From a virus (taxonomy: Duplodnaviria > Caudoviricetes): 64,000 bases of DNA. The DNA is taken from the IMG/VR virus record IMGVR_UViG_3300010352_001543. The stretch is one strand, 5' to 3'. A model generated the notes under the pieces. That model was not told the DNA's origin. It saw nothing but the letters and a program-made list of their open reading frames with translations, and did not search any database. Positions 1-64,000 of this stretch are shown here, one piece after another. The translations under genes and the position numbers were made by a program. How positions within the stretch are numbered: the stretch's first letter is position 1; each line of letters begins with the position of its first letter.

Positions 1-314
1 CTTCTAAAAACAATATATGAATGTAAAATAATTTCCGACCATAGTTCGTTTTGTTTTTTGATTCTTATTTCTTCTTTTAATTCATGGTCAATTAAAGTTT
101 GTGATTTTGGTTTAATGCCCATTATAAGAGGGTACTTGTTATTGAGTAATACATAAAAAGTAACCGAATTATCATATCCATTATTGAGCCACAAAAAAGC
201 TGAATCGTTCTTGCCGGATACATAATATTCTTCAACTCTATCGTCACTCATTTTTACCATTAGTGTATCACCAATTTTGATATCAGGAATCATTTCTTTG
301 TTCTGCTTATTCAT
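1..314 (-). CDS. hypothetical protein, runs off window edge
   Basis: ATG at 314, open frame [21 protein letters not shown]... to position 1. Confidence 0.6.
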
Positions 315-609
315 TTTCTTCTACCTTCTCGTAAGTTTGTTCAAAAATATCGGGTTTGCGAGGATAAAATTCTCCTTGAACACCTTTGATAATATAGTCT
401 CCAAAATTTGCTTTCATGGTACCTTCAAGTGTTTTAATTTCCATTCCACCAGCATTATATACATTTAAGCAAAACTCAGTAAATTTTTCCTAAGTCATAT
501 AGTCTAATGCTACATATTGACCCATGAACATCAAACATTCCCTTATAGTCAATTGACTAGAGTCTAGTCTAACTGCGTCGATTATTACAGGTTTCTTTCT
601 GTATTTCAT
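307..609 (-). pseudogene. conserved small phage protein (MKYRKKPV...TLEG...[23 protein letters not shown]) with in-frame TAG
   Basis: Manual translation from ATG 609; TAG at 490-492 interrupts an otherwise continuous frame. Confidence 0.7.
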
Positions 610-1016
610 TTTAAATTTTCCTTTTTATAATTAATAATTTCCATTGCTTTGTCCATCATATCACCTAAATTATATTCAGATGTATCAATTGCATCACCAT
701 CATTGAAGATAGAAAATTCCACATGGTAACAATCAACCTCGTCCGAAAAGAAATCTTCATCGGACGTAGATACATTTTCAGTTAAACATTTAATAGCATT
801 TTCAACATTCATTTTATGAACATCGGTTGAATTAGTAATATCAACAAAATGTTTTTTATCCCAAAAAATAGATGGGTTTGGAATATCTTCTATTTTCTTA
901 TAAATTTGCCAAATATTTACGGTTGGCCGATAATCACCTTCTTCTTCCAATGGATATGTAATAAAATTACTACATTGGTAAGGAATGATTTGATTTATTT
1001 TTTCTTCGATTGTCAT
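606..1016 (-). CDS. hypothetical protein
   Basis: 136 aa ORF with RBS; ATGA overlap with next gene. Confidence 0.7.
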   Translation of the reverse strand: MTIEEKINQIIPYQCSNFITYPLEEEGDYRPTVNIWQIYKKIEDIPNPSIFWDKKHFVDITNSTDVHKMNVENAIKCLTENVSTSDEDFFSDEVDCYHVEFSIFNDGDAIDTSEYNLGDMMDKAMEIINYKKENLK

Positions 1017-1160
1017 TTTTAAAATACCTTTTTGTTAATTTTCTTATATTGGATTAATCCAGTATATTTGTTGGAAAGGTTGCTCTAAATGTTTCAGTAC
1101 CATCATTATTCTGAATTCTTTCAAATGCTACTTCTGATTTTTCGAATTCTTTATCCATTT

Positions 1161-1415
1161 TTATTTTTCCTCAACTGAATCAAATTCTTCAGTCTCAATT
1201 AATTTATTAATTTTTTTCTGTTCATTTCTATTATACTCTTCAGCTCGACATCCATCACATGAGCAAAGGGTACTATGATTTTTCAATCCGTATGGAGTCC
1301 AGGGAGCTATACCTTTTGGTTCTGTATGTTTTCTATTGAATTCATCAACCATCCAAAGTTTCCAACGCTTCTTAAATTTTGCTTTCATTTTCGAAATCCG
1401 TTCTCTGTTTATCAT
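1161..1415 (-). CDS. hypothetical protein (CSCDGC motif)
   Basis: 84 aa ORF. Confidence 0.6.
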   Translation of the reverse strand: MINRERISKMKAKFKKRWKLWMVDEFNRKHTEPKGIAPWTPYGLKNHSTLCSCDGCRAEEYNRNEQKKINKLIETEEFDSVEEK

Positions 1416-1580
1416 TTTCGCTTCTCAATTTTTTCTTTCATAAATCGCTTATATGAGATTTTTATAGTTTTTCTGTAATTACTATCCATTGAACTATAAA
1501 AACATTGTTATAACAAATAAAAATTGTTTTATAACTATATCTGTATTCAATCACAAGATAGTTTTATGATATCCGATATA

Positions 1581-1606
1581 GACGTATAAAAAATAAATTT
1601 ATTGTA
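1581..1606 (-). promoter_or_regulatory. ECF-type promoter TACAAT-N16-CGTC
   Basis: One of 9 copies with identical 16-nt spacing. Confidence 0.75.
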
Positions 1607-1648
1607 TAAAAAAAGAAAAATTTCTTAAAAATAAATTCAAGAAATTTC
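1607..1648 (-). terminator. intrinsic terminator
   Basis: AAATTTCTT/AAGAAATTT stem plus U-tract; near-identical copy at ~10037-10080. Confidence 0.65.
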
Positions 1649-1675
1649 AATTTTGTTGTTTCAGAAGAAAAGTGA

Positions 1676-2035
1676 CTAAATGTACTTTTTAATCATATTC
1701 AATAATTCATCCGGACTAAAAGGTTTAGAAATCCAATCTACACATCCAGCATCCAACGCCTGTTGTTTATCCTTAGCAAATGCAAATGCTGTTTGTGCAA
1801 TGACCGGGATTTCCGGCTTAATTTTTTTGATCTCATTGGTTGCTTTATATCCATCCATAACAGGCATTTTCATATCCATTAAAATAAGATCTATATTAGT
1901 GTCTTCACAAAGTTTCACAGCTTCAATTCCATCCCATGCCAAAAGAAGTTTATATTTTTCATATTTCAGAACTTCTTTAATGTACATAACATTAATGTAT
2001 TCGTCTTCTACAATAAGAATAGTTTTTTCTTCCAC
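1676..2035 (-). CDS. single-domain response regulator (CheY-like receiver)
   Basis: ILIVEDE, DLILMDMKMPVMDG, IAQTA, KPF motifs. Confidence 0.92.
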   Translation of the reverse strand: MEEKTILIVEDEYINVMYIKEVLKYEKYKLLLAWDGIEAVKLCEDTNIDLILMDMKMPVMDGYKATNEIKKIKPEIPVIAQTAFAFAKDKQQALDAGCVDWISKPFSPDELLNMIKKYI

Positions 2036-2451
2036 TATCTTCTTTTCTTATTTTTATCGGCCAACCACTCTTCGAAAACTTCCATCATGAATTCAGTATA
2101 ACTTTTACCTTCTGACTTCTTGAATATTTTATTAGCAACGTCGTTATAAGGAAACACACCGAATATATTTTCAACTACATAATTACTGAATTTAGTTGAT
2201 TCATTATTGGTGAAGTATATCCAAGTGCCGAACATGTCATTTAAATGGACTTCTAATTCCATCCAATCATCCATGAAAGTTCCGGTTATTTTTGATATAG
2301 TGATTGGTGATACCGCTAAATTATATTTGTTAGCAAAGTGTTCTTCATACCGTTGCATGTCTTTTCTGACTTTTTCATCCTCTTGTTCATAGGAAACTGA
2401 AAACTGAGCTGTCTCATTCAGCTTTTGATAATCTTTAAATTTTGGTATCAT
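2035..2451 (-). CDS. putative internal head protein
   Basis: N-terminus MIPKFKDYQKLNE; AATATATA motif upstream. Confidence 0.6.
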   Translation of the reverse strand: MIPKFKDYQKLNETAQFSVSYEQEDEKVRKDMQRYEEHFANKYNLAVSPITISKITGTFMDDWMELEVHLNDMFGTWIYFTNNESTKFSNYVVENIFGVFPYNDVANKIFKKSEGKSYTEFMMEVFEEWLADKNKKRR

Positions 2452-2518
2452 TTTATTTTCTTTATTTTTGATATATATATTTGATTAAAAATATTATTGA
2501 AACGTCAATAATATTTTT

Positions 2519-3886
2519 ATTGTAAGTCGATTCTGTAATTTTTTGTTTTAATATATACTTTATAAGGAAAACATAATTAGTATATCAGAAAAATGGTCCA
2601 AGTAGAACAACATATTGTTAAAAAATCCAACAGCAGTGATTGGCAAGTGATTGATCACTTAGCATTACTATCTAAGAACTTGTACAACACCTGTCTATGG
2701 ACTATCAAAAATCATTTTGAAGCAACCGGAAAGTGGATGCGCTACAACGAAATGTACCGAAAGTTTTATGATGAAAAGAATCCTTCTTTCATTGCTCTAC
2801 CAGCAGCGACTGCACAACAAATTATGATGGTGATGGATAGGAACATGAAGAGCTACTTCGCCTTACTAAAAATGTATCGAAAGAACAAAAAGTCTTTAAA
2901 CGGATGCCCTAAGTTTCCAAAGTACAAAGATAGCATTAAAGGTAGAAATATAATTATTTTTACTGCTGAAAATCAAGCAAAACTACAAAAGGATGGAACT
3001 ATCACTTTTCCAAAGAAAACTGGGCTAAGACCACTAACAACTAAAATACCAGCTGGAAGCCTAAAACAAGTAAGAATAGTGCCACAATCAAGCTGCTATG
3101 TTATTGAAGTTATTTACGAAAAAGAAGTAGTACAAGCATTTCCAGAAAATGATTCATGGTTGTCTATTGATTTAGGAATCAACAACCTAATGACATGCTT
3201 TGATACTGTTTCATCTAAACCAACAATCATCACAGGCAAGCCACTTAAATCCATCAACCAATTTTACAACAAGAAACATGCTAAATTACAATCAATTCTA
3301 CAAAAACAATACCCTAAACGACATAAGTCAAAGAAATTAAACAAACTAACAATAAAACGAAACAGAAAAATTAAGGACTACCTCCATAAGAGCTCCAGGT
3401 TTGTAGTCAATTATTGCTTAGAAAGTGGTATCTCCAACATTGCTATAGGTTACAACGCTGAGTGGAAACAAAATGTTTCACTCGGCAGCCGTATCAACCA
3501 AAACTTTGTTCAAATTCCTTTTCTAACACTAATAAATCAAATAGAATATAAAGCAGCGCTGCTTGGCATTTCAGTAACAAGGAACGAAGAATCCTACACC
3601 AGTAAGTGCTCAGCAATTGATTTAGAACCAGTTGAAAAACATGACGTTTATGCCGGAGAGCGTAAAAAACGTGGTATGTTTATTAGCGCTAAAGGTACTA
3701 AAATCAATGCTGACTTAAATGGAGCCATCAATATTCTTCGAAAGGTAGCTGGAGATAAGGAACCTGTAATGACTGTTGTAAAACAGTGGGTGCAAACTCA
3801 ATCCAGTAGAGGCCAAGTCGTTTGGCCGTTTCATGTTAACATGAATAAATAGTTTTTAAAGAGCATTCTTTTTAAGCTAATACGAT
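2519..3886 (+). mobile_element. tnpB-only IS200/IS605-type element, copy 1
   Basis: Left end (TTTTATTGTAA.TCG.TTCTGTAA...) and right end (...CTAATACGAT) shared with copy 2; no transposase in window; boundaries approximate. Confidence 0.75.
2593..3852 (+). CDS. tnpB: RNA-guided endonuclease TnpB
   Basis: IDLGINNL (RuvC-I), EESYTSKCS, INADLNGAINI (RuvC-III). Confidence 0.93.
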   Translation: MVQVEQHIVKKSNSSDWQVIDHLALLSKNLYNTCLWTIKNHFEATGKWMRYNEMYRKFYDEKNPSFIALPAATAQQIMMVMDRNMKSYFALLKMYRKNKKSLNGCPKFPKYKDSIKGRNIIIFTAENQAKLQKDGTITFPKKTGLRPLTTKIPAGSLKQVRIVPQSSCYVIEVIYEKEVVQAFPENDSWLSIDLGINNLMTCFDTVSSKPTIITGKPLKSINQFYNKKHAKLQSILQKQYPKRHKSKKLNKLTIKRNRKIKDYLHKSSRFVVNYCLESGISNIAIGYNAEWKQNVSLGSRINQNFVQIPFLTLINQIEYKAALLGISVTRNEESYTSKCSAIDLEPVEKHDVYAGERKKRGMFISAKGTKINADLNGAINILRKVAGDKEPVMTVVKQWVQTQSSRGQVVWPFHVNMNK

Positions 3887-3906
3887 CAGCGTCTATCAGA
3901 GAATCA
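3700..3906 (+). ncRNA. putative omegaRNA (scaffold plus guide from 3887)
   Basis: Hairpins GGCCAA/TTGGCC and TTCATG/CATGAA conserved between copies while loops vary; 5' end is a guess. Confidence 0.5.
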
Positions 3907-4034
3907 AAATATTCACAATAGTAATCAGGAAAAACTTCATATTTTTGGAAGTAGTCGCATTCTTCAGAACATTTGGTATGGTCCGAATCATCAATCGCTA
4001 TTTCAAAATATTCTATAGCTACTAATACTTTCAT
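3831..4034 (-). CDS. small Cys-rich protein, C-terminus probably replaced by the tnpB element
   Basis: Cys spacing resembles 8661..8855; last codons lie inside the element right end. Confidence 0.5.
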   Translation of the reverse strand: MKVLVAIEYFEIAIDDSDHTKCSEECDYFQKYEVFPDYYCEYFDSLIDADRISLKRMLFKNYLFMLT

Positions 4035-4035
4035 T

Positions 4036-4221
4036 TTAAAATTCCGCCAATATGGTTAACACGCTGTCTATTTCTTCCAATGACAACAATCGATGTTTTG
4101 ATTGTATCGCTTCCAGAAAATAGATGTCAAAATAATAGTGTTGAGTGTATGGATCAACTGGAACTGTTTTAAGCACATTTGCTATTTGCCGTAACGCCTC
4201 ATGTATTTCTAATTCGCTCAT
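4036..4221 (-). CDS. hypothetical protein
   Basis: 61 aa, operon packing. Confidence 0.6.
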   Translation of the reverse strand: MSELEIHEALRQIANVLKTVPVDPYTQHYYFDIYFLEAIQSKHRLLSLEEIDSVLTILAEF

Positions 4222-4222
4222 T

Positions 4223-4591
4223 TTAATTTCCTATATACAAAATTACAAAATAGTTCCAAATAAGATGGAGAGTATTGTCTTGAATTATATACAACCAAGT
4301 TGACATCCAAGGTGGAGTTTCTACCGGGAATCCCAAATTAGAACCATCTCTTTCAAGATTTTTTATGCTAATGAAAGCACTAACCACGTACCATCGATCA
4401 ATTAAAAAATGTCCTATCGCGATAGCCAAGCATGCTTTCCAATTCGTTATTAGAAGGAATGGAATTGCATAAGTAATACAATGAAAAATACAGTACATTA
4501 AACCAGTCAATGATTTTTCTTTCTTTCTGGTTCCTACCGCATTGTTCTGAAGAATATAGTCTCCAAAAAGATGTAGTAATAGTTGTTCCAT
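4223..4591 (-). CDS. DUF3307-like membrane protein
   Basis: HLFGDYILQ, HCITY, HFLID, DNTLH motifs. Confidence 0.8.
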   Translation of the reverse strand: MEQLLLHLFGDYILQNNAVGTRKKEKSLTGLMYCIFHCITYAIPFLLITNWKACLAIAIGHFLIDRWYVVSAFISIKNLERDGSNLGFPVETPPWMSTWLYIIQDNTLHLIWNYFVILYIGN

Positions 4592-4593
4592 TC

Positions 4594-5034
4594 TTATTTT
4601 CCTACAAATTTAGAATTAGATAATTTAGGAATAGCTCCATTTAAATAATCAGCAACATCGTAAAGATTTTTAAAATACTTCCCACCATTCCGCTCCACCA
4701 TCTTACCCACTTCATTAAGTGATTTCATTTGAGCATCATCAAATTTTGGTCTGAAATTTCTCGGTTCTTTATAAAGAAAACAAAATATTGTTTTTTCTGG
4801 CCGTTTATTTGAGTCATCGATGACTTCAGCGATTGAATAAACACCTTTCATTAAAGGTGTGATACAATAAAGAACATAGTCACAAATCTTTCTTTGTAAA
4901 CGTTCCTCTTCCATACATTCTTCTGTCCAATCCTCTACAACCGGATTGAAATAATCAATTTTTAACAATGGAATTAATTCATCTCTCCAAGTGCTATCAT
5001 TCCAAGTTCCTCCAAGGAAAACTTTCTTTTTCAT
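4594..5034 (-). CDS. nucleoside 2-deoxyribosyltransferase-like protein
   Basis: KVFLGGT..STWRD, YFNPVV.DW, GVYSIAE. Confidence 0.8.
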   Translation of the reverse strand: MKKKVFLGGTWNDSTWRDELIPLLKIDYFNPVVEDWTEECMEEERLQRKICDYVLYCITPLMKGVYSIAEVIDDSNKRPEKTIFCFLYKEPRNFRPKFDDAQMKSLNEVGKMVERNGGKYFKNLYDVADYLNGAIPKLSNSKFVGK

Positions 5035-5043
5035 TTTTTGTTC

Positions 5044-5950
5044 CTAAAATTTAAATGTAAATTTAAATACAACTAAATGGTCATTAATTGATTTTGATTG
5101 TGATATTGATCCACGACCATTGCAATGGAAATTTTTGTCTCTGGCCATCTTTTTATTTTTTTGACAAATATGATAGTTTAAAATATCATTTTTATCTTTT
5201 CCAGGAATAAAAAATATATCACTGTTTTTAAGGTGTTTATAATAAACAGGTGTAATTTGCACAATATTTTTTACCTCAGATAAGCTGGAAAAATAAAGTT
5301 TTTTATCTATTATTCTATTAATCATAAATGAATCATTTCCATAAAAAACAAATCCATTTGGTTGATTTATATTTGAAGCAATACATAATTGTGTTTCTGT
5401 AAGGACATCATTTTCCGTTTCAAACATTTTTATACACGGATAATTAATAATATCAAAATCCGGATCATACACTTTGTTAAAGACTATAGGATAGTACCGA
5501 CGTTCTTTTTCGTTTGGATTAACCTTGTATCTTATTTTATAAGTATCTGTTGCAATCATTACTTCATCTTCTCCTGTTTTGGTACCGAATTCCTTTTCGT
5601 TAAGAAAAGGATTGGTTACATAAGCTTGTCCTATTTCTAAATTTTTAAATGCTACTTTATTGAAATTTACTTGAATATTGGAAAATAAACTCATGAACAC
5701 CTGTTGATCAGTTACACTAGTATATCTATAACATTGTTTGGACATCATTCGGTTAGGATCAGTTGACCCGGTTGGTATCTGCTCAGTGTTATTATGAATA
5801 ACTTCTTTTAAATCACTCTTGTATTTTTCGTATATTCTATTCATTACATTCTCTTTTGCTTGCCAGTACGGAACAGCAGTTCTTTCAACATCGGTTAATT
5901 GTTTTGCCCAATCAGCCGCTTCCGTTAAAGCTTCTTTTTAATTTACTCAT
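5044..5950 (-). CDS. hypothetical protein; probable start 5950 with a +1 frameshift near 5935
   Basis: ATG 5950 overlaps upstream stop; removing one A joins MSKLKEALTEAADW... to the 266 aa ORF. Confidence 0.55.
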
Positions 5951-6174
5951 TTTAGATTACCTGAATTTAAATCTTCTAAATGTCTTTCTAACTGTTCAAA
6001 TATCATGTCAACTGTATTCATATCAAATTTGGTATCCAAACTAGATATTGTATGATAAGGAAATTCAGTTTGAACTTCAAACTTATCATCCTTTAATTTA
6101 ATAGTCATTATTCTTTTATCATCACTCATTTTTTTAATTCCTTTAAATAATTGTACATCTTCTTGCTTCAGCAA
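5947..6174 (-). CDS. hypothetical protein
   Basis: ORF track; real start may be internal MSDD. Confidence 0.55.
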   Translation of the reverse strand: MLKQEDVQLFKGIKKMSDDKRIMTIKLKDDKFEVQTEFPYHTISSLDTKFDMNTVDMIFEQLERHLEDLNSGNLK

Positions 6175-6493
6175 TACGTTTTTCTCTTTCTGTATTACGT
6201 TGTTTACATATTTCCTGTTGCTCTTGATTATGCTGTTCGATTAGTTCCGGGTTTGCTTTTATTTTCTTTGCATATTCTAATGCTTCATCGTAGTCGGAAA
6301 ATAACGTTGGCATATCAACTTTACTTGCATAAAGTCTCCCATGATTTAGAACCTTGTAAATATCCCGCCATGATTCATGGATAAGCATTCTACCAAGAAA
6401 TGTCTTATGTTTTGGTCTATACCTTACAACATAGTAATCCGGGTCATCTTCTATATATGATTTTACTAATACTTCTATTTCTTTATTTTTCAT
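6143..6493 (-). CDS. hypothetical protein
   Basis: 116 aa ORF. Confidence 0.65.
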   Translation of the reverse strand: MKNKEIEVLVKSYIEDDPDYYVVRYRPKHKTFLGRMLIHESWRDIYKVLNHGRLYASKVDMPTLFSDYDEALEYAKKIKANPELIEQHNQEQQEICKQRNTEREKRIAEARRCTII

Positions 6494-6875
6494 TTAACTT
6501 TTTCAACCTCTCATAAACTTCTTTCAAGCGCTCTATTTGTTTACCTAATTTATCATCATAAGGAATAACAGAACTATTTGTTAATCCCCAAATAGCATTG
6601 TGTATATAATCCATGTAGTCATCTTTATCTAAATGTAGTTGAAGATATTTAATAGCATCATATACATGTTCAGCTGGATCACAATATTCACATTTATTAA
6701 TTTCTTCAATTATATCCATTATAGATAATTTTTCGATTACTATTTTAACTTCAGTGGTTTCAAAAGCGTCATTTATAGCTTTTGATATTTCTTTCTTAAT
6801 GCCGCTTATTTTATCAAGATTTGTTATAGATTCATTTGTTACCTTAGCAACAACCTTTATTTCTTTATTTTTCAT
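6483..6875 (-). CDS. hypothetical protein
   Basis: 130 aa ORF; same MKNKEI start as neighbour. Confidence 0.65.
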   Translation of the reverse strand: MKNKEIKVVAKVTNESITNLDKISGIKKEISKAINDAFETTEVKIVIEKLSIMDIIEEINKCEYCDPAEHVYDAIKYLQLHLDKDDYMDYIHNAIWGLTNSSVIPYDDKLGKQIERLKEVYERLKKLNEK

Positions 6876-7036
6876 TTAAATTCCGTGTTTCATACAAAAA
6901 TTGTTCAACCATTTTAAAAATTTGAATGGTTTGGAATTCTTCCGCCATTCATATGTAAAATTCTCAAAACGTTCCTTAGCGGGCAATCTCTTGGATTTTT
7001 TCAAAAACAAGAATATGAAAGTTGTTTGTGGTAACT

Positions 7037-7291
7037 CTAAACAATGTTTATCCAATAGTCCTCTACTTCACCATCGTCATTATTTGATGAACAAGGGTCA
7101 CCACCATTGGCACTATAATATGGATTTGAAGCTGCTTCAAATTCATATACATATTCATTAATTCGTAAATCTCTTACTTGCTCACCGTCTGGTTCATATA
7201 ACTTAAATTTATCACCTTTTTTTAAAAGACTCATTTCTGTTTTTATCCATATATCATCTTTTAAAACTTCTACTGTTCTTTTATTATTCAT
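7037..7291 (-). CDS. hypothetical protein
   Basis: 84 aa ORF. Confidence 0.65.
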   Translation of the reverse strand: MNNKRTVEVLKDDIWIKTEMSLLKKGDKFKLYEPDGEQVRDLRINEYVYEFEAASNPYYSANGGDPCSSNNDDGEVEDYWINIV

Positions 7292-7334
7292 TTTTTTATA
7301 CCATTAAATTTTGTCCAATATTCATTATCATCTT

Positions 7335-7622
7335 CTATATATGAAGCATATTATATAATCCTAAAATATCAAGTTTGTTAATTTGTGCTTGTGTTGGTTC
7401 TTTCTTGATAGAAACAGGCGGTCCACCAAGACTTCCAATTTTAATCCATCCTAATTTTTCCATTACAAAATCTTCTGGATATTCTAACTCAGGAAAGTTT
7501 TCTTTAGCTATAGCATAATGTATTGATACTATTTCATCTGTTTGATTATTTTTAATCTTCACAACTTTGCCGTAAGTGTCGATATAATACTGTTTATCTA
7601 TTCTTTCGTCTTCTGTTTCCAT
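7335..7622 (-). CDS. hypothetical protein, probably frameshifted near the C-terminus
   Basis: Removing AT at ~7338 extends the frame to TGA 7288-7290, which overlaps the next ATG. Confidence 0.6.
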   Translation of the reverse strand: METEDERIDKQYYIDTYGKVVKIKNNQTDEIVSIHYAIAKENFPELEYPEDFVMEKLGWIKIGSLGGPPVSIKKEPTQAQINKLDILGLYNMLHI

Positions 7623-7627
7623 TATTT

Positions 7628-8065
7628 CTAAAAATCCTTATGGTCCCAATATTCAGAATCTCCTGGATCATCTATACCAATTATTCCATCATAAACTGGT
7701 TCATCATATTCATCTACCGCTGTATACGTACCATCAGATTTAATAAACATTTTATAACCTTCAGAAGTGTATTTTCCTTTGAAAGTTCCGTAGTAACTTT
7801 CTTCTTTGATATTTTGTCTTGCTTCTCTAATAACATCTTGACTTGCCACATAAGATAAACTTGCCGGTGATATTCGAGTAGTGTTACATTTCTTTTCCGG
7901 AGTTACCAAATTCCAGTATTTGTCTTTACATTTAGTGCCGGATCTCGATTTACAAAAGGCTTGTTGATAATTTGTCTTTATGAATTTTGTTCCACAAGAC
8001 GGGCAAATACATACCTCACCAACTTTCGCTTCTTTTGCTATTTTATATTTTTCTTTAATTTTCAA
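7628..8065 (-). CDS. Zn-finger phage protein
   Basis: CPSCG...FC...CKD. Confidence 0.7.
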   Translation of the reverse strand: MKIKEKYKIAKEAKVGEVCICPSCGTKFIKTNYQQAFCKSRSGTKCKDKYWNLVTPEKKCNTTRISPASLSYVASQDVIREARQNIKEESYYGTFKGKYTSEGYKMFIKSDGTYTAVDEYDEPVYDGIIGIDDPGDSEYWDHKDF

Positions 8066-8594
8066 AACCGTATGACCTAAAAAATACTGATGCTTTTTCT
8101 CCTATTAGATTCTCTCCATCTTTTGGATAAATATTATATAAGTGCTTACCAATAAGAGTTACTTCTTTCGGAACTACAATAAAAGCATCGAAATTTAAAG
8201 AATAAATAAAATAATTAGTCGGTTTGTTATTGCATGTGAAAATTTCTTTTTTATCATTAAATATGATAAATTCTCTATGAAGAGATACCATTCCAAATTT
8301 AGCTGGATCATATGAAGCATCAGAATCGAAGAAAATTTCATCATCTTCCGACATTAAAACTCTTACTTTTATCGAGTATTGATTTTTTAGAAGTTCATTC
8401 AATTCAAATTCTCTTTTAACTGACATATTATTGTTTTTGGTCCATAGCTCACCTGAATAAACTTGTTTTTCCTCAATGTAAATGGTTAGTTCATGTTTGT
8501 GTCTATAATCATTTATCTTTACCGATGGAATGACAAGATATACTTTGTCATTTTTTCTGGTGTAATATGGTACTGTATGCTTTTTCATTTTCAA
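8055..8594 (-). CDS. hypothetical protein
   Basis: 179 aa ORF behind ECF-type promoter. Confidence 0.7.
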   Translation of the reverse strand: MKMKKHTVPYYTRKNDKVYLVIPSVKINDYRHKHELTIYIEEKQVYSGELWTKNNNMSVKREFELNELLKNQYSIKVRVLMSEDDEIFFDSDASYDPAKFGMVSLHREFIIFNDKKEIFTCNNKPTNYFIYSLNFDAFIVVPKEVTLIGKHLYNIYPKDGENLIGEKASVFFRSYGFEN

Positions 8595-8635
8595 TTTTCC
8601 TAAAATTATTAGTTGTTAATTAAATATAATATATT

Positions 8636-8661
8636 GACGTAGCTAATGGAATTTTATTGTC
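8636..8661 (-). promoter_or_regulatory. ECF-type promoter GACAAT-N16-CGTC
   Basis: Motif copy. Confidence 0.72.
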
Positions 8662-8855
8662 TATTTAAAATATTTTTTGCATTTATCACAACGCAAAACA
8701 TCCATGTACATATCTTCGGAATCATAATACTTTTTTAATTCAATATTTTCAAAAAATATACAATTGAATTTATAACCATCTTCGCTTCGTTGTTTACCTT
8801 CACATGCTGGATGGCAAACACTGCTGTTTTCGATAATAATTTTAAACTTTTTCAT
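8661..8855 (-). CDS. small Cys-rich protein
   Basis: C..C...C..F...RC..C. Confidence 0.6.
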   Translation of the reverse strand: MKKFKIIIENSSVCHPACEGKQRSEDGYKFNCIFFENIELKKYYDSEDMYMDVLRCDKCKKYFK

Positions 8856-8860
8856 ACTTT

Positions 8861-9052
8861 TTACTCCGAGTACTCTTCAAAAGTTAAATTCATGCTACTA
8901 CATAATTCACGAGCAGAAAGCTCTGTGTCACAATAGGCCATTGGATCGGTGTAGTATCCACTACTGTCCATTATCAACCAGTCATATCCAATATAATATT
9001 CATTATCAATAAATCTATCTTTCTTATAATCGATTATAAATCTTTGTCCCAT
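8861..9052 (-). CDS. hypothetical protein
   Basis: 63 aa, operon packing. Confidence 0.6.
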   Translation of the reverse strand: MGQRFIIDYKKDRFIDNEYYIGYDWLIMDSSGYYTDPMAYCDTELSARELCSSMNLTFEEYSE

Positions 9053-9228
9053 TTTTGATTCCTTCTATCATTCAACCAATTAATTAAAAATTCAAATTCT
9101 TTAAAGCATATAAATTCTACCTTAATCCAATTCCAAATAAGTTTTAGTCGTTCGCATGTATCATCTTCGCCATACATTTTTAGACGTTCAATACATTCTT
9201 TCATTCTAAAGGCATCTATACCGGCCAT
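9034..9228 (-). CDS. hypothetical protein
   Basis: 64 aa, RBS GAGGA. Confidence 0.6.
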   Translation of the reverse strand: MAGIDAFRMKECIERLKMYGEDDTCERLKLIWNWIKVEFICFKEFEFLINWLNDRRNQKWDKDL

Positions 9229-9230
9229 TT

Positions 9231-9455
9231 TTATTCCTCTCCAAAAAACAATTTTTTCTGTTTGGTTATTGTTTCAATGGCCAATGTTAGTACTTCATCG
9301 AAATCTCTTTCGAACTCACAAAGGACTAACATATCCTTTGCATAGTTAGTCCAAATATTTTCAATTTTCCACATCATCCGGTCGTCATGTGAGTAATACT
9401 CCGGAAATACAAATTTGTCGCCGGATATTGTTAGGAGTTGGTCTATTTTTTTCAT
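9231..9455 (-). CDS. hypothetical protein
   Basis: 74 aa ORF. Confidence 0.6.
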   Translation of the reverse strand: MKKIDQLLTISGDKFVFPEYYSHDDRMMWKIENIWTNYAKDMLVLCEFERDFDEVLTLAIETITKQKKLFFGEE

Positions 9456-9486
9456 TTAGTTCACACATTTTTATATTTCCTAAAAA

Positions 9487-9963
9487 TTAATAACTGTTTC
9501 TGAATGCCGATACAATTATATTTGCATGTTCAGCATCTTTAATTTTTGTAAAAGGATTTTCTTGTTTTAATTGTTTAATAATTTTGTTTCGTTGCATGGA
9601 TGGATGAATAGAATCTTCATTCATTAAAACAGCAATACTTTGTTTATGACAATTTAATTTATTGCATGCTATTTCTAAACAATTTGAAAGTGGAGTTTGT
9701 GATAAGACAGAAAGTCTTTTAGCCCATTCGGTTGCTAATTCTTCATCTGATTTTTTAGTAGGTAAGGTTTCTGTACTGCATTGTTTTATTAGTTCATAGA
9801 ATTTTTCTAATTCTGTTTCCTGTGTGATGATTACTGCCATCGGTAATCGTTCGTAACCGTATCCATTGAATTTACCACTTGGTTTAATTAATGGTAATCC
9901 ATTTTTCTTACATGCATTGATTAACTTTGAATTCTTATTCAAACTAATTACTTGCTTTTCCAT
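9487..9963 (-). CDS. hypothetical protein
   Basis: 158 aa ORF behind ECF-type promoter. Confidence 0.7.
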   Translation of the reverse strand: MEKQVISLNKNSKLINACKKNGLPLIKPSGKFNGYGYERLPMAVIITQETELEKFYELIKQCSTETLPTKKSDEELATEWAKRLSVLSQTPLSNCLEIACNKLNCHKQSIAVLMNEDSIHPSMQRNKIIKQLKQENPFTKIKDAEHANIIVSAFRNSY

Positions 9964-10010
9964 CTTTTCAAATCCTTAAAAAATTATCAAAATAAAACTT
10001 ATAAAATATA

Positions 10011-10036
10011 GACGTTATATTTGAAATTTTATTGTA
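10011..10036 (-). promoter_or_regulatory. ECF-type promoter TACAAT-N16-CGTC
   Basis: Motif copy. Confidence 0.75.
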
Positions 10037-10118
10037 AAAAAAAATAAAAAAATTTCTTAAAAATAAATTTAAGAAATTTCAAAAAGAAGGAATGAAAATT
10101 TTTGTTAAATGGTGTTTA

Positions 10119-10595
10119 CTAATTCTTCAAATTCTTTATTTGTTTAATGAATTCATTTTCGATTGCTCTTATTCTTGGCTTAATATCCGATTTTGATTTG
10201 ACTGGTAATAGTTCATATCGATTTGTATCGTTTTTGAACCAGGCTACATCTAATTTAGTAGGATTACCTTCTTGTAAATCGTCATCGAACCAGTCATCCG
10301 GATAAATATAGATTGTATGAACAGTGTCTATATATTCTGCTATTTCTTGATTAAAACGATATAATGTATTTTTATCAAACCGGGTATACGGTACTAACTC
10401 CCATCCATCATTGTATTGATTGATATTGGATTCATAATTTTTCAAAAGTTCTTTATCAACTAATTTTTTGTAAATAGGATCCAACCGTTTTTGTAATTTA
10501 AACATTGTTGTCCTGATGGCATCCGATGACATTACTGTTTCATTTTCTTCATTAAGAAAATTGCTATATGTTTTTATATGTTTTAGTGGTTGCAT
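10119..10595 (-). CDS. putative internal head protein
   Basis: N-terminus KHIKTYSNFLNEE; both promoter motifs upstream. Confidence 0.65.
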   Translation of the reverse strand: MQPLKHIKTYSNFLNEENETVMSSDAIRTTMFKLQKRLDPIYKKLVDKELLKNYESNINQYNDGWELVPYTRFDKNTLYRFNQEIAEYIDTVHTIYIYPDDWFDDDLQEGNPTKLDVAWFKNDTNRYELLPVKSKSDIKPRIRAIENEFIKQIKNLKN

Positions 10596-10628
10596 ACTTT
10601 TTTGTTAATATTTAAATTATATATTAAA

Positions 10629-10654
10629 GACGTTACAATTGAAATTTTATTGTA
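10629..10654 (-). promoter_or_regulatory. ECF-type promoter TACAAT-N16-CGTC
   Basis: Motif copy; -35 overlaps left end of tnpB copy 2. Confidence 0.72.
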
Positions 10655-11991
10655 AATCGGTTCTGTAAATTTTTGTTTTAATATATACTGTATAAGAAAA
10701 ATATAAATTAGTTATACACTATAATGGTCCAAGTAGAACAACATATAGTTAAAAAATCCAACATCAGAAAGAGTGACTGGCAAGTGATTGATCACTTAGC
10801 ATTCTTGTCTAAAAACTTGTACAATACTTGTCTATGGACCATCAAAAATCATTTTGAAGCAACCGGAAAGTGGATGCGATACAACGAAATGTATAGAAAG
10901 TTCTATGACGAGCAGAATCCTGCTTTCTTTGCTCTACCGGCAGCGACTGCTCAGCAAATTATGATGTTGATGGACAAAAACATGAAGTCTTACTTCGCCC
11001 TGCTAAAAATGTATCGAAAGAACAAAAAGTTATTGAATGGCTGCCCACAGTTTCCTAAGTACAAAGACAGTGTCAATGGAAGAAATGTTGTCATTTTTAC
11101 TTCTATTCAAGCAAGGCTACAAAAAGATGAGACAATTAATTTTCCAAAGAAAACTGACCTAAGACCACTAAAGACTAAAATTCCAGCTGGAAGCCTGAAA
11201 CAAGTAAGGATCATTCCTCAATCGTCCTGCTATATCATTGAAGTTGTCTATGAAAAAGAAGTAGTGCAAGCATTTCCTCCTAATGATTCCTGGTTGTCTA
11301 TCGACCTTGGAGTCAATAACTTAATGACCTGTTTTGATACTGTTTCCAACAAACCAACAATAGTAAACGGTAAACCACTCAAATCCATCAACCAATTCTA
11401 CAACAAGAAACATGCTAAACTACAATCACAACTACAAAAACAGTATCCAAAACGACATAAGTCAAAAAAACTAAATAAATTAACAACAAAAAGAAATCGT
11501 AAAATTAAAGACTACCTCCACAAGAGTTCCAGGTTTGTAGTCAATTATTGCTTGGAAGCAGGCATCTCCAACATTGTAGTAGGTTACAACGCTGAGTGGA
11601 AACAAAACGTTCAGCTCGGCAGTCGCACCAATCAAAACTTTGTTCAAATACCTTTTCTAACACTAATAAATCAAATAGAATACAAAGCAGCACTGCTTGG
11701 CATAACTGTTGTAAGGAACGAAGAATCCTACACCAGTAAGTGCTCAGCGATGGACCTTGAACCAGTTAAAAAACATGACATATTGCGGTAAGCGCATAAA
11801 GCGCGGCATGTTTATAACTGCTAACGGAACTAAGATCAATGCTGATTTAAATGGAGCAATAAATATTCTTCGAAAGGTAGCCGGAGATAAGGAACAAATT
11901 ATTAAATTTGTTCAAACTCAATCTAGTAGAGGTCAAGTCGTTTGGCCGTTTCATGTATGCATGAATAAATAGTTTTTAAAACTAATACGAT
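10649..11991 (+). mobile_element. tnpB-only element, copy 2
   Basis: Ends homologous to copy 1; boundaries approximate. Confidence 0.75.
10724..11972 (+). pseudogene. tnpB: TnpB with 2-nt deletion near 11780; RuvC-III out of frame
   Basis: Close paralog of 2593..3852; KHD|YCGKRIKRG is split across two ORFs. Confidence 0.85.
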
Positions 11992-12137
11992 ACTGATTTT
12001 CTCAACGAAGAAAATGAGGTAGTGATGGCTTCCGATACCATCCAAGCAACGATAAATTACAAAAACAATTAGATCCAATCTACAAAAAATTAGTTGATAA
12101 AGGACTTATAAAAAGTTATAAATTCAGAATCGATCAA
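11989..12137 (+). pseudogene. inverted, diverged fragment of gene 10119..10595
   Basis: Translates TDFLNEENEVVMASDTIQAT-/KLQKQLDPIYKKLVDKGLIKSY versus SNFLNEENETVMSSDAIRTTMFKLQKRLDPIYKKLVDKELLKNY. Confidence 0.88.
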
Positions 12138-12168
12138 TCGTATGTTTTAATCGACTCATAATTTTTAC

Positions 12169-12672
12169 CTATAATTTCCAGCCATCTTTTATGGCTTCTT
12201 GTTTTGTTCGATATCCTGAAATTTTAGAAACATAAGTTAAGTCCAATTCAAAATAAGCATAGAAATAAATATCATCACCATCCGGATAAATTCGACTTAA
12301 TATTATAGGAGCACCTTCTGCCACATTGATAGTATATCCTCCTATATTATCATTAATTTTTCCACCAAAATTAAATTGGTTGAATTCAGTAACATAAGGA
12401 GTTCGAGGACCTCTGTGATTATCAAAACTTTTAGAATCTTTTGCTAAAATCAATACTTTTTCATAGTTAGATTCAAGTGAAATGGAAACATCTTTTTTAG
12501 TATTTCCTCTTGGTATCATGTATAAACCTGGATGGTGATGAGTTGATATAGTGTGTTTGAAAATCTGATAAATATCCCCTTGATAAACAACTAACATCCC
12601 TTCTTTGAAGCTGTCCAAAATATTATGTTCGTTCCGTTCAAACAATTTAATACGCTCACTGAATTTTTTCAT
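12169..12672 (-). CDS. hypothetical protein, possible internal head protein
   Basis: MKKFSERIKLFE N-terminus. Confidence 0.65.
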   Translation of the reverse strand: MKKFSERIKLFERNEHNILDSFKEGMLVVYQGDIYQIFKHTISTHHHPGLYMIPRGNTKKDVSISLESNYEKVLILAKDSKSFDNHRGPRTPYVTEFNQFNFGGKINDNIGGYTINVAEGAPIILSRIYPDGDDIYFYAYFELDLTYVSKISGYRTKQEAIKDGWKL

Positions 12673-12675
12673 AAT

Positions 12676-13416
12676 TTATTTATAGCAAGCGGCTCCTTCA
12701 TCACCATAAATCCAAACTACTGTTTCCGAGTTGTTTTTACATGCTATTAGTTCTATTGAAACCAATTCATCATAATCCAACTCATCCAAATATTCTTCAA
12801 CAGTACCGGTATCATATCTTTTTATGCGATTAAAATTATTTCCGGTTTCTTTTGCTATAACAACCCAAGGTTTATCTCCATAGTCCATTGCTATCATTTC
12901 TGGTTTAACGTCTTTGAAAGGAATAAGTTTACCCCAATCATTAGATTCATTTAAACTACTATAACTGTTTGATTTTTTGCTTTCATTTACACCACCGAAT
13001 AGATTATTAAACCAATCCTCGTAAACATCCAATCCCCATTCAATACAAGGTTTCCCTTTAAAATAACCACTTAAATTATTAGTATTAAAATTAGCGGCTG
13101 GTTTTGTTAAATTTTTACCGGTGAATATTATAAGAGTATCATATTCAGGTTTTTTACTGCCTGTGGGTTTATGCCCTTGTGCCATTATAGTATGACCATT
13201 TGATAAAACTATAGTATATTCATAATCTTCTTCACCTTCAGTTACTTCAGCTTTTATGCTTTCGATTGTTATATCAACCGGTTTCGGTACAGCATGAAAT
13301 TTATATTTTTTCAATCTACTTATAACTGCAGATTCGGTTGTTTTATCGTCTTCCCATTTGACATCAAAAGAAGATTCATTTAAAGCAAATTCATTGAATT
13401 TTTTTGTTCTTTGCAT
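12676..13416 (-). CDS. putative internal head protein (two modules)
   Basis: KKFNEFALNES plus internal VNES and LNES. Confidence 0.65.
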   Translation of the reverse strand: MQRTKKFNEFALNESSFDVKWEDDKTTESAVISRLKKYKFHAVPKPVDITIESIKAEVTEGEEDYEYTIVLSNGHTIMAQGHKPTGSKKPEYDTLIIFTGKNLTKPAANFNTNNLSGYFKGKPCIEWGLDVYEDWFNNLFGGVNESKKSNSYSSLNESNDWGKLIPFKDVKPEMIAMDYGDKPWVVIAKETGNNFNRIKRYDTGTVEEYLDELDYDELVSIELIACKNNSETVVWIYGDEGAACYK

Positions 13417-13456
13417 TTTTATATACCTTTTATTCTTATTTAAATTATATTATATT

Positions 13457-13482
13457 GACGTAACTAATCAAAATTTATTGTC
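13457..13482 (-). promoter_or_regulatory. ECF-type promoter GACAAT-N16-CGTC
   Basis: Motif copy. Confidence 0.72.
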
Positions 13483-14055
13483 CTTCATCATCTTTACTTT
13501 CTGTAGTTTAGCAACCAACTGATCAGAGGAACCGGTAATGATAACTTTCCTATGCATCTGTCCACCAATCATTCGTTGGTAGTGAAATCCATCTGGATCT
13601 TTTACAATTTCTTTTTCTATTAGCTCTTCGACCATCTCATTTGGAATTCTTTCCGCCCCGAATTTCTTACAGAAAATATACTCAAGTTTATCGTTTACTT
13701 CTGCCCAAGCTCTGCAGAATTTAATATCCTCTTTGAAGATTAAATAAAGGCCATGTTTACCGGCCATAGTGCCATTTGTTCCACTACAAATGGCTTTCCT
13801 GCCGTATTTGTCCTTACTTGCCCGAAACGCCGCTGGAACACCATTAGACTTATAAATTTTGATCAATGAACAATCATCTATAAATTCTTTAATATCATAA
13901 TGGCCATGCTTAAATCCACCGATCGGTGCATATGAAATATCGATCATATTGGCCAGCGCATCAGCATATTCAGTGGTCATTTTACCATCTGGGTCTTCTT
14001 GCGGAAACCAATTTATAAATTTCTCGTTTAATACATCTGATAGTATTTTTATCAT
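13468..14055 (-). CDS. conserved T4-like phage protein of unknown function
   Basis: SYAPIGG...GRK...GT.GT..GK...RAW.E...DG..Y.R.IGG; N-terminal LNE. Confidence 0.65.
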   Translation of the reverse strand: MIKILSDVLNEKFINWFPQEDPDGKMTTEYADALANMIDISYAPIGGFKHGHYDIKEFIDDCSLIKIYKSNGVPAAFRASKDKYGRKAICSGTNGTMAGKHGLYLIFKEDIKFCRAWAEVNDKLEYIFCKKFGAERIPNEMVEELIEKEIVKDPDGFHYQRMIGGQMHRKVIITGSSDQLVAKLQKVKMMKDNKF

Positions 14056-14063
14056 CTTTGTTT

Positions 14064-14699
14064 CTATTTTTCTTTAGTGTAGGTTTCGTTATCAACTTGG
14101 AAACGATCTTCATTTCCAATATCATTTTTCATTAACGTCATCCGGATATCTAATAATTTGTCCGGTAAGCAAGTGTAAAGATGTCCACCAGTTTCAGAAA
14201 TATCAATTATTCCGATATCTTTACTGAAAAGAGAATCGAAATGTTGTATTTGATAATCCTTTACTCTTTCATCGTCAGAAGCAACATAAACTCCAATTTT
14301 TGAATTATGTTTATTGCTACTAAAACACATCATACCATTTTCTGTTCTAAGCTGATAACATGCAGTTAATTCATCATCCGTTATTATTCCTTCTAATGTT
14401 TCTTCCGGAAAATAACTTGGGTTAATGGCTACTAACGGTCTATCAAATATATAGTAGCAATAAAGCGCTGGAATAACTCCCAAAGAAGAGCTAATGAAAT
14501 AAAGAGAATTTGGATCAGCTTTTTTAATTATTTTATCTAATTTATCAAGATCTTTTTCTATATTGAACGTTTGATCAAATCGAACAACATTCATAGCTGA
14601 AAAATATTCTTTAATTATTTCAAATTTGTTGAAATTTGATTTATTTGCTTCCGGTGGTGATTTATATCCACCGAAATAGATTATCGTACCTTTTTTCAT
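14064..14699 (-). CDS. YqiA/YcfP-like alpha/beta hydrolase
   Basis: YFGGYKS, SSSLG nucleophile elbow, INPS, DERV, GGH. Confidence 0.75.
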   Translation of the reverse strand: MKKGTIIYFGGYKSPPEANKSNFNKFEIIKEYFSAMNVVRFDQTFNIEKDLDKLDKIIKKADPNSLYFISSSLGVIPALYCYYIFDRPLVAINPSYFPEETLEGIITDDELTACYQLRTENGMMCFSSNKHNSKIGVYVASDDERVKDYQIQHFDSLFSKDIGIIDISETGGHLYTCLPDKLLDIRMTLMKNDIGNEDRFQVDNETYTKEK

Positions 14700-14730
14700 T
14701 TTTTGTTTTCCTTTATAAAAATGAAACTGA

Positions 14731-15108
14731 TTAATTTAGTTGATTAACTGAGAGAGTTTTGTATCTGGAATTTTTTCCATAATAAACTCCTCCTAACATT
14801 TTTTTGTAATCTTCTGGTGTCCAAAATTCATCTTCATAAGAACCCCAAACGTATTTTACATCTTGATCTTTAATGTATTTTTGATCACTTTTAGAACCAT
14901 GTGCAGTTAAATTATAACTTCTTTTTGTTACTGTTGCTTGGCCATCATTAGTGAAAAATATATCCACACCATCTTTTGTATTTCTATACTTTCTAACGAA
15001 TTCTTCCGGTGTGCCGGTGAAATCATACACTTTTTCTTCGCCCCAAGTTATTCTTTGGTGTTCTTCATTTAACTGATTAAATTCATTGTAACTTTTAACG
15101 TTATTCAT
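14731..15108 (-). CDS. putative internal head protein
   Basis: VKSYNEFNQLNEE. Confidence 0.65.
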   Translation of the reverse strand: MNNVKSYNEFNQLNEEHQRITWGEEKVYDFTGTPEEFVRKYRNTKDGVDIFFTNDGQATVTKRSYNLTAHGSKSDQKYIKDQDVKYVWGSYEDEFWTPEDYKKMLGGVYYGKNSRYKTLSVNQLN

Positions 15109-15152
15109 AATTCTTGCTTTTTTTGTTGTAACATTTATTTTATATATTAATA

Positions 15153-15178
15153 GACGATTTTCTTTTAATTTTATTGTA
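15153..15178 (-). promoter_or_regulatory. ECF-type promoter TACAAT-N16-CGTC
   Basis: Motif copy; terminator hairpin just upstream (15187-15215). Confidence 0.75.
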
Positions 15179-15245
15179 ACAAAAAAAGAAGATTGTCCTT
15201 TAGCACAATCTTCTTAACATAATTAAAATTAAAAAAAGGAAATTT

Positions 15246-15431
15246 TTAGTCTTCTTTCTTGACCGCTTCAACTGATTCTTTTCTGTATTCAGTGACTAAT
15301 TTTTTGATGTCGCCTAGTGCTTTTCTTGCCCTGGCTTCCGCCGCTTTTGTTCCCTTAGAAACATATTGTAAATGATTTGTTTTAAAATCTTCGTATAGTT
15401 TATCGATTTCTGCAAATTTTTGCTCTAACAT
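15246..15431 (-). CDS. Hc1/histone H1-like small basic protein (Bacteroidota type)
   Basis: KGTKAAEARARKALGDIKKLVTEYRKES; start moved to MLEQ at 15431. Confidence 0.78.
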   Translation of the reverse strand: MLEQKFAEIDKLYEDFKTNHLQYVSKGTKAAEARARKALGDIKKLVTEYRKESVEAVKKED

Positions 15432-15454
15432 GATTTTTATCCTTTTATATTTTT

Positions 15455-15482
15455 TAAAATATGGGACCTCTTTCGGTCCCAT
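15455..15482 (-). terminator. intrinsic terminator
   Basis: ATGGGACC-GAAAGA-GGTCCCAT followed by ATTTT. Confidence 0.65.
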
Positions 15483-15515
15483 TGTTGCAACGACTCCGGT
15501 TCCACACACCTATCG

Positions 15516-16910
15516 TTATGCTTTTATGAATTTGTACAATTTATATTCGTTGTTATTTAACACCCAAATGAAGTAGACTCCGGATGTATATGATTCAATA
15601 TTTAGCTCAACCGTCTCTGTAATGAAACAATTTGATACTATTAATTGTCCAGTATAGTCAAAAATCCAAATAGTAGTGGTGCCAGTGAACGGTTCCAAGA
15701 ATTTTACTATGTTGTTATCATATGTTATCAAATTAGCGTCTTCTGTCCGGGTTTCCGCCATTACTGATGTTACATCACCTTCTCTATATACTAATTGAAT
15801 TAATGTACTATCAATAATATATTGTCTAAGTTTCATATTATCTTCTGTCAACAGAGTTATTGTTCTTTGTAATTCATTGATTATTTCACTCCAAACAACC
15901 ATTATGCTATCTTTTTTGATACTCTCATTTAGCCACCTTGTGTTGGCTTCAGACAAACGGATATTTTCTTTTGTTAGTGAATCGTTTTCTAATTTCAGTT
16001 CATTGCATGGATCATCCACTGTAAATAATAGTGTTTCATCAATTTTGAAACCGGTAGATTCTACTGCACCTGTAACAGTCCAATGTCCATAAGAAGGGAA
16101 ATTTAAAAACAATCCATCCGATTGATAAGACGTAGCACTAATTAAAGAATCATTTAAATATACTTTAATATGAACGTTTTTGAAATTTTCAGATTTTTCC
16201 CAATCAATCTGAACTACATCATTTAAATTTTTTGTTCCTGAATATGTTTTAAATCGGAAGTATGTATCTCTTTCTAAAACAGGTATCATATCAGATTGTG
16301 CTACTACAATATTTGTCTCGTTATATACATACCTGTATTGAACGGAACCTGGAACAAGATAGATATTATCGAATTCATAAACTACTTCATTTGCTATATT
16401 AATTTTTTCGATATTATTCCAATTGATTCCATCTTGAGAAAATTGTAATGTTAATTGACTTGGGAGATGTAATGGATTGAATATTGTCTTTGCTATATAG
16501 TGGCCACCATTATAAATTTCAGAAGGTATTAAGGTAAATTGACCAGAAGAGGCGATAAAGTTAATAGTATGTACATCTATAGGTTCTGTTCCCCATTCAT
16601 CATCTGGATTAACAAAAATACCAATTAATGCATTTGATACTATTGTTTCCGGTACATAAGAAAATGTTTTTGTTGCTGGTCTTGGATTCTCCCAACTGGT
16701 GATTTCTGTTATTTGTTGCCATGTTGTTCCATTATCGAATGACAAAGCTACGTAAAATTGATCGGACATTGCCGGTGACCAATCTTCAACTGTGTAAGTG
16801 AATGCTGTTTTGAAATAGTAGTTTTCATTTAAATTTTTGAAACCTTCAGCATTTAGTGTGAAGTAGCATGAAATTGCTACTAATAATGTGATCAGTAATT
16901 TTTTAAACAT
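15516..16910 (-). CDS. secreted protein with signal peptide and T9SS type A C-terminal sorting domain
   Basis: MFKKLLITLLVAISCYFTLNA; C-terminus IFDYTGQLI...LNIESYTSGVYFI...KFIK. Confidence 0.8.
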   Translation of the reverse strand: MFKKLLITLLVAISCYFTLNAEGFKNLNENYYFKTAFTYTVEDWSPAMSDQFYVALSFDNGTTWQQITEITSWENPRPATKTFSYVPETIVSNALIGIFVNPDDEWGTEPIDVHTINFIASSGQFTLIPSEIYNGGHYIAKTIFNPLHLPSQLTLQFSQDGINWNNIEKINIANEVVYEFDNIYLVPGSVQYRYVYNETNIVVAQSDMIPVLERDTYFRFKTYSGTKNLNDVVQIDWEKSENFKNVHIKVYLNDSLISATSYQSDGLFLNFPSYGHWTVTGAVESTGFKIDETLLFTVDDPCNELKLENDSLTKENIRLSEANTRWLNESIKKDSIMVVWSEIINELQRTITLLTEDNMKLRQYIIDSTLIQLVYREGDVTSVMAETRTEDANLITYDNNIVKFLEPFTGTTTIWIFDYTGQLIVSNCFITETVELNIESYTSGVYFIWVLNNNEYKLYKFIKA

Positions 16911-17042
16911 TTTGTTTTTAAACCTTTTAATAATTTTTAAATAATTTTTTGTTTCTTTATTAATATTTATACAATTAAGTATGTTGTTTCTAAAATAGAA
17001 AAAAGTTGATTTTTTATTTCAACTTTTCTTTTTCGACCTTGT

Positions 17043-17516
17043 TTAGTCCATTCTATAAATGTAATAGCCTTTATCATCATATATCAGACTATGTTCATAT
17101 CCGTCATATTGTGAGATCCATTGACCTCTGTCATCTGAATCCATACTGTCTCTGACCCATGAATTAGTATCGAAATACTCTTGTAAATGTTCCGGAACCT
17201 GTGGAACTATTTCATTTTCCGCATATTCTTTAATATTTTCACGTTCTCTTTCTTCCGCTTCTTCATAGTCTAATATGAGGTATTCTTCTCCATCATAACT
17301 GTAAAGATTCTTATCCCAAGTATTTTGCTCAAGAAAATCTTCTAACAATGGGTAATTTTCATTTAAATGTTCTGATATCTCATCATGATTTACTGATTCA
17401 GAACATATAGATTTAAATTCTTTCGGTTTAATAATAAAATATTTATCATCAAATTTAACTAAATCTATTCATAGAAATTCAGCTAATGCTAATACCTTGT
17501 CGTTAATTTCTAACAT
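17043..17516 (-). pseudogene. hypothetical protein with in-frame TGA at 17469-17471
   Basis: ATG 17516 with RBS; MLEINDKVLALAEFL*IDLVK... continues in frame into the 101 aa ORF. Confidence 0.6.
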
Positions 17517-17529
17517 TAATATTTTCCTA

Positions 17530-17970
17530 CTAAAGTGTTAATAATCTACCTTCTATCCATTCAGAAGTTTCTGGTTTGAACCAAAGGGATTGCCAAACAA
17601 AATCTCTACCATTAGAACCGCCACCAGGATGAGTGTATGCTAATTGAGGATTGAACCAAATACTGCCGTCATCCACAATTGTTCCGCCCCAAAAATCAAT
17701 AACAATGTTTTTGAACAATGTATTGACTAATGTCTTTCCAAGTTCGGATTTTAAATCACCTGATTTAATTTTGAATGTTGGATTGCCTCTAATTGTCTCC
17801 ATTTCACAACTGAGTTTTACTTTCATTCCATTTAGACGTTTTGATATCAATTTTTCTAAATCAGGAATATGCTTTGTTAAATTATCAAACAATTCTGTTA
17901 ACTCTTCATTGGAAATATCTAATGTTTCATTGAGTTGAGTTGTCTGATAGTCATCGTATTTTCTTGCCAT
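17530..17970 (-). CDS. putative internal head protein
   Basis: RKYDDYQTTQLNE; AATATATA at 17997-18004. Confidence 0.65.
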   Translation of the reverse strand: MARKYDDYQTTQLNETLDISNEELTELFDNLTKHIPDLEKLISKRLNGMKVKLSCEMETIRGNPTFKIKSGDLKSELGKTLVNTLFKNIVIDFWGGTIVDDGSIWFNPQLAYTHPGGGSNGRDFVWQSLWFKPETSEWIEGRLLTL

Positions 17971-17988
17971 TGTAATTTTCCTTTATTT

Positions 17989-18558
17989 TTATATACTATA
18001 TATTTCTGTTTTATTTTTGATATGATTATAAACATGTTTTCTCGCTCGATAGATATGGACAGAAACAGATCCGACAGGAACATCAGTAATTAATGATATT
18101 TCATTGTAACTGAAATTATCCATTTCTCTTAGTAAGTATGATTCCAAATAAATTTCAGGTATTCCTTGTATAGCTTCTTCTATAGATTTACTAATTAGAT
18201 GCTGGTCAAAAAGAATTTCCTGTTCAAATATTCGGTCATCTATCTCTTCAATATATTCGGTAGCTACTGGACGTTTTTGTCTGAATTTATTAAATATATC
18301 ATTCCGGGCAATTCTTAATAGGTAAGCATAAACATTATTAATTTCTTTATTGTCTGAAATGGAGGAATAAAAATTGATAAATGTTTGTTGAAAGGTATCT
18401 TCAACATCCTGCTTATTTTTCAATAAGTATGAAATATATCGAAGCACCTTACTGGAGTACCTATTATATAACTCAGTGAATGCCTTTTCGGATACTGTTT
18501 TATTTTTTGAAAGTAGTAATCTATAAAGTTCTATGTCAGATTTTTGTTTGATTTCTAT
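17989..18558 (-). CDS. ECF sigma-70 factor
   Basis: SDIELY...AFTELYNRY, EDTFQQTFI, YLLRIARN, SYNEIS...VGSV...IYRARK; conserved N-terminus extends upstream of GTG 18447 to ATA 18558. Confidence 0.9.
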   Translation of the reverse strand: MEIKQKSDIELYRLLLSKNKTVSEKAFTELYNRYSSKVLRYISYLLKNKQDVEDTFQQTFINFYSSISDNKEINNVYAYLLRIARNDIFNKFRQKRPVATEYIEEIDDRIFEQEILFDQHLISKSIEEAIQGIPEIYLESYLLREMDNFSYNEISLITDVPVGSVSVHIYRARKHVYNHIKNKTEIYSI

Positions 18559-18588
18559 TGCCTGTTTGTTCTGTGTTAAAATAGTATT

Positions 18589-18614
18589 AACGATTCAGTT
18601 GAAATTTTATTGTA
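18589..18614 (-). promoter_or_regulatory. ECF-type promoter TACAAT-N16-CGTT upstream of the sigma gene
   Basis: Motif copy; fits ECF autoregulation. Confidence 0.72.
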
Positions 18615-18854
18615 GAGAAATTAAATAAATTATTACATTTATTTTTTATTTTTCAAGATTTCTTTTAATCTTTTACATGCGTTTAGGTAAACACGATGAT
18701 CAAAATGATAATCTTTAGTCCAATATTTTGCTTGTAATTCAGCAGTATCTAATATATTTTTTAATTCCTCTGTATTCATATCTTCTGAAAATGAATATGG
18801 AGGTCCATATTGCTCCAATTCTGAATCAAAATTGACCGGATCATAAAAGTTATC

Positions 18855-19157
18855 CTATCGTGATTCATTCATAAATTCTTCAAATTTCATGACTCTGGAT
18901 TCATTTTGTTTTGTTTTGCCTATGTCGGTTGCTTTTGTTTTCAAATGTTGGACATTATCCGCTTTGGTGAAGTCGATAGAATCCATCACTTTATCCGGAA
19001 GATTTTTAGTTTTAATAGAAGCAAAATCTTCAAGGTCTTTTAAAGACATCGAATCTGCTAATTCTTTTACTTCGGTTGAGGCATCAACGGTCTCTCCTCT
19101 TTTGTATGCTAAGGCCATTCCCATGATTGCTTGTTGTGCTTTTGATTTTGCTGGCAT
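18855..19157 (-). CDS. DUF3008-like protein; frame stays open 71 codons past its TAG
   Basis: MPAKSKAQQ...ALA.KRGE...MS.K.LEDFAS.K.K.LP. Confidence 0.8.
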   Translation of the reverse strand: MPAKSKAQQAIMGMALAYKRGETVDASTEVKELADSMSLKDLEDFASIKTKNLPDKVMDSIDFTKADNVQHLKTKATDIGKTKQNESRVMKFEEFMNESR

Positions 19158-19183
19158 TTTTATTACTCTTTTATTTAAAAATT

Positions 19184-19407
19184 AAAAAACGAGGATAGTT
19201 AGAGGGTTTTTAACCTCATCGACATGTTGGTCTTTCAGGCCAAGTTGTACACGGGAATTCCTCACAACGCGATCGAATACAACCGGTCTTGCTCTCTCAT
19301 TAGCTTAGTGAACTTTTTCGTGTGTTCACTTTCCTATCCTCTGAACCGCTAAATTAAGTATGCTGATATGGTGATTTAAACCAAACTCGCCTAAAATAGA
19401 GACGGCC
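19184..19407 (-). ncRNA. unassigned structured RNA
   Basis: GC-rich non-coding island with several helices, promoter motif upstream and U-tract at end. Confidence 0.6.
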
Positions 19408-19420
19408 TATAGTATATATT

Positions 19421-19439
19421 ATCTACAATAGTAGAAATT
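19421..19439 (-). CRISPR. solitary Cas12a-type (V-A) repeat AATTTCTACTATTGTAGAT
   Basis: Matches the mature Cas12a crRNA handle; no second repeat or cas gene seen. Confidence 0.55.
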
Positions 19440-19528
19440 TTTTAAGAAAGATTATTAAAGAAGTTATAATAGATGAATCAATTATATAATCAAAATAACC
19501 CTCTAATTATATATTTAAAATTAATATT

Positions 19529-19634
19529 TGCTCCATGACAAGGAATCGAACCTTGAACTGAAATGTAATCTTTCTCCGTTTGTCATACAGAGAAATCAAA
19601 CAAAAACAGGTTATCCATTTATAACTCATGAAAC
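19529..19634 (-). ncRNA. tRNA-like RNA with long acceptor and anticodon arms
   Basis: T-arm CAAGG-TTCGATT-CCTTG, D-like GTTAT/ATAAC, 9-bp acceptor-like stem. Confidence 0.6.
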
Positions 19635-19841
19635 CTTGAAACATTTTTGTTTTATACAAATTCGGTGATTTAATTTATGTACTTCTATTAATCAATAAAT
19701 TATAAACATAAATTTTGTTTTTTTTACTAATATATATAAATTTATCAACTTGAATTTTAATTGAACCAACAGGCAACAATTTTGTTGACACAGTTTAGTA
19801 TTTCATTTCAAAAATTGTTTCAAAGAACGACGTTCTATTTT

Positions 19842-20108
19842 CTAACCTTCTAAAATTGTATATTCAGCAACTCTTCTGAAAAAGTAAACTGTTTTATCCA
19901 ATTCAATTTTTCCGTTCGATGCTGCATTGGTCAAATGACCTTCTGTTTCTTTCCAAAGTACAACCGGACCAAGTTCCGGAAAATTAGCACCATAAAAAGG
20001 ACTTTCGATTGGATATGCTTTACGGTAACATTTTGATTCTATTGACAAAGCTATTTCTTTAGCTGCATTGAAATTATTTAATTCGGTATTTTGAGATTCT
20101 GTTAGCAT
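19842..20108 (-). CDS. hypothetical protein
   Basis: 88 aa ORF with RBS behind ECF-type promoter. Confidence 0.7.
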   Translation of the reverse strand: MLTESQNTELNNFNAAKEIALSIESKCYRKAYPIESPFYGANFPELGPVVLWKETEGHLTNAASNGKIELDKTVYFFRRVAEYTILEG

Positions 20109-20155
20109 TTTCTATTTTCCTAAAATTATTAGTTTTATTTAATTTATAATATATT

Positions 20156-20181
20156 GACGTTACTAATAAATTTTTATTGTA
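20156..20181 (-). promoter_or_regulatory. ECF-type promoter TACAAT-N16-CGTC
   Basis: Motif copy. Confidence 0.75.
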
Positions 20182-20184
20182 ACG

Positions 20185-20224
20185 AAAAATAAAAAAGATC
20201 TAAACTTTTTCAAATTTAGATCTT
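20185..20224 (-). terminator. terminator of tRNA operon
   Basis: AAGATCTAAA/TTTAGATCTT stem plus U-tract. Confidence 0.7.
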
Positions 20225-20225
20225 C

Positions 20226-20302
20226 TGGCGGAACCATCGGGATTCGAACCCGAGATCTCTTGATAGACAGTCAAGCGCTTTAACCAACTAAGCTATGATT
20301 CC
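20226..20302 (-). tRNA. tRNA-Asp(GTC)
   Basis: Cloverleaf; CCA encoded. Confidence 0.92.
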
Positions 20303-20309
20303 ATTTCGG

Positions 20310-20382
20310 TGGATTATAAAGGACTTGAACCTTCACCTTCGGTATGCAAAACCGATATGCTCCCAATTAACACTAATAACCC
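20310..20382 (-). tRNA. tRNA-Ala(TGC)
   Basis: Cloverleaf; G3:U70. Confidence 0.9.
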
Positions 20383-20389
20383 GTTCTTG

Positions 20390-20462
20390 TACGTCTAAGC
20401 AGGATCGAACTGCTACCAATGGATTGAAGGTCCATTAAACTATCCATTTATTCTATAGACGC
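20390..20462 (-). tRNA. tRNA-Glu(TTC)? atypical loop CCTTCAA
   Basis: Cloverleaf; C at position 33 makes identity uncertain. Confidence 0.6.
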
Positions 20463-20469
20463 ATAATTG

Positions 20470-20541
20470 AGACATCGGTGAGAATCGCACTCACATAAAC
20501 GGTTTTGCAGACCGCTACCTAAACTATTCGGACACGATGTC
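20470..20541 (-). tRNA. tRNA-Cys(GCA)
   Basis: Cloverleaf; U73. Confidence 0.88.
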
Positions 20542-20553
20542 GTTGCTGTTTTG

Positions 20554-20627
20554 TGCCTTGACGTGGTAACGCTCCACGCTCTTCGGTGTTTCAAACCGAT
20601 GCTTTCTACTTGATTAGCTTTCAAGGC
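20554..20627 (-). tRNA. tRNA-Phe(GAA)
   Basis: Cloverleaf; atypical T-loop. Confidence 0.8.
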
Positions 20628-20635
20628 ATTTCTTG

Positions 20636-20708
<73 letters not shown>

Positions 20709-20715
20709 AATTTTG

Positions 20716-20790
20716 TGAAAATAGAAGGATTTGAACCTTCGACCATCTGCGTGTAAAACAGATGCTCTATACCAACTGAGCTATATTTTC
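20716..20790 (-). tRNA. tRNA-Val(TAC)
   Basis: Cloverleaf. Confidence 0.92.
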
Positions 20791-20795
20791 ATCTG

Positions 20796-20869
20796 TGGAC
20801 CCTGTTGGGATTGAACCAACGATTTCTGAGTTATGAGCTCAGTACTTTTACCAACTAAGTTAAAGGTCC
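20796..20869 (-). tRNA. tRNA-Met/Ile2(CAT)
   Basis: Cloverleaf. Confidence 0.88.
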
Positions 20870-20877
20870 ATTACTTG

Positions 20878-20951
20878 CACTGATAGTTAGATTCGAACTA
20901 ACATTTATCAAATTAGAAGTTTGATGCTCTATCCAGTTGAGCTATATCAGC
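20878..20951 (-). tRNA. tRNA-Arg(TCT)
   Basis: Cloverleaf. Confidence 0.92.
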
Positions 20952-20960
20952 GTTGTTTTG

Positions 20961-21033
20961 TAGCGGACCCGGAACCTGCCTCCGGAACTACAGCTTATGA
21001 GACTGTCGAGATAACTAATTTCTCTAATCCGCT
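20961..21033 (-). tRNA. tRNA-Met(CAT), atypical
   Basis: Cloverleaf; deviant D and T loops. Confidence 0.75.
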
Positions 21034-21040
21034 ATTTTTG

Positions 21041-21112
21041 CACGTCGAGCAGGTCTCGAACCTGAACCCGTGGGTTTGGAATCCACTACTCTACCAATTG
21101 AGCTATCGACGT
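21041..21112 (-). tRNA. tRNA-Trp(CCA)
   Basis: Cloverleaf; G73. Confidence 0.88.
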
Positions 21113-21120
21113 ATATCTTG

Positions 21121-21194
21121 AGCGCCTACCCGGGGTTGAACCGAGACATTTTGGTTGGAAGCCAAACATGCTAATCCATTAACATCATAGGCGC
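21121..21194 (-). tRNA. tRNA-Gly(TCC)
   Basis: Cloverleaf; U73. Confidence 0.9.
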
Positions 21195-21200
21195 GTTTTG

Positions 21201-21283
21201 CAGAAGCAACCGGATTTGAACCGATACATCCTTTCGGACAACTCATTAGCGGTGAGTAGCAATACCAATTATGCGATGCTTCT
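21201..21283 (-). tRNA. tRNA-Ser(GCT)
   Basis: Long variable arm; C33. Confidence 0.85.
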
Positions 21284-21286
21284 ATC

Positions 21287-21361
21287 GGGTAATTAATGAG
21301 GAACGATCTCATACTTTCAGCTTCACAGGCTGGGGTGCTAACCAATTACACCATAATTACC
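21287..21361 (-). tRNA. tRNA-His(GTG)
   Basis: Cloverleaf; G-1:C73. Confidence 0.85.
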
Positions 21362-21373
21362 GTGTTTAAAAAA

Positions 21374-21409
21374 TGCACCAAATATTCTATCCAGTTGAGC
21401 TAATGGTGC
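21374..21409 (-). pseudogene. internally deleted tRNA remnant (Arg-like)
   Basis: GCACCATTAGCTCAACTGGATAGAATA fused directly to TTTGGTGCA. Confidence 0.7.
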
Positions 21410-21423
21410 GTTTTTTATTATTG

Positions 21424-21495
21424 AGCTCACAAAAGGAATCGAACCCTTATCTGAAGATTACAAGTCATCTGTTCTACCAATTGAACTATGCGAGC
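21424..21495 (-). tRNA. tRNA-Thr(TGT)
   Basis: Cloverleaf. Confidence 0.88.
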
Positions 21496-21498
21496 ATT

Positions 21499-21575
21499 TG
21501 GTTGTCTATCAAGGATTTGAACCTAAATCTTTGCTGTATCAGAGCAACATTCTAACCGGATTGAACTAATAGACA
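21499..21575 (-). tRNA. tRNA-Ile(GAT)
   Basis: Cloverleaf; CCA encoded. Confidence 0.88.
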
Positions 21576-21585
21576 ATATTATATG

Positions 21586-21670
21586 TGTCAGAGGTGGGCA
21601 TCGAACCCACATGGAATTTCTTCCACGGGTTTTTAAGACCCGTGCGTACTACCAATTTCGCCACTCCGAC
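21586..21670 (-). tRNA. tRNA-Leu(TAA)
   Basis: Long variable arm. Confidence 0.92.
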
Positions 21671-21678
21671 ATTTTAAG

Positions 21679-21752
21679 TAATCACGCTAAGATTTGAACT
21701 TAGACTTTATGACTTTTGAAATCATCGCCACTGCCAATTGGGCTACGTGATC
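21679..21752 (-). tRNA. tRNA-Leu(CAA), short variable arm
   Basis: Cloverleaf. Confidence 0.85.
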
Positions 21753-21760
21753 ATTTGAAG

Positions 21761-22576
21761 TAACCCTACTTGGATTTGAACCAAGACTTTTTATATCAAA
21801 TCTAAAAACCCTTCACTGGAAAACCATCTTCTTTTAAATTCTTTGTGATTTATCCGTGTAACATTATATCCAATATCCTTTAAATAATTATCTCTTATCT
21901 TATCTTTTTCTATCGTCTTTTCATGTTGATTACCATCTAATTCTATTATTAATTTTTTATCTTCAAATGTATAATCTGCGAATATGTTCTTTTTATCTTT
22001 CTCATTATAAAAATGTCTATTATACTGATATTCAATTTTATTAGATATCAAATATTTTTCAAAATTTTCTTCCATCCACGATCTCTTATGACTTCCGTAT
22101 ATCTTATGATTTTCTGGATTTTTTAGCCATTCTGTTCTTGCTTTTGAAATTTTAGACCTTCTTATTAATTCTTTCTCTGTAGTAGAAGCTCGACCAGTTG
22201 GAGCTTTAGTTATTCCATTTTTCATATTTAATGAGCTATTAATAGAGTTTCTTTTGATTCTTTCATCTGTGTACTTTGTCAATCCTTTAGACCAACCTCT
22301 TTTAGCAAGATCATCAACAGACATTTCATCTTTTCTCTTCTGGACAATTCTACCATCATTGTAGCATTTTTTAACACCTTCACTATTCTTTTTTCTATTT
22401 GTCGGACAACTATTATAAGATTTAGAGCAACACCATTTTCCACTTTTAGATTGATATATTGCTTCTTGTCCACATCCATACTCACATAATTGAATTTCAT
22501 CCATAATACACTATAATATTTTTAATAATATAGTATATATTTGAGACTGTCTCCTCTGCCGTTGGGATATAGGGTC
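21761..22576 (-). pseudogene. tRNA-Leu(CAA) split by endonuclease gene (5' half 22540-22576, 3' half 21761-21790)
   Basis: Acceptor strands GACCCTA/TAGGGTT pair; D-arm and anticodon upstream, T-arm downstream. Confidence 0.85.
21791..22504 (-). CDS. putative homing endonuclease (Zn-ribbon plus DUF559/Vsr-like domain)
   Basis: CEYGCG...WCCS...CP; ADY...IIELDGNQH...DKIRD.YL...GY.V.RI. Confidence 0.85.
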   Translation of the reverse strand: MDEIQLCEYGCGQEAIYQSKSGKWCCSKSYNSCPTNRKKNSEGVKKCYNDGRIVQKRKDEMSVDDLAKRGWSKGLTKYTDERIKRNSINSSLNMKNGITKAPTGRASTTEKELIRRSKISKARTEWLKNPENHKIYGSHKRSWMEENFEKYLISNKIEYQYNRHFYNEKDKKNIFADYTFEDKKLIIELDGNQHEKTIEKDKIRDNYLKDIGYNVTRINHKEFKRRWFSSEGFLDLI

Positions 22577-22586
22577 ATTTTACAGG

Positions 22587-22667
22587 TGCCGTTTTATGGA
22601 ATTGAACCATACTGTACTAAGTACAAAAGTTTTACAGACTTCGTCGCCACCTTGGCTGTTAAACGGC
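22587..22667 (-). tRNA. tRNA-Tyr(GTA)
   Basis: Long variable arm. Confidence 0.82.
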
Positions 22668-22675
22668 TTTTTATT

Positions 22676-22751
22676 TGGCTCATCGGGTAGGACTCGAACC
22701 TACAATCGCCGCGTTAACAGCGCGGTACTCTACCAATTGAGTTACCGATGA
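22676..22751 (-). tRNA. tRNA-Asn(GTT)
   Basis: Cloverleaf; CCA encoded. Confidence 0.92.
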
Positions 22752-22762
22752 ATTTTAATCTG

Positions 22763-22835
22763 CTGCCGGTGAATGATTTGAACATTCATAAACGGCTTCA
22801 AAGGCCGTTGTCTTAACCAGTTGGACGAACCGACA
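22763..22835 (-). tRNA. tRNA-Gln(TTG)
   Basis: Cloverleaf. Confidence 0.88.
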
Positions 22836-22852
22836 GTATTTTATTTTCTAAT

Positions 22853-22863
22853 TTTCAAAGGAC
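22853..22863 (-). promoter_or_regulatory. boxA-like antitermination element GTCCTTTGAAA
   Basis: Resembles rrn boxA; second copy GTTCTTTGAAA at 19818-19828. Confidence 0.5.
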
Positions 22864-22871
22864 TAAGGCGG

Positions 22872-22944
22872 TCAGTGCGCAGCGACTTGAACGCTGACTC
22901 CTGGCTCCCAAAACCAGTGGATTAACCAATTTTCCTACGCACTG
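22872..22944 (-). tRNA. tRNA-Pro(TGG)
   Basis: Cloverleaf. Confidence 0.9.
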
Positions 22945-22952
22945 AGTATAAT

Positions 22953-23048
22953 AAAAAACCGAATTTCTTGTTTAGTGAAATCCGGTTTAATATTTTTAAT
23001 TTTTTATGAATAAAACGTTTTTAAAACGTTTCAAAACAAACCGGATTT
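22953..23048 (-). promoter_or_regulatory. terminator/antiterminator (attenuator)
   Basis: Terminator 22953-22988; 23038-23048 is an 11-nt perfect complement of its 5' arm. Confidence 0.7.
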
Positions 23049-23215
23049 ATCTTTCTTGCTGCTCCACTAAATAGATAGCTTTCATGATCATTATTGTTGA
23101 CGTTTTGTATCGAACAATAAAATTCACTGCCAGGTTTCGTTGAGCTGGTTGAGCTGGTTGAGCTGGTTAAGGGGCAATTTCTGCTAATCTGATATGTCAT
23201 GTTTGATGTTTTCAT
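23021..23215 (-). CDS. putative leader peptide of tRNA operon
   Basis: 64 aa after AATATATA; contains (ACCAGCTCA)x3 repeat; overlaps antiterminator. Confidence 0.6.
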   Translation of the reverse strand: MKTSNMTYQISRNCPLTSSTSSTSSTKPGSEFYCSIQNVNNNDHESYLFSGAARKINPVCFETF

Positions 23216-23310
23216 ATAATCTATATATTAAAGTTAATTTCTACTGAATGTGTTTTTACACCTTATTTTACAATTTTCTTTCACTTTTTGAAAGAAAGTT
23301 TTTAATTATT

Positions 23311-23628
23311 TTATTTTTTAGGAGCGTAATCTTCATCTGATAACACATATCCTTCTCTTTCAAGCTCCTTGATAATCTTTTTTATCATTGTAGATCTAAA
23401 CGAAGGTCTTGTGGCTACATCTTTGGACCAAACACCTTTCCTATAAATAATTTCATAGTTTGTATTATTTCCGTTAAAATATGAAGTAATAAAAGCGTAT
23501 TTACCTTCATCGTTTTTATAAAGAGAATAACCTTCAGCACTGTTCTTAATATCAGTTTCCGTAATTCCCTCATTTAACTTATTTTCATTCAAAAAGAATT
23601 CTTCTCTTGTTAATACATGCTTATTCAT
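23311..23628 (-). CDS. putative internal head protein
   Basis: KHVLTREEFFLNENKLNE. Confidence 0.65.
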   Translation of the reverse strand: MNKHVLTREEFFLNENKLNEGITETDIKNSAEGYSLYKNDEGKYAFITSYFNGNNTNYEIIYRKGVWSKDVATRPSFRSTMIKKIIKELEREGYVLSDEDYAPKK

Positions 23629-23664
23629 AAAATTTCTTATTTTTTGTTTTGTTAAAATTATAAA

Positions 23665-23690
23665 GACGAAGCAATTTAATTTTTATTGTC
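23665..23690 (-). promoter_or_regulatory. ECF-type promoter GACAAT-N16-CGTC
   Basis: Motif copy. Confidence 0.72.
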
Positions 23691-24104
23691 GTATAGTTTT
23701 GACAATTTCGGTATTTTGCTGTCTTCTACAAATATTTTAAATGTTTCATCATTTATTAAAGATTCATATACTTCTACGTACTTGTCCTGAGCTTTAGGAA
23801 AAAAGTGCGATTTCAGCATCACAGTAATCACCTTAAAAATCCATTCCTTTCCTTTCCGGACCAATGCTCCAACAATGTTTAAATTTGATTTCAATCCATG
23901 AATTACAAATGTTTTAGCACCTTGTAAATTCTTTGTTAGGATGTTTGCTGATTTTCTAACAAGTTCTTCAATGTCTTCCCTTTTGATGTTTATAGGCAAC
24001 CCATTCCGCTCTCTGGAACGATCCATTGCATGAGTTGTCAGAAGAACATCAATTTCGTGTTGTTCTTCGTTTAGTAAAAGGGACCAGTCAAAGTAAATTT
24101 TCAT
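23676..24104 (-). CDS. hypothetical protein, possible BECR-fold RNase-like
   Basis: T.HA.DR..ER ... VITV pattern; N-terminal LLNEE. Confidence 0.55.
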   Translation of the reverse strand: MKIYFDWSLLLNEEQHEIDVLLTTHAMDRSRERNGLPINIKREDIEELVRKSANILTKNLQGAKTFVIHGLKSNLNIVGALVRKGKEWIFKVITVMLKSHFFPKAQDKYVEVYESLINDETFKIFVEDSKIPKLSKLYDNKN

Positions 24105-24109
24105 ACTTT

Positions 24110-24508
24110 CTATAATTTTTGTTGTAGTTCTTCAAGTGAGTACTTTTCAAACATTTGACAAAGAATGCCAAATTTTTCTTCATCAGCTAAATTGTTAATA
24201 GAAGGAAAATCATAATTATATCCTAATTGCTTATTTAAAAAATCACTCAAGTCTTTGTCTGACATATTGCTTAAAATTTCTTCTGCGTCATCTTTGTCTA
24301 AATCCACATCAACAATCACATAGTCTTCTTCAATATTAGTATAAATTTTTACCTCATGAGAATCATCCATCGAGTCTAATATTTCTTCTAATTGCTGTTT
24401 TTGAGTTTCATCATCAAAACTATAGGCACTGAAAAATTCTCTAACATCATCCATATCAAATACTATATATTTATGAAAGTCAACCGACACTTCTTTTTCA
24501 ATCCACAT
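24110..24508 (-). CDS. acidic hypothetical protein
   Basis: 132 aa ORF. Confidence 0.65.
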   Translation of the reverse strand: MWIEKEVSVDFHKYIVFDMDDVREFFSAYSFDDETQKQQLEEILDSMDDSHEVKIYTNIEEDYVIVDVDLDKDDAEEILSNMSDKDLSDFLNKQLGYNYDFPSINNLADEEKFGILCQMFEKYSLEELQQKL

Positions 24509-24587
24509 TATATGTATTCCTTAAAATATAAAATCCGTTTTCTTTTTTATACAATCAAGAAAACGGATTTGAACAACTAAATAATAT

Positions 24588-24878
24588 TTATTCAGATTTT
24601 TTCTGAACAACTTTTAGTTCTTTTATATAATCACTACCATCGCCATCCCAGCCAAATGTTTTTTCATAGTCACTGTCATTCGGATCAACAACAATCGAAA
24701 ATGAATGCCCTATATTTCCAATCTGTGCAATATACTCTATCAATTCTTTTAGTTGATTTTCTGTATCTCTACAGTAAATGATATACTGGTCACAATCAGA
24801 ATTATTTAGACCTTCATTTAATTTTGATTCATTTACAAAAGATGTAAATGTTTTTACATGTTTTAAATTTTTTTCCAT
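24588..24878 (-). CDS. putative internal head protein
   Basis: KHVKTFTSFVNESKLNE. Confidence 0.65.
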   Translation of the reverse strand: MEKNLKHVKTFTSFVNESKLNEGLNNSDCDQYIIYCRDTENQLKELIEYIAQIGNIGHSFSIVVDPNDSDYEKTFGWDGDGSDYIKELKVVQKKSE

Positions 24879-24895
24879 ATTTTGTTTTTTGATTT

Positions 24896-26248
24896 CTATT
24901 TTTCGATAAAGACAGTTCGTTTCTTATCATATTCTCTTTCGGGCGCTACTACGGAGCCACAATTATAGCATTTATATAGATGAATATTTTCATCTAAGCT
25001 TATAATTTTTCCATTTGACCACACAGGAGTTAAGTAAATATCTTTATTCTTTATATATTTCAAAGACAACCAATCTATATTTGTTTCTTCTTTCAAAACA
25101 TTTCCTTCTAATATTCTTTTAATATTGATTTTTACCTCTTCTTGATTACTATTCCATTCGTAATCCCAAATAAAATATAAATCTATATTTTTATTTAATG
25201 CTTCCATTTTCTTGTCTAAATGATAAGTAGACTCTTTAAATTTATCAGAATGCCAATATGAACCATTGAATTCAAATCCTATGTTTTTAGAAGGAATTAA
25301 AATATCTATTTCTTGATATTTTAATATTGTTCTATCATTAGTTTTGACCTCATAACCTAAGGATTCGATATAAGTAGAAATTTCTACTTCGGTTTTATTA
25401 ATCAAATGTTTTCCATTGTTCAACGAACATGAAACACCATATCTTTCTATATGAGTTTGTCTTGATTTATTTCTTATTTCTTCCGAACTCCATGAACCAT
25501 ATCTTTCGAGTCTGGTCATTAGTGTTTTTTGTTTACATATATCAGATTGTGATGGATACGCAACACCATATTTTTTTAGATTTGTATCTATTGATTTGTT
25601 TTTTGATTCTTCTAACTGCATTGGATTTTCTACACCATGTTTCTGCATATGTGTTTTCTTGCGTCTATTTATTATTTCATGATTTTGCATTGGATTTTCT
25701 ACACCGTATCTATCGAACATAGTATGTTTTATTATACCTTTAATTTCTTCTGATAGATAAGGAGACTCAACACCATAATTTTTAAAACAAGTTTCTTTAA
25801 ATTTCTTTCTTATTTTTTTAGATTGCATAGGTGATCTTACACCATTATTTTTAAGGCATGTTTCTTGAATCTTATTTTTTATTATATCTAACTTACTTGG
25901 ATTTTCAACACCATATCTTTCTATACATGTTCTTTTCCTTTTTTCTTTTGCTTTTTTCTTTTTACATTTATCACAATCTGATTTATAAACATTATTTTTT
26001 ATCAGATTTAGATTACCCAATAACACTGGTTCTTCTTTACAGGTAGAACAATATAAAATTTCTAATTTTTCATTAAATATATGCCAAAGTCGTTGAATTT
26101 CATTATCATCATAATAATCATCTAAAAATTTAGTCAGCTCTTTTATTTTATCTATTAACTCTGGATTTTTACTTACTGCACTTCTAAATTTATAGATATA
26201 TAATCTAAAATTTTTTGAATCTTCTTTAATTTTTTGTAGTTGTTCCAT
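24896..26248 (-). CDS. putative homing endonuclease with YGVENP repeats and Vsr-like domain
   Basis: About 8 (K/R)YGV.NP-type repeats; EIDI.IP...GFEFNGSYWH. Confidence 0.82.
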   Translation of the reverse strand: MEQLQKIKEDSKNFRLYIYKFRSAVSKNPELIDKIKELTKFLDDYYDDNEIQRLWHIFNEKLEILYCSTCKEEPVLLGNLNLIKNNVYKSDCDKCKKKKAKEKRKRTCIERYGVENPSKLDIIKNKIQETCLKNNGVRSPMQSKKIRKKFKETCFKNYGVESPYLSEEIKGIIKHTMFDRYGVENPMQNHEIINRRKKTHMQKHGVENPMQLEESKNKSIDTNLKKYGVAYPSQSDICKQKTLMTRLERYGSWSSEEIRNKSRQTHIERYGVSCSLNNGKHLINKTEVEISTYIESLGYEVKTNDRTILKYQEIDILIPSKNIGFEFNGSYWHSDKFKESTYHLDKKMEALNKNIDLYFIWDYEWNSNQEEVKINIKRILEGNVLKEETNIDWLSLKYIKNKDIYLTPVWSNGKIISLDENIHLYKCYNCGSVVAPEREYDKKRTVFIEK

Positions 26249-26348
26249 TTTTACTTTTATTTTTAATGTAGTTTAAATATAAAATGGTGGAGTATCCAAC
26301 TACAAAATACATACTCCACCGAAATAAGGATTAATTACTTCCCTATTT

Positions 26349-27092
26349 TTAACTTTTCACTTTAACAATATTAGAGCATATTCCACTCTTTGATGCATTA
26401 ACAATAGTTTGTGCTGCTGCCCCTGACACAGGTAATTTAGCATCTATCATTTTTGCTAAATTTCCAATCATATCCATAAGTGGTCCACATTTTGCCAGTG
26501 GTTCAGTACATGTTTCAGCTCCTAAATTTATGTCATCACAATCTATACTCCATTTATCATCGGCATGTTCTAACACTTTTCCATCCACCATTTCGATATA
26601 TGATGTTTTCCCTGAATGATAAATTTTAACATGTGTATCCTTATCAATATTAATTATTGACTCTTTGTGAAACAATAACAAACCTTGTTTTTGCGTGTAG
26701 AAAATACGGACCTGTTCATCTACATCCATTATCAGTACCTGACTATTAATATAGTCATCTTTGATCAACGTTTGCATTTCTGGATTCATTATTTCAACTT
26801 CTTTGTATTGTGGAGAATATAAATCTCCACCAGCAAATTGAACTGTTACTAATGTGTTTAATTTTGGAAACGAAAACGAACCAAAACCTCCACCTCCACC
26901 ATCTGCATTTTCAGCTGTCTTAGCAAAAATAGTAGATCTCATAGGGAACGCCCACGGCAAATTAGCAGGTTCAATATCATCAAACTTACTGAATATTTTT
27001 ATCTTGCAGCGTCCTAAATAGAGTGGATCTTTATTATCAACTACTACACCTAAAAAGGTACCTTCTAAATCTTCTGTCTTAAAATCTGTCAT
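26349..27092 (-). CDS. baseplate spike gp5-like (N-terminal OB fold)
   Basis: GVVVDNKDP..LGRCKI...LPWA.P...P.....V.V.F..GD...P.Y. Confidence 0.85.
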   Translation of the reverse strand: MTDFKTEDLEGTFLGVVVDNKDPLYLGRCKIKIFSKFDDIEPANLPWAFPMRSTIFAKTAENADGGGGGFGSFSFPKLNTLVTVQFAGGDLYSPQYKEVEIMNPEMQTLIKDDYINSQVLIMDVDEQVRIFYTQKQGLLLFHKESIINIDKDTHVKIYHSGKTSYIEMVDGKVLEHADDKWSIDCDDINLGAETCTEPLAKCGPLMDMIGNLAKMIDAKLPVSGAAAQTIVNASKSGICSNIVKVKS

Positions 27093-27110
27093 TATATACT
27101 ATATATTCTC

Positions 27111-29201
27111 TTATTTGTAAATGTTCTTTGGATTTATTGTTTTCTTTGGTTCTTTGCTTTCAAATTTGATTGTTTTTGGATTAATTGTTTCTTTTGGTTT
27201 ATTACTTTCAAATTTGATTGTTTCAGGATCGATGTCATCTTTCGGAGGAGTTTCCACTAATTCTACCGGTTCAATTGTATCTTTTGGTGAAGTTTCAGTC
27301 AACTCTACTGGATCAATTATTTCCTTGAATGGTGTGTTATCAAATTGTAATTGATCAATCGTATCTTTGACAGGTGTCACATCAAATTGTAATTGGTCAA
27401 TTGTATCTTTTGGAGGAGTTTCATTTAGTTGAATTGGATCAATCGTATCTTTGACAGGTGTCACATCAAATTGTAATTGGTCAATTGTATCTTTTGGAGG
27501 AGTCTCATCCAATTTAATAGGGTCAATTGTATCTTTAAATGGTGTTTCATCGAACTGAATTGGATCAATCGTATCTTTAACAGGTGTTATATCGAATTGT
27601 AGTTGATCAATTGTTTTCTTCGGTTCAGCCGATTCGAATTGGACCGGATCAATTGTTTTCTTTGGTTCGGTCCCATGTAAATTTACTTCAGTTATTTTTT
27701 TGTTTGGTTCGGTCATAGTCAATATCACCGGATCAATTGTTTCTTTAACCGGAGTAATTAGGAAATCCATTTTACCTAAAACTTTGTTGTCTATGTTTTC
27801 GATTATGCTTGTTGAGTAAGCATTCTTCCAGTTTTGATCAGCAGCTGTTTTTTCAACAACTTGTGATGTATCATAAATACTTTTCTGATCAATAGTTTTA
27901 ACCGGTCCGGTCGTATCATTTCCACCATACTGTAGAAAGCTATTTGCTGGATCAGCAAGTCTTGCTTCTTTCTCAGCTTTAGTGGCTGCCCATTCTTCAA
28001 ATGCCTCACCTTTTATAGTACTTGAAATATCTTTAAATTTATTGCTGTCATTATTGTAATCATGTAATGCTCTTTGTTCATTGATATAAGTATCTATATC
28101 TGTTTGGATGTCCTTACCAAGCGGACTCAACAGTACCGATAAATTTTTTCTGAATTCATTGTAGTTTTTTAGACCATCTTGAAGGGCACGCCCAGACTGA
28201 GGAATACCAAATTTTTCTGTACTGGTTAGTATCCATTCAAAAAATCCATATTGTTGAAATTCATCTACTTCTTCCACTTCAACCGAAAATGATTGAGCTA
28301 CCGGTTCACTTTGGGAACTATTACTTACCTTTCCAAAACCCTCGAATGATTCTTCAAAATCAAAAATACATTTAGGAAAAGTGAACTTGTAATATGTTAT
28401 GTAATCGTTTAAACTTTGAAGTTTGTACTGTGATTTTTCTTTTTCAACTGGTTGAGGGGCAATCACTGGTATTTCACTTGTCATAGGAGTAGAAACAGTT
28501 GCTGGTGAATTTTGTCCTGCTTTATAAATATCAGCGCTTGAGTGTTCATTAGCGAGCACTGATTGTACTACAGAAGAATTGGCCGATAAACTTGGTGGAG
28601 TGGTTGTTCCTATTATTTGTCTAATAGTATATAAATCTCTGAATTCAGCTACCGTTATTTCCATCTCAAATCTTCGTTTATCTATAGGTAAATTATATTT
28701 TAAGTATTTCCAGTCATAAACAGCTACTCGATACAAGTTAATCCAGAATGACATAATATTATCAAGTGACTCAAGAGTCTCAAATTTAATCTTATGATTT
28801 TTCAAACGATAAGGAACTCCTGATTCAGGAAACTTGAAAATTTCTTGAAGCCCGGAAACTGACTGGAAAAAATGAGGTCGATTAGTTTGGATATAATCAG
28901 TCATATTTCTAAATTCAGTTAGTGCTTCTGATTGCTTATAAAGATTTCTTCTTCTAAGAAAATTAATTGCTGATTCTATTTGATCAGTTCCTAATAAAAG
29001 TCCAAGTGGAATAGTTTCTGTTCCAGGGTAAGGAACTCCTTGCTCATTTCTAAGATGATCAGAAAATAGATTAAAATGTACGGAAAAACAATAGAATGTC
29101 GGTTCATCCAACATGTCGTTATGTGATTCTGAAAATTTAACCAAGTCCGAATTTGAAACACTTAGAAAATTTCTTATCTTACTATTAGGAGATTTAATCA
29201 T
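27111..29201 (-). CDS. probable baseplate/tail-tube-initiator-like protein with C-terminal repeats
   Basis: Between gp5-like and gp27-like genes; function inferred. Confidence 0.55.
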   Translation of the reverse strand: MIKSPNSKIRNFLSVSNSDLVKFSESHNDMLDEPTFYCFSVHFNLFSDHLRNEQGVPYPGTETIPLGLLLGTDQIESAINFLRRRNLYKQSEALTEFRNMTDYIQTNRPHFFQSVSGLQEIFKFPESGVPYRLKNHKIKFETLESLDNIMSFWINLYRVAVYDWKYLKYNLPIDKRRFEMEITVAEFRDLYTIRQIIGTTTPPSLSANSSVVQSVLANEHSSADIYKAGQNSPATVSTPMTSEIPVIAPQPVEKEKSQYKLQSLNDYITYYKFTFPKCIFDFEESFEGFGKVSNSSQSEPVAQSFSVEVEEVDEFQQYGFFEWILTSTEKFGIPQSGRALQDGLKNYNEFRKNLSVLLSPLGKDIQTDIDTYINEQRALHDYNNDSNKFKDISSTIKGEAFEEWAATKAEKEARLADPANSFLQYGGNDTTGPVKTIDQKSIYDTSQVVEKTAADQNWKNAYSTSIIENIDNKVLGKMDFLITPVKETIDPVILTMTEPNKKITEVNLHGTEPKKTIDPVQFESAEPKKTIDQLQFDITPVKDTIDPIQFDETPFKDTIDPIKLDETPPKDTIDQLQFDVTPVKDTIDPIQLNETPPKDTIDQLQFDVTPVKDTIDQLQFDNTPFKEIIDPVELTETSPKDTIEPVELVETPPKDDIDPETIKFESNKPKETINPKTIKFESKEPKKTINPKNIYK
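27125..27760 (-). repeat. 39-nt (13-aa) tandem repeat PxKDTIDxxQFDxT
   Basis: About 16 degenerate units visible in protein and DNA. Confidence 0.9.
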
Positions 29202-29215
29202 TATTGTTTTTATTT

Positions 29216-30616
29216 TTACTCAAAGTTTGGATGAGTCCATTCTCGTCTGCTTAGAACAACTTCTTGTTGAATTATATTATCTGAGGATGGTCGTAATGGA
29301 TCAATTGTGTTTTTATAAATTAAATTAATAGCCCTTATTATATAATTACCGGACAAAAATCTATCAACAGAGAAGCCTATATTTTTAGCGTCATCCGCTT
29401 TCCAACCGGATATATTAACACGTTGCTCATTGTTAATATTTACAATTATTATAGGAACCCGTTGGCCACTATAATAATTTAAATTTGTTCTTGACAACAA
29501 CGCTTTGAATTTTATCTTATTAATATTTTCGTTATTTATTCGGTTTTGATAAGCAGCTTCTTTATAGAACTCATGAATGTTATGATCCGGCAACAAATAG
29601 TTCCATCCTGACCATGTCTTCTTTATTTCGTTTTTATAAATGTCTTCATTTGGCCGACCTTTCAATGCTATCTTTTTCGTCTTGGAGTTAGTCACTGTTG
29701 ACTCAATATTAAAATTTACGTGCTTCTGTGTAGTGAAATCAAAAATATTTAAGTTCTTGATGTAACCGTCTTTCATTGCACTTGCTCCCGACTGGTTGAA
29801 CAGCTCATGTTTTTCTATGAAATTTCCACCGTTCTTTAGTTCCGGTAGATTAGATAGTATATTCTTGTTCTTAATATAGTCAATTTGTTCGGTAGCGATG
29901 GTGTCCTTAGTAAAAAGAGAGAAGTCAATACCGGTGGAAGTATCAGCAGAGTCTGCAATAGAAAACATTGAATTCATTTCTACAAAGTTTAAGTTGTAAT
30001 AATGGTCAAACCAAAAACTGAAAAAACTATACTCATTAGAATATGAATGGGACACTACTGATTTAATAAATTCTAAGTATGTTTGATTTGGACTAAGCCA
30101 GGTCATAGTATCTTTTAAATCAGTATCTGTAACATTGGTGACAAAACCAAGTCCTAAATCATTAGCAACTTCAATTAGCGTCTGTAGTGTATTCATCGAA
30201 GGAAATGCTTTGTTAAAACTTGCATAAAGCTTTGGTATCCACATTTCACCATAGACAGTAATACTCATAGTGTCTCCGGATGGTCCGGTACTCCTACTGG
30301 TAGTAACATGAGTAATTCTAAAATCGACCCTGACTGGTTTTAAATCCTTGACAAGTGAACGAATGAAAACAGAAAGCATATCTCCATCTTTAGGAAAATG
30401 CTTTGAAATGAAAACACCATCGTTAATATTAAAAGTACAATTCGCTTTTGGGAGAATGTCTTCATTATTGATTTCAAGGTACCTTATTTGCTTTTGGGAA
30501 ATAGAATAGCCATTGATTTCAATGACCGGGTATCTACTACCTCGTCCACCAACAATGTAACCAATCGTTTGGTCTTTCTTGGAATTGCTAATTATTTCTG
30601 AGCCATTATCTGCCAT
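29216..30616 (-). CDS. baseplate hub gp27-like protein
   Basis: Synteny; FWFD.YY.LNFV and FLSG.YII..I motifs. Confidence 0.6.
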   Translation of the reverse strand: MADNGSEIISNSKKDQTIGYIVGGRGSRYPVIEINGYSISQKQIRYLEINNEDILPKANCTFNINDGVFISKHFPKDGDMLSVFIRSLVKDLKPVRVDFRITHVTTSRSTGPSGDTMSITVYGEMWIPKLYASFNKAFPSMNTLQTLIEVANDLGLGFVTNVTDTDLKDTMTWLSPNQTYLEFIKSVVSHSYSNEYSFFSFWFDHYYNLNFVEMNSMFSIADSADTSTGIDFSLFTKDTIATEQIDYIKNKNILSNLPELKNGGNFIEKHELFNQSGASAMKDGYIKNLNIFDFTTQKHVNFNIESTVTNSKTKKIALKGRPNEDIYKNEIKKTWSGWNYLLPDHNIHEFYKEAAYQNRINNENINKIKFKALLSRTNLNYYSGQRVPIIIVNINNEQRVNISGWKADDAKNIGFSVDRFLSGNYIIRAINLIYKNTIDPLRPSSDNIIQQEVVLSRREWTHPNFE

Positions 30617-30820
30617 TTAATATCTTATAAATATATTTTTTGTAGAAACTTCTTGGAGAAAAATGGTTCTCCGTTATCTGTTTTAATTTCGGATAATGAT
30701 TTTACAAATTCTTTTCTTTCTTGTTTTCTTTTTGATTCATCTGCGTTCATTAATGATACTATTTTCGTGAATTCTGTTCTATTCATTTTTAATTCCTTTT
30801 AACGGTGTACATTTATTTTA

Positions 30821-31153
30821 TTAATTCTTAAAAAATTTTTGATTTTTCTTTATTTCTTGTTCTGTTAGCAAAGTTTGTTTAACTTCATTGGAACCTATAA
30901 TTTCTAATTTATAGATTTCCTCTGTGTTTGGATTTCCTAAATATTGTATGAACACTATTTTTTTATCTATCCATCCAAGAGCAGCAACATCTAAATTAAG
31001 ATGAAAATATTTGTTTAATGCTTTCTCTAAATCATCATTATTTTCATCTATTATAGATTGATAAATATTTTTATCTTTTATCGTCATTTCTGAATTTTTA
31101 TAAGGTATGTCTGACTCTAATAAAAATTCACTATATGTTTTTATATTTTTCAT
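30821..31153 (-). CDS. putative internal head protein
   Basis: MKNIKTYSEFLLES, close to T4 MKTYQEFIAE. Confidence 0.7.
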   Translation of the reverse strand: MKNIKTYSEFLLESDIPYKNSEMTIKDKNIYQSIIDENNDDLEKALNKYFHLNLDVAALGWIDKKIVFIQYLGNPNTEEIYKLEIIGSNEVKQTLLTEQEIKKNQKFFKN

Positions 31154-31575
31154 TAATGTAGCTCATTTATTTTATAAAGCGTGGTTGAAATAAGTTCAAC
31201 CATTTCATCTATAATTGTTTCTAAGTCTGTTTGATCGGTATAGCCAATTCTGTAATTACTTAAATCATCTTTTAGTTCGGTTAAATGCTCATTCATGTTT
31301 ATCGGTTCAGAAGAAGGAATAGTAATTTCTACTTTACCGAATGTGCCTTGATATGCTTCAGCAAATCTATCAGTTAGGTCAAGAATACCATCATAATATT
31401 CATTTAATGCTTTGTGTTCAGCATAGCTTTCAGTTGCTAAGTGATTTAGATGGGCAATGTCTCTGCTTTGAAAAAGTTTACCAATCATATAACCATCCAT
31501 ATTATCCTCTAAGAGACCTGAACCGATTTCTTCATTTAAGAAATCACCGAATTTTTTAACGTATATTTTTTTCAT
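31153..31575 (-). CDS. ferritin/Dps-like protein (DUF5856-like) with capsid-targeting N-terminus
   Basis: H..HL.T.SYAEHKAL..YY....D..D.FAEAYQG; KKFGDFLNEE. Confidence 0.78.
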   Translation of the reverse strand: MKKIYVKKFGDFLNEEIGSGLLEDNMDGYMIGKLFQSRDIAHLNHLATESYAEHKALNEYYDGILDLTDRFAEAYQGTFGKVEITIPSSEPINMNEHLTELKDDLSNYRIGYTDQTDLETIIDEMVELISTTLYKINELH

Positions 31576-31605
31576 TTTAAATAGTCTTATTTTATTATCT
31601 ATATA

Positions 31606-33249
31606 TTAAAGAAGCCGCTTTTTCTTATGCGCCGCCTCAATGTCTTCTTTTGCCAGATCAAATACTTTTTTAGTTACTTCAAATTCCTCTTGTCTGTAAA
31701 TAGCCAATCTCTGCTCACTGTGTTTAAAAATGAAATTCTTATATTTACTGAATCCTTTGATCCGGAAATCATCAATTAAGTCATATATAGTTACATCATC
31801 TTTATTTTCATCGAGTCTCATTCCTCGACCAATACCTTGTTTAATTATTTTCTCACTTTTATATGACTCGGCCAGTAAAATGTAATGCAGATTATTAACA
31901 TCTATGCCTGTACTAAAAACTCCAAAGGATGCTATAATAATTCTTATTTTGTCCCTTTGGTTTAATCTCAGTCTATACTCTTCTCTGAGTTCTTTAGAGA
32001 CCTCTCCACTAACATAAAGTATTTCGTATTTGTCAGTTGGAAGTTCTTGTTTCAGTTGTTCATATATTTCTTTTCCATACCGGCCGACCACATCTTGAAA
32101 AAGGACCATTGCATTTTTATCAAATGACTTTACTAAATTAATAATGAATTGTTTTCTTAAAGCATTAGTGGTAACAATTTTCTTTTCATACCTTAGGACT
32201 TTTCCGTTATCAACTTTCTTATCGAAAGTCAGCTCCATTAACTGTTCTTTGATATCTTCATCCAAATATTTTAAATATATTTGAACAATTTTTACATCAG
32301 AAGCAAAATTATTAGCTATTAATTCTTTTGGTTTGACACTGATGATTAGAGGGCCTAAATATGCTTGAAGAGTGAAAGAAGCTGCATCATTTTTTTCTAT
32401 TAAAGTCGTCCCAGAAAGACCACAACGAATAACTGCGTTATCGCACTTACTTAATATATCCTTAACTGATACGGTATCTACCCCATGACACTCATCCGCG
32501 CATACGACACTAACTCTGGACAATATTGAATTATCGAATGTTCTGAGTGTTTGAAATGTTCCAATAATAACATCTGAATTGTAATCTATAACATTTTCAC
32601 CACCACCTATAGTCTGAATACTGAAATCTAATTTTTTCTTGTAGTTAGAATACTTTAAAAACGCCTCGTATGTTTGAAGAACTAAACTGATGTTAGGAAC
32701 GATGACCAAAAACTGGCCTTTTAAATATCCTTTTGCTTTTAAAAATGCAAATAGGTTAAATAGTATCAGGGTCTTTCCGGCTGAAGTAGCAAGCTCTGCA
32801 ATTGAACGTTTCCACTTCAAGAAATTAACAACAGTATCCGTCTGATAATATCTAAGCTTCATTTCACTGTCTTTATAAAACTCTGTTTCCCATTCAATGT
32901 ATTCAGAAGGATCAAAATCTTTCAATCCCAAATAGTCGGATAGTCCGGTAACCACTAAATCGAAATCATATTTTTTACACATATTATAAAGTTCTTTCCA
33001 TAAACCTATGGAAAGACGATGTTTCCTATCATCAAAAAAAGTAATTGATCCATCCCATATACCCCGTTTGAATAGTGGGTGATATCTATATCCTTTCGCT
33101 TTTCTTTTAAAGTAAACTAATAATTGTTCTAATTCAGCTTCAGTAGAGGAAACAAGTTTCAAATTTTTAAAATCAGATGTTACTGTAAATTTCAATATTA
33201 CATTCCATTTATAATTTTTTGCATTTCGATTATGTGTTTTAAACTCCAT
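31606..33249 (-). CDS. uvsW: UvsW-like SF2 helicase
   Basis: WDG.I, ATSAGKT, DECH, GLSGT, STGID, Q.IGR.MR. Confidence 0.92.
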   Translation of the reverse strand: MEFKTHNRNAKNYKWNVILKFTVTSDFKNLKLVSSTEAELEQLLVYFKRKAKGYRYHPLFKRGIWDGSITFFDDRKHRLSIGLWKELYNMCKKYDFDLVVTGLSDYLGLKDFDPSEYIEWETEFYKDSEMKLRYYQTDTVVNFLKWKRSIAELATSAGKTLILFNLFAFLKAKGYLKGQFLVIVPNISLVLQTYEAFLKYSNYKKKLDFSIQTIGGGENVIDYNSDVIIGTFQTLRTFDNSILSRVSVVCADECHGVDTVSVKDILSKCDNAVIRCGLSGTTLIEKNDAASFTLQAYLGPLIISVKPKELIANNFASDVKIVQIYLKYLDEDIKEQLMELTFDKKVDNGKVLRYEKKIVTTNALRKQFIINLVKSFDKNAMVLFQDVVGRYGKEIYEQLKQELPTDKYEILYVSGEVSKELREEYRLRLNQRDKIRIIIASFGVFSTGIDVNNLHYILLAESYKSEKIIKQGIGRGMRLDENKDDVTIYDLIDDFRIKGFSKYKNFIFKHSEQRLAIYRQEEFEVTKKVFDLAKEDIEAAHKKKRLL

Positions 33250-33779
33250 AAAATATTATCAATGCCTTTTATGGTACCTTCTAAGTAATCTTTCTGGGCT
33301 ACCAATATGTCATTGATCTGTTTTAATTTTCCGGTTTTTGCGTTTAAACTAATATCGAAATCTATTTTATTTTTTAGGTATATTTGATTATCAGCTTTAC
33401 CTGTCTTCAATTTAATATACTCACTTTCTTTTTTACTGGAAGTCTTCTGTTCATTACCAGCAATAAGTTTTTGTATATTAAATTTTTCTTCTAATAATCG
33501 TTGACGGAGGCCATGACAAAGTACAGATACTTCAACAAATTCTTTGAAGTCTCTCATCTTTTTTCGGATGATGGATAGTTCCTCTTTTATATCATCTCTT
33601 CTGATTTGGAACTTTTCTGTTATTAATTCACATCCATCTTTTTTATCAGTCTCGGTTTCCGAATTTTTATCCAAAAGTTCCTTGCTTGATTCTGCTTTCA
33701 TATTAAACACTTTATCTACATTAAAATCCTCAGAAGATAGATTTTTTAGAAGATCTTTTTTCTTTTGTTCGGTTGGCAT
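33198..33779 (-). CDS. helical protein, possibly UvsY-like
   Basis: Adjacent to uvsW; helical; weak. Confidence 0.4.
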   Translation of the reverse strand: MPTEQKKKDLLKNLSSEDFNVDKVFNMKAESSKELLDKNSETETDKKDGCELITEKFQIRRDDIKEELSIIRKKMRDFKEFVEVSVLCHGLRQRLLEEKFNIQKLIAGNEQKTSSKKESEYIKLKTGKADNQIYLKNKIDFDISLNAKTGKLKQINDILVAQKDYLEGTIKGIDNILWSLKHIIEMQKIINGM

Positions 33780-33993
33780 TTTCTTTTCGTTGCTTTTGTA
33801 AATCTACATAAATTGTTTTATTTGTTTCGCAATCAGCTGCATATTTGACTTCGCCTACATCAAATAACTCTTCATCCATTAAAATATCTTCTAAATTATC
33901 TATAGTTGAATCAAATTTAAAGGCGTAGTGCTTGTATTCTCTGATCAACTGATCAGGAGGAACATCATATAGAGAGTATATCGAATTTGTCAT
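33730..33993 (-). CDS. hypothetical protein
   Basis: 87 aa overlapping both neighbours. Confidence 0.55.
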   Translation of the reverse strand: MTNSIYSLYDVPPDQLIREYKHYAFKFDSTIDNLEDILMDEELFDVGEVKYAADCETNKTIYVDLQKQRKENANRTKEKRSSKKSIF

Positions 33994-35200
33994 CAGAGAA
34001 ATAGTTATTTAATTTTTGTAGTTTGAAATTTTTATCCGCTTTCAAAATATCAGTTAAATCTTTAATATTTTTCTTTTTTCTTAGTAAGTATTCATGGTCT
34101 TCCAGAAACTTGGTCCAAAGAAAAATAGAATCACCTGCTTGTAATCGTTGTATTGAATTTTTAATACCGGTAGCATCATTATCCAAAAAATATCGTTTGT
34201 TCTCCAACATGATAGGTATTGATTTATTAGCTCCCATCATCGCCACTGAATTTGGAAAAAGTAAAGCATCCATGTTACCCTCGAATATGGTAACTGTCTT
34301 GGAAAAGTCAATATGATAAAGATTGAATATACTTGACAGTTTCATTAGAAGGTCTAATTCAGATTCCTTAGTTTTTTCCTCATCCATCTTGTAATCTAAT
34401 AAGTCAATATTTTTTTCAACCTTATTATGTAAATCAAATACTATTTCCATATCATCACATAAATCTTGAAATGTATGAATTATATACTTTCCATATTTTT
34501 TTATATTGACAGACTCTAAATTTCTAACTATATATGAAATCAGATGATTATCATCAGCTAAATTTAAAATATATATTTGTTTAAAATATTCATTGTATAG
34601 AAAATGATTGAATTTGGTTTGGTTCCGCTTTCTTAAATAATTTTCAATTGAGCTGCCTTTGGCTTCAACCAATTTTAATTTATTCTTAAAATCTTCCCGG
34701 TCAATAAAGTAAGGTTCGAATTTAGATAAACAAAGTTGATCCTCAAAATATTCCTCCATAAAAGTTCTAAGCCTTGAAATATTGCTTTCAACTATACTCA
34801 GATTATAAATGTCATTGGTTTCCAAATTTAGAAATTCCATCATGAACTTCTTTAAACCCATCACCGGTGTTCCACAATTGAAACACTTAAAATGCAAATC
34901 TTTGAAGAATATATTACCTCTCTTCTTATATGGATTCGTTTGAGAGTCTCCACAGAACGGGCAAGCAAAATTCAATCTTTTTTCAGATGGCTCAATTTGA
35001 GATTTAGGAGAGTTAGGCCCGAATATTTTATTGAGAATTTCTTGTAGCTTAGGTACAATAAAAGTTCTGATTAATTCTTTGACTTCTTCATCAGAAATTT
35101 CTTTAGCGGTTTTTATTCCACCGTCTGAGCTACCTTCAATATCCTTGATAGTATCTAATAAAAATATATCATCTAAATTAAACGTCATTTTCACCTTCAA
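33965..35200 (-). CDS. gp61: DNA primase (gp61-like)
   Basis: CPFCGDS...KKRG...CFNC; FEG.MD; DND.TG; KD..D. Confidence 0.9.
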   Translation of the reverse strand: MKVKMTFNLDDIFLLDTIKDIEGSSDGGIKTAKEISDEEVKELIRTFIVPKLQEILNKIFGPNSPKSQIEPSEKRLNFACPFCGDSQTNPYKKRGNIFFKDLHFKCFNCGTPVMGLKKFMMEFLNLETNDIYNLSIVESNISRLRTFMEEYFEDQLCLSKFEPYFIDREDFKNKLKLVEAKGSSIENYLRKRNQTKFNHFLYNEYFKQIYILNLADDNHLISYIVRNLESVNIKKYGKYIIHTFQDLCDDMEIVFDLHNKVEKNIDLLDYKMDEEKTKESELDLLMKLSSIFNLYHIDFSKTVTIFEGNMDALLFPNSVAMMGANKSIPIMLENKRYFLDNDATGIKNSIQRLQAGDSIFLWTKFLEDHEYLLRKKKNIKDLTDILKADKNFKLQKLNNYFSDDKFDILSI

Positions 35201-35201
35201 T

Positions 35202-35246
35202 TAAAAAATGGAGCGGTTCATTCCATTTAAGCATGAACCTACTCCA
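35202..35246 (-). terminator. intrinsic terminator after SSB gene
   Basis: TGGAGTAGGTTCAT/ATGAACCGCTCCA plus T6. Confidence 0.65.
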
Positions 35247-35271
35247 CTACATGTATAAGATTTTTTAAATA

Positions 35272-36390
35272 CTATAATTTGAAGAAGTCATCATCAATGA
35301 TATCGTCATCATCTTCATCCGATTCATACGATTCATCGTCATCTTCATCAACAATTGGAGCAGGAGCTGGTTTTGCTTTAGTCTTGGTTTTGACCGGTTC
35401 AGCTTTCGTAGTTTTCGTAGTTTTCTTTTCTGAAGTCAAGAATGTTTCCAACTCGTCATCTTCTTCCAACTCTTCAGTAATTGTCTTAGCAACAGTTGTT
35501 CTTGGTTTAGAAGCAGTTGTGGTTGAGTTACTATGACTGATGGTGTTTCCACCTCCGCTACTTTCGAATACTTCAGGAAATTTTCTTTTCAACTTGTCTA
35601 ATAGTTGATGGCTACTTAAATGTGAGGTAATCACATCAGCAACAAATTTATTAGTAGCAGCATCCCAAGGTTTGTACTGATGTACATCAATGTCCGGTGT
35701 ATTTTCTACTAAATAATCTTTAACTTCTTGTGGTTTGTTTTTGAATAGAACTTCTTTACCATCAATCATCAAACCTGGTAAAACTTTTGCAGAGAATTGT
35801 GATTTATCATAATTTGGAAACTGTCCGTCTTGTACTATTGTCAGATAAAACAAATAACCGTTAATGATATCGAATGGATTATGTTCTTCAATTTCAGGAT
35901 TAGAAGGTTTCATTATTTCATGAATCTTGTCATATATCTTTTTACCGAATTGATAAATCATAATTTTACCTTCAAGTTCAGGTTGTTGTTTATCTTTAAC
36001 AACTTGTACTAAAGCATAATAAACATCACGTCTTTTAAATTCTTTTGAAAGATGTTTGTCCGGAGCATAGTCTGAATTATATAGGCCGAAGAAGGCGTCT
36101 TGTAAAACAGAAGGTTCGTCTTTTGCAATTGTTGTTGGGCAAGCAATTGATCTTTGTTCATCGGTGTCTGCATTTTTTAGAAATACTTCATATTTCTTGA
36201 TCCAAAGACGAGAAGGATCTTTGTAGTAAGGTAAGAATTTTAGGACTGAAGTGTAATTTGTTACACCAGAACCTTTGAGGGATGGACGGTATATGTTGGT
36301 TGTTCTTTTTCCACCGTCTGCAACTAATAGTTGTTCTAAATCAAGACCACTATTGAAAGCGGTTGAGTCAAATAATGAATCTAAGTTCAT
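35272..36390 (-). CDS. gp32: single-stranded DNA-binding protein (gp32-like)
   Basis: KFLP, P..EGKI..Y.FGKKI, NPFD...G..F, PNYD.S.F; acidic tail. Confidence 0.9.
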   Translation of the reverse strand: MNLDSLFDSTAFNSGLDLEQLLVADGGKRTTNIYRPSLKGSGVTNYTSVLKFLPYYKDPSRLWIKKYEVFLKNADTDEQRSIACPTTIAKDEPSVLQDAFFGLYNSDYAPDKHLSKEFKRRDVYYALVQVVKDKQQPELEGKIMIYQFGKKIYDKIHEIMKPSNPEIEEHNPFDIINGYLFYLTIVQDGQFPNYDKSQFSAKVLPGLMIDGKEVLFKNKPQEVKDYLVENTPDIDVHQYKPWDAATNKFVADVITSHLSSHQLLDKLKRKFPEVFESSGGGNTISHSNSTTTASKPRTTVAKTITEELEEDDELETFLTSEKKTTKTTKAEPVKTKTKAKPAPAPIVDEDDDESYESDEDDDDIIDDDFFKL

Positions 36391-36576
36391 AATATAATTC
36401 CTTTTATTTTAAGATTTTGTAAATTGTTTGAGTTTTTCGTTTTAAATTTTGTGACACTATGGTCATTATTGTTAAGTTTGAATTGTTATCAATTTGTAAA
36501 CTTTCTATGTTATATTTTACTATTAAAAGAACTGTTTTTAAAGCAACTTTTGCTTATAATGTATATATTAGTTGCT

Positions 36577-37713
36577 TTATTTTAGGTAACGATAATCACC
36601 GACTATGTGACTCGGAAAATTGTTTTTTGTGTCGCTTTTATTTCTGAATTGTAACTGAAATTTTAAATGTTCTGTTAGTATTTCTATTGTAACCCTTTTG
36701 CCCTTTCCGGTCTTCCCACCATAATAAATTTTATATGATTGTATGTTAGCATACTCTCTCATTTTTTCTTCATCCATCTGATAAATAATAGCATGAGAAG
36801 GATTCAACCGGTGTGCCATAATATAATTATAACCAATACCGGACATTAAAAAATCTTCCATCTTAGTTTTATCATATTCTACGTTTTCATCAACACTTGC
36901 TAAATCATCATTGATAAAAGTTTCGAAATTTCTAAAAATAAAAACAAATTTATTAGTGTCAATACTGAAGAATTTTAGTAGATTTATAGTGTCTTTGTTT
37001 TTTTCGAACTCATCTATATTGAAAGGTATCTCACTTTGAAGAGCAGAAAATAATTTCTGTATTCCAGAATTAAACATAGCAGTGGTCTCACCAAACTTCA
37101 ATGATATGTTATGTTCCTTGTCTTCACATTTTATAACAATATCTGCTATCAAAGAACCTATGTTTTGTTCATTTTTTCCAATAATAATACTATCATCTTT
37201 TATTTGTATTGGCCTATTCGAATTTTTGTTTCCGGTTGCTATTATTTCAGATTTCATAAAATTTTCTAATCCTACTATATTAAGAATTCCAGCTATCATG
37301 TCCGGGTAGCATAACATATCCCATTCAATTTTCTGATTCCGAATACCGTTCAGATCATCAAATATAACTTTCTCGAAAACGTTTCCTTTGTTATATTTTC
37401 CTTTACCTTTTCGGGAGCCGTCACCGAATCTTATTATTATATTATTATAATGTAATTTTAATGATTTAGTAAATGTTGTTTTAGTACATCCTTTTAAAAA
37501 ATCATTGAATGTAGGAGTATCTAATTCTCTTATAATATTAACATTTTTTGGTTTTTCTTTATCTAAGGACAAAGGACGTTCACATTCAATGTCCTTGTAA
37601 TCCATCCAGTATTGAATACAATTCCAAATGAATTTAATATCTTTATTAATTTCTTCATTGTCTGAAAAATTATCTATTTGTGTAGTATTTAATGGTAAAT
37701 AATCAAATGCCAT
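36577..37713 (-). CDS. PD-(D/E)xK restriction-like nuclease
   Basis: G..FE...; IADIVI...NISLK. Confidence 0.6.
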   Translation of the reverse strand: MAFDYLPLNTTQIDNFSDNEEINKDIKFIWNCIQYWMDYKDIECERPLSLDKEKPKNVNIIRELDTPTFNDFLKGCTKTTFTKSLKLHYNNIIIRFGDGSRKGKGKYNKGNVFEKVIFDDLNGIRNQKIEWDMLCYPDMIAGILNIVGLENFMKSEIIATGNKNSNRPIQIKDDSIIIGKNEQNIGSLIADIVIKCEDKEHNISLKFGETTAMFNSGIQKLFSALQSEIPFNIDEFEKNKDTINLLKFFSIDTNKFVFIFRNFETFINDDLASVDENVEYDKTKMEDFLMSGIGYNYIMAHRLNPSHAIIYQMDEEKMREYANIQSYKIYYGGKTGKGKRVTIEILTEHLKFQLQFRNKSDTKNNFPSHIVGDYRYLK

Positions 37714-37715
37714 TT

Positions 37716-38399
37716 TTATTTTTCCTTCTTTTTCTTGGCAGTCTTTTTGACTTTGGTTTGTTTTTTGGTTATTAATTCAAAGCTATTTGAAATCCAGTAG
37801 CTATCGACTATATCGTCCAGCGGTTTGGCTATAGCTTTTGCTTTACTATTGTCTAAGTAATTTTGGATGAGCATTTTTAGTTCGGAGTCTTTTGATTTTT
37901 CTAAAAAGAATCTAAGCATTTCTTCTTTGTCTGCACTACCGTTACCGGCTAACTTTTTAACTGTTTTGGGAGATACCACATGAACATTTAAATCATTATC
38001 TATGAAATGACCTCTCATATAATAATTGGAACCGGCAAATTGGTATAGTTTGGAAGAAGAAGACATAAAGGAGAATCCTTCAAAAATCACATCTGATATT
38101 CCATTCATATGTTCTTTGAAGTTACTGAAAGCAAAACGAGTGTTTTCAAGTATAGACTTAGTCTCCGATGTCTCAGAAGATTCATCGATTATAGGTGTTA
38201 TGTAAATTTCTACATTCGGAAGTTGATTTAATTGATCGATTAATTTTTTGGTCTTAGTATTATCACTTCCGACCAAATGAGCGGAAATAAAAACTATATA
38301 ATAATAATCGTCAATACTTTTATGAAAACAAAAACAAGGGCAGTTCAATGAGTAATCTACCCCTATGACAGGAACGAATTCGTTATCCTTGTTGCTCAT
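37716..38399 (-). CDS. RuvC-like resolvase
   Basis: IGVDYSL, IFEGFS, P.TVKK.AG.G.A.K..M, DIVDSY. Confidence 0.82.
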   Translation of the reverse strand: MSNKDNEFVPVIGVDYSLNCPCFCFHKSIDDYYYIVFISAHLVGSDNTKTKKLIDQLNQLPNVEIYITPIIDESSETSETKSILENTRFAFSNFKEHMNGISDVIFEGFSFMSSSSKLYQFAGSNYYMRGHFIDNDLNVHVVSPKTVKKLAGNGSADKEEMLRFFLEKSKDSELKMLIQNYLDNSKAKAIAKPLDDIVDSYWISNSFELITKKQTKVKKTAKKKKEK

Positions 38400-40065
38400 T
38401 CATGTTTAATTCATTTTGAATTTCCTCAACATACTTATGTAAGTACTTGGGAAATGATAGGTCGATATATTCTTGGTCATCAACGAAAATTGCTTTTCTT
38501 AATTTTGATGCCGATATATCTTCAACTTCTCTTTGAATATAAAACAAAGAGGAGTATCTTATTTCTTTATTTTTTGTTATAAAATCAAATTGCTTTTCAT
38601 AAAAAGTTTTTCTGTCTTCTCCGCAACCGATTAGAACTGGTTCAAAATTCATATATCTCATTTTTTGAATACCTTTCCCAATTAACGGAGTGTCTATAAA
38701 AACATAACCCGATATTAACTTTTCTTTTTTTACTAATGTATCCAGTATTTTTATCGTAAGTTTATCAGAAAGTATTGGTCTTTCTCTCCGGACCACAATC
38801 AAGAAAGTAGGTAATCCATTCTGTTCATACATTTTTTCAGCTACCTTTAAATGGCCATTAGAAAATGGCTGGAACTTGCCCATCATAACATTTGTTGTTT
38901 TTTCACCAACCTCAAACTTCGGGTAATCATATTCAAGTAATAAATCATCCATTTGTTGTCTAATGAGTTTTAGAATAGGAAATCGCTCAATAACGTTTTT
39001 AGAATCCGAATTCAATGTCATTATGAAATTGATAAATGCAGCTTGTACATTTGGATATTCATCTAAAGTTCTAGCTAATCTCGGAGGTGCTAATCTTTCA
39101 TTTAAAAAATTTAGTCGTCTCTTTAGATAATCCGGCAGTTCATTATAGATATCATTATTTAAACATAAATTTTCAATGTAACTGAAATTCAGAAACATAT
39201 ATGATATAATATCTATTTTTTTGATTGTATCATATTCAATAATAAATTTGTTTATTCCATTCATTAACATGTACTCAAAAATATCGAGAAGAAATCTATC
39301 GGTGGCTTTCATTTCTTTCTTCCATCCATTAGCCGGATTTTTCTTTTTATCTATAATTTCTTCTGTGAAGGTTGGATCAACTATTTTAGCAACAAAAGGT
39401 TTGTCTTTTCCCTTAAATGAAAACACCAAGCCCTCTATCGGAGAAGACAATTCATTTTGTAAATAAGATTTTTCTAATTCTGGGTTTAAAATATTATAGA
39501 TATAGCGGGTGAATCTTTCTTTTCTGAATTTCTTCTGGAGAACTGTTTCATCGGTTGACAGGAATTTCAAAAGTTTATCTTTTTGTTCGGTTGATAATTT
39601 GCCTTGAAATACTAAGGGAAGTGGGGAAAGGTTCAAGAGTGATATATAAGATTGAATTAAGTTAATATCATCCACTCTTACTTTGTCTATATAGACAGTA
39701 TGTAATACTATTTTATTTTTCGGTTCTCTATGGTAGGCAATCAGGTTTGGCTGATAGTAGTCCACGTATTCAAATTCAAACCTTATGTTATTTGGAAGTT
39801 GATCAGTGATAGTAAAATAAATGTTTTGAAAAAATAGTATGAGTGGTTCATATTCACCGGAAATCAACCTACTGAGATTGTTAATTTCTTTTGCATTTCT
39901 GCCTTTGTAAAATTTCCAATTGTTATTCGTCCATTCAGCAACGAATGTGGTTCCATCTATTTTTTCAGTTACTATGACTTCACTATCAAATAAATCGTCA
40001 ATAAAATCTTGTTTCTTTTTCGATAAACTCTTATAAAAATGATTCATCTTAAATATTCCTTTCAA
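38383..40065 (-). CDS. ligase-like nucleotidyltransferase fused to cytidylyltransferase-like domain
   Basis: TEKIDG...EGLVF...AKIVD; GKFQPFSNGH...G.DR...ISASK.R. Confidence 0.75.
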   Translation of the reverse strand: MKGIFKMNHFYKSLSKKKQDFIDDLFDSEVIVTEKIDGTTFVAEWTNNNWKFYKGRNAKEINNLSRLISGEYEPLILFFQNIYFTITDQLPNNIRFEFEYVDYYQPNLIAYHREPKNKIVLHTVYIDKVRVDDINLIQSYISLLNLSPLPLVFQGKLSTEQKDKLLKFLSTDETVLQKKFRKERFTRYIYNILNPELEKSYLQNELSSPIEGLVFSFKGKDKPFVAKIVDPTFTEEIIDKKKNPANGWKKEMKATDRFLLDIFEYMLMNGINKFIIEYDTIKKIDIISYMFLNFSYIENLCLNNDIYNELPDYLKRRLNFLNERLAPPRLARTLDEYPNVQAAFINFIMTLNSDSKNVIERFPILKLIRQQMDDLLLEYDYPKFEVGEKTTNVMMGKFQPFSNGHLKVAEKMYEQNGLPTFLIVVRRERPILSDKLTIKILDTLVKKEKLISGYVFIDTPLIGKGIQKMRYMNFEPVLIGCGEDRKTFYEKQFDFITKNKEIRYSSLFYIQREVEDISASKLRKAIFVDDQEYIDLSFPKYLHKYVEEIQNELNMNEQQG

Positions 40066-40096
40066 AGATATATAAATATGCTAATAAAACAAATAG

Positions 40097-40174
40097 AAAT
40101 CGAGTCTACTGTGTTTTACTACTCTATTTTATACGAAATATAAATAAAGATTTAAAACACAGTAGACTCGATTT
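40097..40174. repeat. 22-bp perfect inverted repeat with 34-nt loop
   Basis: AAATCGAGTCTACTGTGTTTTA / TAAAACACAGTAGACTCGATTT. Confidence 0.95.
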
Positions 40175-40196
40175 ATGAAAGAAATTTTAATTATTT

Positions 40197-40760
40197 CTAT
40201 TTTTCGAAGTGTCTTTTCAGTTCAACTGTTTCATAGGCCAATTGTATGTCAAAACTTCTGAATTCTGGCATGTTGGATGAGAAGCTAAGTTCAAGGGAAC
40301 TCAACCCAAAAAAGACAATATTTTTATAAACAATTGACATGACTATTTGACCTTCAGAGTTCAATAAATGTAACATTAAATCCGGTAGATACGCCTTTCC
40401 GTTTTTTTCCAAATCACCTGTAGTATCATAATACCTTTCCAGCTGATCTTTCATGATAAAGTAATTCAAATAATTTTCAGTACATCTAAAACTTAATGTC
40501 AGTTCCCTGGTATAACCTCTATTAGCTTCCCATCCTGATCGAAAGGATGGGATACTATTTTTAAAGGTCTGTTCTACTTTATCCAGTGCCATATCCGGCC
40601 AACTAATGGACTGAACAGTTGAATTTATAAAATCGATCACTGTAGCATAAGGTATCAATTCTGATTTCAGAAAAGGCAGATATCTATCAGTTATGGATTT
40701 ATAAATCCAGTCATTCGGTAGAGCAATAGAGAAATTATTAAACTTTGAATTTAGTAACAT
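40197..40760 (-). CDS. tail tube/completion-like protein
   Basis: VQSISWP...LTLSF...NYF...LSSLELSF...F...AY pattern. Confidence 0.6.
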   Translation of the reverse strand: MLLNSKFNNFSIALPNDWIYKSITDRYLPFLKSELIPYATVIDFINSTVQSISWPDMALDKVEQTFKNSIPSFRSGWEANRGYTRELTLSFRCTENYLNYFIMKDQLERYYDTTGDLEKNGKAYLPDLMLHLLNSEGQIVMSIVYKNIVFFGLSSLELSFSSNMPEFRSFDIQLAYETVELKRHFEK

Positions 40761-40763
40761 AGT

Positions 40764-41189
40764 TTATGCTATTGTGTAATCATCATCCATTTCAATGTAT
40801 ACTTCTGGATTTTCTAAATCTTCAACTGGTTCATTGATCATTTCTTTGATCCATTCTACCATTTCTGCTATTGCATATCTTTGGAATAATTTACTGATAT
40901 CACCGGCTGTAGAATCTTCAGGTGAATGATAAGTAATTCTATAGGTTAATTTTTTAATGGACTCAACTGAAAAAATATTTCCTTCACCTGATTTGGAGTA
41001 AGTATATACACCTTCTTTTTTCATACTCCAATCACCACGAGTGAATTCTTTTTCAAGTGCTTCTATAACTACATCGTTTGCATTCGCATCGATATATTGA
41101 ACATCTAAATTGGATGCTAAAGATGGATCTATACTTTCTTCTTCGTTTAGTTTCAAGAACCCATCATAATCTAAGATTTGGTTTTTCAT
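40764..41189 (-). CDS. putative internal head protein
   Basis: ILDYDGFLKLNEE; AATATATA at 41215-41222. Confidence 0.6.
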   Translation of the reverse strand: MKNQILDYDGFLKLNEEESIDPSLASNLDVQYIDANANDVVIEALEKEFTRGDWSMKKEGVYTYSKSGEGNIFSVESIKKLTYRITYHSPEDSTAGDISKLFQRYAIAEMVEWIKEMINEPVEDLENPEVYIEMDDDYTIA

Positions 41190-41213
41190 TTTCTTTTTTA
41201 TTTATTTTATTTA

Positions 41214-43121
41214 TTATATATTCAAAATTTTATTAACTGAGAAATCAGTTGAATATGTAAAATTTTCTATTCTGTCGATTTTTCCTGAGTACAATACCGT
41301 CTCGAATATCTTCAAGTTATTTTCCGATTTTTCAAACGTTATATTAAATATTCTATTAGTAGAGGACAACATTTTTCTCGCATTGACTGTATCAATTTGG
41401 AAAAGTAATTCATTTGAATCTATATTGTCTGTCATTCCTAAAACTTCTGTTTGGTTTTGTGATATTCTAACTTCTTTACCATCATCCAACACAAAGGTAA
41501 AATAATATTTTGAATTCTTTGATTCTGCTATACCAGCGAACGGTATTAAATTCTTGTTTGATAACTTATAGAATGAAAATTTTACAAAATTATCAAACTC
41601 ACTTAAATAAATTACACAATCACCCTGACCATAAGCTACTGAATTTGTGTACAGAGTAAAGTCGTTTATATTATCTTCAATGATTTGATTTTCGATTAAG
41701 TTATTAGGAGTTGTTACTTCTTTCACTAAATATGTTTTGCCTTCTAAGAACACTTTATTAATCTGCATTGGAAGCATTCCATTATTGCTTATAGTACCTG
41801 CATAATAATCAGTACTATTACTCAATAAGTATGGATTGTTTTCTAATTTTGATTCAAAAGTGTTCTCGGATTTTAGTATCTTGTTTACAATTTTAACCGG
41901 ATTCTGTGTATCAATATTTATCTTTGTTAAGTATCGGCCATACTTGCTTGCGTCGGGAAATGTATAAGTTGCCCTGCGAACCACATAAAAATTATCTGTT
42001 TTATCTAAAATCCTGACGGTATAATCAATAGTAAATGCTTGAGTATCCGGATGGGTTATAACAGGACGGTATTTAAAAGAGTCATTAAAATTAGTCTCTT
42101 GCATACTTGTAAATCTGTTTGTTATCTGTTCAGAATAATTTTGAGATTTATTGAAATCAAATAAATGTTCATGTAATTCAATATCATTAAACACTATGAA
42201 CTGATTATTAAATTGTCTATTTCGTTGAGCAAAATAATCTTCAAGAAATTGTCCATTGTATGTTGGGAACAACTCAAAGAAATCACCGTTGCCACTTTCC
42301 CGGATAACAGCGGCCACCCCAACAAAAAGGTCTTCTGTTTCAATTTCTGTTTTGAAATTTCCGTTGTGATCACTTATCAATGTAACTGAAGTGAGAATAT
42401 TTTGCCCTTTTGAGTCCATTTTTTGGTCAGCTATCTCAAAATATTCCAATACTAGTCGAGAGTACACTGGATCCGGAAAGTTTTTCATATTGTAACGGTA
42501 ATCATAACTCTTCATTGAATCTGCTATCTGTCCATTAATTTGATATAAGCTATCAATGTCCGGAACACAAATTTTTATGAACCGGTCGAATACCCTATCA
42601 CCTAATCTAAACGGAGTAGCATGTCTTTCTAAATCAAAATCTTTAGAAAAACCAATGTTTGCAATATAAGCATTATTTGATTTAGAATCCTTATATGATG
42701 CCCGAAGAACGATTCCTTCTAAGCCTTCAAAATTATAACCTTGAAGTATATGTACTTTAATTGTGTGATAAATTACATGAGTTTCTACTTCGAGTTGAGT
42801 TGTATTAATATTATAAAATTTTAGACCAGGGTTAAATTTCTCGAAATGACTTATTGGTTTTTCAAAATCAAATTTCAACCAATTAGATTCAGTTATCTGT
42901 TGCACTGAACGATCAAGTGAATTCCCGGTGATAACAGAAGGCCGATTTATAAAATCTTCGTGGAAATTTATAAAATTGACCGAACTGTTATAATCATTCA
43001 ATACTTTTAAAAAGTATAAATCATTACTTGAGTATACCATAGAATTGTACTCGAATTCTAATAGAACTTCTTGTCTATCTAATGCTATGAAATTTGAACT
43101 TGTTTTTAGGTTGTATGACAT
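41214..43121 (-). CDS. hypothetical, probable virion protein
   Basis: 635 aa, beta-rich. Confidence 0.6.
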   Translation of the reverse strand: MSYNLKTSSNFIALDRQEVLLEFEYNSMVYSSNDLYFLKVLNDYNSSVNFINFHEDFINRPSVITGNSLDRSVQQITESNWLKFDFEKPISHFEKFNPGLKFYNINTTQLEVETHVIYHTIKVHILQGYNFEGLEGIVLRASYKDSKSNNAYIANIGFSKDFDLERHATPFRLGDRVFDRFIKICVPDIDSLYQINGQIADSMKSYDYRYNMKNFPDPVYSRLVLEYFEIADQKMDSKGQNILTSVTLISDHNGNFKTEIETEDLFVGVAAVIRESGNGDFFELFPTYNGQFLEDYFAQRNRQFNNQFIVFNDIELHEHLFDFNKSQNYSEQITNRFTSMQETNFNDSFKYRPVITHPDTQAFTIDYTVRILDKTDNFYVVRRATYTFPDASKYGRYLTKINIDTQNPVKIVNKILKSENTFESKLENNPYLLSNSTDYYAGTISNNGMLPMQINKVFLEGKTYLVKEVTTPNNLIENQIIEDNINDFTLYTNSVAYGQGDCVIYLSEFDNFVKFSFYKLSNKNLIPFAGIAESKNSKYYFTFVLDDGKEVRISQNQTEVLGMTDNIDSNELLFQIDTVNARKMLSSTNRIFNITFEKSENNLKIFETVLYSGKIDRIENFTYSTDFSVNKILNI

Positions 43122-43132
43122 AATTTATTGAT

Positions 43133-43975
43133 TTAAAATTCCCAAATATTATAATTGATACCGAATCCTATATAAATACCTAATAATGTTGCTTGTTTAT
43201 TGTAGATATCATATCCTAAACTTGGCCCAAAGGTAAATCCAACTGAAAATTTAGTTTTGTCTTTTTTGATTGCCTCTGGTGTCAAATAATTAGTTTTAAT
43301 CAAATAACATTTTAACACTTCCGGATCAAAATTAGAAATAATATCAAACTTAATTTTCGGATTTGAGTTTCTCACATTAACATACAATAGACTATCTTTT
43401 GTCAACTCAAGTGCTGTAGTTAATGTTAAATTTAATTTATAATTCAATTTCGATTGTTCTTTGATCCAAGCCAACGTCGAATCGGTATAATTGTATTTAA
43501 CTTTAAAATCACCGAACAGGTCCAATGAGTAGTCTTTAGTTCCGTTTATATCAGCACTTGAAAAACTCTCAGTCCATCCCAATTCATATTCACCATCTTT
43601 TAATTTAACCGATGTTAATTCACCTTTCAATTGATCAATTGAATCGATTAAAGTAGTGTTTGTTTGGGTTAATGAAATAACACGATTCAATGAATTATTA
43701 TATTGTACTGTTAATACATGATAACGTTCAACAAGTCTGTTAAAATCCATTGCCAGAACTGCTACTTGTGTTTGGTACTGTCCAAGTTTGTCCTTATATA
43801 TAGTTACCTCATGCTGAGCAGCAATATCGTTTTGGTGAACTATTTGTGAGGATGCTCTAAGTTCCGCTTGTAATTGTTTATTCTTTTTATCATATTCACT
43901 TATGAAATAAATCGATGCCGATACTCCCATAAATAAAACGAAAATTATTATTAAATATACTATATCTTTTTTCAT
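43133..43975 (-). CDS. membrane-anchored coiled-coil protein (spanin-like?)
   Basis: N-terminal TM helix, coiled coil, C-terminal Gly/aromatic beta strands. Confidence 0.55.
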   Translation of the reverse strand: MKKDIVYLIIIFVLFMGVSASIYFISEYDKKNKQLQAELRASSQIVHQNDIAAQHEVTIYKDKLGQYQTQVAVLAMDFNRLVERYHVLTVQYNNSLNRVISLTQTNTTLIDSIDQLKGELTSVKLKDGEYELGWTESFSSADINGTKDYSLDLFGDFKVKYNYTDSTLAWIKEQSKLNYKLNLTLTTALELTKDSLLYVNVRNSNPKIKFDIISNFDPEVLKCYLIKTNYLTPEAIKKDKTKFSVGFTFGPSLGYDIYNKQATLLGIYIGFGINYNIWEF

Positions 43976-43980
43976 ATTTC

Positions 43981-44334
43981 TTATACTAGCGTGTGAATAT
44001 TTTCTATAGAAATTTTCAATTTGGAAGAAGCTGGATGTATTTTTTTATACATCTTGCCTGATCCATTTTTTAAGATTGTTGTAACGTATGCGAATGCATT
44101 AGTTTTAACACCGTTTATAATAGGTTTAAAGTTTTTCCAATACAGTATAATATCAAGCATAGCTCCTGCCATACAATCTTCCCTGTCGGCCGGATCTTTA
44201 TATCTTAATTTTTTGTAATGAATTTCCGTATTTATTTTCATACAAAACTGAATTGCTTTTGGTGTTAGCTCACCAGCTACAAGTGATTTCGAAAGTTCTT
44301 CATGTAGCTCACTTGCTTTAACATAATCTGCCAT
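43981..44334 (-). CDS. gp55: late sigma factor (gp55-like)
   Basis: YV...EL..E; D.ED....A......YW.NF.P...NAFAY.T. Confidence 0.8.
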   Translation of the reverse strand: MADYVKASELHEELSKSLVAGELTPKAIQFCMKINTEIHYKKLRYKDPADREDCMAGAMLDIILYWKNFKPIINGVKTNAFAYVTTILKNGSGKMYKKIHPASSKLKISIENIHTLV

Positions 44335-44405
44335 TTTTTTCCTGGAAAAATAAGTAGAGGGCTCTGTAAAATTCCGAACCCTCTATAAAAATTAATTATT
44401 TGTTA

Positions 44406-46316
44406 TTAAAATTCTACATCATCCGATGCAATAGGAATTCTGATTGTTTGACCAGTATCTGTTAATACAACTAATATACCAGCGGCGTCATCATAAGAGA
44501 TAATTTTACCTGATTGATTACCAATTTGGATTTTACGTTCCATATCAGATTGTTTACTGTTACTATTATATTGATCTGATTCTTCATCTTCATCGTTCAA
44601 GACCGTCACCATACTTACAGGAACATTTTTCTCCAAATATTCATCATGTGAATCATAGACAGTAACTTCTTCATCCATTTTTTTATCATCTTCACTATTG
44701 ATCATATCTTCAACATCGTCATCCGGATCTTCATCGTCGTTTAATACATCTTCTAATTTATCATCCTCGACTAGGCTATTAAGGCCATGTACCTGACCAT
44801 ACATCTCTTCTTTTAATTGACTTATCAACTTTTTCTTTTCCATCTGAAGATTTTTAATTTCTTCATCGATGTTGTTTTTCAAATCAATAATTTCTGGATT
44901 GTTTAACATCTCTTCATCCAAACTCAAAATTTTATCGGATTCAGTTTGAAGTGAAGTTATGGTACTTATATAACTTTGTATTTTAGAATTTAAAACATTA
45001 ATCTTAGAGATGTCGGCCTCAATCAATTTTTGTATTTCTTCTGATTGCATTTCGAAGTCTAAATTCTCTATTAGTTTTTCTCTTAATTGTAACGGGCGCA
45101 AATTCTTTTCAAATATATCAATATTCTTTATCGCATTACAAATTCTGACATCATATTTACTTTCATCTATTTTGAAAATAACCGCGTACTGGCCAGGGAA
45201 TTTTTTAGACGATATTTTCTTTGCTATATCAATCTCTACTAAATTATCAAGGTTTTCATAAATTTTCTTGATTGTATTAATCAACCTGTAATTATATTCA
45301 CTTGAATTTTCGTACACGTTTAAACTTTCATTTAAATTAAAAGTAATTTCCTTATCTCCAAAAATCATGTATTTGTCATTTTTGGTGTCCGTTCCGAGAA
45401 CAAGTCTTTTTTCATTAACTTTGAATAAAATTTCATCACCATTAACATAGCCCATATTTTCCAAAACGCTATTCATTTGTACGAAGTCGGTAGGAATGGA
45501 ATGATTTCTCGGAATCTTTTCTAATTCTTTTTTCTCGTTGATAAGATAAATATCGTTAGCCACAAAGAAGTAGTTCTCATTTATTTTTGAAGGATTGTTG
45601 TATATGATGGAGTAAACATTTTCAACTTTGAAATCACTATTAAGATGTTCATTCAAATTGATTGAATTTGGTAATTTATTTTTTAAGAAAGATTGATATT
45701 CATAAATATTTTTATCGAAGTTATATTTTTCAAGAAGTTGAACTATTTCTCTCGGAGATTTGTCTCCGTTAAAGTCATAGAAATATTCTTCCAAAATAGG
45801 GATAAGTGGTTTTATTAAATTTGATTTCGAACATTTAATATGTTCCAACATCAAATATGTTTTAAGTTCTGTTTCAGCGCTTTCAAAAATATTTCTAATC
45901 TTATCCATGTTTGTCCGGATAACTGGAATATCTTCAAATATTTTTAATTCATTTAAAAAATGTGATGCTATATTAACAGCATTCATTTTATTTGATTCTA
46001 ACAACAGTTTCAAGTTCATTAACTTGTAGTTAAGAATCAAATTATTTTTAAATTGAGAGTTATTTTCGAAAATATTTTGTATGATTGCCGGTATATGCAT
46101 TGTCTCAAATATTCTTTCCTTCTCTATGATATTAATAAAGCGTTTGACTTCTTTATTCCTATCGATTTTGGATGTTTTGGCTTCCGCCAAAACGCTGGTT
46201 CTAAATTTATCTAGATTTACACTGTAATTTTCTAGAACTTCTAATTGTTTTGCCGCAAAGTCTTTTACTTCTTGTTTTTTTGAAACTTTGTACAATAATT
46301 CTAATTGTCTTTTCAT
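44406..46316 (-). CDS. hypothetical late protein, possibly head core
   Basis: AATATATA upstream; several LxE sites; coiled coil. Confidence 0.55.
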   Translation of the reverse strand: MKRQLELLYKVSKKQEVKDFAAKQLEVLENYSVNLDKFRTSVLAEAKTSKIDRNKEVKRFINIIEKERIFETMHIPAIIQNIFENNSQFKNNLILNYKLMNLKLLLESNKMNAVNIASHFLNELKIFEDIPVIRTNMDKIRNIFESAETELKTYLMLEHIKCSKSNLIKPLIPILEEYFYDFNGDKSPREIVQLLEKYNFDKNIYEYQSFLKNKLPNSINLNEHLNSDFKVENVYSIIYNNPSKINENYFFVANDIYLINEKKELEKIPRNHSIPTDFVQMNSVLENMGYVNGDEILFKVNEKRLVLGTDTKNDKYMIFGDKEITFNLNESLNVYENSSEYNYRLINTIKKIYENLDNLVEIDIAKKISSKKFPGQYAVIFKIDESKYDVRICNAIKNIDIFEKNLRPLQLREKLIENLDFEMQSEEIQKLIEADISKINVLNSKIQSYISTITSLQTESDKILSLDEEMLNNPEIIDLKNNIDEEIKNLQMEKKKLISQLKEEMYGQVHGLNSLVEDDKLEDVLNDDEDPDDDVEDMINSEDDKKMDEEVTVYDSHDEYLEKNVPVSMVTVLNDEDEESDQYNSNSKQSDMERKIQIGNQSGKIISYDDAAGILVVLTDTGQTIRIPIASDDVEF

Positions 46317-46369
46317 TTGGATTATCTGATTTTTTTATAAATAGTGTTGTATAGTATATATTACTTGTA

Positions 46370-47245
46370 CTATTTATCCGTTATTTTTGTGGTCGGTTTT
46401 CCGAATCGATCCACCTTATGTATATTATTGTCCAAATTTGCTTGGTTTAATGCATCTATATTAGAATTATTTGTCTTTTTATTTAATGTGTTCAACTCAT
46501 CTATACTAAAATAGCCTGAACGATCTACAGAATTTGCGTCATCATAATTAAAATTAATAAAGAATTCCAGTATTTGTTCTTTCATAGAGAAAGTGGTTGA
46601 TTCGTCTATAATTGGATAATAGGTTGCGATTTCAAGAGGAATAATCAATCGTTTTTCTGGTTCGGTACCAAATGATATCTCATCCGGTTTCTTTGATTCA
46701 GGGTCCACCGGGAAACCAATGTAAGCTTCACAATGAATTCCTGATTGAAGAAAATGCACTTTCCTTACCCGGAAGAAAATGTCCCAAAACTTTTGAAGCA
46801 TTTTCCAATTATTAATTTTGGTGTCTGATATAATTTCTATTTCCATTGATATTGATAATGGAACAAAATTTATATGGGAACTATACATTTTTATTTGACT
46901 ATCTTGAATTTTTTGGTGCAATCCTCGTATGAACCGGGACGTCAATTCTGATTCATCAATACTGACATTCGATATGGTCAGCACTCCGCGTGGAACAACT
47001 TCATAATTTCCTTCAGCTATGATATCATCCAATAATTCATTTACCGTTTGGTTTTGGAACAGGTCTTGCATGAATCGTTCATCTCCGGTCAAATCATAAA
47101 GGAATGGCACCCTGTACTCATTCTCCTTATCCTTAAAAATACTATTTATAGAAAACTTAGTAGAATTTAATAAGTTTAATACTGCCAAAATTAAATTTCT
47201 AAGAAAAACATCATCGGTGTTATATTTTTTTAATACTTCTTTCAT
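46370..47245 (-). CDS. tail terminator/sheath stabilizer (gp15-like)
   Basis: VPF.Y...ERF...VPRG...VP..I. Confidence 0.72.
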   Translation of the reverse strand: MKEVLKKYNTDDVFLRNLILAVLNLLNSTKFSINSIFKDKENEYRVPFLYDLTGDERFMQDLFQNQTVNELLDDIIAEGNYEVVPRGVLTISNVSIDESELTSRFIRGLHQKIQDSQIKMYSSHINFVPLSISMEIEIISDTKINNWKMLQKFWDIFFRVRKVHFLQSGIHCEAYIGFPVDPESKKPDEISFGTEPEKRLIIPLEIATYYPIIDESTTFSMKEQILEFFINFNYDDANSVDRSGYFSIDELNTLNKKTNNSNIDALNQANLDNNIHKVDRFGKPTTKITDK

Positions 47246-47859
47246 TAATTTTTACTTTTATTTAGATCGTAGTATTCAAACACTTCTTCTAATTGATCAA
47301 TATTAGCTATTTTATGTGACCACCAACCACCGCCTGCTTTTTCTTCTTTTTCTTCTTTATCTGCATATTCTTTCGAAGTAACGTCTATATAAAATGTCTT
47401 TGGCTCAAATGGAAAACTTTTAATGTTTTGACTATACGATATTTCTTGACCATATTTTTCAGTATATTCTTCTGGAACATCCGCCCAACCAGAAAAACAA
47501 TGACCATCTTCTTCTTTAAAAATGATAGCGTCTAAATAATGAGGAGTATCATCAATACCATTTTTGAAAATTTTACCACATCTTTTGTTTTGATACCAAG
47601 TTTCGTTTTCTTTAGAATAAAATTCAATCCATTCATCATCTTCACCTGTAACTGGAGTAATAGGTATATACATACACAATTTTCCAACTACACTTGATAT
47701 AATTTTTGATACGTATGGAGCTGAACCTCCAGATTGTCCACTTTCTGCAAATTTATTAATTAATGCTAATATCTCATCTTTGAATTCTAAGACTACTGCT
47801 CCTGGCATATGTTTTTCAAGAATATCAAATTCTTGTTCTGCAAATGATTTTAAATTCAT
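47245..47859 (-). CDS. conserved phage hypothetical protein
   Basis: F...GQSGGSA...P.TGEDDEW...QNKR. Confidence 0.7.
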   Translation of the reverse strand: MNLKSFAEQEFDILEKHMPGAVVLEFKDEILALINKFAESGQSGGSAPYVSKIISSVVGKLCMYIPITPVTGEDDEWIEFYSKENETWYQNKRCGKIFKNGIDDTPHYLDAIIFKEEDGHCFSGWADVPEEYTEKYGQEISYSQNIKSFPFEPKTFYIDVTSKEYADKEEKEEKAGGGWWSHKIANIDQLEEVFEYYDLNKSKN

Positions 47860-47879
47860 TTATTTCTCTTCTATTAAAT

Positions 47880-48305
47880 TTATATTTCTTTTAATTGTTT
47901 TTTCATTTTTGTCCAATTACTATCTTCGTGTTCATTTTCCGGATAATATTCATATCCACGTCTAATGTACCAATCATACTGCCAAGTATTTTTATCTACC
48001 CATAAATAAGAACATTTAGCACCTAATTGTATTCCTAAATTTTCTCTAACTTCTTGTAATCTGGTTCCATATCCTTTTTTTCTATGATATGTATTAACAT
48101 TCATGTTACTTAATATGATAGAATCATTATAATCACCTTCAAAATACCAGTTTAATAAAGCAACTGCATTTCCATTCTTTTCCATGAAATACAAAGTTTG
48201 ACCTCCGTAGTTACCTTCAGATAAAAATAGAATATAATCATCTAAAAAGTGCTTATCTATATTTTTGATCAGATCCTTACATGTCTGAATTTCAACTTTT
48301 TCCAT
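47880..48305 (-). CDS. GNAT acetyltransferase
   Basis: V...HRKKGYGT.L; WY.RRGY. Confidence 0.82.
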   Translation of the reverse strand: MEKVEIQTCKDLIKNIDKHFLDDYILFLSEGNYGGQTLYFMEKNGNAVALLNWYFEGDYNDSIILSNMNVNTYHRKKGYGTRLQEVRENLGIQLGAKCSYLWVDKNTWQYDWYIRRGYEYYPENEHEDSNWTKMKKQLKEI

Positions 48306-48314
48306 TTTATTCCT

Positions 48315-49988
48315 TTATATTGAATTTTCTAAATAACTAAAACCTGTTTTGTCCTTATGAACATTAATAACTCTGTCGAACAAATTAAAATCCAAAAGTG
48401 AGTGGTTTATTAAAAATATATGGAGATTTAACTCAGTTGAAATTTCTTTTAAAATTCCACAAACCAACTCTATTGATTCCATGTCTAAACTTGAAAAAAT
48501 TTCGTCTAAGAATAATATATTAATATCACTAAATTTAGTTTTTAGAAGTCGAATGAATCCAATCAATACAGCAAAATCAAATTTCTTACTCTCTCCTGCA
48601 GACAATGTCTCGATACTTAAATCTCTTCCAAGGAAAACAACATTTGTTTCTAAATTTGAATCCAGATTAAGTGAATACCCTAAATTTAGTCTCGATAACA
48701 TTTTATTTATTTCATTATTTAAATGAGGAATAATTTTATCGATTATATGTTTTTTTATTCCTTGTTCACTGAGAATATCAGAAATTATATTAAGAAAATT
48801 TGTTTCATACTGAATTGTTTCCAATTTTTCTTTATGTGTTTCTAATGATTTTTGGTCCTGTTCTATAATTTCATAAAGACCATTAAGTTGGTAACTATTG
48901 TCAGTTAGATTTAATTTTTCTATCTCAGTTTGTAAATGATCTATTTTAACAGACAACCCGTGAATTTTTTTAGTACCTTCATCCCGGATATGCATATATT
49001 TATCCAAACGTTCTGAATGTTTATTTCCTTCGGATTTTAAATCAACTAATGTTCTTGTCAATAAAGTCAATTGATTTTTATAATCTTCTAAATGGTCCAA
49101 GTGTTCTGCTGAGTTGAAGTCAGAACCACACATAGGACATTTTTCATTCCTCTCGTACAGCTCAATTTTCTTTTCTATGGATTTTTTATCAAATTCATAA
49201 CCCTTTTTAACAGTATCATTTTTTTTGATTTTTTCTTTGATCTCATTAATATTTTTATTAATTAATTCAAATTTTTCTCTAAGAATTTGTTCCTTTCCGC
49301 TTAAATCTGCTATTGATTCTTTTAGGGTAGCTTCTTCTATTTTCTGAGCATCATCTATCTGTTTCTGAATTTCATCTGTTTTATTTTGGGTAAGCTGAAT
49401 ATGACTGTATAAGCTATCAATATTATCTTTTAAACTATTTTCTTTTCTCTGATTATCTTTAATTTCATTTTTAATTTCTTCATGCATCATGGTGAGGATA
49501 TTCAAACCAAAAACTCTATCAATAAGATTTCGTTTTTCCTGTTTTTTCATCCGAACAAATGATTTGAATTTATTGATATCCAACACAACTAAATTTTTGA
49601 ACATGAATTGGTCTATATCTAAAATATCATTTTCAATTTGTTGTTGAACATTCTTCTTCCCAGCTATATCAGATAAAACAACATCATTTAAAACAACATT
49701 TAAATTATTAGGAGATACATTTCTTTCTATTGATAATTCACCTTGTTTGGTTTGAATATGAGTTTTAGTATATAAATTTTCATTTACTCTATTAGGGAGG
49801 TCGTAAATCTTTTTTCCTGAAACTCTCCCAAATATGCCAAATTCTAATACTTCAGCTATTGTTGATTTTCCATTTCCGTTATTTGCTGAAATTAAATTTA
49901 AACTTGATATAGATTCAGAGAAATCCAAACTCTGTAGCATATTTCCATATGAGTTAAAATTCTTCCAATAATACTTTAAAATTTTCAA
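48315..49988 (-). CDS. gp46: recombination ATPase gp46 (SbcC/Rad50-like)
   Basis: NGNGKST, CPMC hook, LSAGE, LFLDE. Confidence 0.92.
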   Translation of the reverse strand: MKILKYYWKNFNSYGNMLQSLDFSESISSLNLISANNGNGKSTIAEVLEFGIFGRVSGKKIYDLPNRVNENLYTKTHIQTKQGELSIERNVSPNNLNVVLNDVVLSDIAGKKNVQQQIENDILDIDQFMFKNLVVLDINKFKSFVRMKKQEKRNLIDRVFGLNILTMMHEEIKNEIKDNQRKENSLKDNIDSLYSHIQLTQNKTDEIQKQIDDAQKIEEATLKESIADLSGKEQILREKFELINKNINEIKEKIKKNDTVKKGYEFDKKSIEKKIELYERNEKCPMCGSDFNSAEHLDHLEDYKNQLTLLTRTLVDLKSEGNKHSERLDKYMHIRDEGTKKIHGLSVKIDHLQTEIEKLNLTDNSYQLNGLYEIIEQDQKSLETHKEKLETIQYETNFLNIISDILSEQGIKKHIIDKIIPHLNNEINKMLSRLNLGYSLNLDSNLETNVVFLGRDLSIETLSAGESKKFDFAVLIGFIRLLKTKFSDINILFLDEIFSSLDMESIELVCGILKEISTELNLHIFLINHSLLDFNLFDRVINVHKDKTGFSYLENSI

Positions 49989-50002
49989 ATAAATATTTCC
50001 TT

Positions 50003-51097
50003 TTATTTTTCGTCTGCCATTTTTTCATTATTGATAGCATTTTCATACACTACCTTGACTTTGTCCTTTATCAACTGTTTAACCTCATCCGACTGGTTCA
50101 GTGAATTCAAATAATAATTAAGCTCATCATTAATTTGAAATTGATTGAAATTAGAATCCAGTGAGTATGAGGACTCTATTTCATTTTCCATCATAATAAA
50201 TTTGACTTCATTTGTTATCTTAAGTATCTCAGAAAATTTTGTCCAAGAGTATGAATTTTGAAAATTCTTTTTTATTATCAAATCAACTATATTATTTCTA
50301 ATAAGCTGTTCAAATTGTTTCAAAGGAGTGTTCATGAGATCCATGAGGACCAACTGAATAAATTTCGGACTATAATTATTTTCAAAGAAAAGTTCTTCTC
50401 CTGTTTCCAAATCTAAACAAAATATACCCTTTGAATTTTCCCGGTCATTTCTTGTTTGATGAAATGGGTTCCCAACCATTTGGACGTTTCTGTACTTTTG
50501 CTTTAAATGAATATGGCCGGAGTAGACTTTCTTTACTTGTGTTAAATCCTTTGCATCAATTCCATCTTCTAAACACGAAAAATTGTTGTAACGTAGTCCG
50601 GAGAAATCATGATGACAAAAAATATAGTCCGTTTTTTTAGCTTCTTTCAAGGCATCTAAAAATGATTCGTTGTTTTGTCTCCAGGGAATAAGTAGTATGT
50701 TCTTGGAGCAACATTCATATATTACAGGATCTTTATATACTTCAATATTAGGTATATAATTAAAAACATTCAATGAATTAATATCATTGCTATTTTTATA
50801 TGCAGTGTCATGATTTCCTATTATTATTTTTATAGGTAGTAACTTAGAAATATCAACAAATAAATTTACTACACGGTTCAAGACTATAGAATTAATAGAA
50901 AGACGATTATCAAACACATCACCTAATATAAATAAAACATCATTCGGTTTTATATTTTCTTTTAGTAGAGGTATAAAGAAATTTTCAAAATAATCAACTG
51001 TTTGGTCTAGCCATTTCATCGAGACCGCATGCAACCCAAAATGAATATCAGCGAGCATCCATATTCTTTGAAATTGTTCTTGATGTTTTTTGATCAT
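50003..51097 (-). CDS. gp47: recombination nuclease gp47 (SbcD/Mre11-like)
   Basis: DIHFG, GDVFDNR, GNHD, SGHIH. Confidence 0.92.
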   Translation of the reverse strand: MIKKHQEQFQRIWMLADIHFGLHAVSMKWLDQTVDYFENFFIPLLKENIKPNDVLFILGDVFDNRLSINSIVLNRVVNLFVDISKLLPIKIIIGNHDTAYKNSNDINSLNVFNYIPNIEVYKDPVIYECCSKNILLIPWRQNNESFLDALKEAKKTDYIFCHHDFSGLRYNNFSCLEDGIDAKDLTQVKKVYSGHIHLKQKYRNVQMVGNPFHQTRNDRENSKGIFCLDLETGEELFFENNYSPKFIQLVLMDLMNTPLKQFEQLIRNNIVDLIIKKNFQNSYSWTKFSEILKITNEVKFIMMENEIESSYSLDSNFNQFQINDELNYYLNSLNQSDEVKQLIKDKVKVVYENAINNEKMADEK

Positions 51098-51105
51098 TTT
51101 TATGT

Positions 51106-51495
51106 TTATATATAGAAAATTTTACATGTTATAGTATCAGCAAAAGTTAATTTATTGTTTGTAAAAAATAATTCAATATCTTTGTCCGGTGTTTTATCCA
51201 CTTTTAACTTTTTTAATTCCTTCTCATTAAATTTATTCCATATATCCAAAACACCAGGAATTATATTTTCATGAAAGTTGGTGAACATTTCAGCTAATTT
51301 AGTATTCTCTTTATTTTCTTGGTTGATTATTTCATTATTGAATTCTAAATAATCAAGTGATTTAATGTACTGAGTAACATATATTCTATCAGAAATTATC
51401 ATACATTCAGCATCATTTTTAATGATTTCATTTATTTCTTTAACACAATTGTTATAGACCATCTCTGGTATTTCTATAGCTAATATTTTTCTCAT
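51106..51495 (-). CDS. hypothetical protein
   Basis: 129 aa ORF. Confidence 0.6.
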   Translation of the reverse strand: MRKILAIEIPEMVYNNCVKEINEIIKNDAECMIISDRIYVTQYIKSLDYLEFNNEIINQENKENTKLAEMFTNFHENIIPGVLDIWNKFNEKELKKLKVDKTPDKDIELFFTNNKLTFADTITCKIFYI

Positions 51496-51518
51496 TTTTA
51501 TAATATTCCTGTTTTTTA

Positions 51519-51992
51519 TTAAAATAATTTTTCTTTTTTGTTTTCCGGATGAATTTCTAAATCAACATGAATTTGATTTCTGAATTTTTCAGGTAATATA
51601 CTGTAAGCCAATGTGTAGTCTATATTGAATGTTTCTAAAAATGAAAGAAGAAACTCAAGATAAGTAAATTTACCTGCTTCCAGATCATCGGTGTATATAT
51701 CAATAAAATACATAAAGAAATCAATCAAAACAGAACGTTTATTCAACTGCAACCTATTTTTATGTTTAAACCGGCTATTATGAAAATGCTCAATGTACTC
51801 CAATTGTAGTTTGTCATATGACAAATAGTCAAAATTAATCTCATCTATAAATGGGAAACTTCTTGACATTTCCAATTTCTTTTCTGATACTTGGTCCACA
51901 TCGTAACTATAAGTGTTATAACTATTGTCAAAAATTTTATCTCTCTTATACTTTTTAGCAATAGGTTTGGCTACTATTTCTTTATCGTTCAT
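51519..51992 (-). CDS. hypothetical protein
   Basis: 157 aa; DKIFDN.YN motif. Confidence 0.65.
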   Translation of the reverse strand: MNDKEIVAKPIAKKYKRDKIFDNSYNTYSYDVDQVSEKKLEMSRSFPFIDEINFDYLSYDKLQLEYIEHFHNSRFKHKNRLQLNKRSVLIDFFMYFIDIYTDDLEAGKFTYLEFLLSFLETFNIDYTLAYSILPEKFRNQIHVDLEIHPENKKEKLF

Positions 51993-52028
51993 ACTTAAAA
52001 CCTTGTTTTTCTTTATATATTTTACTGT

Positions 52029-53396
52029 TTAATTCATTAGACTGAAACAATCTAAGTTCAAATTTTGATTACAATCTTCTAATTTTTGGGTGATTCTTAA
52101 ATATTTTTTATCGAAATCGAATTGGTGAGTTTCTCCCATTCCTTCAGCGTCACGAAGAGCCACTGCTCCAAACGTCAAAGTATTATTTGCTTGATCCATC
52201 ATGTCTTTACTTATAGAGAATAAAGCATCAACTGTTTGTGGAAGTCCTATGGATTCAGAAACATCAGCCATAGATAAAGCACCTGATTTCTCACTTGCTC
52301 CTCTTACCGCTTGTGTTGCGCTAATCGCGGCTAAATTCTTTCTCATCGCTAATGCTCTTAAGGACACTGCAATATTTTTAACTTTAAGATAAGTACTTTC
52401 TGAACTTGGATTTTTGTAATCAACAAGCAAGTTCAAATAATCTACTATCAATACATCAAAATTTAATTTAAGTTGACTTTCTAATTTAAAAATATAAGCT
52501 TCTAATTCAGATACTTTTAAACTATCAGCAGGAAACTCTTTTATTATCAATTTACCTGGTATCTTCATTGTAATACCATCCATCTGAGTATGATTCTCTA
52601 TTTTTTTTCGTAGCTTCTTTTTATCTTCAATGAATAAATCATACTCAGCAACCGGTATATTATGAATATTAGCTGCTATTCTTTTCAAATATTTTTTCTC
52701 TGATAATTCTAAACTAACTACTAAAACATTGTACCCATTTCGTTGTAAATTAACTGCTAAATTCCCTAAAACCAAAGACTTTCCTGCTTTCGCATTTGCA
52801 AAGAAAACTGTCAAGGTCTTATAAGTAAGTCCTCCTCCAAGTTTTTCATCTATCCAACTATAGCCGGTAGGAAACGATTCTTTGTTATCTAAAGTATAAT
52901 CTTCTATATTATCAATATCTGTTCCGAAACTTTCTTCGAATGTTAAACTATTTCTTTCATTGACGGTATTTTTTACTGTGGCTACAATGTCTTTAATATT
53001 ATCAGTAGTGACCTGAGACGTCTTAATAAATTTTAAAACATCCACCATTGAATTTTCTAAAGTTTTCCATTCAATCCAAGTCTCAAAATTTTCATTTATC
53101 CATGCTTGGTCATAATTATCTATATCTATATCAAATATACTCGAAATCAAATCATAATTAAATGTTGAATTACCATCCGAATCTTCAGTATAAAATTCTT
53201 CTAATTTTTTCTTGTCTATTAATTGAATTACCTGGTTCTTGGACGCGGTCGAACCATATTTTTGGAAGAAATCCTTATCGATATCTAAAAGATGTTTCAG
53301 TTCCAAGTCTTTAAAAAAATACGAATGAACGTATTTAAAATAAGACGGATTCTGTCTCAGGTAGTGATAAAATATTTTTTCTTGGCTTAATGTCAT
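52029..53396 (-). CDS. gp41: replicative helicase (gp41/DnaB-like)
   Basis: AKAGKS, SLEL, IIKEFP, VDYLNL, SATQ, SESIGL. Confidence 0.92.
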   Translation of the reverse strand: MTLSQEKIFYHYLRQNPSYFKYVHSYFFKDLELKHLLDIDKDFFQKYGSTASKNQVIQLIDKKKLEEFYTEDSDGNSTFNYDLISSIFDIDIDNYDQAWINENFETWIEWKTLENSMVDVLKFIKTSQVTTDNIKDIVATVKNTVNERNSLTFEESFGTDIDNIEDYTLDNKESFPTGYSWIDEKLGGGLTYKTLTVFFANAKAGKSLVLGNLAVNLQRNGYNVLVVSLELSEKKYLKRIAANIHNIPVAEYDLFIEDKKKLRKKIENHTQMDGITMKIPGKLIIKEFPADSLKVSELEAYIFKLESQLKLNFDVLIVDYLNLLVDYKNPSSESTYLKVKNIAVSLRALAMRKNLAAISATQAVRGASEKSGALSMADVSESIGLPQTVDALFSISKDMMDQANNTLTFGAVALRDAEGMGETHQFDFDKKYLRITQKLEDCNQNLNLDCFSLMN

Positions 53397-53509
53397 ATGC
53401 TTTCTCTGTTTTTATAGTTTATTTTACAATTAAAAATGTCTTTTTTAAAAAAGAAAGAGGTAGTTTGTTTGATGAACTACCTCTCTTTAAACTAATGAAA
53501 TTGAATCGC

Positions 53510-53809
53510 TTAATTCCAAAACCCTTTCTTAACCAGGAGATTGTTTTCTGATGTTTTAGCTATATACTCATTTTGTTCTAACCAATGCAAATTTTTATTA
53601 ATTTGTTTGATTATGTCCGGCGACAATGACTTAAATCTCTTGGTAAATTTTTGTTTCATTCCTTTACAAAGAATGATTTCAAATAAGGTATCTTCATAGG
53701 TAGGGTATTCAGGGAGATTTTTCCAAGCCTCTATGATATATTTAATAGGTAAAGATTCTGTTTTGATAAATTGATTCATTTCATTATTGCTTTCGTTATT
53801 ATTCTTCAT
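53510..53809 (-). CDS. hypothetical protein
   Basis: 99 aa ORF. Confidence 0.6.
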   Translation of the reverse strand: MKNNNESNNEMNQFIKTESLPIKYIIEAWKNLPEYPTYEDTLFEIILCKGMKQKFTKRFKSLSPDIIKQINKNLHWLEQNEYIAKTSENNLLVKKGFWN

Positions 53810-54971
53810 CCTGTTCGATTATGTTTTCAGACCCTAAGATCGCTTCAATTTCTTCAAGGTCATCGTCAATAGTTTGATTGAATCCAAATACTGGTCCAAT
53901 CTTTTCATCCAATTTAGCTAAAACTTCTTGGGTGAAAACTTCAGAACAAAATACTTTTGTTTTTCGTATGTGTTTATGGAGATGACGAACAGCGAAAGTT
54001 AATGCTTTTTGATTTTCCGCAATTTCAGTATCACTAATGTACTTCCCAGATTCAATTCCGATATTTTCCCAGTCAAAGAATTTTTCTAAACCAACATAAG
54101 GATTCATACCTTTGTCAAAACGAACATGTACTTCCGCCTCAATATTTCCTTTGGTGTACCGACTCTTTAAAATTTTAGCCTTAATAATATAACCAATTTT
54201 ATTACTGGTATTATCTTTTAAATGACTACGAGTAAATTGCAAAGTTACTGTTGAATTATATTTGATACCTGACCCACCGCCCTGTTCTGTCATTGGAACA
54301 TATGAACCAACAATATCATAGCTATGATTTATTACAATCATTGGTATTTGTAGAATTGCTAAATCAGATGTAATAACTCTAAACAATTTTTTAATCATTT
54401 TTGCCCTGGTCATGTCTGATTTGTCACTACCGGACGCGGTGTCCACCATTTCTTTATCTGTTGATAAGTTACCAAGTGAATCAATTACTACCATAATTTT
54501 CGGTACTTCTCCACCCTCATCTTTGACTTCTTTCATGATATTAATTAAATTTTTCATGTAAGTAGTTACAGCTTCCACAGTGTTCATTGATTCATGTCTT
54601 AGTGTAGAGGTATCTATACCGAAATTAACCGCAGCATCAATCGTTAACGCGCCTTCAGTGTCAATCCATATAATATTATAACCTTTTTTTTGTGCTTGGT
54701 AGGCAGTGTTTAAAGCGATAAATGTCTTGCCGGTGGATGCTGGTCCAACGAAAGAAGTAACTCTTCCGGACGGAATGCCCTTGAAAATAGATCCACTGAT
54801 TTGTGCATTTAGTATGTAGTTTCCGGTACTGACCCAGTCCTCTACTTTAGCGAATGGGCTATTTTCTAACAGAAAACCATTAGATACTTTTTCCAATGCT
54901 TTATTTATGTCAGTGAATGTAAAACCTTTTTTGGAAGTTTTTACTTCAGTGTCTTTTTCTTTTTTAGCCAT
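53799..54971 (-). CDS. uvsX: RecA-like recombinase UvsX
   Basis: GPASTGKT, DTE, IDSLGNL, DMTRAK, NH.Y, GGG.G. Confidence 0.93.
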   Translation of the reverse strand: MAKKEKDTEVKTSKKGFTFTDINKALEKVSNGFLLENSPFAKVEDWVSTGNYILNAQISGSIFKGIPSGRVTSFVGPASTGKTFIALNTAYQAQKKGYNIIWIDTEGALTIDAAVNFGIDTSTLRHESMNTVEAVTTYMKNLINIMKEVKDEGGEVPKIMVVIDSLGNLSTDKEMVDTASGSDKSDMTRAKMIKKLFRVITSDLAILQIPMIVINHSYDIVGSYVPMTEQGGGSGIKYNSTVTLQFTRSHLKDNTSNKIGYIIKAKILKSRYTKGNIEAEVHVRFDKGMNPYVGLEKFFDWENIGIESGKYISDTEIAENQKALTFAVRHLHKHIRKTKVFCSEVFTQEVLAKLDEKIGPVFGFNQTIDDDLEEIEAILGSENIIEQDEE

Positions 54972-54973
54972 TT

Positions 54974-55270
54974 TTATTTTCCTTTCGTATATTCTTCATC
55001 GTCAGCCACCCCCATTTTTTCTGACCGGAGGTCCATCTGCTTAGTCATAAATGTGGTTAATAAATCATCAATAGCATCTTGTTTATTGTTATAAGGATAT
55101 GATATCAGATACCCTGAATACCATATCCATCCATGATTAGGGATTAATTGAATATAACCAACCGTTTGTATAAATTTTGTTTCTGCTTTTGTGCAAACAA
55201 TAAAAAAATTCATATGTTCAAATGGTTGTTGTATTTGAAATTTTGGAATGCCTGTTAATATTTCACTCAT
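54974..55270 (-). CDS. hypothetical protein
   Basis: 98 aa ORF. Confidence 0.6.
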   Translation of the reverse strand: MSEILTGIPKFQIQQPFEHMNFFIVCTKAETKFIQTVGYIQLIPNHGWIWYSGYLISYPYNNKQDAIDDLLTTFMTKQMDLRSEKMGVADDEEYTKGK

Positions 55271-55271
55271 A

Positions 55272-56498
55272 CTACATTAATCTTTTTAGTTTAATTAAAT
55301 TCTCTGGAATGTTTTTTGCTCCTAACGCGGTCAAGAAAATATTCACTTGGTCAGTTATTGATTTACTAAACATTGTTCTGTAGTCAACCTCCGGAGCAAA
55401 AGTATATGGAAACTCATTATTAATAAATCCAAATACATCGTCATGAAAATTATTATCCGGTTTACTGTAATAGAACCTAACTTTATCACCTGACTTAATT
55501 AACTCATATTTTTGTTTTAATTCTGGATGATTATTTAAATAGTAATTATAGTTGGCGGCTGCTCTTGTCTGAATAGGAGTTCTCGATGCTAGCTGGAGAG
55601 GTGCTCCAGCGCTATCTGAAATAACATACTTTTCATAGTCGGTAATTCCTTTCAAATATGAAATCTTATTAACCTCGTTTTTATCATATTCCTTTTTCCA
55701 TCCAATAACCAAATTAATTACATTATTATAATCAACCTTTCCTTTATTTTTGAACAGATAAGTTAAAAATATAATCAATTTCTCTTTAGCAAACGGAGGA
55801 GTATCACCTCTTGAAATTATAATACCGGTATAATCTATTTTCGTTAATGGGTCGTATTTGATCCCATCCTTGTATATTAAATCTAAACTATAATGTTTTT
55901 TGGATGTCCAAATACCACTGTCACAAAATTTCTCAAATTCAAACTCTTGGAGATTTTTAACATGGAACTTACTCGCATAAATTTCATGCCAAGAATTAAA
56001 AAGTTTTTCCAACCGGCCTTCATCAAATTTCATCATGAAATCTAAAGAACTGCCTTTGTAATCACATGAGTCGATAAGAGGTTGAATAGAGAAAAAATTA
56101 GAATCGGTGTCTATATAAGCTACCGCAGGAACAGAACTATCTATTTTTTTAACTGTTTTACTATCGATACCTAATTTTTTATGTATGTCTTTATCCAAAT
56201 GCCACTTCTCATGATAATATTTACTTATCATTGAAGCGGTACTCTTGATAAGGTCTTGCCCTTGTAATGTCACCGCTTCAGCGACATTTGGATTATAAAA
56301 CATAAAATATTCATTAGCCATAACACCATAAGCAGAGTTCAGAAATATTTTCAAGGCCATCTGCATGTTGTCTGCTGTTGAACTCAGTCCCTGCAGAAGT
56401 TTTATCATTTCTTCGATTTCTTCCGCGGATGAATCTAAAGAAAGTTTAGACGATTGTTCTAAAATATTCTTTAGTTCGTTAGTCATTCGTGTCCTCAA
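55272..56498 (-). CDS. family B DNA polymerase, C-terminal subunit (split gp43)
   Basis: Q..LK..LNS.YG and YIDTDS, KK.Y; no motif A or exonuclease domain. Confidence 0.88.
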   Translation of the reverse strand: MRTRMTNELKNILEQSSKLSLDSSAEEIEEMIKLLQGLSSTADNMQMALKIFLNSAYGVMANEYFMFYNPNVAEAVTLQGQDLIKSTASMISKYYHEKWHLDKDIHKKLGIDSKTVKKIDSSVPAVAYIDTDSNFFSIQPLIDSCDYKGSSLDFMMKFDEGRLEKLFNSWHEIYASKFHVKNLQEFEFEKFCDSGIWTSKKHYSLDLIYKDGIKYDPLTKIDYTGIIISRGDTPPFAKEKLIIFLTYLFKNKGKVDYNNVINLVIGWKKEYDKNEVNKISYLKGITDYEKYVISDSAGAPLQLASRTPIQTRAAANYNYYLNNHPELKQKYELIKSGDKVRFYYSKPDNNFHDDVFGFINNEFPYTFAPEVDYRTMFSKSITDQVNIFLTALGAKNIPENLIKLKRLM

Positions 56499-57303
56499 TC
56501 ATAGTGAAGGCATATAGCACATCATCTTTGTCTGATATTAGCAGTAATTTAACATCATCAATAAACATTTCATAATCTTGATTCTTAATCTTTTTAATAA
56601 ATTCAGTTTCGAATGTTCCTACGAAATCAGAAACAATTTCAACATCTGTATTTATTGTTATTTCATATTCGTCTTGGAAATTAAAAGTAATGACTTGACT
56701 TTTCACATCACCTATAATTTTTACAAATTCAAGTGATTCATCCAGTTTGACAATGCCTTTCACTTTCTTAATAAAATTATCGTCAAATTTTAACTTTGTA
56801 AAATACTCTGATGGATCTAATAAATTATCAATCTTCTCATCACCAACATAAGTTATCAAAGATGAGTTAGCAAGAGGAATCTTAATCAATTTAAAATTTT
56901 CAGATTTTATCAAGATGCTATGTGCTTCATATGCATCAGTAAAATTCTTTACTCTTGGTTCGGAACATTCAAATTCAATTGATATATTTTTTTCCTTTCC
57001 TAATAGTTCAAAAATTCCTAAAATCTTTTTCAAATTATAAAAACCTATTCCTATTCTTTTCTCTAATGGTTCTTCGAACTTGAAAATTTCATCTGAAATT
57101 TTATTGTATCTCATAGTGGATGCATTGGTGTCCATATACTTCGCTTGTAGTCCACCATCCATTAAGCATTCCACAAATAATACATCGTCCAAAATACTAA
57201 ATTCCTTTACGAAATCCGCAAGCATATCTATATTTTCTAAACTTGCCTTAAATGTTACCACTTTACTTATAGTGGGTGTTTTATCGCTACTCTTCTTCGC
57301 CAT
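56479..57303 (-). CDS. probable sliding clamp (gp45-like)
   Basis: Size, alpha/beta repeat pattern, next to polymerase. Confidence 0.55.
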   Translation of the reverse strand: MAKKSSDKTPTISKVVTFKASLENIDMLADFVKEFSILDDVLFVECLMDGGLQAKYMDTNASTMRYNKISDEIFKFEEPLEKRIGIGFYNLKKILGIFELLGKEKNISIEFECSEPRVKNFTDAYEAHSILIKSENFKLIKIPLANSSLITYVGDEKIDNLLDPSEYFTKLKFDDNFIKKVKGIVKLDESLEFVKIIGDVKSQVITFNFQDEYEITINTDVEIVSDFVGTFETEFIKKIKNQDYEMFIDDVKLLLISDKDDVLYAFTMIEDTND

Positions 57304-57964
57304 ATAATATCTCTCTAAAATGATTTGTAATTATTGTTATATTTTCTAAAATTTCCGAGTTGAAATTGTTGTCGGAAGTCCAATTATAAAATTCGTTTAA
57401 AAATATTAATCTATCTTCTAAATTAGTAATAGTATATTCATTAAGTTTATCATCAATGTAAACTATGAAATCTCTGATCATATCATTTCCATTCACATCA
57501 GTTAGCCGAGCCATTGAATATTCACAGAAATTAAATATTTTTTTGTAGTCATAAGAAAAATCTTCCCAAACAAATTCATAGGTAGTGAATTCTAAATCTG
57601 AATTGTATCGGAGAATAATTTTATTGTAACTATCCACCGTATTTCTTAAAGTTTCGTTTGATTCTTGTATTGTATGAACATTACTTTCATTAACAAAAAA
57701 TTCTGAACATAGGTCATATACATCACAAACTACACAATCTCCATAAACCGGGAAATCCAATAATTTGACTGCATTTTCATTTAGTGATGTTTCTAATTTT
57801 ATTTTTTCGAAAAATAATTTAAAGTCCAAGAAAATCCAAAATTTTCCGTTATAAATAGGAACAAAAGTTGTTTTTAATATATCAAATATCATACCAGGAG
57901 TAACTTCTTTCTTAATTTTTACATCAAGAACTTCGCCGGAAACCTTTAATATTTTTAATGCCAT
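57287..57964 (-). CDS. hypothetical protein
   Basis: 225 aa ORF. Confidence 0.6.
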   Translation of the reverse strand: MALKILKVSGEVLDVKIKKEVTPGMIFDILKTTFVPIYNGKFWIFLDFKLFFEKIKLETSLNENAVKLLDFPVYGDCVVCDVYDLCSEFFVNESNVHTIQESNETLRNTVDSYNKIILRYNSDLEFTTYEFVWEDFSYDYKKIFNFCEYSMARLTDVNGNDMIRDFIVYIDDKLNEYTITNLEDRLIFLNEFYNWTSDNNFNSEILENITIITNHFREILYGEEE

Positions 57965-59320
57965 TTAAATCTCTTCTTCAATATCTTCATCTTCAATAAC
58001 ATATTGTTCTATTTCCTTAAATTCGGAAAGTATTTTACTGTCAATATCTTTTACAATATTATGCTTCGAAAATAAAGTAGATTCTATTTTTTTTGTTAAT
58101 TTTTCTAACTTTTTTTCGTCATCCGTCTTGCAGTTGACTAAGTCCATTCTTGTCTTGTTGGATAGATTTTGTAAACTTTCAATTGAAAGCTCCCTTATCT
58201 TTATGTTGTTTAATCTTTGTTTAATTTCAGATCCAAACTTTTTCAAATACAATTCTATTTCTTTCTCTGACCTTTTTTTCTCTACCATAAATTCAATGAA
58301 TTTAATTTTTTCATCCACGAATTGAATTTCTTTAATAACATTACTTATTAACTTTTCAGTAAATAATTTTTCATTTAAAAGGACCACGTTTCGAAAATCG
58401 ATTAAATAATCTTTTATGTTAGCATACTCCAGAACCCGGTTGCTTTCAGTGAATGTTATATTTTCTGTTATAACAACACTGACAATCTTTTTCACCGCTT
58501 TTATAAATTCAGGTGTTTGGGATTCTCTATTTATCTTTAAAGTAAAATCAATATGGTCTTTTGAATTATTATCAATTCCTATCTCAAAATCTAAATCGGA
58601 AACAACATCATTAAGTTTTTCTAAAAATGTTTTATACTTTATAAAAGGAGGGACATTATAAATTCGAACTGTGTTTTTTTCTTGAACAACATCACCTTGA
58701 AATAGCCAGCATCTTCCATCTATATCAGCTTGTTTAATAGATCCATTATAATTTTGAAGGTAAGGAGTTAAATCTGCTTTATCATTACCCTTCATGAATT
58801 TTTCTAACTCTTCAAATTTTCTTGGGAGAATTCTAGTAGCGAACCCAACAGCTATACCTATAGTAAAATTTAATAATCCAATCGGAAAATTAACTTTTAG
58901 AGGGTCTTGTGAATAATCTACTAAAGTATAATCATTTATTATTTTATATTCATCTATAATATTTTTAATTTTAGGATTTATTTTAACAGAAGTGTAACGC
59001 GGTGAAGCAGGAGTTTGGTCAACCGGAGAACCGAAAAATCCATCACCTTCTAAAAGATTAACCGCATTTAAATATGGTCGAGCTAATCGGGATATACCAT
59101 TTGATAATGACGCATCACCGTGGTGATACCCTTTAATAATATCACCAACCAGATTCAAGGTTTTCCTAAAATCAGTAGGGGCGGTAGTCAGAATCAATCG
59201 ATGTAGTGGTGTTAATGTATCGAAAAACGACGGAATACCTCTACTTGAAATTGTATATAAAGCATAATCTTTATAGTCATTATTAATATACTCTGAAATT
59301 TGTCTTGTCTTATGAAACAC
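57965..59320 (-). CDS. gp52: type II topoisomerase medium subunit (gp52/GyrA-like)
   Basis: YA.Y...R.IP..D, YHHGD.S, G.FGS, A.PRYT. Confidence 0.92.
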   Translation of the reverse strand: MFHKTRQISEYINNDYKDYALYTISSRGIPSFFDTLTPLHRLILTTAPTDFRKTLNLVGDIIKGYHHGDASLSNGISRLARPYLNAVNLLEGDGFFGSPVDQTPASPRYTSVKINPKIKNIIDEYKIINDYTLVDYSQDPLKVNFPIGLLNFTIGIAVGFATRILPRKFEELEKFMKGNDKADLTPYLQNYNGSIKQADIDGRCWLFQGDVVQEKNTVRIYNVPPFIKYKTFLEKLNDVVSDLDFEIGIDNNSKDHIDFTLKINRESQTPEFIKAVKKIVSVVITENITFTESNRVLEYANIKDYLIDFRNVVLLNEKLFTEKLISNVIKEIQFVDEKIKFIEFMVEKKRSEKEIELYLKKFGSEIKQRLNNIKIRELSIESLQNLSNKTRMDLVNCKTDDEKKLEKLTKKIESTLFSKHNIVKDIDSKILSEFKEIEQYVIEDEDIEEEI

Positions 59321-59609
59321 TTGTTAAATCTCCCAAATCTTCTAAATCTTTTGTTATTCCATTGGCCATGCTATTAAACATATTATATGTTATTTTGTAG
59401 GTAACGCCGGAGTTAAATATCATCCAGTATCCTGAACTTTCTATAGTATCTTCACTATCAATATAGCCAAGAAATGCTATTTCATTAACATTAAAAAATG
59501 TTCTAAAATCGTTTATCTTTGATGTAGCTTGTTTATTTTGTTTATCCAACTCCATATCATCAAGCATTTTAAGTAATCGCTCTTGTTCCTCTAAAGTAAT
59601 TTCTTCCAT
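59310..59609 (-). CDS. hypothetical protein
   Basis: 99 aa ORF. Confidence 0.6.
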   Translation of the reverse strand: MEEITLEEQERLLKMLDDMELDKQNKQATSKINDFRTFFNVNEIAFLGYIDSEDTIESSGYWMIFNSGVTYKITYNMFNSMANGITKDLEDLGDLTSVS

Positions 59610-59612
59610 ATT

Positions 59613-60119
59613 TTAAATCTCTTTATCTTCTACTTTTAACCAATTTTTTCTGTATTTTACATCAGATCCGAAAACTACATCTAAATACTTATCTGATTTT
59701 TTATTTGTTTTAATTTTAACCAGGTTCATATCTTTAAAAATAAATTTCCAGTCCTCTTTGTCCATTGAACCAACACCTTTTAAATATCTTAGATTCTTTT
59801 TGGTTTTATACTCATTATTATCTAAATTATATTCATAGTGTCTTTCTTTATTTTCATCATATGAAATCAACGGCATTATCAATTTATATAATTTGTTTTT
59901 CTTTAACACATCAGGGAACCAACGGGCGAACAGATTCATTAATAAGGCGGTTATGTGGTTACCGTCACAGTTATGAGAAAGTAAATAACAATTATTAATC
60001 TTAATAAAAAAATTATTAATTTCATCCACCTCTATATCATATAATTCAGTTTTTTGTTTAATTTTTTTTATTGATTGAGGCTTCATCAATATAAAATCTT
60101 CTATTCTTAAAATTTCCAT
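59613..60119 (-). CDS. C-intein (aa 1-50) plus topoisomerase II large-subunit C-terminal part (gp60-like)
   Basis: YDIEV...FF...LLSHN|CDGNHI..LL..LF; RYLKG.GS. Confidence 0.92.
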   Translation of the reverse strand: MEILRIEDFILMKPQSIKKIKQKTELYDIEVDEINNFFIKINNCYLLSHNCDGNHITALLMNLFARWFPDVLKKNKLYKLIMPLISYDENKERHYEYNLDNNEYKTKKNLRYLKGVGSMDKEDWKFIFKDMNLVKIKTNKKSDKYLDVVFGSDVKYRKNWLKVEDKEI

Positions 60120-61208
60120 TTAATTTAATTCCATTATAGTGTTATTATCAGTTATCTGATACAAAGCATCTAATAAATTAGTCTCTGTTAGTTTATATGA
60201 ATCCCAAATGATTAAAATAGATACCGGGTTCATTTTTTCTTTAATTTTTTCTAATCGGTTTTTGTCTTTTTTCCATATCTGTTCATATGTCATTTTTGTT
60301 TGTTTCAATATTTCTGTTCCTTGATATATTGCTGGATTTCCATGCCAATAATCTCCATAATATTCTATTATAACATTTAAATTTGGTAAATAATAATCTA
60401 CGAAATAATTTCTTTTTTCCATTTCTACCATATATTCCATGACATATTCAAAATTGAGATTATCTAAGATGTCTTTGATTTTAAAACTTATTTTCGAAGG
60501 TCCACTTTGATACTTCCAACTTCGTTTAGAAGCTTGTATTTTTTTCCATCTCTTGGTTCCTTTTATTTCACCAAATCTCTCAATATTTCCGTTTAAACTA
60601 CTCGAATATATTAAAGCGTTAGTCTTATGCTCCCATTTTTTGGTTCCTTCTATAATACCAAACTTATCTATATAATATTGTTTAGTTGAACTATAAGCAA
60701 TTTTATTATTTCTTTCCTTATATTTCTCTGTTCCTTTTGATTCACCATAACGTTCTATAAAACCTTTTAAATCACATCTTGAAGTATTTTCTCTAACTCC
60801 TCTGGAACGGATAAATTTTTGTTCTTTTATCGAAATCTTTTTTAATTTTGCTCCATATTCCATTATACAAGAAATTCTATCGAATTTTATTCCTTTGTTA
60901 TAAGGAACTCCCAAATATTCTAAACTTCTTTTATTCAAACATTCTATATCATTACAACTATATACTTCATATGACCTATAGAATGTTTTTTCTGAATAAT
61001 CTACTGTTAGATTAGGGATAGCATCTCTGTTACAAAAAGCACAATTTTCTATTTTAAATTCTGGTTTAATATTTATGAATTCTTTGTCGTAATCTGAAAA
61101 ATATTCATATAATGTTAAATTATGTACTCTTTTAATATGGGAACCTACATAGCTATTATTTGCTGATACTTCTTTGCCACATATTTTACATTTATATTTT
61201 TCCGTCAT
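60120..61208 (-). CDS. free-standing Vsr-like homing endonuclease
   Basis: CKICG Zn finger; (K/R)(Y/F)G..EG repeats; VDYY...IIEYYGDYWHGNP...D..R. Confidence 0.85.
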   Translation of the reverse strand: MTEKYKCKICGKEVSANNSYVGSHIKRVHNLTLYEYFSDYDKEFINIKPEFKIENCAFCNRDAIPNLTVDYSEKTFYRSYEVYSCNDIECLNKRSLEYLGVPYNKGIKFDRISCIMEYGAKLKKISIKEQKFIRSRGVRENTSRCDLKGFIERYGESKGTEKYKERNNKIAYSSTKQYYIDKFGIIEGTKKWEHKTNALIYSSSLNGNIERFGEIKGTKRWKKIQASKRSWKYQSGPSKISFKIKDILDNLNFEYVMEYMVEMEKRNYFVDYYLPNLNVIIEYYGDYWHGNPAIYQGTEILKQTKMTYEQIWKKDKNRLEKIKEKMNPVSILIIWDSYKLTETNLLDALYQITDNNTIMELN

Positions 61209-61262
61209 ATATGATTTCCGTAATTTTTATTAATATTATATATATTAACACGGATATCATAT
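61209..61262 (-). promoter_or_regulatory. RBS-sequestering hairpin with AATATATA motif in its loop
   Basis: ATATGATATCCGT/ACGGAAATCATAT abuts the ATG. Confidence 0.75.
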
Positions 61263-61264
61263 TT

Positions 61265-63094
61265 TTACTTTTTTATTAAAAAACAATCAGTTTTTTTTAT
61301 ATTTTTTGCTTTTTCTTGAATAACTTCATTGTCTCTATAGATATAAAAAATATGATTTTCTGAACATCTAATAACCTCACCATTTACAATAAATTCAAAT
61401 ATTCTGTCTTTGGTCGTTTTTATAATTTGATTAATTTTATGAAAATTATTATCCGAACCTAATACCATATCATCATAAGTAACATCTTTTAAATGTTTAT
61501 CTCCAGAATCAGTTTTAATTAAAGTCATACCGTCTAAACAATCCATATCACTTGTTATAACTACTTTATCATAAGTACAAGTTTTACCACCATCCTCTAC
61601 ATTCAAGTTTAAAATATTCATTAAATCTATTATTTCTTGATTGTTAGATAAGTCAGACAAATGCCTGGCGTTTTTGATTTTCCCTTTCAATGCGTAAATT
61701 GAATGATTAACTGGGTCTCGTTGGGAAGAAATCGCTGCCTTAGATGAGCCACCCTCAGTTATAAAGAGAATTGATTTGTTTTTCGAAGGAATAAATTTAT
61801 CAGAAAAAATAAGTTGTTTATTTTTCTTTTTATTCCTTTTAATCTTCTTTAAGTCTTCCGAATAATTTTTATTTTCTATAGCTATTATTATATTTTCATA
61901 TAAATCAGATTTTATGAAATCTTTACAGACATGTTCCTTCGGTTTAAACGGCATTAACTCTTCCATCATTGCTCTTGAAACAATAAACCTGTTTTTGTTT
62001 TGTTCTTGAAACTGAACATGCTTTGGTGGAAGATTAATGATTATAGCAGTCTCATAAAATTCAGAAGCTGTTTTTGAACTAAATAGTCTTTCATTTATTT
62101 TTTCTTGATAGAAGGTTTGATGAAATCCACCACATAATGAACCATTAACAAACGATATAGAGGTTGTCTTATCTTTTATGGCTTCCCAAATATAAAGCTC
62201 TGTATATTTGTTAAGTTTAAAATGAAATGAATTTGAAGGTAGTAAAGGAATATTTAAATCCAAAACTTCTTTATCCCAAATCAATTCGAATTCAACCGTC
62301 CGGAGGTTATCATCGTTCAGCTTAGAAAAATTTCTGAAAAGGCATTTAGTAAAAACAAATTCTTTATCAAATTTAATATTTTTAAAAGATTTCTTCCGGG
62401 CAATATATGTTATAGTTGTGCCCTTAGTAGTTTTTGATTTTTCGTATGTTTTGCCTTCAGTAACGAAATCCAACCACTGCTGTTCATAAATGTATCCAGA
62501 ATTGGTTGTCTCTACTTCAAATAAATCAGAAAGCATATTGACCGCTGAAAGTCCAACACCATTCGTTCCGATCACAGTGACATCAGATTTATCATTCTGA
62601 AAATTTGATCCTGCTCTAAGTAACGAAACTGCCGTTTCTACATTGGTCAACCCGGAGGTTATATTAATTTCATTTGGATTCATAAATCCACGACCATCGT
62701 CACTAACAATCACCTTATTAGTGTTAGAATTTATATTAACCGAAATCTTTTTAAATTCATATCCTTCTTTCTTACAGCGAAGTGCTTCATCAAATGCATT
62801 GTCGATAACTTCATCCAATAATCGATAAAATCCATCTGAATAGTTAATTTCTTTCTTTACTAAAAGACCATCTTCGAAAATTGGTACTGTTTTAGTTATC
62901 ATTTCAGTGGTACCAACATACATTGCCGGTCTAAGTAAAATATGTTCTCTTTCCGATAAATGAATCACTTCACGATTCACCAAATCATTGTTTTTTTCTT
63001 TTTTCAAATCATGTTTCCTGTAAATTATATCTTTTATACAACAATGGCCGATGAAATTAAAATTCGTTTCATCGACCATCTTAAAATAATTCAA
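61265..63094 (-). CDS. gp39: topoisomerase II large subunit (gp39/GyrB-like) plus N-intein (last 91 aa)
   Basis: EHIL.RP.MY.G, E.IDN..DE, DDGRG, G.NGVG, TEGGS, LKGK, SDMD|CLDG. Confidence 0.93.
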   Translation of the reverse strand: MNYFKMVDETNFNFIGHCCIKDIIYRKHDLKKEKNNDLVNREVIHLSEREHILLRPAMYVGTTEMITKTVPIFEDGLLVKKEINYSDGFYRLLDEVIDNAFDEALRCKKEGYEFKKISVNINSNTNKVIVSDDGRGFMNPNEINITSGLTNVETAVSLLRAGSNFQNDKSDVTVIGTNGVGLSAVNMLSDLFEVETTNSGYIYEQQWLDFVTEGKTYEKSKTTKGTTITYIARKKSFKNIKFDKEFVFTKCLFRNFSKLNDDNLRTVEFELIWDKEVLDLNIPLLPSNSFHFKLNKYTELYIWEAIKDKTTSISFVNGSLCGGFHQTFYQEKINERLFSSKTASEFYETAIIINLPPKHVQFQEQNKNRFIVSRAMMEELMPFKPKEHVCKDFIKSDLYENIIIAIENKNYSEDLKKIKRNKKKNKQLIFSDKFIPSKNKSILFITEGGSSKAAISSQRDPVNHSIYALKGKIKNARHLSDLSNNQEIIDLMNILNLNVEDGGKTCTYDKVVITSDMDCLDGMTLIKTDSGDKHLKDVTYDDMVLGSDNNFHKINQIIKTTKDRIFEFIVNGEVIRCSENHIFYIYRDNEVIQEKAKNIKKTDCFLIKK

Positions 63095-63109
63095 AAATAA
63101 GCTGCTAAA

Positions 63110-63388
63110 TTACCATTTTTCTAAAGGGCAACTTTCAAATTCAAATTTTGTTTTTTGTAGAAGGTTACACCCACAACCGCCTTTTTCCACATCACATACT
63201 GGTTTGTTCCAGAAGATTAAAAAACTGGATGTTGATTTAGTATCACATTTATTACATATTTCTAATCTTCTTTCAGCTTCTTGGTCAGTTGAATAAATTT
63301 CATCTTTGTAATTAAAAATTTTAATAAATAATCTTCTTAAAAATTTAAAAAAATTAGCAATTCTTTTTATGTTTTGTTTTAAATTCAT
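63110..63388 (-). CDS. small Cys-rich protein
   Basis: RLEIC..C...C....CGC....K......CPL.KW. Confidence 0.7.
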   Translation of the reverse strand: MNLKQNIKRIANFFKFLRRLFIKIFNYKDEIYSTDQEAERRLEICNKCDTKSTSSFLIFWNKPVCDVEKGGCGCNLLQKTKFEFESCPLEKW

Positions 63389-63397
63389 TGTTATATT

Positions 63398-63745
63398 TTA
63401 TTTTCTGATTTCATGCACTCTATGAGTACGAGTACTGAATTGTTTTTTATAAATAAGTAAAGTTTCTTCTATCGTTCGTTTTTCTTTGAAACATTCAATA
63501 ATCAAATCATAATATTTTTGATTAAATTTATTGTCTATATATGTCTCATATTCAGTGAAAGATATCCCATATTCCTGTAAAAACTTAACTTTAAATTGTT
63601 CAAAATAGGGAGCAAAATCATCAGTGAATTGCTCCATAGTTTTTCTTTCATATAAATTCATATCACGAGCTGATCCTTCTTTACCATCAGCAATACTATT
63701 CTTTTTATCGACTGTTAGCCCACCGAAATTAAACATTCTTTTCAT
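63398..63745 (-). CDS. hypothetical protein
   Basis: 115 aa ORF. Confidence 0.6.
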   Translation of the reverse strand: MKRMFNFGGLTVDKKNSIADGKEGSARDMNLYERKTMEQFTDDFAPYFEQFKVKFLQEYGISFTEYETYIDNKFNQKYYDLIIECFKEKRTIEETLLIYKKQFSTRTHRVHEIRK

Positions 63746-63753
63746 TTGATATG

Positions 63754-64000
63754 TTACTCCAATCCAGTTGATCCGAAACCACCTGAACCTCTTGCAGTTT
63801 CTATCAGTCGATCTACTTCTATGAATTTTATTTTTTCGATTTTTTGTAGGACCATCTGAGCAATTTTAGATTGCGGCTTCACTATAAATGGCTTCTTAGA
63901 AACATTACAAAGAATAACTCCTACTTCTCCGCGATAGTCAAAATCGCATGTTCCAGGCGCATTCAAAACAATTACTCCGTTATGTAATGCTAATCCTGAT
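63754..64000 (-). CDS. dut: dUTPase, 5' part outside window
   Basis: SGLAL..G..VLNAPGT.D.DYRGE.GV, IAQ.V, RG.GGFGSTG. Confidence 0.95.

Follow-up and report, generated by a model that had tools for sequence, protein, structure and literature searches.

Is the gene fragment at the guide position of a phage-borne tnpB element a programmed guide against related phages, or is it the relic of a rearrangement? The question is raised by one of the two tnpB copies in the 64,000-nt stretch of phage DNA analysed here (the window), which is followed on its right by an inverted piece of the gene on its left. The first-pass annotation of the window had read this piece as a functional allele of the neighbouring gene and suggested RNA-guided intronless homing or phage-phage exclusion, in which the resident allele is immune while the allele of a relative is cut; a passive scar of insertion and rearrangement was its own alternative. 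Homing of transposons into co-infecting phages is treated as theoretical in a 2026 review (PMC13565253). The phage has a genome of about 280 kb, was found only in activated-sludge and digester metagenomes and carries at least three related TnpB elements.

Gene A and its promoter

The neighbouring gene, here called A (10119..10595, minus strand), is an intact reading frame of 158 aa in the ORF list. A HMMER library search placed its product in a family of about 50 phage-metagenome proteins with unassigned function; no Pfam family matched and the PHROG match was weak only. In a word-based protein search A itself was the sole match, and the IMG/VR scan returned no match to gene A, to the exact guide or to the degenerate pattern DPIYKKLVDK. 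Tandem paralogues of A were not found in distant relatives.

The 5′ UTR of A and a promoter-like motif (ACAATAAAA, about 12 nt, ACGTC) occupy 10596..10655 on the minus strand, and the plus-strand TTGTAA at 10650-10655 adjoins the left end of tnpB copy 2. The first 24 kb of the window consist of small minus-strand genes with this motif repeated between them. Ten minus-strand copies, all intergenic, were located there upstream of ten minus-strand genes (1605, 2523, 8660, 10035, 10653, 13481, 15177, 18613, 20180 and 23689). The motif takes the form of ACAATAAAA, a gap of 9-15 nt and (A/T)CGT(C/T), similar to an ECF-type -35/-10 pair; a sigma-70 r2/r4 protein is encoded by a sister phage of the one studied here (contig L012, 2526..2990).

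Further repeats were observed in the window. About ten 42-nt tandem units (27226-27665) and a 69-nt periodic repeat (25433-25956, six copies starting AACACCATA) are situated between minus-strand genes or on their coding strand. A terminator-like hairpin cassette (AAATTTCTTAAAAATAAATT.AAGAAATTT) recurs with 93% identity at 1608-1650 and 10040-10082, downstream of two unrelated genes, and contigs of the sister phage break at this repeat.

Anatomy of the tnpB copies

Copy 1 (2526..3886, plus strand) starts after TTGTAA (2520-2525) at a promoter motif, and its right end lies at 3886. The reading frame (2593..3852) is intact and encodes 419 aa with the Pfam domains PF01385 (OrfB_IS605, 1e-22) and PF07282 (TNB, 2e-10). 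The motifs SIDLG, EESYTS and NADLNGA of the protein align to Cas12f RuvC structures; a phmmer search against the PDB gave no match. The guide of copy 1 is CAGCGTCTATCAGAGA. Copy 3 belongs to the same phage and lies outside the window (L025:4001-5263). Its reading frame is intact (420 aa) and shares at least 90% identity with copy 2. The element was inserted cleanly between genes, 3′ of TTTTATTGTAA at a degenerate promoter box and in antisense to its neighbours; ATTTATAATTCAAATG is its guide, and no gene piece stands at its flank.

Copy 2 (10656..11991, plus strand; ORF 10724..11972) is degenerate in alignments to copies 1 and 3. Its left end lies at 10656, with an inner TGTAA at 10664-10668, and its right end reads CTAATACGAT up to 11991. 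A 2-nt deletion at 11780/11781, between RuvC-II and RuvC-III, makes it a pseudogene, and a further 12 nt are deleted near 11905. The omegaRNA scaffold (about 11886-11991) keeps its main stems and the base of the last hairpin; in the folds this terminal hairpin, present in six family members, is about 15 nt shorter in copy 2 and has lost its inner part. Across seven family members, 10 of the 27 consensus pairs of the scaffold carry compensatory changes. No Rfam family matched the scaffold, and a scan with a conserved scaffold 22-mer found one contig only (L005). The proteins of copies 1 and 2 are 89% identical, with a dN/dS of about 0.10 and a dS of about 0.75. Given the dN/dS of 0.10 against copy 1, the decay of copy 2 is recent, and the two copies split long ago as working genes.

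The elements resemble TnpB of the IS200/IS605 type (ISDra2; Karvelis 2021, PMC8612924; restorative homing, bioRxiv 10.1101/2023.03.14.532601) in their OrfB_IS605 and TNB domains, in the RuvC D-E-D residues of copies 1 and 3, in a scaffold that overlaps the 3′ end of the gene, stops at an apparently sharp right end and is followed by flank-derived sequence, and in a short conserved motif beside the left end. They differ from it in several respects: no TnpA adjoins any of the three copies or turned up in the window, the whole subfamily lacks the zinc-finger cysteines, and the elements reside in a lytic-type jumbo phage, antisense and at promoter edges. Copy 2 departs further, being broken and flanked by an inverted gene remnant. 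In the phage collection nothing similar was found except a distant tnpB in Bacillus phage G.

Read depth over tnpB was 2-5 times that of the flanks, and additional copies therefore probably exist. One DNA run shows a loose end at 10667, which was considered as the left-end boundary and rejected; it belongs to a diverged further tnpB copy. All 13 differences between the window and a second assembly of the locus (L001, 99.9% identical) are packed into 70 nt of copy 2 (11209-11278), and both haplotypes occur in one DNA run at similar depth. Such a cluster suggests gene conversion between tnpB copies or a chimeric assembly. At the right end of copy 1, a 67-aa gene (3831-4034, minus strand) enters the element and takes its last 17 codons from transposon sequence; its counterpart in the sister phage is a 91-aa homologue accompanied by a 277-aa gene that is missing here.

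The inverted flank of copy 2

The sequence shared by copies 1 and 2 stops at 3886 and 11991, and all three copies diverge after ATACGAT. The guide start at 11992 proposed in the first-pass annotation agrees with this divergence, although a hexamer common to several elements (see below) may shift the boundary by 6 nt. The following sequence (11992..12136, plus strand) corresponds, in reverse complement, to nt 31-179 (codons 11-60) of gene A, with 77.6% identity over 147 nt (E 1e-29), in agreement with the inverted homologue of some 145 nt described earlier. L001 has the same arrangement.

The evidence supports the view that this piece derives from a diverged allele of the neighbouring gene, which is called A′ here. 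Its first 16 nt form the present guide, ACTGATTTTCTCAACG, which differs from the resident AGCAATTTTCTTAATG at positions 2, 3, 4, 12 and 15, exactly as claimed; three of these five mismatches fall in the seed. The remnant is 84.8% identical to the allele of the sister phage, and synonymous differences from that allele prevail in codons 11-30 (5 against 2 non-synonymous) but not in codons 33-60 (2 against 6). Moreover, 4 nt are lacking between 12052 and 12053, and the remnant is therefore frameshifted.

The beginning of A′ is found on the far side of the piece. Its first 19 nt (12141..12159, minus strand; ATG at 12159-12157) occupy their native place and orientation, 9 nt behind the stop of a 167-aa gene (12169..12672, minus strand). 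A contiguous alignment with 92.5% identity (L012 7484-8017, window 12675-12143) links the 167-aa gene to the first 17-19 nt of A, which indicates that the old allele is still anchored at its native site. Between this start and the inverted piece stands ATCG (12137..12140, minus strand), the reverse complement of CGAT, the last four bases of the right end. ATCGTAT (12137-12143) is the exact inverted partner of ATACGAT (11985-11991), and the two abut both ends of the piece. The inverted repeat extends to 14-16 nt (11976-11991 against 12137-12150; TTAAAAC(TA)ATACGAT). Random placement gave p = 3.5e-4 for the gapped repeat and p = 3.4e-4 for the abutting exact 7-mer. Read along the minus strand from 12159 to 11960, the locus is composed without any filler of A′ nt 1-19, CGAT, A′ nt 179 to 31 in antisense and the reverse complement of the right end. 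The native codons 4-7 of A′ (TTAAAACATA) resemble the right-end terminus. A likeness between TCGATTCTG, which adjoins the left end, and the far end of the remnant was attributed to chance (p = 0.03 for copy 1, 0.31 for copy 2).

In metatranscriptomes from three activated-sludge runs, contigs span parts of A, copy 2 as far as 11970 and the 167-aa gene but leave 11970-12285 uncovered; since such contigs can show neither RNA ends nor absence, no inference was drawn from this coverage.

The A locus in the sister phage

On contig L012, which represents a sister phage with 85-92% nucleotide identity, exhaustive searching with HMMER recovered a protein of 71 aa that matches the start of A with 81% identity. 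Its gene order is a 169-aa gene (orthologous to the 167-aa gene), a 10-nt spacer, a single A gene and a terminator; the locus has neither tnpB nor the promoter motif upstream of A. Resident A and this single gene share 88% nucleotide identity. The 5′ end of A was considered as a possible co-conversion tract, but its identity (45/60) lies inside the spread of other genes and the idea was rejected.

Between the intact L012 allele and the present guide, 15 of 16 positions agree. A relative thus does contain an intact allele of the kind that the first-pass annotation had proposed to look for, but the sequence 5′ of the match is AAACATAC (ACATAC) and not TGTAA. On a second contig of the sister phage (L013) copy 1 is missing as well; the genes at that locus are different (91 aa and 277 aa), so no clean empty site is available for copy 1. 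All other contigs that bear A belong to the same phage (99.9-100% identity) and therefore provide no empty site.

At L012:8214-8216 an in-frame TGA stands at codon 72 of A, where the window has CGG (Arg), and beyond it the frame is open to its usual end; a nonsense mutation or recoding could account for this. A distant homologue (L024) can be read only with TGA as tryptophan.

Candidate TAM and right-end boundary

In copies 1-3 the sequence beside the left end is TTTTATTGTAA, with TTGTAA abutting the element. This context is the -35-like box of the promoter motif on the opposite strand, and all three copies lie antisense to their neighbours. In two relatives (L015 and L016) the spacing between TGTAA and the conserved left-end core is identical. 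On the basis of these five left-end flanks, TGTAA or TTGTAA is the best TAM candidate, yet TGTAA could be part of the left end instead.

As they stand, the flanks of copy 2 do not rebuild an empty site, as had been noted, but they do so once the inversion is undone. TTGTAA then joins TGATCGATTC, and on the gene strand ATCGATCA joins TTACAAT, close to the ATCAATCAATACAAT of native A. In resident A and in L012, CATTGTAT stands before the homologous site.

A hexamer A-Y-T-N-A-T directly follows ATACGAT in four of six elements (copies 2 and 3, L017 and L018; p 4.5e-4) and lies within homologous coding sequence in two of them. Either the element extends over these six bases, or it prefers targets with this sequence on their 3′ side. 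The present junction of copy 2 fits this pattern and the reconstructed earlier junction does not. Since the hexamer is common to four of six elements, the scaffold may end at 11997, 6 nt further on. The guide would then match L012 at 20 of 20 positions, and the resident allele would differ from it at two synonymous sites only.

Discussion

The locus of copy 2 has a real and well-resolved structure, and this structure is most likely a scar. We estimate a probability of about 0.58 that the 145-nt flank is a relic and the present guide an accident of an inversion in a decaying element. This reading draws on the empty state of the locus in L012, the start of A′ in its native place, the inverted repeat at the borders of the piece, the decay of both element and remnant, and the ACATAC context of the sister allele. 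The alternative that the first-pass annotation itself had named, a scar of insertion plus rearrangement, is thereby favoured.

In the sequence of events that we infer, the right end of copy 2 would first have abutted the antisense strand of A′ nt 1-179, with a complete, promoter-driven copy of A on the left-end side. A microhomology-mediated inversion by two template switches would then have flipped A′ nt 31-179 and deleted nt 20-30, presumably by way of two similar sequences, TTAAAAC(TA)ATA of the right end and TTAAAACATA of A′ codons 4-7. The terminus of the right end (CGAT) would have been left duplicated, in inverted form, so that it flanks the flipped piece at both ends. Through such an inversion codon 11 of A′ would have come to lie directly after the right end, and the remnant and copy 2, with its frameshift and trimmed hairpin, would have decayed afterwards. 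The present guide would be without function. Microhomology or template-switch inversions and rearrangements next to insertion sequences share the features seen here, namely look-alikes at both junctions, a small deletion, an inverted duplication of a few bases and one breakpoint at the end of an insertion sequence. Copy 2 is unlike other template-switch inversions in that the piece landed where a TnpB guide is read and mimics a programmed guide.

Several points weigh against the scar. The TAM on which it partly depends was deduced from left-end flanks and TGTAA could belong to the element; the A-Y-T-N-A-T pattern fits the present junction (p ~5e-4); the intact TnpB of copy 3 could load the RNA of copy 2, whose scaffold stems and last-hairpin base are kept; and a comparable diverged flank duplicate occurs in an orderly form in a relative, L018.

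This relative bears on a second, rather unlikely explanation, in which copy 2 is a decayed homing cassette that patched the gene it entered. A unit of tnpB, an outward promoter and its own A nt 1-179 would have been inserted 3′ of TTGTAT in native A; the patch would have restored A, the displaced native piece would have been kept as guide and homology arm, and inversion and decay would have come later. The duplicated stretch does end exactly at the CATTGTAT of native A on the tnpB-sense strand, and the promoter and UTR upstream of A and of the neighbour of copy 1 have no counterpart in the sister phage. Copies 1 and 2, with their old split (dS about 0.75), both sit at a promoter-edge junction, and the sister phage lacks both. 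The same structure would, however, arise from an earlier partial duplication joined at the shared TACAAT and an ordinary promoter-edge insertion, and the divergence from L012 at the 5′ end of A is not clearly raised compared with other genes. Copy 3, too, is a plain intergenic insertion at a promoter edge that has brought no gene piece with it.

The layout expected of such a cassette, a displaced piece that follows the right end directly and is co-linear with a recoded working copy beside the left end, is present in L018. There, a metagenome scan found the last ~150 nt of a 465-aa PolB-like gene (L018:2315-2466) repeated directly after the right end of a tnpB (2501..3742) of the same TnpB family, at L018:3779-3930, in direct orientation, in frame and with 81.6% identity. 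The would-be guide and the working copy disagree at 5 of 16 positions. The target context in L018 is TAAAT and not TGTAA, and the relatives of the PolB piece are at most 52% identical, so that neither an empty site at the nucleotide level nor a TAM can be obtained from that side. At copy 2 the piece is inverted as the sequence stands, and the expected layout appears only with the inversion undone; the layout that an extended element would have produced there is the mirror image of L018. An origin of copy 2 as a homing cassette is possible. As a tentative extension, of which we are more doubtful than convinced, the TnpB subfamily may comprise RNA-guided homing cassettes among jumbo phages, each with an outward promoter and a recoded gene piece; copy 2 would have entered A at TTGTAT and been scrambled later, and L018 would be an intact example.

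The reading proposed by the first-pass annotation, in which the omegaRNA of copy 2 works in trans with the intact TnpB of copy 3 or copy 1 and cuts the A gene of co-infecting relatives, for homing or exclusion, while seed mismatches let the resident allele escape, is improbable. Part of its case holds: an intact target allele occurs in a relative, matching at 15/16 positions or at 20/20 if the guide begins at 11998, and the resident allele is mismatched at 5/16 positions, of which three fall in the seed. An intact TnpB is available in copy 3, which shares at least 90% identity with copy 2; compensatory changes preserve the scaffold stems; and over its first 20 codons the remnant departs from L012 chiefly by synonymous changes. 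Against it, no TGTAA-like motif precedes the L012 target and the junction bears the footprint of an inversion. With the candidate TAM absent, the gene of copy 2 itself dead and its terminal hairpin trimmed, an active nuclease for this target appears to be lacking. Homing would also call for co-linear homology on both sides; on the right side the arm beyond the guide is frameshifted and inverted with respect to the target gene and is therefore unusable for copying the element in. The intronless homing endonucleases SegF, SegB and Mob of T4 (PMC13565253) offer a parallel, in that a nuclease gene lies beside a gene whose allele differs between related phages and the resident allele differs at the would-be target. 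Recognition at our locus would instead be by RNA, the would-be target lacks the candidate TAM, and the right side of copy 2 lacks co-linear homology. A segment that flips between repeats to offer two alternative omegaRNA guides is very improbable: inverted repeats do bracket the piece exactly at the right-end boundary, but they are short and gapped, 11 nt of A′ are gone at one junction, no invertase gene was seen nearby, and all assemblies and DNA contigs (contigs, not raw reads) hold a single orientation.

If the inversion scar is the correct reading, a TnpB guide that matches a gene of a rival phage can arise accidentally, through a small inversion at the end of a transposon. Because such accidental matches are possible, the TAM and the anatomy of the element need to be checked before a guide-target match is read as a weapon or a gene drive. 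The finding at copy 2 itself holds less interest than the leads at the level of the family, namely promoter-edge targeting and the L018 cassette. In L018, within a DNA-polymerase gene, the layout is the one expected of an RNA-guided homing cassette, and the wider question can be tested with defined sequences.

Follow-up and report, generated by a model that had tools for sequence, protein, structure and literature searches.

The 64-kb stretch of phage DNA analyzed here (the window) has a G+C content of about 30%, and its gene content includes a helicase and homing endonucleases. Downstream of its tRNA array lies an island of noncoding RNAs, whose neighbors on the same strand are the 20 tRNAs of the array (22944-20226), small open reading frames (ORFs), and a sigma factor. 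The small neighboring ORFs matched no known acr and no other informative family, and the 88-aa neighbor falls into a single protein cluster. A weak match of a 464-aa protein to the Pfam family Por_Secre_tail gives a faint hint of a Bacteroidota-type host. A single sibling phage was found, the Logan contig L110, whose sigma factor is 91% identical and which shares ~87% nucleotide identity with the window over 9.2 kb. The features of the island are as follows.

19184..19407, minus strand: structured noncoding RNA of ~220 nt with multiple helices, headed by P2; a P1 transcript would read into it
19408..19420, minus strand: P2, AATATATACTATA, a full copy of the promoter-like motif that abuts the 3' end of the handle
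19409..19502, minus strand: segment of ~94 nt (leader, handle, and second promoter motif) that is missing from L110 in the alignment with that contig
19421..19439, minus strand: Cas12a (type V-A) crRNA 5' handle, an exact 19/19 match, AATTTCTACTATTGTAGAT
19440..19445, minus strand: TTAAAA, the sole part of the upstream flank shared with some natural V-A repeats, an upstream extension of at most 6 nt
19447..19503, minus strand: A/U-rich leader between P1 and the handle, with a hairpin of its own in both the minimum-free-energy and the centroid prediction
19508..19515, minus strand: P1, the upstream copy of the promoter-like motif AATATATA, 68 nt upstream of the handle
19529..19634, minus strand: tRNA-like RNA directly upstream of P1, conserved in L110
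19771..19787, minus strand: window counterpart of the L110 handle site, with ~10 nt fewer and no handle

A preliminary description of this DNA had read a Cas12a handle from the minus strand at 19439-19421. The exact 19-mer is found there, in the minus-strand order CTTTCTTAAAA-AATTTCTACTATTGTAGAT-AATATATACTATAGGCCGTCTC, with a TCTAC/GTAGA stem and a TATT loop. We identify AATTTCTACTATTGTAGAT as the standard 5' handle of mature type V-A crRNAs; a direct check was possible, since genuine arrays from more than 120 species genomes have repeats that end in this 19-mer. The repeat had also been described as a lone one with no cas gene in the window. It gave a single match in the 64 kb even when up to 3 mismatches or loops of 3 to 5 nt were allowed. 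All ORFs in the window are 696 aa or shorter, so a Cas12a-sized gene is absent, and the statement about cas genes holds for genes of that size.

Solitary repeat units (SRUs) are defined by an intergenic match to a known CRISPR repeat that retains the hairpin, lies on a mobile element without associated cas genes, has no second repeat, whole or partial, in the surrounding 100 bp, and is expressed from a promoter within 250 bp upstream, in a host with the corresponding CRISPR-Cas subtype. At this locus there is one repeat match in 64 kb and no array; positions 19421-19439 are phage DNA overlapped by no ORF, and the handle lies on the strand of all neighboring genes. The motif AATATATA, a presumptive promoter, is 68 nt upstream on the same strand, and the handle hairpin is predicted with a probability of 0.86-0.98. 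A repeat is matched in part: only its 3' 19 to 25 nt are present, and the remainder of the 36-nt repeat is missing. When the 17 nt upstream of the handle were compared with the 5' parts of 123 natural repeats, the best identity was 8/17. A comparison with host V-A repeats had been proposed earlier; against the natural V-A repeats used here, it turned out well for the 3' 19 nt (19/19) and poorly for the upstream 17 nt (best 8/17).

Promoter-like motifs and the predicted transcript

P1 was the motif that the preliminary description had placed ~70 nt upstream of the handle; AATATATA occupies 19515-19508, at a distance of 68 nt, and is preceded by TTTA at 19519-19516. Copies of AATATATA number 19 on the minus (coding) strand of the window versus 5 on the plus strand. 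Most lie 15 to 45 nt ahead of start codons, the leader of the tRNA operon is also preceded by the motif, and the motif is often extended to AATATATA(C/G)TATA. From its likeness to the 8-bp T4 late promoter, we infer that AATATATA is a phage promoter. Elsewhere in the window, near-identical regions of ~45 nt (TTATTGTAA.TCG.TTCTGTAA.TTTTTGTTTT) precede the promoter-like motif at 2550-2562 (+) and 10680-10692 (+), forming duplicated regulatory cassettes ahead of the plus-strand ORFs 2593-3852 and 10724-11791.

The second copy in the island, P2, makes up the first 13 nt of the would-be spacer. The earlier observation that this spacer starts with the phage's own promoter motif, and that its first 13 nt recur twice without a TTTV PAM, was reproduced: AATATATACTATA recurs exactly at 22541-22529, preceded by CTCA, and at 46362-46350, preceded by AAGT.

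Between P1 and the handle, no strong or convincing terminator was found. The transcript predicted from P1 has a self-folded leader and a handle hairpin flanked on both sides by single-stranded, A/U-rich linkers, with stem pair probabilities of 0.86-0.98. Nucleotides 1-13 after the handle are predicted to be unpaired (0.72-0.96), and nucleotides 14-18 are predicted to be tied up in the first helix of the resident structured RNA. This ~220-nt RNA has an 8-bp closing helix, GAGGATAG/CTATCCTC, together with a T6 run; its fold z-scores were -1.9 and -1.4, and it is ~95% conserved in L110. In Rfam only the tRNAs found a match, with none for the handle region or the flanking RNAs. Toward its 3' end, the ~220-nt RNA contains AACCCTCTAA (19208-19199), which is complementary to the leader segment TTAGAGGGTT (19506-19497).

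The tRNA-like RNA at 19529-19634 has a well-formed acceptor stem, a hairpin resembling a D arm, and a T arm of canonical form (GGTTCGATTCC), but where a tRNA has its anticodon arm there are ~50 nt of unrelated helix. Neither ARAGORN nor Rfam called it.

The island in a sibling phage

The same island is present in L110, between the 88-aa ORF and a DUF3008 gene. At the site of the window handle, L110 reads TTTTAAATATATAATATAAAGCCGTCTC, in which a single promoter motif leads straight into the structured RNA; the ~94 nt of the window are therefore an extra segment. This segment is flanked by the direct repeat AATATATAAT / AATATATACT, within which its boundaries are ambiguous. On this alignment the handle cassette is an indel, and the two-taxon comparison fits insertion and deletion alike. 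The preliminary description had raised Cas12a cleavage as a step that matures the RNA downstream. Because L110 retains that RNA, with its own promoter motif, and has no handle there, the handle is not needed for maturation, and we rejected this reading.

L110 has a handle of its own at another position in the island. The sequence AATTTCTACTATTGTCGAT, an 18/19 match, lies ahead of the tRNA-like RNA, at L110 4533-4551. Its stem is broken by an A-to-C substitution midway along the 3' arm (the GTCGAT variant), and its predicted hairpin probability is below 0.09, versus 0.86-0.98 for the window copy. When the flanks of the two handles were compared (80 nt upstream and 60 nt downstream), no similarity above that of shuffled controls was detected. 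Since the flanks are unrelated beyond the handle, the handle alone was gained or kept twice in one lineage. At the same time, because L110 is without the window's copy and its own copy is stem-broken, the trait is dispensable and may be decaying in the lineage. Conservation in relatives, which had been suggested as a check, thus fails for the copy at this site and holds for the presence of a handle in the island, 18/19 and elsewhere.

We estimated chance with a first-order Markov model of the window. Under this model, the window should hold 4.6e-6 exact copies of the handle, and 3.4e-4 if any AATTTCTACT-N2-4-GTAGAT is counted. Across a scan of very many windows, one such match could still be chance. 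The second handle, 18/19 in the same island of L110, where 2.7e-6 such matches are expected in 640 nt, excludes that explanation. On these counts, the element is a genuine CRISPR-derived solitary V-A handle.

Other searches for relatives added little. L106 is a 100% identical copy of the window phage, and all retrieved copies of that phage were identical. Megablast and blastn searches of GenBank phages with the island gave nothing useful, and scans of IMG/VR with protein patterns for the DUF3008 protein, the sigma factor, and the 464-aa protein returned no syntenic relative. Contigs L105 and L107-L109 were discarded as relatives, having only the DUF3008 domain in common and no synteny. A match of a JGI metagenome to a 21-mer of the structured RNA was dismissed as a single chance match inside an unrelated coding region. 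IMG/VR scans for the 3' end of the tRNA-like RNA, the would-be spacer, and the extended repeat gave 0 matches each.

The tRNA array is highly variable between these ~87% identical phages. L110 967-4079 holds 6 tRNA genes and several extra ORFs, versus ~20 tRNAs in the corresponding window region 22675-20196.

The 19-mer in other viruses and in cellular arrays

The exact 19-mer occurs in at least 104 IMG/VR contigs, and in at least 100 of these, representing at least 61 distinct contexts, it is a single copy. Among the matches listed, 23 of the 61 contexts have a stable hairpin and a T-run within 70 nt and look, from this arrangement, like self-contained small RNA genes; the window element, unlike them, has no terminator of its own. 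At six loci among the matches listed, a co-oriented tRNA or tRNA-like gene is found no more than ~100 nt away.

Several viral copies were seen in other settings. The Methanosarcina virus MetMV carries an exact Cas12a handle (MK170447.1, 14857-14877), and Leptospira LE1-type phages carry a 23/24 copy (KF114879.1, 64616-64639; KF114880.1; KX656785.1). No annotated feature lies under the match in MK170447.1, KF114879.1, or KF114880.1, and KX656785.1 is wholly unannotated. The MetMV and Leptospira copies are V-A Racr candidates in cultured phages. In a large family of gut virome contigs from IMG/VR, a hairpin repeat ending in GGGTTGTGGATTGAAAC is followed after ~14 nt by an exact V-A handle and then by a hairpin and terminator. 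The repeat ending in GGGTTGTGGATTGAAAC looks like a type I/III (Cas6-type) repeat, and the family appears to encode a two-headed decoy RNA. Its members are L003, L009, L021, L032, L034, L044, L046, L049, L050, L057, L064, L068, L070, L073, L078, L080, L084, and L085, with variants in L008, L014, L017, L022, L040, L058, L076, L082, L091, L094, L096, and L097. Two further IMG/VR contigs (L035, 4613-4673, and L051, 4628-4686) have two V-A handles 23 to 24 nt apart. These are bare-handle mini-arrays without the 5' part of the repeat, and they recall multiplexed Cracr arrays (bioRxiv 10.1101/2024.10.29.618823).

In cells, true arrays with repeats ending in the 19-mer were found in more than 120 species genomes, several of them metagenome-assembled genomes from sludge or digesters. 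Most are Bacteroidota, in agreement with the earlier statement that V-A systems occur in this phylum. Across the cellular repeats the 19-mer is constant and the 5' 17 nt vary freely; because the 5' parts vary so freely among arrays, the 19-mer is the shared functional part. Since the 17 nt upstream of the window handle resemble none of the natural 5' parts, the phage copy is, by this comparison, the minimal Cas12a-binding part common to repeats rather than the full repeat of one host. A comparison of 1570 spacers from 120 V-A loci with the window gave no convincing match.

Candidate functions and known systems

The best reading of the element, to which we assign a probability of roughly 0.55, is a solitary repeat unit acting as a Racr-type RNA anti-CRISPR decoy. 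A decoy or candidate Racr had already been proposed in the preliminary description. As far as sequence goes, that proposal stands: the match is exact, intergenic, and co-oriented, with a promoter-like motif upstream and a predicted hairpin; L110 has an independent copy; and the 19-mer is widespread as a solitary element in viruses. With these features, the element is an SRU/Racr candidate.

The decoy would work as follows. A cassette of ~94 nt bearing the 3', Cas12a-binding part of a V-A repeat would have been inserted between two copies of the promoter-like motif. Transcription would begin from P1, near 19501, and yield an RNA that starts with the hairpin of the A/U-rich leader, continues through an unpaired linker and the handle hairpin into the resident ~220-nt RNA, and ends at the terminator of the latter (~19184). 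Host Cas12a would bind the handle and probably cut just 5' of it. The RNA that it then carried would have sequence of the phage itself in the guide position, part of it held in a helix, and less Cas12a would be left for crRNAs directed at the phage. P1 is presumably an active promoter with transcription running through the handle, and the host is presumably a member of the Bacteroidota with a V-A system whose Cas12a is bound and inhibited.

The handle might instead have no present function, being either an old CRISPR-derived decoy or a passenger picked up by recombination at the promoter repeats. The absence of the window's copy from L110, the broken stem of L110's own handle, and the apparent loss of ~10 nt from the window at that handle's site all fit such a relic, as does an element with neither a terminator of its own nor acr neighbors. 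Direct repeats of the promoter motif also allow such a segment to be gained or lost by a neutral route. We nevertheless consider a relic unlikely. In an island that differs by ~13% between the siblings, the window copy is flawless at all 19 nt, the unpaired AAUU and the loop among them. It is in sense orientation behind a promoter-like motif with its predicted hairpin accessible, and the occurrence in one lineage of two handles whose flanks are unrelated speaks for selection on the handle itself. A palindrome unconnected with CRISPR, serving as a protein-binding operator upstream of P2 or as an RNA processing signal and resembling a handle by coincidence, is highly improbable. The handle does sit directly upstream of a promoter-like motif, and TCTAC-N4-GTAGA is a small inverted repeat of the kind that regulators bind. 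However, the 19/19 identity spans the nonpalindromic flanks and the loop, where the model predicts 4.6e-6 copies; the L110 handle is not beside a promoter motif; other copies of the motif have no such palindrome; and L110 has the same structured RNA without a palindrome there.

Other readings give a role to the sequence that follows the handle. The preliminary description had considered a hijacking crRNA; this reading found no support. The putative spacer consists of the promoter motif of the phage itself, continued by the 5' end of the resident RNA, and the spacer-target search proposed earlier, which covered IMG/VR and ~800 kb of V-A loci, found no PAM-flanked full target. The handle and the exposed first ~13 nt (AAUAUAUACUAUA) could still form a crRNA-like RNA of the Cracr type, steering Cas12a, without cutting, to a PAM-flanked partial match in the promoter of cas12a or of another defense gene and so shutting down expression in addition to sequestering the protein. 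CracrVA1 has the same makeup of a single repeat-like unit and a spacer-like stretch (bioRxiv 10.1101/2024.10.29.618823), and the predicted pairing (nucleotides 1-13 free and 14-18 helix-locked) would leave a natural short guide. The 13 nt are nonetheless the phage's own promoter motif, present at the handle-less site of the sibling, and were not acquired as a guide. In the ~800 kb around 120 V-A arrays, TTTV followed by the first 9 nt occurred once, versus 0.8 expected, and TTTV followed by 10 nt never occurred. No host solitary repeat with a similar spacer-like part was found in the 120 V-A loci. A guide-dependent repressor is therefore doubtful in our judgment, more so than a relic. We give still less credence to a variant in which the handle is placed so that the late-type promoter motif serves as an exposed 13-nt guide, retargeting Cas12a, without cutting, to TTTA-flanked copies, one of which would be the cassette-less allele of the locus in siblings. 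If true, the element would not be a plain decoy but a means of using hijacked Cas12a against other phages or for self-regulation.

Least probable, along with the chance palindrome, is a one-guide weapon or homing-like cassette that uses the adjacent native sequence as a guide against phage genomes lacking the cassette. In those genomes the target would follow a TTTA PAM, and the carrier would be protected by AGAT in place of the PAM. TTTA does precede the motif in L110 and at P1 in the window, in exact register with the handle end, and virus-borne mini-arrays directed against relatives are known (PMC6858448). Against this, the L110 site offers 8 matching nucleotides, a mismatch, 4 matches, and then a 1-nt bulge and a mismatch, and would escape cutting. 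Scans of IMG/VR and a JGI metagenome turned up no fully matching allele without the cassette, TTTV is expected by chance at 3-10% in T-rich regions upstream of promoters, and guide nucleotides 14-18 are predicted to be paired. The reciprocal test also fails, with TTGC preceding the window counterpart of the L110 spacer. The idea of a weapon against siblings had been raised on a MAFFT alignment and was downgraded after direct reading of the L110 sequence.

If the element acts as the decoy that we favor, RNA mimicry of the Cas12a guide extends to large phages of Bacteroidota-type hosts, which would make such mimics simply by placing the minimal 19-nt handle in strongly transcribed noncoding RNA operons and not as stand-alone genes. 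The comparison with the sibling shows that handles are rapidly gained, decay, and are lost within one 640-nt island, which would make it a small natural record of an arms race. Because the handle is common to Cas12a systems of many phyla, such elements would be cheap, broad-range inhibitors, and they would be of practical interest for the control of Cas12a tools.

Solitary viral repeats are established RNA anti-CRISPRs, as the preliminary description had stated: they inhibit CRISPR-Cas by sequestering Cas proteins (Camara-Wilpert et al., Nature 2023, PMC10651486), and three V-A solitary repeats, RacrVA1-3, inhibited MbCas12a (PMC10651486). Like RacrVA1-3 and other viral SRUs, the window element is a lone, intergenic repeat look-alike on a phage, with no further repeats nearby and no Cas12a-sized gene in the window; it keeps the repeat hairpin, predicted here, and within the 250 bp upstream, where those units have a promoter, it has a motif that may serve as one. 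It differs from them in comprising only the 3' 19 to 25 nt of a repeat; the published SRU search demanded matches to known repeats (PMC10651486). Unlike RacrVA1-3, it does not form a small RNA gene by itself but is spliced into a resident noncoding RNA operon between two copies of a phage-specific promoter motif; for termination it would depend on the RNA that follows, and it has no acr neighbor.

With CracrVA1, a viral RNA resembling a crRNA causes Cas12a to shut down the promoter of its own gene (Liu et al., bioRxiv 10.1101/2024.10.29.618823). Ten consecutive nucleotides of CracrVA1 match the TTTA-flanked cas12a promoter and lead to binding without cleavage, and such partial (~10-nt) PAM-flanked matches suffice for this outcome (bioRxiv 10.1101/2024.10.29.618823). 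For a Cracr, the promoter matched would be that of a host cas or toxin gene. The window element shares with CracrVA1 a single V-A repeat-like unit that is conserved in its 19-nt handle and trailed by a short spacer-like stretch left exposed. It departs from CracrVA1 in that this stretch is the phage's own promoter motif and no terminator comes right after it. In host V-A loci, CreR and repeat-like RNAs likewise turn a stand-alone V-A repeat into a crRNA-like RNA (Shmakov et al., bioRxiv 10.1101/2023.03.03.530964; bioRxiv 10.1101/2023.03.10.532045). Those RNAs, however, reside in the host cas locus and regulate cas genes, whereas the element described here is on a lytic-type phage with no Cas12a-sized gene in the window.

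Virus-borne mini-CRISPR arrays also place a repeat on a virus without cas genes and rely on host Cas (Medvedeva et al. 2019, PMC6858448), but they hold acquired spacers between two repeats, fully matching rival viruses (PMC6858448). The window has one repeat with native adjacent sequence, which has no match in IMG/VR and agrees with the L110 site for 8 nt in a row. The solitary-repeat decoy is thus a trick already known from other phages. Particular to the present case is a handle that lies inside the noncoding RNA operon of a large phage, is bounded by promoter-motif repeats, and is turned over between siblings.

Follow-up and report, generated by a model that had tools for sequence, protein, structure and literature searches.

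Fractured genes of uncultured phages have been described at the gp41-1 to gp41-9, NrdA, NrdJ, IMPDH, DnaE, ligase, and terminase loci (Dassa et al. 2009, PMC2677866). In this layout, the N-part of a host enzyme fused to an N-intein is followed by a free-standing endonuclease gene and then by a C-intein fused to the C-part of the enzyme. The published split-intein fragments are 88 to 105 aa and 33 to 54 aa long, the 3′ end of the endonuclease gene overlaps the start of the C-intein by 6 to 69 bp, and hairpins were found in 15 of the 16 endonuclease leaders (PMC2677866). Eight enzyme types are given in that paper, with topoisomerase or gyrase mentioned zero times. Non-covalent association has been proposed for the T4 topoisomerase pieces gp39/gp60 and shown for Aeh1 NrdA-a/NrdA-b (PMC3045599). 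The intein of CroV Top2-a is contiguous and carries a complete endonuclease (PMC3423634).

Here, we analyzed a 64,000-nucleotide stretch of DNA (the window) from a very large (jumbo), AT-rich phage. The ORF listing confirms the three minus-strand ORFs of a preliminary description, 609, 362, and 168 aa long (Table 1), and the limits given there for the two intein halves agree with it exactly. The 609-aa ORF begins at a TTG (63094) in the ORF listing and at an ATG (63079) in the database copy. Its first ~35 residues are absent from relatives, and translation probably starts at the 63079 ATG or further downstream rather than at the TTG. The putative mobile cassette is 1571 bp long. When we scanned for promoters and terminators, sites were no more frequent than in shuffled sequence.

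Table 1. Features of the split topoisomerase locus and the adjacent subunit gene in the window
Feature	Coordinates	Strand	Description
ORF N-half	61265-63094	minus	609 aa; end ...VVITSDMD/CLDG...RCSENH...FLIKK
N-extein, predicted topoisomerase II large subunit, gp39+60 type	61541..63094	minus	GHKL ATPase, transducer, first TOPRIM half
N-intein, 91 aa	61268-61540 (61265..61540 with TAA stop)	minus	Cys1 (CLDG), block B CSENH, FLIKK end
RNA hairpin	61209..61262	minus	within 56-nt spacer before endonuclease
Predicted free-standing homing endonuclease, 362 aa	60120..61208	minus	Vsr-like by profile and fold
ORF C-half	59613-60119	minus	168 aa; MEIL...LYDIEV...LLSHN/CDGNHI
C-intein, 50 aa	59970..60119	minus	block F LYDIEV, block G LLSHN
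C-extein, 118 aa	59613..59969	minus	+1 Cys, second TOPRIM half, TOPRIM_C / gp60-equivalent region
gp52-like (GyrA-like) DNA-cleavage subunit	57965..59320	minus	PF00521 E 2e-39, phrog_551 E 2.4e-63

The N-extein matches the Pfam families HATPase_c and Toprim as well as phrog_543 (E 6.5e-65), and its best PDB matches are a phage topoisomerase (8ylu) and T4 gp39-gp60 (8yo3). The TOPRIM Glu motif, EGGSS, lies at residue 447 of the N-half, and the N-extein ends in ...VVITSDMD. The C-extein opens with the +1 Cys in CDGNHITALLMNLF, which is the second half of the TOPRIM DxDxDGxH motif; it matches PF16898 (TOPRIM_C), phrog_543 at positions 517 to 639, and structures of human Top2 and T4 gp39-gp60. When the intein halves are removed and the exteins joined, the product is colinear with intact homologues, with zero residues added or missing: the exteins align to residues 20 to 494 and 496 to 609 of the uninterrupted homologue L006, and the +1 Cys corresponds to residue 495. 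Approximately 78 IMG/VR homologues are uninterrupted, about 600 aa long, and carry DxDxDGxH. The joined junction reads D-M-D-C-D-G-N-H-I, in which the +1 Cys fills the variable x position of DxDxDG; this bears out the claim in the preliminary description that joining the exteins restores this motif. The set of large-subunit features is complete, comprising the GHKL ATPase, the TOPRIM Glu motif, DMD/CDG after joining, and a separate gp52-like gene. Judged from their sequence, the exteins constitute the large subunit of a type IIA topoisomerase of the phage gp39+60 type.

The two intein pieces cover PF14890 (Intein_splicing) complementarily, the N piece at positions 26 to 92 and the C piece at positions 118 to 155, the end of the model, although each half alone scores below the Pfam gathering threshold. 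Among solved structures, the N-intein best matches the gp41-1 split intein (6qaz, E 3.5e-4), in keeping with the likeness to gp41-1 pointed out earlier. The C-intein alone had no sequence match in the PDB, and phrog_7229 spans residues 13 to 168 of the C-half ORF. The marks of class 1 intein fragments are present in both pieces: Cys1 (CLDG) and block B RCSENH in the N-fragment, and block F LYDIEV, block G LLSHN, the terminal Asn, and the +1 Cys in the C-fragment. Cys1 and SENH are invariant among the window, P0008, and L005, and no exception to Cys1, E-x-H of block B, YDI.V, the terminal Asn, or the +1 Cys occurs in the wider set (8/8 N-halves, 13/13 C-halves). Block B carries Ser where the canonical residue is Thr, and the residue before the terminal Asn is Lys in L005 instead of His. 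By these marks, the halves probably belong to a naturally split class 1 (Hint domain) intein. The two halves in the window carry almost no net charge (0 and -1), so the electrostatic pairing known from other split inteins is not evident here.

At its N-terminus, the endonuclease has a Cys/His zinc-finger-like module, which is followed by helical repeats and, at the C-terminus, a Vsr-like core. Its family profile matches Vsr (1odg, 1vsr, 1cw0; E 0.004), and the catalytic Asp and His coincide in the alignment. The AF2 model of the protein has a pLDDT of 88.7, and the top Foldseek matches of this model are 1vsr, 1cw0, and 3r3p (I-Bth0305I), with a probability of 1.00 and a TM of 0.56 to 0.58 on target. 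D271, E282, H289, and D315 are strictly or almost strictly conserved among 43 homologues and fall in the part aligned to the catalytic region of Vsr, and homologues at E<=1e-3 number 4299 cluster representatives. By profile and predicted fold, then, the endonuclease is Vsr-like and of the I-Bth0305I type, and the order of N-intein, Vsr-like endonuclease, and C-intein in the preliminary description holds. We sought a second intein and paralogous endonucleases in the window; there was no second intein, and the only paralogous gene encodes a second free-standing Vsr-like endonuclease, at 24896-26248.

The hairpin upstream of the endonuclease gene has an MFE of -15.2 kcal/mol (z -3.56), and none of 200 shuffled sequences (0/200) folds equally well. 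At the equivalent position, L005 has a hairpin with a z of -5.29, and a CCGU/ACGG core is common to both. The 3′ arm of the window's hairpin ends immediately before the endonuclease AUG, so the hairpin probably restrains translation of the endonuclease. We did not find the late-promoter element TATAAATA in it.

The window's proteins were called on five contigs, and the same cassette is present in L005, a 260-kb IMG/VR phage contig whose proteins are 36 to 39% identical to those of the window, and in P0008 and P0002-P0005. L005 also has an orthologue of the endonuclease (E 1e-47) and a gp52-like gene directly following the C-half, and L091 has the same split without any endonuclease. In all, at least four diverged split-intein pairs, 32 to 72% identical, occupy the TOPRIM site. 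Across six relatives, the intein halves are at least as conserved as the exteins (71 versus 61%, and 74 to 78 versus 59 to 61%); in the comparison with P0008, the N-intein is 71% identical versus 61% for the extein. The intein-less allele L006 (D-G-D-V-DGNHI) and the C-extein of the split relative P0005 share 97% identity, and the boundaries of the intein are therefore fixed. A second intein-less allele, L007, is 71 to 73% identical to L005.

Two kinds of relative had been named as informative in the preliminary description. Phages with an intact gene were found, L006 and L007 among them, whereas a search for longer proteins containing the C-intein region, which provides weak evidence, returned no contiguous intein at this site. 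With the C-half, the N-extein, and the N-intein as tblastn queries, INPHARED (cultured and GenBank phages) yielded no close relative and no intein at the site. Matches in Milchi, POP12, D479, MHG19, and PTm5 that apparently reached into the C-intein were rejected; these are ordinary contiguous genes.

Very probably, a T4-type topoisomerase II large-subunit gene has been invaded by a cassette of a split mini-intein and a Vsr-like endonuclease gene, and the two halves of its product are trans-spliced. Our observations are the gene anatomy, the colinearity of the exteins, the conservation of catalytic residues, the predicted endonuclease fold, and the empty-site alleles; splicing, endonuclease activity, and homing are inferred. 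The cassette would be a mini-intein that is split in turn by a free-standing homing endonuclease gene, such that two polypeptides would be made, one comprising the N-extein and the 91-aa N-intein and the other the 50-aa C-intein and the C-extein. The intein halves may pair into a Hint fold and undergo class-1 trans-splicing via Cys1, S-E-N-H of block B, the terminal Asn50, and the +1 Cys. With ...SDMD thereby joined to CDGNHI..., the metal-binding motif D-M-D-C-D-G-N-H-I would exist only in the spliced protein, and the spliced large subunit would then partner the gp52-like subunit. The endonuclease, its start masked by the hairpin, would cut intein-less alleles (DxD-V-DG) of co-infecting relatives and thereby spread the cassette; the empty sites of L006 and L007 are candidate substrates.

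Covalent joining may not be needed if the halves only associate and the intein fragments serve as dimerization tails, with no peptide bond formed. Phage enzymes split by endonuclease genes can function without splicing (PMC3045599), and T4 topoisomerase II is active as gp39 + gp60 + gp52. However, association alone would not need conserved splicing residues, and these are all retained among relatives that are only 35 to 45% identical. The window's break also separates the second Asp of the metal-binding DxDxD from the third, so that, without splicing, the complex would have to accommodate a 141-residue domain inside the catalytic loop; the T4 break lies elsewhere, between EGDSA and DADHDG. Given these observations, we regard purely non-covalent association as improbable, and protein trans-splicing to the DMD-C-DG TOPRIM motif as the most likely mechanism.

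The gene could instead be degenerating into a pseudogene after disruption by a selfish element, in a phage that depends on host topoisomerases. Homing endonuclease insertions are able to inactivate genes, and the gene at 24896-26248 shows that the window contains another free-standing endonuclease of the same kind. Such decay is nevertheless very unlikely here, where both ORFs are intact with every ATPase and TOPRIM motif, the gp52-like partner gene is intact, and the split layout is retained, with exteins and inteins equally conserved, in lineages diverged to 36 to 45% identity. Finally, a contiguous intein with a nested endonuclease might merely seem split, owing to misassembly or a recoded stop, or the locus might be an assembly chimera. 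The C-intein ATG does follow the endonuclease TAA directly and in frame, with no spacer and no overlap, as such an artifact would have it, but the N-half stop and the endonuclease start are in different frames and 56 nt apart, and in L005 the C-half is out of frame with the endonuclease. Calls of the same proteins on five contigs and a split shared by independent loci, some of them without an endonuclease (L091), make an artifact scarcely credible.

Single-chain, eukaryote-like topoisomerase II genes on other AT-rich viral contigs carry, at the same site, inteins related to the trans-splicing pair proposed here. We rejected giant eukaryotic viruses as the source of these contigs: T4-type terminase, PhoH, and radical-SAM genes are present on the single contig that we examined, which gave no match to an NCLDV capsid. 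We propose, tentatively and with slightly less than even confidence, that the TOPRIM-site inteins are one allelic family that has moved between T4-type large-subunit genes and single-chain eukaryote-like topoisomerase II genes, with the invariant DxD-x-DG codons as the common homing target. If so, this family would contain several diverged, possibly orthogonal natural split inteins that have Cys at the +1 junction, and the metal site of the enzyme would be completed only post-translationally.

The locus is a further example, in topoisomerase II, of a gene layout known since 2009. It shares with the published fractured genes the order of its parts, a Vsr-like endonuclease, a hairpin before the endonuclease start, and an endonuclease stop that abuts the C-intein start, and its fragments of 91 and 50 aa are inside the published size range. 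It differs in its host enzyme and in a site inside TOPRIM DxDxDG, in the lack of the published overlap between endonuclease and C-intein, in the weak similarity of its intein to gp41-1, and in a hairpin without the late-promoter element. The novelty suggested in the preliminary description is reduced: our literature search returned no report of a topoisomerase with a split intein, but what the locus adds to the known layout is one more host gene. Topoisomerase II, with a break inside the TOPRIM metal-binding motif, would join a short list of phage replication enzymes with natural split inteins. The diverged pairs at one site are candidate new orthogonal trans-splicing tools, and the matched occupied and empty alleles make the homing endonuclease target directly testable.

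The gp41-1 intein has a C fragment of 37 aa and a +1 Ser. The window's intein resembles it (6QAZ, 6RIZ) in the C-L-D start, I-x-C-S-E-x-H in block B, and IEV in block F, and differs in its 50-aa C fragment and +1 Cys. With I-Bth0305I (3R3P) and Vsr (1VSR, 1CW0), the endonuclease shares the predicted catalytic-core fold and the Asp/Glu/His/Asp residues, but its core is fused to the N-terminal module and helical repeats. CroV, also a large DNA virus, likewise carries an intein in a type IIA topoisomerase, Top2-a, although that intein is contiguous and the window's is split.

The T4 39/mobA/60 locus involves the same enzyme family and the same TOPRIM domain, also broken by a homing-endonuclease insertion, and leaves a small C-terminal piece of similar size (160 aa for gp60 versus 168 aa for the window's C-half). 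The T4 break is approximately 10 to 20 residues upstream, between EGDSA (gp39 residue 415) and DADHDG (gp60 residue 41), mobA is a defective HNH endonuclease, the tails have no intein motifs, and the subunits remain separate. As the preliminary description noted, mobA splits gp39/gp60 and no intein is involved (PMC3045599). The break points differ as well: the window's break is inside DxDxDG, and its tails are intein halves. The locus provides a natural contrast to T4, in which the same domain is broken nearby and reassembled without splicing.

Every gene of the topoisomerase region lies on the minus strand in the window's ORF listing, which bears out the coordinates and residues assigned to the split locus in the preliminary description. 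The N-half matches Pfam HATPase_c and Toprim and phrog_543 (E 6.5e-65), and its best solved structures are the phage topoisomerase 8ylu and T4 gp39-gp60 8yo3. Its last residues homologous to uninterrupted relatives are ...VVITSDMD, after which 91 more (CLDGMTLIK...RCSENHIFY...FLIKK) precede the stop. The endonuclease TAA stop directly abuts the ATG of the C-half, whose first 50 residues end ...LYDIEV...LLSHN and are followed by CDGNHITALLMNLF..., the part corresponding to TOPRIM_C and phrog_543 positions 517-639. The true start of the N-half is uncertain, because the TTG at 63094 gives ~35 extra residues not found in relatives and the database copy begins at ATG 63079 (window 63079-63094, minus strand). 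The acidic ORF, which has no Pfam or PHROG match, overlaps the GTG start of the gp52-like gene; it is absent from L005, a 260-kb IMG/VR contig in which gp52 comes directly after the C-half.

Features of the split topoisomerase II loci and of other genes discussed (window coordinates unless a locus is named)
Feature	Location	Strand	Description
N-half ORF	61265-63094	-	609 aa, topoisomerase II large subunit
Spacer	between N-half and endonuclease ORF	-	56 nt
Endonuclease ORF	60120-61208	-	362 aa
C-half ORF	59613-60119	-	168 aa
Acidic ORF	59310-59609	-	99 aa, between C-half and gp52-like gene
gp52-like subunit	3' of C-half and 99-aa ORF	-	PF00521, E 2e-39
Second endonuclease	24896-26248	-	450 aa; phrog_3339, E 5e-50
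SbcC-like ORF	48315-49988	-	557 aa
Upstream neighbour of SbcC-like ORF	50003-51097	-	364 aa
L005 N-half	L005		...ATDSD|CLSGD...CSENH...FFMISK
L005 C-half	L005		...LAKN|CDGEH
L005 endonuclease	L005		orthologue of window's; 32% identity, E 1e-47
Single-chain locus	L091:1384-5221		~60 bp from N-half stop to C-half start; no endonuclease gene
Single-chain locus	L095		small ORF between halves
Single-chain locus	L086:2394-5995		3.6 kb between halves: HNH-like ORF (minus strand), DPPY-motif methyltransferase, possible restriction endonuclease
Single-chain loci	L092, L094, L096		repeat protein between halves

The two additional pieces match opposite ends of one Pfam Intein_splicing domain (N piece, model positions 26-92; C piece, positions 118-155). 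Among solved structures, the N piece is matched best by the naturally split intein gp41-1 (6qaz, E 3.5e-4); the alignment takes in I-x-C-S-E-x-H, and the IEV...HLFY block from the C-terminal end of gp41-1 is seen too. The class-1 splicing residues are complete: Cys1, block B S-x-x-H, block F Asp, terminal His-Asn, and +1 Cys. Judged from sequence, protein trans-splicing is the most likely reading of the locus; splicing of the N-half to the C-half would complete the TOPRIM metal site.

Intact relatives, suggested as a check in the preliminary description, were found at approximately 78 of the 80 IMG/VR loci that the C-half retrieved; these encode one uninterrupted protein of 593 to 621 aa, most with a clear DxDxDGxH motif. 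When the window exteins are aligned with one of these proteins, L006, they cover its residues 20-494 and 496-609. The +1 Cys takes the place of residue 495, at which D-x-D-x-D-G has its variable x and relatives carry V, P, S, Y, or H; splicing would therefore yield D-M-D-C-D-G-N-H-I, with no residue lost or gained. Empty-site alleles can be close to split ones: L006 (ATDGD-V-DGNHIASLILNFF...) is 97% identical to the split P0005 C-extein, and L007 (ATDQD-V-DGEHI) is 71 to 73% identical to L005.

In a collection of 5.8 billion proteins, we detected four other C-halves (P0002-P0005, 45 to 66% identical) and a single other N-half (P0008; overall alignment identity 63%), and no split halves besides these and the window's own, which are called on 5 contigs (longest 280,711 bp). 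L005 holds the entire cassette, then gp52, with an insert of 1582 bp compared to 1571 bp in the window. Between the window and P0008, the N-intein is 71% identical and the extein 61%; for P0002 and P0003, the C-intein is 74 to 78% identical and the extein 59 to 61%; for L005, intein against extein identities are 36% against 39% and 35% against 45%. In these alignments the intein halves match or exceed the host enzyme in conservation, which points to selection acting on the intein itself.

The main rival explanation is that the halves assemble non-covalently without splicing, a mode proposed for T4 gp39/gp60 and demonstrated for Aeh1 NrdA. However, every catalytic residue of the intein is kept at 35 to 45% identity, and the break falls inside DxDxD rather than between motifs; non-covalent assembly is therefore disfavoured relative to trans-splicing.

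Scans with the C-intein plus junction recovered nine more loci (L086, L089-L096), on AT-rich contigs (22 to 30% GC), in which a single-chain, eukaryote-like topoisomerase II (best PDB match yeast Top2, E 7.8e-116) is split at the window's position, with junctions ...ADAD|CIDENTLV...GENH...KKK and M...MYDIEVEDDNTFYIS...ILVHN|CDGNHIRGL. The DNA separating the intein halves varies among them: the L091 arrangement looks like the state after endonuclease loss, and the L086 insert genes constitute restriction-modification-like cargo where a homing endonuclease is expected. Genes for T4-type terminase, PhoH, radical-SAM proteins, and PolB also lie on the L086 contig; no NCLDV capsid match was obtained there, and the contig probably belongs to a tailed phage. 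All eight topoisomerase-site inteins group in one clade (support 100/98) relative to three DnaE split inteins in a maximum-likelihood tree built from joined halves, with no resolved branching order inside the clade. In L093 (4617-6967), the A (cleavage) part of the single-chain enzyme holds a second split intein (first ORF ending ...ASYHHGN|CLEYNTEILL...CTPNHKF..., next ORF beginning MKIKKIQKIISDIPLKFYDIEVEEH...), so this enzyme would need two trans-splicing events.

The endonuclease would cleave empty alleles and promote spread into them. Its phmmer search returned 4299 cluster representatives at E<=1e-3, and a 43-sequence profile matches Vsr (1odg, 1vsr, 1cw0) across the catalytic core (E 0.004), pairing the conserved Asp, the G-x-x-W-H histidine, and a downstream Asp; the match to I-Bth0305I (3r3p) is weak. 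The top Foldseek matches of its AlphaFold model (pLDDT 88.7) are 1vsr, 1cw0, and 3r3p, all with probability 1.00 (23 to 24% identity to 3r3p). DNA is probably bound through the C-x2-C...H-x4-H N-terminal module and the helical repeats. In the spacer, positions 61209-61262 fold into a hairpin (-15.2 kcal/mol, z -3.56); its 3' arm finishes at the endonuclease AUG. The equivalent place in L005 also has a hairpin (z -5.29), and a CCGU/ACGG core is common to both. Dassa et al. 2009 found hairpins in 15 of 16 endonuclease leaders of fractured genes and tied them to sequestration of the ribosome-binding site, an effect demonstrated for mobE (PMC2677866). The second free-standing endonuclease in the window, with many YGVENP-type repeats, has the ...FEFNGSYWH core in common with the first; it adjoins a baseplate-like gene and fractures no gene.

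Other broken genes were seen. In L087 (4900-11700), DnaE (Pol III alpha) is in at least four pieces with several split inteins, and between two of these sits a Vsr-like endonuclease (...VAVEIYGDFWHANP) that is related to the one in the window (E 3e-15). The L006 contig (G003:C1:12039-13605) has Intein_splicing matches to model positions 14-114 and 114-155, ~750 bp apart in another gene, which may mark a different fractured gene. The window's SbcC-like ORF matches phrog_77 from profile position 296 only; the N-part that it lacks may be its upstream neighbour, in which case this gene too would be in two pieces.

The preliminary description proposed that the split intein at this host gene and site may be new. 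Topoisomerase is absent from the host genes of Dassa et al. 2009 (gp41, NrdA, NrdJ, IMPDH, DnaE, ligase, terminase, and one unknown protein; PMC2677866), and full-text searches turned up no report of a topoisomerase with a naturally split intein. Contiguous inteins are known in GyrA, GyrB, Top6B, and CroV Top2 (CroV in PMC3423634). Given that phrog_7229 (172 positions; sole annotation 'DNA topoisomerase II') begins its match to the C-half at residue 13, similar C-halves may already lie unrecognised in phage databases. The split locus is real and well supported, if not surprising for a specialist, and is useful as a split-intein source.

The T4 break differs in being made by a defective HNH gene, and the T4 tails show no intein motifs. 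In T4 (L097:2458-5328), ~39 C-terminal residues of gp39 (...GDTIIVNENDEVQINGKWITVGELRKNL) and the first ~20 of gp60 are missing from uninterrupted homologues; PMC3045599 discusses these stretches as 'tails'. Because EGDSA lies in gp39 (residue 415) and DADHDG in gp60 (residue 41), the T4 break is ~10-20 residues upstream of the window's.
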